This document shows positions 1 through 26,789 of a stretch of DNA of 26,789 bases, piece by piece. The notes below the pieces were generated by a model. The model saw only the letters and a program-made list of their open reading frames with translations. It was not told the DNA's origin and ran no database searches. This DNA is from a virus (Duplodnaviria; Caudoviricetes), in IMG/VR virus record IMGVR_UViG_3300030099_004360, positions 1 through 26,789 of that record; one strand, written 5' to 3'. Position 1 is the first letter of the stretch, and each line of letters begins with the position of its first letter. The position numbers were made by a program, and so were the translations under genes.

Positions 1-243
1 ATCAAAGTCATAATAATCAGTACCATCAACAACAACTGGTGGTTCATATATATTTCCGCTAGGATTAGTTCTTACAAAATAATCTTTAGGATTTTCTTTT
101 GGATTTTGTACATCGCCTGCTACATAAATACTACTGTATTTAAATATGTCTTCGTATATACTTTTAAATAAACCTTTTTTATCTTGAGCATTAGCAGAGA
201 CCGCAAATACCACCGCAAAGAGGACAGTTAAAATTTGTTTCAT
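1..243 (-). CDS. Secreted/envelope protein with Sec signal peptide, 3'-truncated by window edge (not in ORF track)
   Basis: ATG at 243-241 overlaps the TGA of the upstream ORF (ATGA coupling). The frame is open to position 1: MKQILTVLFAVVFAVSANA|QDKKGLFKSIYEDIFKYSSIYVAGDVQNPKENPKDYFVRTNPSGNIYEPPVVVDGTDYYDFD. Classic n/h/c signal peptide with an A-N-A cleavage site followed by Gln. Confidence 0.85.
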   Translation of the reverse strand, partial: MKQILTVLFAVVFAVSANAQDKKGLFKSIYEDIFKYSSIYVAGDVQNPKENPKDYFVRTNPSGNIYEPPVVVDGTDYYDFD

Positions 244-467
244 TGTTCATTTTTTCTTTTTTTACGTTTTTTTTGTTTTTTAATCCACTCGTTCTTTAAG
301 TAAACCTGCATAGTAATTTCTTTAGGTTCTACACAGTTGTTTGTTTTTGTTACTTTTACTCTATAAGTGTCTACTTTTTCTACTTTTACTTCTACACACT
401 TTTTTATTTCTTGTGTAAACGTAGTTGTAGATACTAATAATAATAAGATTAAAATAGTTTTTTTCAT
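240..467 (-). CDS. Small exported protein (75 aa), signal peptide and very basic C-terminus
   Basis: MKKTILILLLLVSTTTFT|QEIKK signal-peptide pattern, two Cys, C-terminal KKQKKRKKRK. A-rich leader (TATAAATAAAATG). Translationally coupled to the downstream gene. Confidence 0.75.
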   Translation of the reverse strand: MKKTILILLLLVSTTTFTQEIKKCVEVKVEKVDTYRVKVTKTNNCVEPKEITMQVYLKNEWIKKQKKRKKRKNEQ

Positions 468-526
468 TTTATTTATAATTTTTAAACATTAATTTATATA
501 ATAATTTATTCCAAGCTTCCTGTATT

Positions 527-3500
527 TTATCTACCAGAAGTTTTATTTTTTTCTTCATCTTTTTTCTTTTTGTCTTGTAGTGCTATTATTTTTTTGATTC
601 TATTTTTTTCGTATCTTAACTCTCTAATTTCTTTATTTGTTAGACCTAGGTCTAGTAACATTTTCTTTTGCTCTCTAGTATTAGTATTTTGCCTCATCTC
701 AATCTCTCTGTTCTCCATTTCACGCTCAGGACTTAATGGTTCGTTGCTGGGAACACCGTAGTATGGTAAACCAACATCCCAAGTACTCCAACCTAATGCT
801 AGTGCTATTTTCTGCCATTTTTCAGAATTATCACTAAGTATCATACGAGTGTTATTTATCTTTTGTAAAGCTCTATCAGCTGGTATATTAACACCTGCAG
901 ATATTAATTGAGCTGTAGCCAAGTAAGCTGGATTATTTAAGTTAAAACCTTCTTCTTGAATAGCTTGTCTTTCCCAACTAAATGTATTAGCTGCAGATAT
1001 TATTTTTCTGGCTTTAACATCAATCGGTGGTGAAAAATCAAGCAAGTCGTTAACGGCTTTTCTAAACTCTGGAGAATCTTTTTCATTTTCTCTAGCAATA
1101 GTAAACAAAGAATTTTTAAGCGCTATAGCTACTGATCCTTGATAACCTAAACCACCTAATAGTGAGTCAACCATGCCGTTTGCAGTTCTAGCTCCTTTTT
1201 CTGTACCATCTCCATCTTCATCAAATGCTTCTGTCCAAATAGCGTTTTGTAATCCATTAAATAATAAGTTTTGAGCAGCGCCATAGTATGCTATTTTAGA
1301 AACATTTGTTTTCCAATCACCTCTACCGTTGACCAAGTCTTGTGTAGATCTTTTTATTATACGAGCATACTGCATTGGTGTGTTTTTAAAGGCTAGTATT
1401 AATCTACCACCTCCACTTGCTTGTTGCTGGCTAATTCTCATAGGACTACTAGACTGCTGGTTTTCTTCTGATACTTTTCTAAAATCATCAAAGGCTTTTC
1501 GCTGAGCTTCTTCAGTACTTAAACCTTGTTTTTCGTAAGTCATTATTCTGTTTCTATAAAAAGTAGCGCCACCACTTGCAATTGCAAAACTATCAGCTCC
1601 TCTAGTCAAAACAAAACCTTTATTTAATAAATATGCTATAGCTCCTTTAGCCCCATCTTTTTTAGCTGCATCTGCTATTTCTGATTCAGTTACGTTTATT
1701 TGAAGACCTTCTCTTCTATTAACTAAATAATCTGAATTAAACAATGTTGAAAAATCTTTCCAATATTGTTTTTGATTAGCAAAAGCTTTACCAGCTGCAT
1801 ATGGATTATTATCACCCCAATTTAAATAATTTACCGCAGATATTGTTTGAAGAGTCGCTGATCTGGTATTTAAAAACATTGTAGCTCCAACAGAACCATT
1901 AACCCAATCAAGCATATTGTTAATAGTTCTAGATCCACCAATAGGTTTATTGTTACCGCTTTTCATACGTCTTAGCATATCATCTAAAGCTTCAATATAT
2001 TTATCGCCAAAAGCATATCTAAGTTTTCTTTTATTTTCTGGAGAGAATATAATATCTACGTTTTCTTGCCACTCTTGTAAATACTCTTTTCTATTTACTT
2101 TATTTATTTCACTCATTATATCTGTTGTCAAAGTACCAGCAACCCAGTTTTTATCTGGTTTAGGATATTGTTTACCCTTTTGCATCTTTATAACTTCTTG
2201 AACAAAAATATTAAGATCTGAATTATCTCTAACAAACTTATTTAGTTCTTTTGCATCTCTTTTAGATAAACCAGGTATTTCCATACCTTGCTGTGTCCAT
2301 ATAGCAACACGAGCAGCGTCACCAAAACTAAAACCACCTATACCAGTTTCTTTATTCATTGATTTAGGTAAATTAGTTAACCTGCTTTTAAGCTCTTTAA
2401 AATCAGAAGAAGCTGCTATTTTAGCAGATTCAATTTTTCTTTCAGCTAAATTAAATGGATCAATTAAATTTTCTTGATAAAACTGAAACATATTTTCACC
2501 TGCTTTACCTTTTGGTAATGTTGCATATAATAATCCTTGAAAGTCTTCTGCTGAATAACCCATGAAAAAGTTTTTAAACATATTCATGTTTTTACGTCTA
2601 CCCATTGTTTGAGCCCTAGCTTCAGATATTTGCCAGTCAGCACCTACTTTATTGCCAAGCTCTGTTGTTCTAAGCTCTAAATTCTGATTAAATATATCAT
2701 TAAAATCTTTAGGTTTAGAACTTAATCTAGCTTGAACAGGTCCATCAATTTGTAATACATCTATAACACCTTGTACAGCTTTAACATTTGGTAATATATC
2801 ATCTGCGAATAGAAAATCATTATAACCTTCCGCGCCTTTATTTATAAACCAATTTGCTTTTGCAGCTGGTGTACCATTTCCTAAGCCTATAATATTTTCT
2901 ACTGGTATGTCTATACCTTTTGACTTTAACCAAGCTTGCATTGGAGCAGCAAACTCTTTTGGCCTAGCGCTTAATACAAACATGTTTTCACCACCGTGTT
3001 GTTTATACTGCTCTAAGTATCTTTTAAACGCAGGTCCTTCTTCACCACCTTTTATTGTCATAAAATCATCAAAGTTAAACTTAGCACCCTGTGACTCTAA
3101 TTCTTTAGCTTGAGAGCCAAATTCACTTGGATCTAGTTCAAATTTTGTACCGTCAGGCATTTCTACTTTTACTTTACTTTTTGTAACAACTAATGTTTCG
3201 TCAGCATCAAATGCTGTTAAAGATTTTTTTTCTTTATTAAGTTTTCTAGCGTTTCTAGCGGCAGCATCTGTTTGAGCTAAGTGATATACTAAACCTTCTA
3301 CTGTATCTAAATTAGGAGATTTACCACCTACATATTGATTTTTTTGTTTACTTAAACTTGCGTTTACGCTAGGTTCTAGTAACATAAAAGCATCCATTTG
3401 TTGCTTAGCTTGTGTTCTAGTTAAAAACAATGGATTATCTTCGTTTAATATACCAGATTCAGATTCAATAACTCTTTGTATTAATCTACCTTGCTCGCTA

Positions 3501-6500
3501 ATAACAATAGGGTTATCAAAAAACTTTGGCTTTACGGCTACATTGTAATCTTCAGCATCAGTTCTGTATTCCCATTTTTTAGTTGTTTCATTATAATATT
3601 CTCTACCTACTTTATTAGAATTAGCAGCAAGATACTCATTATAATATCTATATCTTGGATCTGGTAATTTACTAAAATCACCTGTTTCTAAAGCTTCTTT
3701 TAAACGAGCTTCAAACTTAGGATGCATACCATCAGATGGACCATATCCTTCAATTGTTTCACCAGTATATCTATTAACAGTTATAGTGCCTTGATCAATT
3801 ATATTTTTAGTTTCTTTACTAACTTTTATTTGATAATAATTTTCTTTAGCCCACTTTTTAAAACCTTCATAAACTTTATCGCTACCACTTATAGCCCTAG
3901 CAAAAGCGTCAGCAAAGTTACCGTACTGAAAAACATGTTCTTCTCTACCTTTAACTCCAGGTCCAACACCTTTTTCTGCGCCCAACACAGTAGCAAAACC
4001 TCTAAAAGGATGATTTGTTGCATTACCAGTATAAATCAAGCTAATTAAAGCTCCAAGTTTATCAGGATTTTCTTTGTATATTTCTCTAAACTTATCAAAT
4101 ATTAATTCTTTACCTTCTTGAATATCTTCATATTCTCTTTTATTTTGCTCTAATTTACCTAGTGTTTGGGTTTTTAGAGCTAAAGCCATTTTTCTACCTT
4201 CTTCAGCAACAGCTTCTTCTGCTTGCTCTCTAGTATATTTCTTTTTAGTATTCGGGTTTATTTGATTTTCGTAAGCTTTTATTCTATTCTCTGTAATCTC
4301 TCTATCAATGATTTCGTTTTCAACCTCTTTGTTTAGCTCTACTAATTGTAATATTTCACCTTTTTGCTGAGCTTCTAAAAAATTCTTGTATTCCGGAGTA
4401 TAGTTTTCTTCAGTTTTAGGTTTTCCTTCAATATATTTGCCATATTTCTTTTCAATAGCTTCTAAAGTACCTGATTTATCACTTACACCAACCATTTTTC
4501 CACCTGTACCACTAGCTCTAGTTGGAACTCTCATACCGCCAGCTCCTAACCATTTTACTATTTGAGGAGTTAAATCACCAAACTTATCTACTAATTGATT
4601 TAATGTAAGTTCTCTATACATCTTAACTCTTTCTTTAGAGTCAGTTGGTAGTGGTGGCAATCCTTTTTCAGCTAAATATTCATTAAAGCTAGTTTCAAAT
4701 GTTTTTTTGCTAGCAGCTAAAGATCCGTATGGTGCTTCTATAATTTCTTCTGCAGCTACTGTTTCTTTTGGTTTGCTATATACCCCACCCATTTGAAGTC
4801 TTTCACCCTGCGTACTAGTTCTTTCAAGTATATTGTTACGCATATGCATGTCAGTAGCAAACTTTATACTAGCTTGTAAATCACCTCTATATATAGGTTT
4901 ACGTTTACCATTTTTGCCTACAGCATTAAACTCTATACCGTTTACTGTAACATTTTTACCTTGTAATATATCTCTATAATCTTTTAATGTACCTACAAGA
5001 TTACCTTCAGCATCATACATTGCTTTACCAAACTTATTTTGATAAACACCAGTACCTCTTCCAAGCATGTCTACTGTTTTAGGTAGTCTAGCAAAATCGG
5101 AAGCTGAATTATCGATTAAAAACTGTCTAAGTCTAATTAATGCTTTTTCATCTTTTTTAGGAAAGTTTCTCGCCTTTTCTGTAAGACCAGCAACTGTTTC
5201 AATACCAAACATATTAGCATAAAGCTTAGCAAGCTCTTCAGGAACTTTAGTGTCTTTAAACTTACTTACGTCTACACCTTCAAAATTTCTTTCAATTACT
5301 TCTGTAATATGTTCGTTTATTATTTCTGTATCAGATTTACCTTCGCCTCTTTTCTGCTCTATAATCTCTTGAGCAATACCTAAAGTACCTAAAGCTTCTG
5401 GCTTATATATTGTTGTTGATGTAGGTGGTTTTGCAAGTCCTTTATTATCAGTAGGTCTTTCTTCTGTCAACACCATTTCTTCAGTTTCTACAACTTCTTT
5501 ACCTTGTTCTCTTCTTTGATCAGCACTATCAGTAATTGTTTCTTTTTCTAGTGTTTTATAAAACTTTTCAGCTTTAGGCCTAATGTTTGAATAAAAGAAA
5601 GTACTAAAATTAATACCTCTATCTGGATTAAATCTTCTTAATATACCTGTAAAATACTGTTGAGCATCACTTTCAAACTCTTCTTGTGTTTTAGTACCTT
5701 TTTTAACATCAAACTTCCACGCATCAGCTGTCATTGTAAACATTTGATCTAATAAATTTTTAGGTATATTAGTTTGACTGTTTATAGTAGGGTTGTTTTC
5801 TTTAAACTCTAATATTAATTCATTAGCATTTTTCTTAGCAGATCTTGATGTTTCTACAGGGATAACACTGACATCTTCGCCTCTTGCTTTAGCAGCGTCT
5901 CTAGCATACTGTTCAGCTTGTATGATTGAGTTTTCTTTACCTTGAGCAAAACCGCTAATCATGTCAAATATTTGCTTACCAGTAACAGTTTCTGGATCAA
6001 TATTTTCTAATCCTTTTTCTTTTAAGAAAGGTACAAATCCTTTTAATTTTTCACCAAACTCTTCTGTAAATGTTATTCTTTTACTCTTTATTAGTTCTGA
6101 TAAAACAGATAAGTTTTCTTCATACCACTCATTTTTTGGTCTTTTAGTATCATATCTAGAGCTAACTTCTGCATCTAAAACAGCTCGCTGATTATCTGAT
6201 AGTTGAGATAAAGCATCATCTATAAGTTTAATACCTTCTTCAGTTACTTTATTATTATTATCTTTTAAAGAATATAATAAAACCTTATGAATATCTTCGT
6301 GGTTTTTACTAGTAAAATCTTTAATCTTAGTAGCAACTTCTAAGTTTACAAAAGCTTCACCTGTTTTTGGATTTATAACTGCTATTTCTTCTTTAACATT
6401 TTGAGCTTTTACTTCACCTGCTTCAACCCATTTATTAAAACTATCTTGAAACTCTTGCTTTGAGGTTTTAGGAGTCGTTTTACCACCAGGTAAATCATAT

Positions 6501-9500
6501 TCCATGGCTAACTCTTCTGTTAATAATTCTAAGTTTTCTTTTTTAATTTTGCTTTGTAAAGCCTCATATGTTGTACCACCTTTAGAATATCTAAATACTT
6601 CTAATTTTAAAGCATCTAATTCGCTTTTTATATCTATTTTTTCGCTTTCACTAAGACCTTCACCTTTTAATTGATTTTCTAAGGTTTTTAATTGATCGTT
6701 AAGCTCTTCTCTTTTCATTAAAAAGTTATAAGCTTCTTTTCTTGTCTTAGGATTTGAAGTATAAAATTCACCTTGAGCTGTAAAGTTGACTCCATTTTCC
6801 ATATAAAAAGCACCACCACCATTTAGTTGATGCTGTATATATCTATTGCGTAGTAAATAATTTTTTAATATATTATAAGCTGGTGTTCCGGCTTCTATAC
6901 CTAATCTTTCAGCAACTAATCTAGTTGGAGTTCCTGGTTGACCGAGTATATCTGATTCTGTTTCAGTTAATTTTGAACCAGCTTTTATTTTGTTTGATAT
7001 TATAAAAAGTTGATCGTCTGTTATTAACTTGCCATCTGGCTTTTTTCTATTTTCTTTTATAATATCTGATACTTCATTAAGAGCTAATTGATTTTTTACT
7101 CTTTGAGTATTAGTTAGTATTTCGTTAAAAGCATCTTCATATTCTTTTGAATCCATGCTTCCTTTTTTCTTTTTTAACTCTTCTAATGCTTTTGTTTGAG
7201 CATCAATAACTTTTTCATAAGAGTCTGCTTTAGGATCTTTTATAATATTGTTATCTATTCCTAATGATTTTGCGGCGTCTTTAGAGTCTTTTGTTAATCT
7301 ACCTTTATTACTTATTCTAACATAACTATTTTGGAAGGCATATGCCACGTTTTCCATGCCTTTAACACCTTTACCAACCCTACCCATTATCATCATTTTA
7401 AGAGTTTCCTCTACATGCTTTTCAAATAAGTTTGAACCTTCTGCTTCTAGACTTTCTAAATAATTACCAGTGTCTAAAACAAAAGAGCTAAACGCGCTAC
7501 CTGTTTGATATGCAAATGCCCCTGCTTGAGCCTCACCAGATCTTGTAATGAATTTGCCAGCTGTAGGATCTTTCATTAAACGCTGCATTATAGGTGTATA
7601 ACCAGCTACATATCTAGTATTAAGAAAATTTGAAAAACCTTTAAATAGAGCTTGACCAAAAGGCATAGAAGCACCAAATATAGCAGAGTCTAAAGCGCTG
7701 TCATCTTTTTCACCGTATAATTTTGTTGTCATTGCAAAGTCTGAGGCCTCGCCTATAGACTTAGCTGTTAAATCTATAGCTGTTTTAGCCCAAGGACTTC
7801 TAGCATAAATACCAGATCTTGCGCCAATGTCTTGAAAAAGCTTTGTAGCTCTTTGCCCATTAACAGGTGTTACTTTTCTAGTTAAACCTAGTTGAGCTAA
7901 AAATCCTCCAAAAACAACTAAACCTCTACTTACCTTGTTTCCAAAACCTTTATCTAATTGATCTGTTATTTCTTCTGGACTTACATCAAAACCTATATCG
8001 TTTAAAGCATCGGCAAATAAATTTTTTCTTTCATTTATAGTAACTATATTATCACCAAACATATTCATAGCTTCATCAACAACTTCCGCTGCTTCCATAG
8101 AGCTCTTCATAAATATAGGATTTCTATTTAATTGCATTGCTTGATTAAAAACAACATAGCCATTTAAAGCCTCGTTATACGCGGCTGCTAATGGATGTGA
8201 TGAAGGTATTTCTTTTAAACCAGCTGGTATTTCACCTGTGTTTATAAACTCAGTAATTTTTTCTATAAGACCTTTTGGTAATAAACCATTTTGAGATCTT
8301 ATATTACCAACTGGATATGTAAAATCAATGTCACCTGTATTCCAATCAGGGTGACTTTCCATCAATTTTTGATATTCATCAGGCGCATACATACCACTTT
8401 GACTTGTGTAAAAATCATCTGTATATCCTGTTATATTACCATCTTCATCTCTAATTACACCAGGAACAACACCAGGTATAGTAGAAACACTATCTGCACC
8501 TGTAAACCCTGTTCTACCTTGACCAAGCTTATTGTTTAATTCTCTAACGTCTTTAGATAATGTTAAAAGTTTATAGTACTGGCTTTCTAATCCTAATTCA
8601 AGATCTTCATATTCAGTAGTTATAGCTAATTCTTCTGATTTTTCATAATTAACTAAATCTTTAGTTGTAGCTTTATCTATACCTATAACTTCACCTGTAG
8701 CAGTATCGTATAGTTTAGTACCATAATTTCTTTCCTTAGCTAATTGCTCAATTTTTTTACCTAATGCTTCTTTTTCATCATTATTATCACCCATAGAATT
8801 ATAAAGATCATTAAGTCTTTTAAATTCTAATCCATCTTCGTCTAAATATCTTTCACCCCAATTAAATATTTGATCATAATCCCAGTTCCATTTATCTTTA
8901 ACTTCTTGCATTCCAGTAAAAATACGTCTACCTTGAAGATCAGGTAGGTTTACAGGAGCAATACCTTTAAAAATATCTAGGCCATAAGCACTTTCGCCTT
9001 CTTCTAATCCAGCAATATATTTATCTTTTATTTTTTGCTGTGCTTTAGGATCATTTGTAAACATCCAAGTAGTTTGGTTGTTTCTATTTTCACCCATAGC
9101 AAAATGAGCTGGTTTTTTTAACTCATCATTTAAATAATTATCTATAGCTAATTCTCTACCACCTAAAACAATAGGTTTATTTAAATCATACGTGTTTTCA
9201 TTTGGACCACCTAAATCTTGAGTATAAGTATTGTTAGATTCAGCCCATGTTCTTAGTTTTCTAAGACCGCTTTTATCATATTCATCATTCATGTTTGTCC
9301 ACACATCAATGCCTAGATGCTCACCCATTTCTGCGGGATTATAAGGATTATTAGCTACTAGTTCTATTTCTTCTAACTCAACTTGTTCAGCTTCTTGTTC
9401 TTTTTGATTCTTTAATAATTGTCTTTCAGTAAAATTTACTCTATCTTGTATTGCGCTTAAACTAAAGTCAATAGGCTTAAATGAGTTGCTTAAGTTTAAT

Positions 9501-9685
9501 TGACTATAATCAATAGTACTAAAATACTTTTGCTGCGGCGCGCTAGTCTCAACAACTTCTTCAACTTCTTCAACTTCTGGTTGAGGATTTTCTTTCTTCC
9601 ATATTTGAGCTAATCGAAAGATCTGTTCATCATTCAATCCCTCATCATGTAAAGAACTTATATAGTCTAATAAGTTGTCTGCCAT
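527..9685 (-). CDS. Giant (3052 aa) polyvalent, probably virion-ejected internal protein with zincin, sigma-r2-like and HAD domains
   Basis: Uninterrupted 9.16-kb ORF downstream of the tail and pilot-like genes. Gly/Ala-rich hydrophobic helices (GLVVFGGFLAQLGL; IAYYGAAQNLLFNGLQNAIW). HEDIH at aa 1129-1133, RRFNPDRGINFSTFFYSNIR from aa 1350, DADET at aa 2160. Confidence 0.85.
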   Translation of the reverse strand: MADNLLDYISSLHDEGLNDEQIFRLAQIWKKENPQPEVEEVEEVVETSAPQQKYFSTIDYSQLNLSNSFKPIDFSLSAIQDRVNFTERQLLKNQKEQEAEQVELEEIELVANNPYNPAEMGEHLGIDVWTNMNDEYDKSGLRKLRTWAESNNTYTQDLGGPNENTYDLNKPIVLGGRELAIDNYLNDELKKPAHFAMGENRNNQTTWMFTNDPKAQQKIKDKYIAGLEEGESAYGLDIFKGIAPVNLPDLQGRRIFTGMQEVKDKWNWDYDQIFNWGERYLDEDGLEFKRLNDLYNSMGDNNDEKEALGKKIEQLAKERNYGTKLYDTATGEVIGIDKATTKDLVNYEKSEELAITTEYEDLELGLESQYYKLLTLSKDVRELNNKLGQGRTGFTGADSVSTIPGVVPGVIRDEDGNITGYTDDFYTSQSGMYAPDEYQKLMESHPDWNTGDIDFTYPVGNIRSQNGLLPKGLIEKITEFINTGEIPAGLKEIPSSHPLAAAYNEALNGYVVFNQAMQLNRNPIFMKSSMEAAEVVDEAMNMFGDNIVTINERKNLFADALNDIGFDVSPEEITDQLDKGFGNKVSRGLVVFGGFLAQLGLTRKVTPVNGQRATKLFQDIGARSGIYARSPWAKTAIDLTAKSIGEASDFAMTTKLYGEKDDSALDSAIFGASMPFGQALFKGFSNFLNTRYVAGYTPIMQRLMKDPTAGKFITRSGEAQAGAFAYQTGSAFSSFVLDTGNYLESLEAEGSNLFEKHVEETLKMMIMGRVGKGVKGMENVAYAFQNSYVRISNKGRLTKDSKDAAKSLGIDNNIIKDPKADSYEKVIDAQTKALEELKKKKGSMDSKEYEDAFNEILTNTQRVKNQLALNEVSDIIKENRKKPDGKLITDDQLFIISNKIKAGSKLTETESDILGQPGTPTRLVAERLGIEAGTPAYNILKNYLLRNRYIQHQLNGGGAFYMENGVNFTAQGEFYTSNPKTRKEAYNFLMKREELNDQLKTLENQLKGEGLSESEKIDIKSELDALKLEVFRYSKGGTTYEALQSKIKKENLELLTEELAMEYDLPGGKTTPKTSKQEFQDSFNKWVEAGEVKAQNVKEEIAVINPKTGEAFVNLEVATKIKDFTSKNHEDIHKVLLYSLKDNNNKVTEEGIKLIDDALSQLSDNQRAVLDAEVSSRYDTKRPKNEWYEENLSVLSELIKSKRITFTEEFGEKLKGFVPFLKEKGLENIDPETVTGKQIFDMISGFAQGKENSIIQAEQYARDAAKARGEDVSVIPVETSRSAKKNANELILEFKENNPTINSQTNIPKNLLDQMFTMTADAWKFDVKKGTKTQEEFESDAQQYFTGILRRFNPDRGINFSTFFYSNIRPKAEKFYKTLEKETITDSADQRREQGKEVVETEEMVLTEERPTDNKGLAKPPTSTTIYKPEALGTLGIAQEIIEQKRGEGKSDTEIINEHITEVIERNFEGVDVSKFKDTKVPEELAKLYANMFGIETVAGLTEKARNFPKKDEKALIRLRQFLIDNSASDFARLPKTVDMLGRGTGVYQNKFGKAMYDAEGNLVGTLKDYRDILQGKNVTVNGIEFNAVGKNGKRKPIYRGDLQASIKFATDMHMRNNILERTSTQGERLQMGGVYSKPKETVAAEEIIEAPYGSLAASKKTFETSFNEYLAEKGLPPLPTDSKERVKMYRELTLNQLVDKFGDLTPQIVKWLGAGGMRVPTRASGTGGKMVGVSDKSGTLEAIEKKYGKYIEGKPKTEENYTPEYKNFLEAQQKGEILQLVELNKEVENEIIDREITENRIKAYENQINPNTKKKYTREQAEEAVAEEGRKMALALKTQTLGKLEQNKREYEDIQEGKELIFDKFREIYKENPDKLGALISLIYTGNATNHPFRGFATVLGAEKGVGPGVKGREEHVFQYGNFADAFARAISGSDKVYEGFKKWAKENYYQIKVSKETKNIIDQGTITVNRYTGETIEGYGPSDGMHPKFEARLKEALETGDFSKLPDPRYRYYNEYLAANSNKVGREYYNETTKKWEYRTDAEDYNVAVKPKFFDNPIVISEQGRLIQRVIESESGILNEDNPLFLTRTQAKQQMDAFMLLEPSVNASLSKQKNQYVGGKSPNLDTVEGLVYHLAQTDAAARNARKLNKEKKSLTAFDADETLVVTKSKVKVEMPDGTKFELDPSEFGSQAKELESQGAKFNFDDFMTIKGGEEGPAFKRYLEQYKQHGGENMFVLSARPKEFAAPMQAWLKSKGIDIPVENIIGLGNGTPAAKANWFINKGAEGYNDFLFADDILPNVKAVQGVIDVLQIDGPVQARLSSKPKDFNDIFNQNLELRTTELGNKVGADWQISEARAQTMGRRKNMNMFKNFFMGYSAEDFQGLLYATLPKGKAGENMFQFYQENLIDPFNLAERKIESAKIAASSDFKELKSRLTNLPKSMNKETGIGGFSFGDAARVAIWTQQGMEIPGLSKRDAKELNKFVRDNSDLNIFVQEVIKMQKGKQYPKPDKNWVAGTLTTDIMSEINKVNRKEYLQEWQENVDIIFSPENKRKLRYAFGDKYIEALDDMLRRMKSGNNKPIGGSRTINNMLDWVNGSVGATMFLNTRSATLQTISAVNYLNWGDNNPYAAGKAFANQKQYWKDFSTLFNSDYLVNRREGLQINVTESEIADAAKKDGAKGAIAYLLNKGFVLTRGADSFAIASGGATFYRNRIMTYEKQGLSTEEAQRKAFDDFRKVSEENQQSSSPMRISQQQASGGGRLILAFKNTPMQYARIIKRSTQDLVNGRGDWKTNVSKIAYYGAAQNLLFNGLQNAIWTEAFDEDGDGTEKGARTANGMVDSLLGGLGYQGSVAIALKNSLFTIARENEKDSPEFRKAVNDLLDFSPPIDVKARKIISAANTFSWERQAIQEEGFNLNNPAYLATAQLISAGVNIPADRALQKINNTRMILSDNSEKWQKIALALGWSTWDVGLPYYGVPSNEPLSPEREMENREIEMRQNTNTREQKKMLLDLGLTNKEIRELRYEKNRIKKIIALQDKKKKDEEKNKTSGR
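2750..3230 (-). other. HAD-superfamily phosphatase domain within the giant protein
   Basis: Motif I LTAFDADETL (DxDxT, nt 3194-3208), motif II MFVLSAR, motif III AAKANW, motif IV FLFADD (DD at 2798-2803), all in canonical order. Confidence 0.85.
5550..5830 (-). other. Sigma70 region-2-like segment within the giant protein
   Basis: EEFESDAQQYFTGILRRFNPDRGINFSTFFYSNIRPKA aligns by eye with the sigma region 2.2-2.4 pattern (EDLxQEGxxGLxxAxxKFDPxRGxxFSTYAxxWIR). Confidence 0.6.
6050..6400 (-). other. Zincin-like metallopeptidase (HExxH) domain within the giant protein
   Basis: Beta-strands IAVINP..AFVNLE precede helix NHEDIHKVLL (HEDIH at nt 6287-6301). Downstream EWYEE (about 6115-6130) is a candidate third zinc ligand. 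Confidence 0.7.
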
Positions 9686-9686
9686 G

Positions 9687-10787
9687 TTATGCTAAATTAT
9701 TATCGTCTATAAACTTTTGTGCTTTTGCTTTTTTTGCTTCTTCAAGATCAAAAACAGCTGCATCAGCTTTAACGGTTGGTATTTGATTTGTAGTAAATTG
9801 TTTTAAATAATTATTCATGAAATATTCTTTATATTTTTCCATAAATAATTTTTTCTTATCTTGTTTTAAAGGTAAATCTTTTTCATAAGACCAAGATGAA
9901 GAAGCTGCATTTGCATTTTGAGCCATCTCACTATCTTCAGTTATACTAGTGCTTTTAGATATAAAAACATTCCACGCGGCTACAACTTCTTGTTCTATTG
10001 AAAGCAACCCTGCTACTTCAGCTTCTATAAATGGTGTTATTTTTCTTTCTATTTTATCTAAATCAAACTTAAGTATGTTTCTACCTTTACCCATACCTAT
10101 GTCTATTATTTCATAGTTATAACTACCATCTTGATTTTTTAAAACAAATTCATCAGCTATTTTAGCAGTAGGTAATAACTCGCCTGTTTCTGGGTTTGTT
10201 GATTTACCCGCTAAAACTCCAACTTCACTAACAAGCCTAAGCATATCGCCATTAATATCAGGAGTATTAGCTACAATACCTACGCCTTGATCTAAAAGTG
10301 TTTGTAAAACAATACTGTTTATGGTTAATGGTTCTTGTAATAAACCACCTGAAAAAGTTATTACTTGCGCGCCTGTTTCTTGTATTTGTAAGCTAATATT
10401 ATATCCATCAGACATAGAAAAACCTGGCTTACCTAAAAATATAGAATTACAAACAGAATACTTATAGCTTTGATTTACATCGTAATAAGTTGAATCTGTT
10501 ATTGCTAATTGCTCTGCTATACTAGATAAAAAATCTATTGATTCTTGAGGAGCGTTTTCAAGTACTTTTAATATTTCAATTTCTTTAATACAAAGCGGAT
10601 CGTTACATTTATTAGCCTCAATAGTCATTTTAACTTTAGCGTACATTTTTCCAGTATGAGCATAGGCATTGTCTAATATTTTAAAATTATAATCTGGATC
10701 TGAAGCCACATAGTTGCTATTATGAGCTAAAACGTTGCTTTCGTTAAACTGTTTTATTAATAAATTAATTTTTATATTCTTGTCCAT
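9687..10787 (-). CDS. Hypothetical protein (366 aa), probably virion/ejection module
   Basis: Long ORF tightly packed between the pilot-like gene and the giant gene (TAA-C-ATG junction). No recognisable catalytic motif. Confidence 0.75.
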   Translation of the reverse strand: MDKNIKINLLIKQFNESNVLAHNSNYVASDPDYNFKILDNAYAHTGKMYAKVKMTIEANKCNDPLCIKEIEILKVLENAPQESIDFLSSIAEQLAITDSTYYDVNQSYKYSVCNSIFLGKPGFSMSDGYNISLQIQETGAQVITFSGGLLQEPLTINSIVLQTLLDQGVGIVANTPDINGDMLRLVSEVGVLAGKSTNPETGELLPTAKIADEFVLKNQDGSYNYEIIDIGMGKGRNILKFDLDKIERKITPFIEAEVAGLLSIEQEVVAAWNVFISKSTSITEDSEMAQNANAASSSWSYEKDLPLKQDKKKLFMEKYKEYFMNNYLKQFTTNQIPTVKADAAVFDLEEAKKAKAQKFIDDNNLA

Positions 10788-10793
10788 AATTTT

Positions 10794-11468
10794 TTAACCT
10801 TGTTTACCACCAAAATAATTACTTGCCATACTTGCCATGCTGCCAATTGCACCTGTAAAAGCAGCTGTAGAATCTGCGCTAGCTTGAGCCGCTGCTCCTC
10901 TTAGTGCTCCTATTTGATTTGCTAATCTGTCTAACTGTTGCATTTCTCTTTGCTCTGTTTGTTGGAACACAAATTGTTTTCCTGAAACATCAGCTTGTTG
11001 AATTCTTTGAGCCTCGCTCATTTGTTGTTGTTGAAGAGTTGCTTCTCCTTGAGCTCTTGCTTTTTCATTAGAAACTTCTTGAGCCTCAATACTTGCGGCC
11101 ACATTTTTTTTAGACTGTAAGGCGGCTTGCGCTAAAGCGGTTGCACTTCCAGCTCCTCCTCCAGTTGCTCTAATAGTATCAAGTGTATTTGCAAGTGCTA
11201 TATCTGATTGCTCTACTTGCATTTGTGCAGCCTGAGTAGCTACAGATAAATTTGCAAACGGATTTGAAAGCATACCACTAAGATCACTTACATTTTCATA
11301 AGGATTTATTATTTCCTGTCTATTAGCTTCTAATCTATCTAATTTTCCTTGAAGTCTTCTAGTTTCAGCTTTTAATTGTCTAGCTTGTTTTTTAGCCGCT
11401 CTGCTTCCAAATATAGCGCTACCTACTTGTAAAGCACCTCCTATTATAAGTCCTGCTGGTCCTGCCAT
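10794..11468 (-). CDS. Putative DNA ejection/pilot-type internal virion protein (224 aa)
   Basis: Gly/Ala hydrophobic N-terminus (MAGPAGLIIGGALQVGSAIFG) followed by a basic patch, Ala/Gln-rich coiled coil and a Gly/Ala/Ser C-terminus. Positioned after the tail genes, as podovirus ejection proteins are. Confidence 0.65.
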   Translation of the reverse strand: MAGPAGLIIGGALQVGSAIFGSRAAKKQARQLKAETRRLQGKLDRLEANRQEIINPYENVSDLSGMLSNPFANLSVATQAAQMQVEQSDIALANTLDTIRATGGGAGSATALAQAALQSKKNVAASIEAQEVSNEKARAQGEATLQQQQMSEAQRIQQADVSGKQFVFQQTEQREMQQLDRLANQIGALRGAAAQASADSTAAFTGAIGSMASMASNYFGGKQG

Positions 11469-11486
11469 ATTTTTAAATTTTTATTA

Positions 11487-12941
11487 TTAATATCCATTGT
11501 TTGCTTCATAATTTGTTCCTACAGCAAATAATTCTTTTTCACCACCTACATCAGTAATTTTATCTGTTTGTATTTTTACAGTAGCAAAATAACCTTTTAT
11601 TCCTGAAATAGCTTGTCCAAATAATACTTCTCCTGGCACATTAAAAGGAGTTCCTGGAGAATTATTTATTAGATTTGCTACGTATTTATTTTCTTTTCTA
11701 TCAAAGCCAGCGTGGTAAAAAGGTAGTGCCCCAAAACTAGGATTACCATATGATACGTTGTTTGAGTCATACTGACCTTCATAATAACTTAATACTTCTA
11801 GTGTTTGATCAAAAGTAGAGTCCCAGCCAGGGTTTCTTGAATCTACGCCTGTATTACCAGATACAAAACTTGCTACGCTCCAACCGTTATCTCCTTCATA
11901 TTCAACTGTTTTAAATGTTTTTGAAACTTGAGGGTTTGGATTAAAAACAAATGTCACAGATGAATCTTCTTGTTCACCATAATAATTTGATCTAGTGCCT
12001 TCATAATGTCTCCAAATCTGTCCATCTTTTATACTATAAAAATTGTTTCTTAAACTAAACATGTTGTCTGGATTATAAGTATAAAAACTTGTCCAGCCTT
12101 GTATTGATTCGTCCCAACTTAAAGTTTTGTAATTTTTATCATCAGGATAAAGCAATAAATTTTTCTTTAAATTAAGAACATATTGTTTATTGTGTATATC
12201 CCAGCCACCTATTATAGTTCCTTCAACTCCACCTACATTTATTTCATTACCTAAAGTATCTCTAAAATAATCTATCATGTTAGCACCTGATATTTCTTTT
12301 AAGTTATTACCAGCTAACTGAAGAACTACATTATTGTTTTTATCTGTAAAATATTTATAACCGCCGTATACAGCAAAACTTGTTGGATCTTTGCTTATAC
12401 CATATTCACCATAAACAGGTACTATTTGGCCTATTACTAGATTTTGTTGGGTTACTGGTGTGCCAGATCCTTCAGCAGAATATATAGCATCTTTATCTAT
12501 TAAAGCTGTATTTATTTTTAATTCTTGAAAAATTGTTAAATTAGTATCTTCTGCGTAAAGTTTTTGAACACTTCCTTTAGCGGGATCAAGTGATTTAGTT
12601 ATACTATCTGCTACAGAAAAAACATTAGTATTGTTAATACCTGTTCTTGAATTATAAATACCTGAATATATCAAGCTATTACCTCTAATAGCGCCTGATG
12701 GTTCTTCTTCAACTAAGTAAGCTTTAGCTCCAAAAGAAACAGACGTGTTATTGTAACCACCATTTATTCTTGACTCTTCAATAACCCATTGATTATCATC
12801 TGTAATAGGATTATTTGCTGGATAACCACCTTTAGCAGCAGGTATTCCATAAGAACCACTCCAAACAGGCTTTGGGTCATCATCCATTGTTTTTTTAAGA
12901 ACAAAAGAATTAAAATATTTTACTTCTATTAAAGCTGGCAT
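11487..12941 (-). CDS. Tail stabilization/muzzle protein, C-terminal part (484 aa)
   Basis: Beta-propeller-like motifs YFTDKNNNVVLQL, IIGGWDIHNKQYVL, TLSWDESIQGWTSFYTY, SSVTFVFN..SKTFKTVEYEG, as recalled for the C-terminal half of crAss-like/P22 gp10-type stabilization proteins. Confidence 0.65.
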   Translation of the reverse strand: MPALIEVKYFNSFVLKKTMDDDPKPVWSGSYGIPAAKGGYPANNPITDDNQWVIEESRINGGYNNTSVSFGAKAYLVEEEPSGAIRGNSLIYSGIYNSRTGINNTNVFSVADSITKSLDPAKGSVQKLYAEDTNLTIFQELKINTALIDKDAIYSAEGSGTPVTQQNLVIGQIVPVYGEYGISKDPTSFAVYGGYKYFTDKNNNVVLQLAGNNLKEISGANMIDYFRDTLGNEINVGGVEGTIIGGWDIHNKQYVLNLKKNLLLYPDDKNYKTLSWDESIQGWTSFYTYNPDNMFSLRNNFYSIKDGQIWRHYEGTRSNYYGEQEDSSVTFVFNPNPQVSKTFKTVEYEGDNGWSVASFVSGNTGVDSRNPGWDSTFDQTLEVLSYYEGQYDSNNVSYGNPSFGALPFYHAGFDRKENKYVANLINNSPGTPFNVPGEVLFGQAISGIKGYFATVKIQTDKITDVGGEKELFAVGTNYEANNGY

Positions 12942-12944
12942 ATT

Positions 12945-12960
12945 ATTATTATTACTTGTT
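12945..12960 (-). promoter_or_regulatory. Intergenic motif AACAAGTAATAATAAT (copy 1), putative phage promoter
   Basis: 15/16 identical to 19221-19236. Both copies are intergenic on the coding strand, directly upstream of tail genes. Confidence 0.45.
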
Positions 12961-12977
12961 TTTTAAATTATTAACAA

Positions 12978-15900
12978 TTAAGGAAATGTACAACCACCGC
13001 TATCAGTAAATGGACCAATTTGAGCAGATGTAGGTATTGTCTGAGAACAAACAAACGCTGGTCCAGGAACTCCTGGATCACCAGCAAAATATTGATTTAT
13101 CTGTGGTCCACTTCCGCCACAACCTGTAAAACTAACTTGACCTCCAGTAGCAGGTATATTAAAAGTATATTTTCTACAAATACTATTATCGATGCTTAAC
13201 ACATAGGTACATTGATATTCTAGTGGTCCAGGATCTGTAAAAGTTATAGTTACATCATAATCGCCATCAGCAACTGTCGCGGTTCCACCTCCTGCAAAAG
13301 AAAGAGTAGCTAAAACTTCATTTCCAGATGCATCTGTATTTACAACAAAGCTACTTGTTACGTCTGAACTATCAGACTGTTTTGTTACTTCATGAGAAAC
13401 AGTTAGTTCTAACTTTGCTTCGCCGGTTAAAATACCAGAAGAACCATTTAAAGCACCAACTACAGTATTAGGTATTGGATTTGTATTATCTCCAGCTTGC
13501 CAATTAACAGTTCCTGGACATGGTCTACTACCTGGGTTATAAGGTGTTTCATTTTGTAAAACCACAGGTGATTGAACAATTGTTGTTGCCACACCGTTTA
13601 CTGTTGCTAAAAACTCAAAAGTATAAGTTATTAAATCTGTGTTTGATCTAAAATATAATGAACCAGCTGGTGCGGAACCTATACCATTAAATCTAATATT
13701 ATAAAAACCACTTCCTGGCGTAGGCTCTATTAATTCAAAAACACCGGTAGGACCAATTGGTATATTGGTTCCAGTTAAATCTGTAACACTTATTAGTTGC
13801 AGTTGAGGAGGTGTTTGCGTTATGTATCCTATTGAATTACCAAATTGGTCTACAAGTTCAAAATCAGCAGACAATATATTTGAATTAACAGATAGCGCCT
13901 CTGTAAAAGCACTAGTATTAAACGAATCAAAATCAACAGAAGAAGCAGTGTCATTTATTATAGCTTCATTTAGTTCTGATATTAAACCAGAGCTAGTTGT
14001 TTCCCAATATATATCTAAATTAGACTCAACAGGATCTGTTTCCATTACTGCTAACTGAGGAGAAGCATAATAATATATTCCTAGTGGAGGAAGTGTACCA
14101 CTGGGAACCGTATTTATTATAGGTGAAAACTGATAAACTTCACCAGCTCCTGCAGGTGTCATGTCTATTGATAACTCTAGTTCATATCCTGGAGGTGGAC
14201 CACCATTAGGAGTTAATTTAGTAATAAAAGTATTTGGTTTTATACCTGGTCCTTCAACTCTTTGACCAACTTTTAAACAATTTTGAGGAAAACTAGAGCA
14301 AGGCTGACCATTAAGTGCAACTAAAGTTATAGTACTGTTTTGAATTTTTAGTGTATCTCCACCTGGTTGCGCACCTAAGCTTCTAGCAGCTAAAACAGCT
14401 GGTGGTTGACCAAATATACCAGAAGGCGTGTTTATTCTAGCTATTAAAGGATCTGATTCAATATTATAAAATTCTTGATTAGGTTCAAAAAACTCATCTT
14501 TACTACCATCAAACAAGTCGTTGTCTGTCGCTATTGTAGAAACAATATTTGGAAAAGCTCCAGGATAAAATTGAGAGTTATTATTTGCTGGATCAACACT
14601 ATTTAAATTTTGTACTCTTCCATTTAAAACAACACTACTTCTAAATTGTCTTTGCTCTGGGCCAACTTCTGTTAAATCTCTAGGAACTTTATTTATATTA
14701 TCGTTGTAAAGAGGAGTGTGTGATGTTTTATTTAATTCTTTATAATCAAATGAAACTGCCGTGCCGGCAATAGGAGCGTCTTCTATTATAGCATCTGGAT
14801 ACGAAGCCATTACTCCAGGCAAATAAACATTATAATATTCTTGCTCTGTTTGTTTTACAACTATTTTATAACTATACCAACCCAATGGATTATAATCAGA
14901 ACTAGTAGTATCTCCATTATATAATCCAGGCCATAAAGTAGATGGATTAGGAGATTGTGGACTTATTGTTTCGTTAAATAATATTTTTAAAGCATTACCT
15001 GGCCAAGTTAATTGGTCAACACTTTCCTCTAAATAATCAGTATATATTGTAGACCCTTTAAATAATTTATTATTAAACTTTGTAGATCCTTTTTGATTGG
15101 ACAATACAACAGTAGATTGTCTTCCGTATATATCTGAAAGAACTACACCTACTTGATAATTTCTATTTTGTTTTAAAGTATGGTTAGGGTATTCTATTAT
15201 ACTTGTTGTGTTTTGAATACTACCAGGAGATTTAAATGTTAACGTACTACCTACAAGGCCAGGACCTGTTGTAGCTGTATCTATATCTATAGAACCTAAA
15301 GGATCAAAGCTAGTAACAGAAGTATTTGCCGCAATACCAGGTCCAGAAACTATAGACCCTGTATTTATAACACCTTGTATTGTTGCGGCTACAATTGGTA
15401 TTGTTGTTGCGCCAATAGGGTACCCTGCAACATCTACATCAGCTGAACCATTACCTAAGCTAAAACTAGCTTTTTCATCTACACCTAGATTGTAATTTAA
15501 ACCAGTTGGTGGAGTATGCTTGTCTTGATAATTACCGTAAACAATTCTGTTTGAAACAACCTCTTGAGACAAAGCTTTAACTGGTATTTTATCATATGTT
15601 CTTAATAAATCTGACTCTGGTAATACTTTATATGGTTTTTTAGCTTGATACTCATACTCATAAATATTTTTATTACCAAAAGTTAATATAGTTCCAGCTG
15701 CTAGTGTTTGATCACTAGAAAGAGTTATTATACCAGCTGAAGTTATTTTTACAAGAGTTGGAAAATCAGTTATTTGACCAAAATCATCTGAAACTAAAGA
15801 GCCTATTTTAGGATTACCATTAATGTTTATTAATTGAAAACTGCTAGAACCAGCCGCGCCTGGATCAACTTCGGCTGTAACACCGCTTTGATTTTGTATT

Positions 15901-17204
15901 TCTTCTACAGTTATAGTGTCTATTACGTTTACAGCAGTTGAATTAGATTCTTTATATAAAATATCTATTTCTGAAATACCAAAAGCTTTAGTTAAATGAT
16001 CAGCTATAACAGGAAGAGGTATTCTTAATAATATTTTATCAACTTTGTTTTCCATAAACTCAACAGTAGTTGTTCTGTAAGTATCTTGCTCACTAGTTAA
16101 TTCTATTGGTATAGCGGCGACACCTGTATCTTCTCCATCTGGATTTTCAACATCATACATAAAGTATCCATCTTGTTTTGGAATAAAACACTCTTGAGTA
16201 AAGGGAGCAAAAATAGAATATTCATTATCAACAAATTTAAATCTATAGGAAAATCTAGCAAACTTTTTAGTTAAAAAATCTTTATCTCCATTATATTTTT
16301 CATCAAAATAAGGATTAAATTGAAAAGCAAAAACCACATCATTTCCAGCCGCAGAAACATTACCGCTTAATTCAACCTCTACTTGCGAGCCAGAAAAATT
16401 ATAATCAACAACGTTGACAGTTACGCCTTGATCTTCTAAAAACCCATTAGAATCTATAATAGCTACATTCATACCCGACTTTATAGTTCCTTGTATTGTG
16501 CCTTTGTCTAATAATAATATATTTGTAGCTGCTCCAAAGGAGCCTAAAACTTTCCCACTACCTCCATCAGGATATGATAAACTAGTAACGTCATACATAG
16601 TTGTTTCATAAAAATTATCAGGTAAAGTAGGTGTTAAGTTTGAAGAGTTTCTATAAAGTTCTATTGCTTGATATGGATAATACTTAGCTACAGAAATTTT
16701 ACTTTCATTGTTGTAGAAAAGAACATCATTTATAGCTGTTTCTACGTTTATTACTCTTGGTTGATTTCTATTGTCTGTAAAAAATAAAAGATTTTCTAAT
16801 AAATTAACTCCTGTTATTGGATTTGCTATATTAAAATTTAACCATCTACCTTTTACAATTATCAACCCAGTATCAGTTCCAGCGTCATATACAACTATAA
16901 AATTTTCAGCAAGTGGATCGTATGTTGTAGAAATATTATTAGTTAAAAAAACAAAAACTCTATTATTTATTTCATCTGCAAACAAACCTATAGACTTTAT
17001 ATCAGCAACACCTGTTATTGTTTTAAAATCAGCGTTTGAAACAAGTGTATTACCTATAGAGTTTTCTAAAGCACCAACATTTTGACCTTCAGATTTACTA
17101 ACCTGAGTATTTACAGCGTTTCTATATTCACCTTGAGGTATTAATCGATCATCAAGATCTTTATTCATTCTACCTTTAATGAAACTATTACTTATTTTTG
17201 CCAT
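12978..17204 (-). CDS. Tail stabilization/muzzle protein, N-terminal part with inserted beta modules (1408 aa)
   Basis: N-terminus NSFIKGRMNKDLDDRLIPQGEYRNAVN, LLFFTDNRNQPRVIN, FARFSYRFKFVDNEYSIFAPF, NRIVYGNY, LKQNRNYQVGVVLSDIYGRQS, and synteny after the ring proteins. Confidence 0.7.
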   Translation of the reverse strand: MAKISNSFIKGRMNKDLDDRLIPQGEYRNAVNTQVSKSEGQNVGALENSIGNTLVSNADFKTITGVADIKSIGLFADEINNRVFVFLTNNISTTYDPLAENFIVVYDAGTDTGLIIVKGRWLNFNIANPITGVNLLENLLFFTDNRNQPRVINVETAINDVLFYNNESKISVAKYYPYQAIELYRNSSNLTPTLPDNFYETTMYDVTSLSYPDGGSGKVLGSFGAATNILLLDKGTIQGTIKSGMNVAIIDSNGFLEDQGVTVNVVDYNFSGSQVEVELSGNVSAAGNDVVFAFQFNPYFDEKYNGDKDFLTKKFARFSYRFKFVDNEYSIFAPFTQECFIPKQDGYFMYDVENPDGEDTGVAAIPIELTSEQDTYRTTTVEFMENKVDKILLRIPLPVIADHLTKAFGISEIDILYKESNSTAVNVIDTITVEEIQNQSGVTAEVDPGAAGSSSFQLININGNPKIGSLVSDDFGQITDFPTLVKITSAGIITLSSDQTLAAGTILTFGNKNIYEYEYQAKKPYKVLPESDLLRTYDKIPVKALSQEVVSNRIVYGNYQDKHTPPTGLNYNLGVDEKASFSLGNGSADVDVAGYPIGATTIPIVAATIQGVINTGSIVSGPGIAANTSVTSFDPLGSIDIDTATTGPGLVGSTLTFKSPGSIQNTTSIIEYPNHTLKQNRNYQVGVVLSDIYGRQSTVVLSNQKGSTKFNNKLFKGSTIYTDYLEESVDQLTWPGNALKILFNETISPQSPNPSTLWPGLYNGDTTSSDYNPLGWYSYKIVVKQTEQEYYNVYLPGVMASYPDAIIEDAPIAGTAVSFDYKELNKTSHTPLYNDNINKVPRDLTEVGPEQRQFRSSVVLNGRVQNLNSVDPANNNSQFYPGAFPNIVSTIATDNDLFDGSKDEFFEPNQEFYNIESDPLIARINTPSGIFGQPPAVLAARSLGAQPGGDTLKIQNSTITLVALNGQPCSSFPQNCLKVGQRVEGPGIKPNTFITKLTPNGGPPPGYELELSIDMTPAGAGEVYQFSPIINTVPSGTLPPLGIYYYASPQLAVMETDPVESNLDIYWETTSSGLISELNEAIINDTASSVDFDSFNTSAFTEALSVNSNILSADFELVDQFGNSIGYITQTPPQLQLISVTDLTGTNIPIGPTGVFELIEPTPGSGFYNIRFNGIGSAPAGSLYFRSNTDLITYTFEFLATVNGVATTIVQSPVVLQNETPYNPGSRPCPGTVNWQAGDNTNPIPNTVVGALNGSSGILTGEAKLELTVSHEVTKQSDSSDVTSSFVVNTDASGNEVLATLSFAGGGTATVADGDYDVTITFTDPGPLEYQCTYVLSIDNSICRKYTFNIPATGGQVSFTGCGGSGPQINQYFAGDPGVPGPAFVCSQTIPTSAQIGPFTDSGGCTFP

Positions 17205-17210
17205 TAAATT

Positions 17211-18434
17211 TTAATGTTTTATCCATTTAGACTTACCTCTCATTACTTGAGTAAATTCTTCTAATTTAATATTAGATAGTCTTATTTTAGCATTTCTTAA
17301 AGCAGCATATCTATCTTTTTTGTATCTTTGAACAACATGTTCTTGTTGGCCAGCTCTTGTAGAAATTATGTTATACATTATGCTTTTATACATTGCTTCT
17401 TCTGCTAGCTTAGGCACTCTTGTGTCTAGGTCATAAGCCAAACCATCAGATATATATTCTAATACAATTAACTTACCTAATAAATTGCTGGAAAAAGTAA
17501 ATTTATTATTTCTTTCATCAATACCAAACCAGCCGTTAAAATTAGATCTTTTTGGATCAATACCGTATAATCTACCCCAATTCCATGGTCCATTTAAACT
17601 CCATAAATCTGGATTAGCGTATCCAAAAAATTCAAAATTAGCATACCATGAAGAATTTAATAATCTATCATTTGCATTTTGCCATCTTTCAACAGTTTGT
17701 GAATCACCTTCTAAATTTTCACCAAGACTATCTTGAGTTGGAACTCCATTAGAACCTTGAACAGGCGTGGAATATGGATCAGTTGTTAAATTATTGTTTG
17801 GATATAATGGATGTCTAACACCTAATTCATCTATCCAAGCTAAAGAAACGTAGTTAACATAGTCTTGTGGAATTACTAGAGATAAACTGCTAGGTATTGT
17901 TAATTCTTGAGACTTAATACTTTTTAATGTGTCATAGCTAAATTCTTGTAAACTTCTTTTAGCAAAAAAAACAACATCTGACTTCTTACATGTTTGAATA
18001 ATTTTACCATCTCCCACATAACCTACCATAAAATTATCTATTACATCTCCTAATTTTATATATTGATAACTTCCATAATTTTCTTCTACTGTGTCTCCAA
18101 AAGCTTTTTCATTTAAAGTATTTCCATAAACACCACCGTCTAATGTTTTTAATTGAACAACCACATATGTACCAACGGGCGGTGGAGCGCCAAAAGTAAT
18201 AGTGTTATTTACTACACTTGTAATTGCACCAGCGCCTTCAACAACTACATAGGTACCTGGTAATCCAGTAGCGCTTGAATAAACTTTAAAATTATTTAAA
18301 CCATAATCAGCATCAAGCGGATCGCTACTTCCAAAAACTAAATCTGTGTTAAACGTGGTCTTAACAGTCTCAGGAGCTACAAATGTTTGAGAGCCTTGGT
18401 AATATTGTGCGTTTGTTTCTGTTATTTGTGCCAT
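17211..18434 (-). CDS. Tail tubular/ring-type structural protein (407 aa)
   Basis: Motifs AKRSLQEFSYD, LVIPQDYVNYV, IVLEYISDGL, VPKLAEEAMY. Located between the head genes and the stabilization protein. TAATG coupling with the upstream gene. Confidence 0.6.
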   Translation of the reverse strand: MAQITETNAQYYQGSQTFVAPETVKTTFNTDLVFGSSDPLDADYGLNNFKVYSSATGLPGTYVVVEGAGAITSVVNNTITFGAPPPVGTYVVVQLKTLDGGVYGNTLNEKAFGDTVEENYGSYQYIKLGDVIDNFMVGYVGDGKIIQTCKKSDVVFFAKRSLQEFSYDTLKSIKSQELTIPSSLSLVIPQDYVNYVSLAWIDELGVRHPLYPNNNLTTDPYSTPVQGSNGVPTQDSLGENLEGDSQTVERWQNANDRLLNSSWYANFEFFGYANPDLWSLNGPWNWGRLYGIDPKRSNFNGWFGIDERNNKFTFSSNLLGKLIVLEYISDGLAYDLDTRVPKLAEEAMYKSIMYNIISTRAGQQEHVVQRYKKDRYAALRNAKIRLSNIKLEEFTQVMRGKSKWIKH

Positions 18435-19174
18435 TATGCTTTTTCATTTTGTTCAACCTGCATTGCTTCTTGCGCAGCTGTTTGAATTATTGTTGGATCG
18501 TTTATAATTAATCCTGCGTATTTTAATATTCCTATTATAATATTTGTTTGCTCAGATGTGTCTAGTTCAAAATTTACAGATAAAACATTATCATATACAT
18601 ATTGACCAGCTCCACCTATAAAAAACTTCCAATCAGGTGGGGTTGGTTTTTTTAACACATTTACTTTAACTTCATTTGGTGTAGGTGCTATAAAAATTAT
18701 TGGACTATCTCCTACTGTAACTGTATTATTTTCAATATAGCCTAAAGGATAATTTTTTGAGGGAGCAGTTAATTTAGATCTTGTTATTTTATTGTAATCT
18801 CTTTTACTTACAATTTCTGTTATTGATTCATATGTAGGTTGACCCGAATATTTAGATATAATTTCTCCTATTAAATAAATATCATTTGGCCCTACAAAAC
18901 CAGTACTTCCAATTGGATTTACAAATAATATCTCTTGCTGAAAAGGATAAAGTTTATAGGAAATATTATTAAAAACATCGAAGAACTCGGTGTCGTTTTG
19001 TGTATTGTTTTGATTTTGACGATTAGTTTGATTACCGTCTGGAAAATAAGAGTTAAATATTTCTTCTTGCACCTGTGCTCCAATACTGTTGAACTCAGCG
19101 GGTGTTAAATAACCTCTTTGTTCTTTATTTAATAGATACAAGACTGTAGTATATACTGTATTTACATTTACCAT
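18434..19174 (-). CDS. Head-tail connector/ring-type structural protein (246 aa)
   Basis: LLNKEQRGYLTPAEFN N-terminal helix motif, KKPTPPDW, IIGILKYAGLII. Positional equivalent of the ring genes downstream of the MCP in crAss-like modules. Confidence 0.6.
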   Translation of the reverse strand: MVNVNTVYTTVLYLLNKEQRGYLTPAEFNSIGAQVQEEIFNSYFPDGNQTNRQNQNNTQNDTEFFDVFNNISYKLYPFQQEILFVNPIGSTGFVGPNDIYLIGEIISKYSGQPTYESITEIVSKRDYNKITRSKLTAPSKNYPLGYIENNTVTVGDSPIIFIAPTPNEVKVNVLKKPTPPDWKFFIGGAGQYVYDNVLSVNFELDTSEQTNIIIGILKYAGLIINDPTIIQTAAQEAMQVEQNEKA

Positions 19175-19188
19175 TTTAATATTTTTTT

Positions 19189-19225
19189 ATAATATAGAGG
19201 CAGCAAACGCCGCCCCTTATATTAT
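19189..19225 (-). terminator. Intergenic stem-loop (terminator or mRNA-stabilising/processing hairpin)
   Basis: Minus strand ATAATATA-A-GGGGCGGC-GTTT-GCTGCCTC-TATATTAT. Two G-U pairs form only in the minus-strand RNA. There is no strong U-tract. Confidence 0.55.
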
Positions 19226-19236
19226 TATCACTTGTT
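19221..19236 (-). promoter_or_regulatory. Intergenic motif AACAAGTGATAATAAT (copy 2), putative phage promoter
   Basis: 15/16 match to 12945-12960. Starts at the stop codon of the 273-aa gene and overlaps the 5' arm of the hairpin. Confidence 0.45.
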
Positions 19237-20056
19237 AATTGAGTTTTTTCTCGATAGATTTAAAAACTTCTACACCTTCATCAGTTTTTAAATAAGCTGC
19301 GAAAGCTGAATATGGGTTTTCATCAAAAGGAACATTCATTAATTTCCTATCATTTGATCCCCAAGTAAATGTTCTTTGATCTTGAGATAGTCTAATTATA
19401 CCATTTTCTTCTGCTCTAATAGCTAAATTTCTTAGCATAACATTTTCATCATTAGCTAAAGATATAAATAGTTTTGGGTTTTTCTTAGCAAATAGCATTA
19501 AATCTCTTTTTATTTCTTTAGAACTCATGCTAGATACTTTAGAACCTAACTCTACTCTCATTATAGCCTCTGCTTGATCAATATCTATGTTTCTAGCAGC
19601 ATTTAACGCGTCTATTTCATATTCTATTTCTTCAAGTTCATTAACAGCTATAACAGATGGTTTAAACTCATAGTATAATTTATCTTTTAAAGGGTGATAT
19701 AAGCTTAATAATTTTTGTAAAGCAATGTCTTTAGCTGGAACAGTTAAAACACCGTCTTTAAATAATATGTGACCTAGTGTAACCTCGCCTTCTTGTTCAT
19801 CTGCAAATGGTGATGACATATTTGTTGCGTATCTTATTTCCCTTTGTTTTTGCTTATCAGGATCAAACCATAAAAGCGAGTGCTTTTTAGTGTGCTTACC
19901 TGGTATTCTTAAAGTTAAAGGTTGCTTTTTACCTTTTAAATAATAAACTCTATCTTTTACCTCCCACTCAGGTTTTTTAACCTTTGGGGTTTCTTTTTTT
20001 GGTTGTTCAACCACTTGTGTTGTTTCTTCAACAACTTTTTTATCTTTTTTTGACAT
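19235..20056 (-). CDS. Conserved structural-module protein immediately downstream of MCP (273 aa)
   Basis: Long ORF with a strong leader motif. Charged N-terminal tail followed by a globular domain (REIRYATN..SPF.DEQ, LQKLLSLYHP). Function not assignable. Confidence 0.75.
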   Translation of the reverse strand: MSKKDKKVVEETTQVVEQPKKETPKVKKPEWEVKDRVYYLKGKKQPLTLRIPGKHTKKHSLLWFDPDKQKQREIRYATNMSSPFADEQEGEVTLGHILFKDGVLTVPAKDIALQKLLSLYHPLKDKLYYEFKPSVIAVNELEEIEYEIDALNAARNIDIDQAEAIMRVELGSKVSSMSSKEIKRDLMLFAKKNPKLFISLANDENVMLRNLAIRAEENGIIRLSQDQRTFTWGSNDRKLMNVPFDENPYSAFAAYLKTDEGVEVFKSIEKKLN

Positions 20057-20075
20057 AATATAATATAATTAAATA
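20051..20075 (-). repeat. 25-nt leader/start repeat TATTTAATTATATTATATTATGTCA (copy 1)
   Basis: Exact match to 22805-22829. Includes the start codon and the Ser2 codon. Confidence 0.8.
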
Positions 20076-20079
20076 GTTA

Positions 20080-20111
20080 AAGGTATATGGGCGCCGAAGC
20101 GCCCTTACCTT
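20080..20111 (-). terminator. Post-capsid-gene stem-loop with cUUCGg tetraloop
   Basis: AAGGTA-A-GGGCGC-TTCG-GCGCCC-ATA-TACCTT, about 10 nt after the MCP stop, followed by only a weak U-rich tail. Confidence 0.7.
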
Positions 20112-20120
20112 ATAAAAATA

Positions 20121-21587
20121 CTAGATACCTTTGAATAATACAAAGTTATTAGCAGCTTGTGTTACTAAACATCTTTCTGAAAGGAAGTTTACTTCCATTG
20201 CATCAAGAGTTGAAGTAAATGCACCACCAGCAGAACCAGTAATCCAAGACTTCATTCTTCTGTCGTCAGCTTGAGAAGCTCTATAACGTACATGTAAGAA
20301 AGGTCTTCTGATATTAGTTCCTAAGATTTGGTCATAAACAGTAGAAGTTCCAGCAGGTACTAATACACCTTCAATTGAATTAACACCGTTAATACCACCT
20401 CTTGTAGAAGCGTCATTTAAGTATTTCCAATCAGTTTTGTAAAAGTCATAAGAACCTCTTCTAAAACCTGTAAATCCTAAGTTAAGTGCCATCTCTTCTG
20501 AATTTTCAAATAATCCAAAAGCAGTACCACCTGCACCACCGGCAGAAATAGATCCTAACATGTCATCAAAATCTAATGCAGTTGCTCTTTGTAAGAAAAG
20601 CATGTTTTCTTCAATAGCTCCTTGAGTATCTAAGTTTTGAAGTATTTCATCAAAATCTCCAATACCAGAACCTGCAGTAAATCCTACTTCTACGTTACCT
20701 CTATCCTCAATGGCAGCAAATAAACCTTGTGTACCTGGTAATTGAGCCGGTGTATTAACACCACCAATACCTGCGTTAAGTTCACCTTCAACACATACCA
20801 TTTCTAAATAATCTTCGAATCTTAGTCTTGTTTCAGACTCAGCTTTTAAATACCATAAGTATCCAGAAGCTCCATCTTCAGTCGCAACTTCAACCCAACC
20901 GATTTGAGCCATATCAGAACCAGATACTACGTACTGATCTCTAATAATAACTGGTGAGTTAGCATATTGAGTAAAGCTAGGCTCTACACTGTTTCTAGAA
21001 GCTGAGTTACCAAGAGTAGTTCCATCTTGAATAACAGTTCCTTTTGTGTAAGCAGAACCATAAACAAAAGCTTTAAGACCTGCAACTGAAAATCCTTGAG
21101 CAGATAATGTAGCTACTGGGTCAAAACACTCAATAACAACGTTACCTACACCAGGACCAGCGCCGGCACCTGTATTTACATCTATTACAATACATTTAGC
21201 CTCTAATCCAGTAGCTGGATCTAAAACTACGATTGTATCGTTAACGCTCATAACCATTTCTTGACCTGCAGCAGCACCTAAAGTTAGAACAGTAGTTGTT
21301 CCTACTCCGGCAGCTTGAGTCATTCCGTCATAAGCAATGTGTAATCTATTTTGTTCAGACCAGATTACTTGATCTGAGGTCATTGGCATTTCTGCACCGA
21401 CCATTCTTAAAAATCCAGATAACGTTCTGTTTCCATAACGCTCTACTTCTTGTTCGTAGACCTCTGGCAAATACTGTTGGATAAAGTCATTTGCACCACC
21501 CGTGTTAAACTGTAAATAGTTACTGTTTAATACCTCTTGGGTTTGTGATGGCAAAATCGATCCAAACTGTGGACTTAATGTTCCCAT
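20121..21587 (-). CDS. Major capsid protein (488 aa)
   Basis: Position after portal and scaffold, and size. QYLPEVYEQEVERYGNRTLSGFLRMVGAEMP..SDQVIWSEQNRLH N-arm/E-loop region, GTQGLFAAIEDRGN, C-terminal FLSERCLVTQAANNF. C-ending codon bias typical of a highly expressed gene. Confidence 0.85.
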   Translation of the reverse strand: MGTLSPQFGSILPSQTQEVLNSNYLQFNTGGANDFIQQYLPEVYEQEVERYGNRTLSGFLRMVGAEMPMTSDQVIWSEQNRLHIAYDGMTQAAGVGTTTVLTLGAAAGQEMVMSVNDTIVVLDPATGLEAKCIVIDVNTGAGAGPGVGNVVIECFDPVATLSAQGFSVAGLKAFVYGSAYTKGTVIQDGTTLGNSASRNSVEPSFTQYANSPVIIRDQYVVSGSDMAQIGWVEVATEDGASGYLWYLKAESETRLRFEDYLEMVCVEGELNAGIGGVNTPAQLPGTQGLFAAIEDRGNVEVGFTAGSGIGDFDEILQNLDTQGAIEENMLFLQRATALDFDDMLGSISAGGAGGTAFGLFENSEEMALNLGFTGFRRGSYDFYKTDWKYLNDASTRGGINGVNSIEGVLVPAGTSTVYDQILGTNIRRPFLHVRYRASQADDRRMKSWITGSAGGAFTSTLDAMEVNFLSERCLVTQAANNFVLFKGI

Positions 21588-21601
21588 AATAATTGTTTAA
21601 A

Positions 21602-22810
21602 TTAGTTAAATTTTCTAGTTTTAATTCTAAGTTTTGTAGAATCTGCACCACTAATTGATTTCACTTTCATTCCACCAACGAAAACTTCACCTGTATTACC
21701 TTCTCTTGCTTTCACATCAGAAAGATTTTTAGATTTATTTACCACTTCTTTTACCGCATCGGCTTTACCTTGCTCGTAAAAATGTGTAGCGATTTTATCT
21801 ACGTTTGAAGCAGCATACATTGCTTTATGATAACCAGCCGGGTCTACTACATTTCCATCTGAATCTAGGAACTTCCCTATTAAGTTGTTAATGTTTGATT
21901 GGTTCTCTGCAATTTGTTCACGATTTTGCACGTTATACTTATACCTCTTACCTCCAACTTCAAAATCAAAACCTTTGAAATCTTCGCTGAATAGTTTTTG
22001 AGTTTTTTGTTTAAACGCATCATGTAATTGCTCAGCTTGTTCTTGCTGTTTATTGTAACGATTAAAAAACTCCATTGCCTTTTGTTGCTCTTGGTTAACA
22101 CCAGGTCTTAACTTTATTTCTTCGTAATACTTGGTTTTTAACTCTTCTAAATATTTTTTAGCATTAGCAACTTCTTCTTTAAATGCTAGTTTTCTTTTTC
22201 GTATTTCTTTTTCCTCATGTAAATCTTCGTCCCACTCATAATCTTCTAAAATAAGATCAATATCGTCTGAATCTAAATGAGGTTTATTTTTTTTATAATA
22301 TTCTTTTAACAATGCTTTTTCATTAACATTACTGTAGTCTGCATTTAACCTTACATAGTCTTCTACAGTGCCTCCAGTTTCTTCCATAAAGCTTACAAGT
22401 TTTTCAACGTTTTCAGGTAATTTTCTGCCTAATACCTGCTCGTCTCTTTTAGCTTCTTTTACTTCAGCTTCAACCTGCTTAACTTCTTCTTCTGTTACTT
22501 CTTGGATCGGAGAAAACCCTTCAGTAGTCTCTTTGGACTCTTGTACAGGTTCTCCCACCTTTGAGCTATCTCCGGATGGTTTTTCCACAGATAGTTCCTC
22601 TGTTTCTCCGATTTGAATGGCATCGTCTTCTTTTTTAATTTCAACTTTTTTAACATTAGGCTCAACTTCTACTAAAGGTTCTTTCATGTTTACCTTTTGT
22701 ATTTCTTGTTCTTTATTACCTAATTGTTTTGGTTTTTTTGGTTTTGATTTACCTTTTAAAGTAAATTCACCTTCCTGTTTAACAGGTTCATTTGTTTTTG
22801 TTTCTGACAT
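21602..22810 (-). CDS. Putative scaffolding/head assembly protein (402 aa)
   Basis: Between portal and MCP. Very Glu/Lys-rich disordered N-terminus, coiled coil, conserved-looking C-terminus (HFYEQGKADAVK). Confidence 0.7.
   Translation of the reverse strand: MSETKTNEPVKQEGEFTLKGKSKPKKPKQLGNKEQEIQKVNMKEPLVEVEPNVKKVEIKKEDDAIQIGETEELSVEKPSGDSSKVGEPVQESKETTEGFSPIQEVTEEEVKQVEAEVKEAKRDEQVLGRKLPENVEKLVSFMEETGGTVEDYVRLNADYSNVNEKALLKEYYKKNKPHLDSDDIDLILEDYEWDEDLHEEKEIRKRKLAFKEEVANAKKYLEELKTKYYEEIKLRPGVNQEQQKAMEFFNRYNKQQEQAEQLHDAFKQKTQKLFSEDFKGFDFEVGGKRYKYNVQNREQIAENQSNINNLIGKFLDSDGNVVDPAGYHKAMYAASNVDKIATHFYEQGKADAVKEVVNKSKNLSDVKAREGNTGEVFVGGMKVKSISGADSTKLRIKTRKFN
22495..22623 (-). CDS. Overprinted small basic protein (42 aa), MPFKSEKQR-type, nested in +1 frame of scaffold gene
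   Basis: ATG 22623-22621 to TAA 22497-22495: MPFKSEKQRNYLWKNHPEIAQRWENLYKSPKRLLKGFLRSKK. Leader AATTAAAAAAGAAGACG has A at -3, -6 and -8..-13. Locally raised GC. Confidence 0.7.
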   Translation of the reverse strand: MPFKSEKQRNYLWKNHPEIAQRWENLYKSPKRLLKGFLRSKK

Positions 22811-22829
22811 AATATAATATAATTAAATA
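22805..22829 (-). repeat. 25-nt leader/start repeat (copy 2)
   Basis: Exact match to 20051-20075. Confidence 0.8.
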
Positions 22830-22841
22830 ATTAATAACTAC

Positions 22842-25238
22842 CTACATAGGCATAGGAGGCTGAGCGCCTTCTTGCATAGCAGGTTCTTCAAAATTTATTG
22901 GTGGAGAATCGTTTTTACGCTGTGATATTAATTCACTTGCTTGAGTAGCTTCCATTTTACTTCTTTTATCTTTACGATCCTCAATCATTTTTTCTTTTGT
23001 AGAAACACCTTGAACCTCAACTTGCTTTAATTGCATGTCAAATTGATGTTGCATTTGCATTTCTTGTTTTTTAAGTTGAGCTTGTATTTGCATACGCTCT
23101 ATTTCAAATTGGCTTTTAGCTTTTTCATACTCAACATTAGCGCCAGATATAGCTTGTTGTTTTTGTACCTCTGCCATAGCTGTTTTTTCAGCTGTTTCTG
23201 CTTGAGCTTGAGCTTGAGCTTGAATATTAGCTTGTTGATTAGCTTGATCTTGTTTTGCTTTTTGCTTACGTTTTACTTTTAACATTTGGTTAGCTAGCTT
23301 AAGATTTTTAATACTTCTTAAATCAATAGCGTCTTCAACGTCTATATTTTTAGCTTGTAAAGCAATTTGTATATTTTGCTCTAATTTAGCTTGTTCTTCT
23401 TCATCTGGTTCTAATTCTAAAAATATTCCAAAATCATGAAGGTTTAAATTAACAACCTCTTCTAAAGTTTTTACATTATAAGTTGATATAGAGTTTTGCA
23501 GCGAAGACTTTGTTAAAGGAAACTCTAAAGCATCTGCTACTTTTAAACTAATATTTTCTGCAAGTTTAAGAGTTAGATAAAGACTAGACTGAGATATATG
23601 TCTAGTTGCTACATTAGATGCGTTAGCGGCTAGCTTCTGTAATCCTACAAGCGTATTACGATCTGGTAAACTACCATCTCTAGCTTCGTTTAATCCGGTC
23701 ACATCTCTAATCATTTGTAAATAGTATTGATACGTTTGTATCAAGCTTTGTATTTTTCCACCACCAGCTGATGAACTAAGTTCTTGTATAGGAACTTTAC
23801 CAGCATTCATATCTCCTTCTTGTGTTAATGATCTACCAACAATACTACCAGTTTGAAAATACATATTTAAAGCTTCAGCTGGATTATAATTAGTACCATT
23901 ACCTAAATCAACTTCGGCTAAACCGTCCATATCTAAATACACACCATCTGGTACCATACGAGATATAACCTGTTGTAGTTTTAAATGTGTAATTTGAATC
24001 ATATCAGCAAAACCAGTACATTTACTAACCAAAGACTCTATTCTACCCTTGTAAATTCTTGGTGCACATATAGCATAATTCATCTTTACCTTGGTAGTAT
24101 CAGCGTAAGGTCTAGACATGTTTTCTGCTAACTCCCACTTCAACATAGTGTCTGTGCCTAATACTTTTGCGCCACTATATAAAACCTCTATAGATCTTGA
24201 TACTCTTTCAAACATATCGTTTTCAGGAGGATTAAACGTATCAGGTTTTTCTATAGCTTTGACTAAACCTTGATCTGTTTGTTTTATTTTAAAAACTTGA
24301 TTGTGATAAGTTTTATAATCAAAATACAATACTTGAACCGTGTTTGTATCATAATCACCCCAACCTGTAATGTAAGATCTATTACCAGGCATAGCCTGTA
24401 TTCTTTCTAATTCTTTTTCAGATATATTTGGAAATTCTTTTTTAAGCTCTGATATTGTTATAGCTTTTAATTCACCTACATAGTATATATCTTCAAAATT
24501 TGGATCTTCTGTATAAGAATATACCATATAAGCTGGATCAACATAGTCTACTGTAATGCCTTCGGCTGTGTTAAAATTAGTTTTAGCTGCAGCAATACCA
24601 CAAGTAACTAAGTCCATGTTTAATCTACGCCTAGTTAAATCGTATTTATTTTGAGATAACACGCTAGATATTGCCTCTTCTTCTGCTATTTCCACGCTTT
24701 GTTTATATGAAAGCTGCATATGAAGTTCTAACTCTTCAGTTGTTTCAGGAACAATATCCATGTTGGGAGCTTGATACAAATCAATACCGAGCGTTTCTTT
24801 TAAATTATCTAAATACTGTTTAGACAACATATCTTCATATATTTTAGAAGCATATGAAGTTCGTTTTTTTATAGACTCTGGATCTTGCGCGTAAGCTTTT
24901 ATATCGTATGTTTTTGAAGATATACCGTTTACAACTATATCTACAAACTTAGATAAAATAGGTACTGGTTTCCAGTCTAAATTTAAATAAGATAAATCGC
25001 CGTTAATAGCTAATTCATCTTTATATTTTTGTATTGATTGTTCTCCTCTAGCATAAGTTCTTAGCATGTGGAAATTATTCCAGTTAGTCAAGTATCTATT
25101 ACCACTAGTTCTTCCTTGTGAAAACCACTCTTGCTCTATAGCTTGCGCTACTTGAGAACCATATTCTAAACTTGCTTTCTCTGCGTCACTTACTACTTGA
25201 CTTGGAAAAGGACTATTAGTATTAGTGTATATATTCAT
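22842..25238 (-). CDS. Portal protein (798 aa)
   Basis: Directly follows terminase (TAA-ATG). Motifs LNLDWKPVPILSKFVDIVVNG and IRDVTGLNEARDG. Long Gln/Ala C-terminal coiled coil like the barrel of P22-type portals. Confidence 0.85.
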   Translation of the reverse strand: MNIYTNTNSPFPSQVVSDAEKASLEYGSQVAQAIEQEWFSQGRTSGNRYLTNWNNFHMLRTYARGEQSIQKYKDELAINGDLSYLNLDWKPVPILSKFVDIVVNGISSKTYDIKAYAQDPESIKKRTSYASKIYEDMLSKQYLDNLKETLGIDLYQAPNMDIVPETTEELELHMQLSYKQSVEIAEEEAISSVLSQNKYDLTRRRLNMDLVTCGIAAAKTNFNTAEGITVDYVDPAYMVYSYTEDPNFEDIYYVGELKAITISELKKEFPNISEKELERIQAMPGNRSYITGWGDYDTNTVQVLYFDYKTYHNQVFKIKQTDQGLVKAIEKPDTFNPPENDMFERVSRSIEVLYSGAKVLGTDTMLKWELAENMSRPYADTTKVKMNYAICAPRIYKGRIESLVSKCTGFADMIQITHLKLQQVISRMVPDGVYLDMDGLAEVDLGNGTNYNPAEALNMYFQTGSIVGRSLTQEGDMNAGKVPIQELSSSAGGGKIQSLIQTYQYYLQMIRDVTGLNEARDGSLPDRNTLVGLQKLAANASNVATRHISQSSLYLTLKLAENISLKVADALEFPLTKSSLQNSISTYNVKTLEEVVNLNLHDFGIFLELEPDEEEQAKLEQNIQIALQAKNIDVEDAIDLRSIKNLKLANQMLKVKRKQKAKQDQANQQANIQAQAQAQAETAEKTAMAEVQKQQAISGANVEYEKAKSQFEIERMQIQAQLKKQEMQMQHQFDMQLKQVEVQGVSTKEKMIEDRKDKRSKMEATQASELISQRKNDSPPINFEEPAMQEGAQPPMPM

Positions 25239-26789
25239 TTAACTTATTATTTTTGATTTAGCTCCTTGATTATTATATTTTTTAATACCTAAATCAACCG
25301 CTTTTAATTCTCTTTTAACTGATGGTGTGTATCTATGTTTGTTGCAAGCCATCAATGCCAAACCAGAACTAATAGAAGCATCGTGTGTTGTTCTATTGTT
25401 TATATTGAATTTCGCCCAGTCTTCTAATGTTCTTTGAAAATACATATCGCCATAACCAGCTTCTTTTAAACCTACAAAATGCTCTATATAAGTTTCTATT
25501 GCTGCCGCATGAGCTTGCTTTATATCTTCACTAGAATTAGGTATGCCACCTATTTCTCTTTCTGTTATAGATAATTTATTTCTTTTTTTATCAGGTCTAT
25601 TCATTGCAAAACCTCTATAACCTCTTTTTTTAAAATAATATAATAATCTTGGTTTATTATTTTCTGCAAGTATTGGCATACCATAAAAAACACAAGCCAT
25701 TAAAACATCTTCAAAAAATATTTCTGCAGTTTGTGGCCTAGCAATATATTCTAAGAAAAAATGATTTGGAGGTGCGTTTTCCATGCTAAATTTAGTTAAT
25801 CCATGCAACGATCCATTAGAACCTCTTTTATCTACAGTTCCTGATATATCATAAGGATCACATCCAAAAGCACCTATATGCTCGTTACCTGGATAATTAA
25901 TTCCATTTTTATTATATCTTCTGTTTTGCAAAGATATATCTGGAATCCAAGTAATATAAAATCTACCATTATTGTTTGGAATAAATATTACTTTAGTATC
26001 TTTTTCTCCATTTTCCCATTGAAAATTACCTTGAGTTACATTTATACTATTTTGTAGATCTTCATTAAAATCTATTTGCTCGTATATTTTTGTTAAATTA
26101 AACAAAGACTGTTTAGATTCGTCTCTAAAAGCATGCTTAGTTGTTCTTGGAAACTGTCTATAAAATTCATTTAAACCATCTTGATCACCTTTTAATCCAG
26201 CTACTTCGTTATCCCAATATTCTATAACGCCTTGTTTTATTAAAGAGCCCTGAGGGTCTTTTGCTGGTTTTTTAGGTGTTTCGAATACAGGTAGTCCATA
26301 AGAATCAATGTATCCCTCGTAGTTCCATTCCATAGGTATGAACAAACTATATAATCCTGAGCGAGTCTGTCCATTGCTATTTCTTTTTGTGACATCTGAG
26401 TCATCGTATAATTTTTTAAAATTTCTTCCACCTTTGTCTAATGAGTTACTGGTTGAACCCATCATACATTTACCAATTATTTTACTACCTAATCGTAAGG
26501 TGGTTTTCGTAACGCGCCAGTTGTTGAGTATATTGTTTGGTTTCTCCCATTTACCTGATTCGTCGTGTACGAGTAGCTTGAGTTTCTCACCGTCGTAGGA
26601 GTTGTCACCGGTATTTTTCCAGTCGATAGTTGTGTCAAGTCCCTGTAATTCGTCCTGTAAGGTTTCGTCGGCGGAGGCGGTAAGCTTACGACGGGTGTAC
26701 TTGGTTGCGGGTACACGGTAGGCAAGCTCGGTCTTGGGACGGTCCATTCCGTCCTGGGTCGGCTTGAAAAAGAAAGGGTAGTTGACAGA
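25239..26789 (-). CDS. terL: Terminase large subunit, 5'-truncated by window edge
   Basis: The frame stays open upstream of the called Met to the window end (SVNYPFFFKPTQDG-MDRPK). Walker B LKLLVHDESGKW, coupling motif MMGSTSN, RNase H-like nuclease GAFGCDPYD, LAENNK, HDASISSGLA. Confidence 0.9.
   Translation of the reverse strand, partial: SVNYPFFFKPTQDGMDRPKTELAYRVPATKYTRRKLTASADETLQDELQGLDTTIDWKNTGDNSYDGEKLKLLVHDESGKWEKPNNILNNWRVTKTTLRLGSKIIGKCMMGSTSNSLDKGGRNFKKLYDDSDVTKRNSNGQTRSGLYSLFIPMEWNYEGYIDSYGLPVFETPKKPAKDPQGSLIKQGVIEYWDNEVAGLKGDQDGLNEFYRQFPRTTKHAFRDESKQSLFNLTKIYEQIDFNEDLQNSINVTQGNFQWENGEKDTKVIFIPNNNGRFYITWIPDISLQNRRYNKNGINYPGNEHIGAFGCDPYDISGTVDKRGSNGSLHGLTKFSMENAPPNHFFLEYIARPQTAEIFFEDVLMACVFYGMPILAENNKPRLLYYFKKRGYRGFAMNRPDKKRNKLSITEREIGGIPNSSEDIKQAHAAAIETYIEHFVGLKEAGYGDMYFQRTLEDWAKFNINNRTTHDASISSGLALMACNKHRYTPSVKRELKAVDLGIKKYNNQGAKSKIIS

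What the first reader, a model, noticed from the sequence alone, without database searches (positions are those of the whole stretch)
22495..22623. Hidden overprinted gene (MPFKSEKQR...) inside the scaffold gene
A 42-codon +1-frame ORF, too short for the ORF track, encodes MPFKSEKQRNYLWKNHPEIAQRWENLYKSPKRLLKGFLRSKK. I recall MPFKSxKQRxx(L/M)WxxxPExAxxW as the N-terminus of a widespread family of small stand-alone phage proteins (not verified by search). The ORF lies in the disordered acidic part of the scaffold, where overprinting is cheap. It has a Bacteroidota-type SD-less initiation context (A at -3, -6, -11..-13). The scaffold codons here are atypical (ATC, CCG, GAG, AAG, AGC), as expected under dual coding. 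A small basic peptide co-expressed with scaffold and capsid could be a DNA-condensing core or assembly factor.
Basis: partly seen in the sequence, partly recalled or inferred. Interest (0 to 1): 0.8.

Follow-up and report, generated by a model that had tools for sequence, protein, structure and literature searches.

The report
Hidden gene hopping between host genes
A 42-codon gene for a small basic peptide is hidden in a second reading frame of this marine phage's likely capsid-scaffold gene, while related phages, including a cultured one, hide the same kind of gene inside a different, giant virion-protein gene, so an old, unstudied gene likely involved in head assembly appears to have moved between hiding places that annotation misses.

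Summary
Confirmed, on the minus strand (22623-22495, +1 frame of the 402-aa gene between portal and capsid). Selection acts on the hidden frame. Of 37 variant alleles, 26 are silent only in the peptide and 1 only in the scaffold. The ATG is kept in 74 of 74 representative relatives, behind a Bacteroidota-type A-rich start.

The peptide belongs to a large unnamed phage family (3,238 clusters). Members also stand alone in head modules or form the N-terminus of longer proteins. So this is probably an old gene captured inside a linker, not a newly overprinted one.

In 9 of 11 related genomes whose scaffold lacks the gene, one copy is nested in the +1 frame of the giant virion-protein gene instead. 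This includes the cultured Flavobacterium phage elemoF, where it is unannotated. Similar peptide types occur at both sites, and near-identical scaffolds swap or lose the segment.

Translation and function are untested; a head-associated, DNA-binding role is my best inference. This scan noted scaffold nesting before on four other genomes (unchecked notes); their listings do not mention the second site. My literature searches found no paper on it.

The parts
22495..22623 (-). Nested gene, 42 codons plus TAA, +1 frame of the host gene; peptide 5.3 kDa, pI 10.6, 12 K/R against 3 D/E
22537..22623 (-). Conserved family module (residues 1-29): N-terminal arm, then predicted helices 6-15 and 17-27
22498..22536 (-). 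Basic tail, low model confidence, variable across the family
22624..22637 (-). A-rich, mostly unstructured start region of the nested gene (A at -3, -6, -11, -12, -13)
   Evidence: PMC6847099 section 15
22493..22624 (-). Host-frame text over the nested gene: 44 codons, net charge -8; variable, shortened or absent in relatives
21602..22810 (-). Host gene, 402 aa, likely capsid scaffold (inferred from position between portal and capsid; homologues annotated 'structural protein')
22842..25238 (-). Portal protein
   Evidence: phrog_6547, E 5.6e-146
20121..21587 (-). Major capsid protein (virion structural protein; a homologue is annotated major capsid protein)
25239..26789 (-). Terminase large subunit, cut by the window end
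527..9685 (-). Giant 3052-aa ORF; holds no copy of the family here, although giant genes hold the copy in the sister lineage

Best explanation
The stretch encodes two proteins in shifted frames: a likely scaffold linker and a selected 42-residue basic peptide that is likely translated from its own start codon and likely acts inside the assembling head, its conserved N-terminal module predicted to dock on a head component and its basic tail predicted to bind DNA. Shown: the ORF, selection on it, its start context, its family, and a second nesting site in relatives. Inferred: the gene existed first as a free gene in late operons and was captured into an acidic linker, by insertion or by read-through across it. 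This is easy because Lys-rich codons in the +1 frame read as Glu/Gln/Lys-rich text in the host frame. It stays a separate ORF because the module seems to need a free Met-Pro end. The segment has since been swapped, lost and moved between the scaffold gene and the giant virion-protein gene, at one detected copy per genome. My odds: real gene 0.95; captured old gene 0.8; head-associated role 0.55.
For: Selection: of 37 variant alleles in the first 38 codons, 26 change only the scaffold, 1 only the peptide, 10 both (26 of 68 possible against 1 of 78, Fisher P 1.8e-9). Start: ATG in 74 of 74 representatives; A at -3/-6/-11/-12/-13 in 0.88/0.96/0.95/0.91/0.91 against 0.49/0.49/0.53/0.49/0.40 in the linker; other +1 ATGs have A at -3 in 0.38; folding energy 0 in 18 of 25 tested. 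These positions raise initiation in Flavobacterium johnsoniae (PMC6847099 section 15). Family: 2,757 proteins at 90% clustering and 3,238 at 50%; 142 of the best 150 have the module at residue 1, in proteins of up to 706 aa. Late context: 15 of 17 hand-picked non-nested loci have a head, virion or tail gene among the neighbours scanned. Capture: 63 of 63 distinct scaffolds of a deep sister group carry the ORF and 0 of 55 of the outgroup, whose scaffolds are mostly about 40-60 aa shorter. The host frame would be open across the module in 6 of 90 non-nested genes. Second site. Exchange.
Against: No translation, virion or binding data. No family with a function, no solved relative and no fold match. 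The module is nearly unchanged across phages with unrelated capsids, which fits a nucleic-acid or host partner as well as a capsid partner. The gene is not universal: 11 of 196 distinct ingroup scaffolds lack it, and no copy was found in Panino or phi38:1 or in four partial genomes of loss lineages, 19-49% complete. The sequences are related, so the 74 contexts and the allele counts are not independent. Some deep branches of the tree were found through the peptide, which biases toward presence.
Confidence: 0.55

Rival explanations
1. The gene is real but the peptide acts in the cell late in infection, on a conserved host partner such as the ribosome, RNA or a chaperone, and is not a head component. 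Two earlier notes of this scan suggested a likeness to the ribosome-rescue factor ArfA.
For: Small, very basic, and conserved across phages of distant hosts with unrelated capsids. Stand-alone genes sit shortly before a GroES-like gene in L252, L255 and 023Pt_psg01 and before the holin in FlowerPower.
Against: For ArfA: 0 of 100 and 0 of 41 members match an ArfA family in Pfam; two profiles found no such chain among solved structures at E 10; a KGKG-type motif that I recall for ArfA is in 0 of 99 and 0 of 184 peptides. In general: both host genes and most neighbours are structural genes, and the module heads long proteins that follow a virion-protein gene.
Confidence: 0.25
2. The frame is reached by a programmed +1 frameshift in the A-rich run, giving a scaffold-N-terminus/peptide fusion.
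For: A-rich run before the ATG. Two database proteins (P0050, P0054) and one locus (L242) show frame-joined forms.
Against: ATG kept in 74 of 74; a stop in the +1 frame lies 1-25 codons upstream (median 6). The module starts at residue 1 in 142 of 150 family members. P0050 and P0054 each come from one contig, as sequencing indels would.
Confidence: 0.07
3. The peptide arose de novo by overprinting on the scaffold gene and later escaped to form the stand-alone family.
For: +1 internal overlaps in disordered regions are the usual form of de novo overprinting (PMC8227390, passages). Nested copies are abundant: 27 of 120 metagenome motif hits.
Against: Stand-alone and N-terminal forms occur in phages of Streptomyces, cyanobacteria and other lineages. 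The outgroup scaffold has no such segment. The host-frame text is the faster-changing partner, which that review links to the de novo frame.
Confidence: 0.06
4. A DNA or RNA element, not a peptide, constrains the segment.
For: Scaffold third positions are frozen (29 changes against at least 140 in 274 other windows), which a nucleotide element would also cause.
Against: Variation is free at exactly the peptide's third positions (66/24/12 at positions 3/1/2 in giant-gene copies). Divergent types keep Met-Pro and Gln8 while the DNA changes.
Confidence: 0.02

Closest known systems
Nested out-of-frame phage genes: phiX174 lysis gene E in scaffolding gene D; lambda Rz1 in Rz (recalled, not from a call)
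   Same: Small gene wholly inside another in the +1 frame, with its own start; in phiX174 the host is also a scaffold gene.
   Different: No sequence link. Here the inner gene has thousands of free-standing relatives and is found inside at least two different host genes.
Asymmetric overlaps in linkers, such as the movement protein over the polyprotein linker of apple stem grooving virus (PMC8227390, passage)
   Same: Conserved inner protein, fast-changing linker in the other frame.
   Different: The passage describes one fixed overlap in an RNA virus; here the inner gene is swapped, lost and found at a second site.
PHROG phrog_1375 (unknown function)
   Same: 75 of 100 family members match weakly, best E 4.9e-5.
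   Different: The window's own peptide has no match at E 0.1, and the family has no function to transfer.
Small internal capsid proteins: phiX174 J and T4 internal proteins with N-terminal targeting sequences (recalled); Patience/Adjutor gp4 (PMC11965321, listing and two passages)
   Same: Functional analogy only: short, partly basic or N-terminally addressed proteins encoded with head genes.
   Different: No match by sequence or fold among solved structures.
Elemovirus, Maribacter phage Panino, Pervagoviridae (Cellulophaga phi38:1, Calle_1)
   Same: Same gene order; capsid protein 40-41%, 46% and 34-35% identical.
   Different: None has the gene in its scaffold. Elemovirus has it in gp18; Panino and phi38:1 gave no match.

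Membership tests
Nested protein-coding gene | Intact ORF with start and stop inside another gene's frame, kept in relatives | tested here: met
   77 of 81; 63 of 63 in a deep sister group
Nested protein-coding gene | Purifying selection on the inner frame | tested here: met
Nested protein-coding gene | Translation shown | not testable with these tools
   RNA contigs cannot show the frame read
De novo overprinted gene | Inner protein lacks homologues outside the overlap | tested here: not met
   2,757 and 3,238 relatives; stand-alone genes in unrelated phages
De novo overprinted gene | Inner frame is the more variable partner | tested here: not met
   The host frame is the variable one
MPFKS small phage protein family (unnamed; overlaps phrog_1375) | N-terminal Met-Pro-Phe, Gln8, Trp13, Pro17, Trp23 pattern with basic tail | tested here: met
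   profile match E 3.5e-19 in the own genome (the profile includes this peptide); 52-81% identity to non-nested members
PHROG phrog_1375 | Profile match of this peptide | tested here: inconclusive
   75 of 100 relatives match weakly, the peptide itself does not
ArfA ribosome-rescue factor | Match to the Pfam family or to solved chains | tested here: not met
   0 of 100 and 0 of 41 members in Pfam; no ArfA chain listed; very distant kinship is not excluded
Internal capsid or DNA-condensing protein | Present in virions; binds capsid or DNA | not testable with these tools
   Only context and charge
Capsid scaffolding protein (host gene) | Position between portal and capsid genes | tested here: met
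Capsid scaffolding protein (host gene) | Match to a known scaffold family or structure | tested here: inconclusive
   Only phrog_24543 (unknown function) at E 0.018; the fold job had not finished

The most novel reading that the evidence does not exclude
A nomadic nested gene: an ancient capsid-targeting, DNA-binding peptide gene that a whole group of abundant aquatic Bacteroidota phages keeps at one copy per genome, always hidden in the +1 frame of a structural gene, and that has repeatedly moved between the scaffold gene and the giant virion-protein gene as a portable dual-coding cassette. Its N-terminal module would be a general address label for loading proteins into phage heads.
Probability: 0.35. 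Interest if true: 0.88.

Novelty: new variant of a known kind. Interest (0 to 1): 0.72.

Why it matters
Overlapping genes are generally thought to pair an old frame with a newly born one that lacks homologues (PMC8227390). Here the hidden frame is the old, widespread gene, and it turns up nested in two different host genes, which points to capture and relocation as another route to overlaps. It also explains a recurring acidic motif in scaffold and giant proteins as the shadow of a missed gene. And it makes a family of more than 3,000 clusters of unknown function testable, because a cultured phage (Flavobacterium phage elemoF 6-3D, NC_055853.1:52379-52507) carries an unannotated copy.

Tried and rejected
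Pfam and PHROG scans of the peptide: no match. Solved-structure sequence searches: only chance hits, and with the wide profile repeated propeller blades at about 4-7 bits each. Fold searches: nothing at E 0.001 in PDB, best Z 2.6 in the wide search, and only uncharacterised proteins, several of them family members, in the viral library. A 42-residue model is a weak query, so this shows no new fold. ESM Atlas: only unnamed viral clusters; DUF3008 at 0.82 is a lead below the useful level. Mycobacteriophage Papyrus gp8, just after the portal gene, scores 18.5 bits (E about 0.1 for a million sequences): left undecided. RNA runs hold only small shares of the stretch and are contigs, so they say nothing on expression. 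A search for giant proteins by the host-frame text found only one near-identical protein. A second nested gene behind the first, noted elsewhere by this scan, is absent here; 4 of 184 distinct scaffolds have any ATG ORF of 15 codons or more there. The longer starts at 22665 (TTG) and 22656 (ATG) were rejected because relatives have stops there. L384 counted as nested by rule, but its host frame does not look like a protein. No complex prediction and no scaffold model were obtained, so the binding partner and the disorder of the linker stay open. Literature searches without a paper on this gene or family: (listings only; the library lacks most subscription papers; no supplement was read, and phage proteomics supplements could bear on the virion claim).

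Full report
Observation. The ORF is real sequence at 22623-22495 on the minus strand: ATG, 42 codons, TAA. It lies in the +1 frame of a 402-aa ORF (22810-21602) between the portal gene and the capsid gene. The window is a 26.8-kb virus record, 42% complete. Its capsid protein is 46% identical to Maribacter phage Panino, 40-41% to Elemovirus and 34-35% to Cellulophaga phages phi38:1 and Calle_1, so a Bacteroidota host is likely. 'Scaffold' rests on position and on homologues annotated 'structural protein'; no family match proves it.

More than chance. An ATG ORF of this length is not rare here: the same frame has another of 47 codons. Conservation decides. Among 80 loci found with the host protein, plus the window, 77 of 81 keep the ORF; L040 and L047 are cut short, L076 and L080 lack the segment, and L001 is identical to the window. 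In 61 distinct coding sequences (of 72 of the window's peptide type), parsimony changes per site at host codon positions 1/2/3 are 3.00/0.42/0.67 in the segment against 2.88/1.96/5.04 before, 4.00/1.83/4.73 after and 1.51/1.07/4.35 in the core. Third-position changes number 29 in the segment and at least 140 in each of 274 sliding windows outside it. Of 37 variant alleles, 26 change only the scaffold, 1 only the peptide and 10 both (P 1.8e-9). In more distant relatives the host text becomes unrecognisable while the +1 frame keeps Met-Pro and Gln8, in several types, two with a Cys pair.

Start and codons. All 74 representative nested copies start with ATG. A occurs at -3, -6, -11, -12, -13 in 88, 96, 95, 91, 91% against 49, 49, 53, 49, 40% at the same codon positions of the linker, and 18 of 25 tested start regions have no predicted structure. 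These positions promote initiation in Flavobacterium johnsoniae (PMC6847099, outline and section 15 read). The copies are related, so this is support, not 74 independent tests. The odd codons follow from dual coding: where a T at the peptide's third position would put a stop in the host frame, T occurs at 0 of 398 sites in nested copies and 261 of 590 in non-nested genes. The zero is partly built in, since only open host frames were collected.

The family. A profile finds 2,757 proteins at 90% clustering and 3,238 at 50%. The conserved part is about 29 residues, predicted as a short arm and two helices (residues 6-15, 17-27; pLDDT 81-92 over the first 30), followed by a variable basic tail (median net charge +12 in 100 members). 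In 142 of the best 150 hits the match begins at residue 1, even in proteins of up to 706 aa. Of 120 metagenome hits to a motif pattern, 80 were classed stand-alone (some are cut short, including two edge-cut nested copies), 13 long and 27 nested, 24 of these in the scaffold. Of 17 non-nested loci that I picked from the 50, 15 have a head, virion or tail gene among the neighbours scanned, typically portal, small genes, peptide, GroES-like gene, capsid. GenBank phages carry it in late regions, annotated in Streptomyces phage FlowerPower and in 023Pt_psg01, unannotated in P-RSP2, C75C1 and S-CBS2. A scan of 185,579 species genomes gave only 18 loci, five of them nested in scaffold-sized or giant ORFs. 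No named family, solved relative or fold was found.

Which frame came first. Of 200 distinct scaffolds, 184 carry the ORF (part of the set was found through the peptide). Two searches with scaffold cores alone avoid that bias: 63 of 63 distinct scaffolds of a deep sister group carry it (56 by pattern, 7 as a further Cys type), and 0 of 55 of the outgroup around GenBank phage ctfjg026, whose scaffolds are shorter. On a tree of 83 representatives the ORF spans the ingroup (support 96/87) and is missing at four separate places, each with a shorter protein; the outgroup branches are long and the root is only the midpoint. Near-identical scaffolds differ only in the cassette: L198 and L217 are 88-100% identical in the core but about 50-67% in the segment and carry different peptide types; L232 lacks what L205 has. 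So the peptide gene is most likely the old partner, and the scaffold merely tolerates it. Capture is plausible: the host frame would be open over the module in 6 of 90 non-nested genes, and in L362, L371, L429 and L432 the acidic end of an upstream gene already runs 18-32 codons into the peptide gene.

A second site. Genomes whose scaffold lacks the ORF were searched whole. Five of five IMG/VR genomes (four at least 99% complete), a sixth (75%), ctfjg026 and cultured Flavobacterium phage elemoF 6-3D each gave one match; Panino and phi38:1 gave none. In all eight the gene is in the +1 frame of a very long ORF: in elemoF at 52379-52507, codon 1221 of the 3,694-aa structural protein gp18, unannotated; in ctfjg026 inside the 3,859-aa protein. 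Complete genome G001 shows the same, making 9 of 11. All 68 Flavobacterium records match. Three more giant hosts turned up: L337, L731, L733. These copies are also selected: peptide identity 79-93% against 41-72% in the host frame for the 12 closest pairs, with differences at peptide positions 3/1/2 of 66/24/12 in seven non-independent pairs, and A-rich starts in 9-11 of 12 at each position. Four Cys-type copies in giant genes are 79-83% identical to Cys-type copies in scaffolds, and L297 is 83% identical to scaffold copy L261; the other seven have best matches of 48-69% among the 11 scaffold copies compared. This suggests more than one move between sites. The window has one copy only, and none in its 3,052-aa gene. 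Against a strict one-copy rule: four partial genomes of loss lineages (19-49% complete) showed none, and two cultured relatives lack it.

How it likely works. Ribosomes on the late message would start at the internal ATG and make a 5-kDa peptide alongside scaffold and capsid. The module's fixed place at the N-terminus suggests a docking end that must be free, which would explain why the gene stays a separate frame and is not fused in frame. The basic tail suggests DNA binding. Structural host genes and head-module neighbours suggest a place in the head. Each of these steps is inferred. The main rival is a late action on a conserved host partner; the ArfA version found no support. A frameshift fusion, de novo birth and a nucleotide element fit poorly, as set out under rivals.

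Known and new. Nested +1 genes are classic in phages (phiX174 E in D, lambda Rz1 in Rz; recalled). A review states that overlaps are thought to pair an ancestral frame with a de novo one that usually lacks homologues, and gives a conserved gene over a variable linker as an example of asymmetry (PMC8227390, 12 passages seen). This case differs in that the inner gene has thousands of free relatives and two nesting sites. Nine searches found no paper on it. This scan's notes list four earlier findings of scaffold nesting on other genomes, none by sequence; they are unchecked and are not counted as support.

Verdict. A real, selected hidden gene; a new variant of a known kind; interest 0.72. Function is open but directly testable in a cultured phage.

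Noticed in passing
L246, L248, L250, L251, L257, L259, L263, L270, L272, L278, L280, L281, L291 (peptide start): The module forms the N-terminus of long Gly-rich proteins with repeated GGRIG-like motifs; six of these loci that were scanned have a phrog_3287 virion-protein gene upstream. It may be an address label for head cargo.
   Followed up: partly
L362, L371, L429, L432: A family of roughly 100-130-aa genes whose acidic C-terminal 18-32 codons overlap the start of the peptide gene in the same frame relation; a possible intermediate of nesting.
   Followed up: partly
window 22536-22510 (-) and scaffold-nested relatives: A tail motif of the form S/N-P/A-x-K/R/Q-M/L is in 148 of 184 scaffold-nested peptides and 0 of 99 database members; it may be forced by the host frame or be a second signal.
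   Followed up: partly
L476, L478, L479, L488, L509, L512, L513; L174, L225, L746: Two peptide types carry a conserved Cys pair in place of the usual Trp13/His16 pattern; a disulfide or metal staple is possible.
   Followed up: no
L242:4859-6044: The peptide's first 29 residues run in frame into the scaffold core while the scaffold start ends after 76 codons: a frameshift, real or an assembly error.
   Followed up: no
L297:1751-10093, L337, L731, L746: In giant hosts the nested gene lies near a junction: L297 and L731 align (30% over 925 aa) up to the site and diverge after it; L297, L337 and L746 share a downstream region, with an HExxH motif in L297 and L337.
   Followed up: partly
window 527-9685 (-): The 3,052-aa ORF has no significant match to the giant proteins of elemoF or ctfjg026 (best E 0.13).
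   Followed up: no
NC_022053.1:5193-5354 (L751:4977-5138): Mycobacteriophage Papyrus gp8, a 53-aa basic protein right after the portal gene, is a borderline relative (18.5 bits).
   Followed up: partly
L726, L727, L733 (genome collection): Contigs filed under Pelagibacter, Parvibaculum and Saccharimonadales genomes hold nested copies typical of these phages, so they may be mis-binned phage contigs.
   Followed up: no
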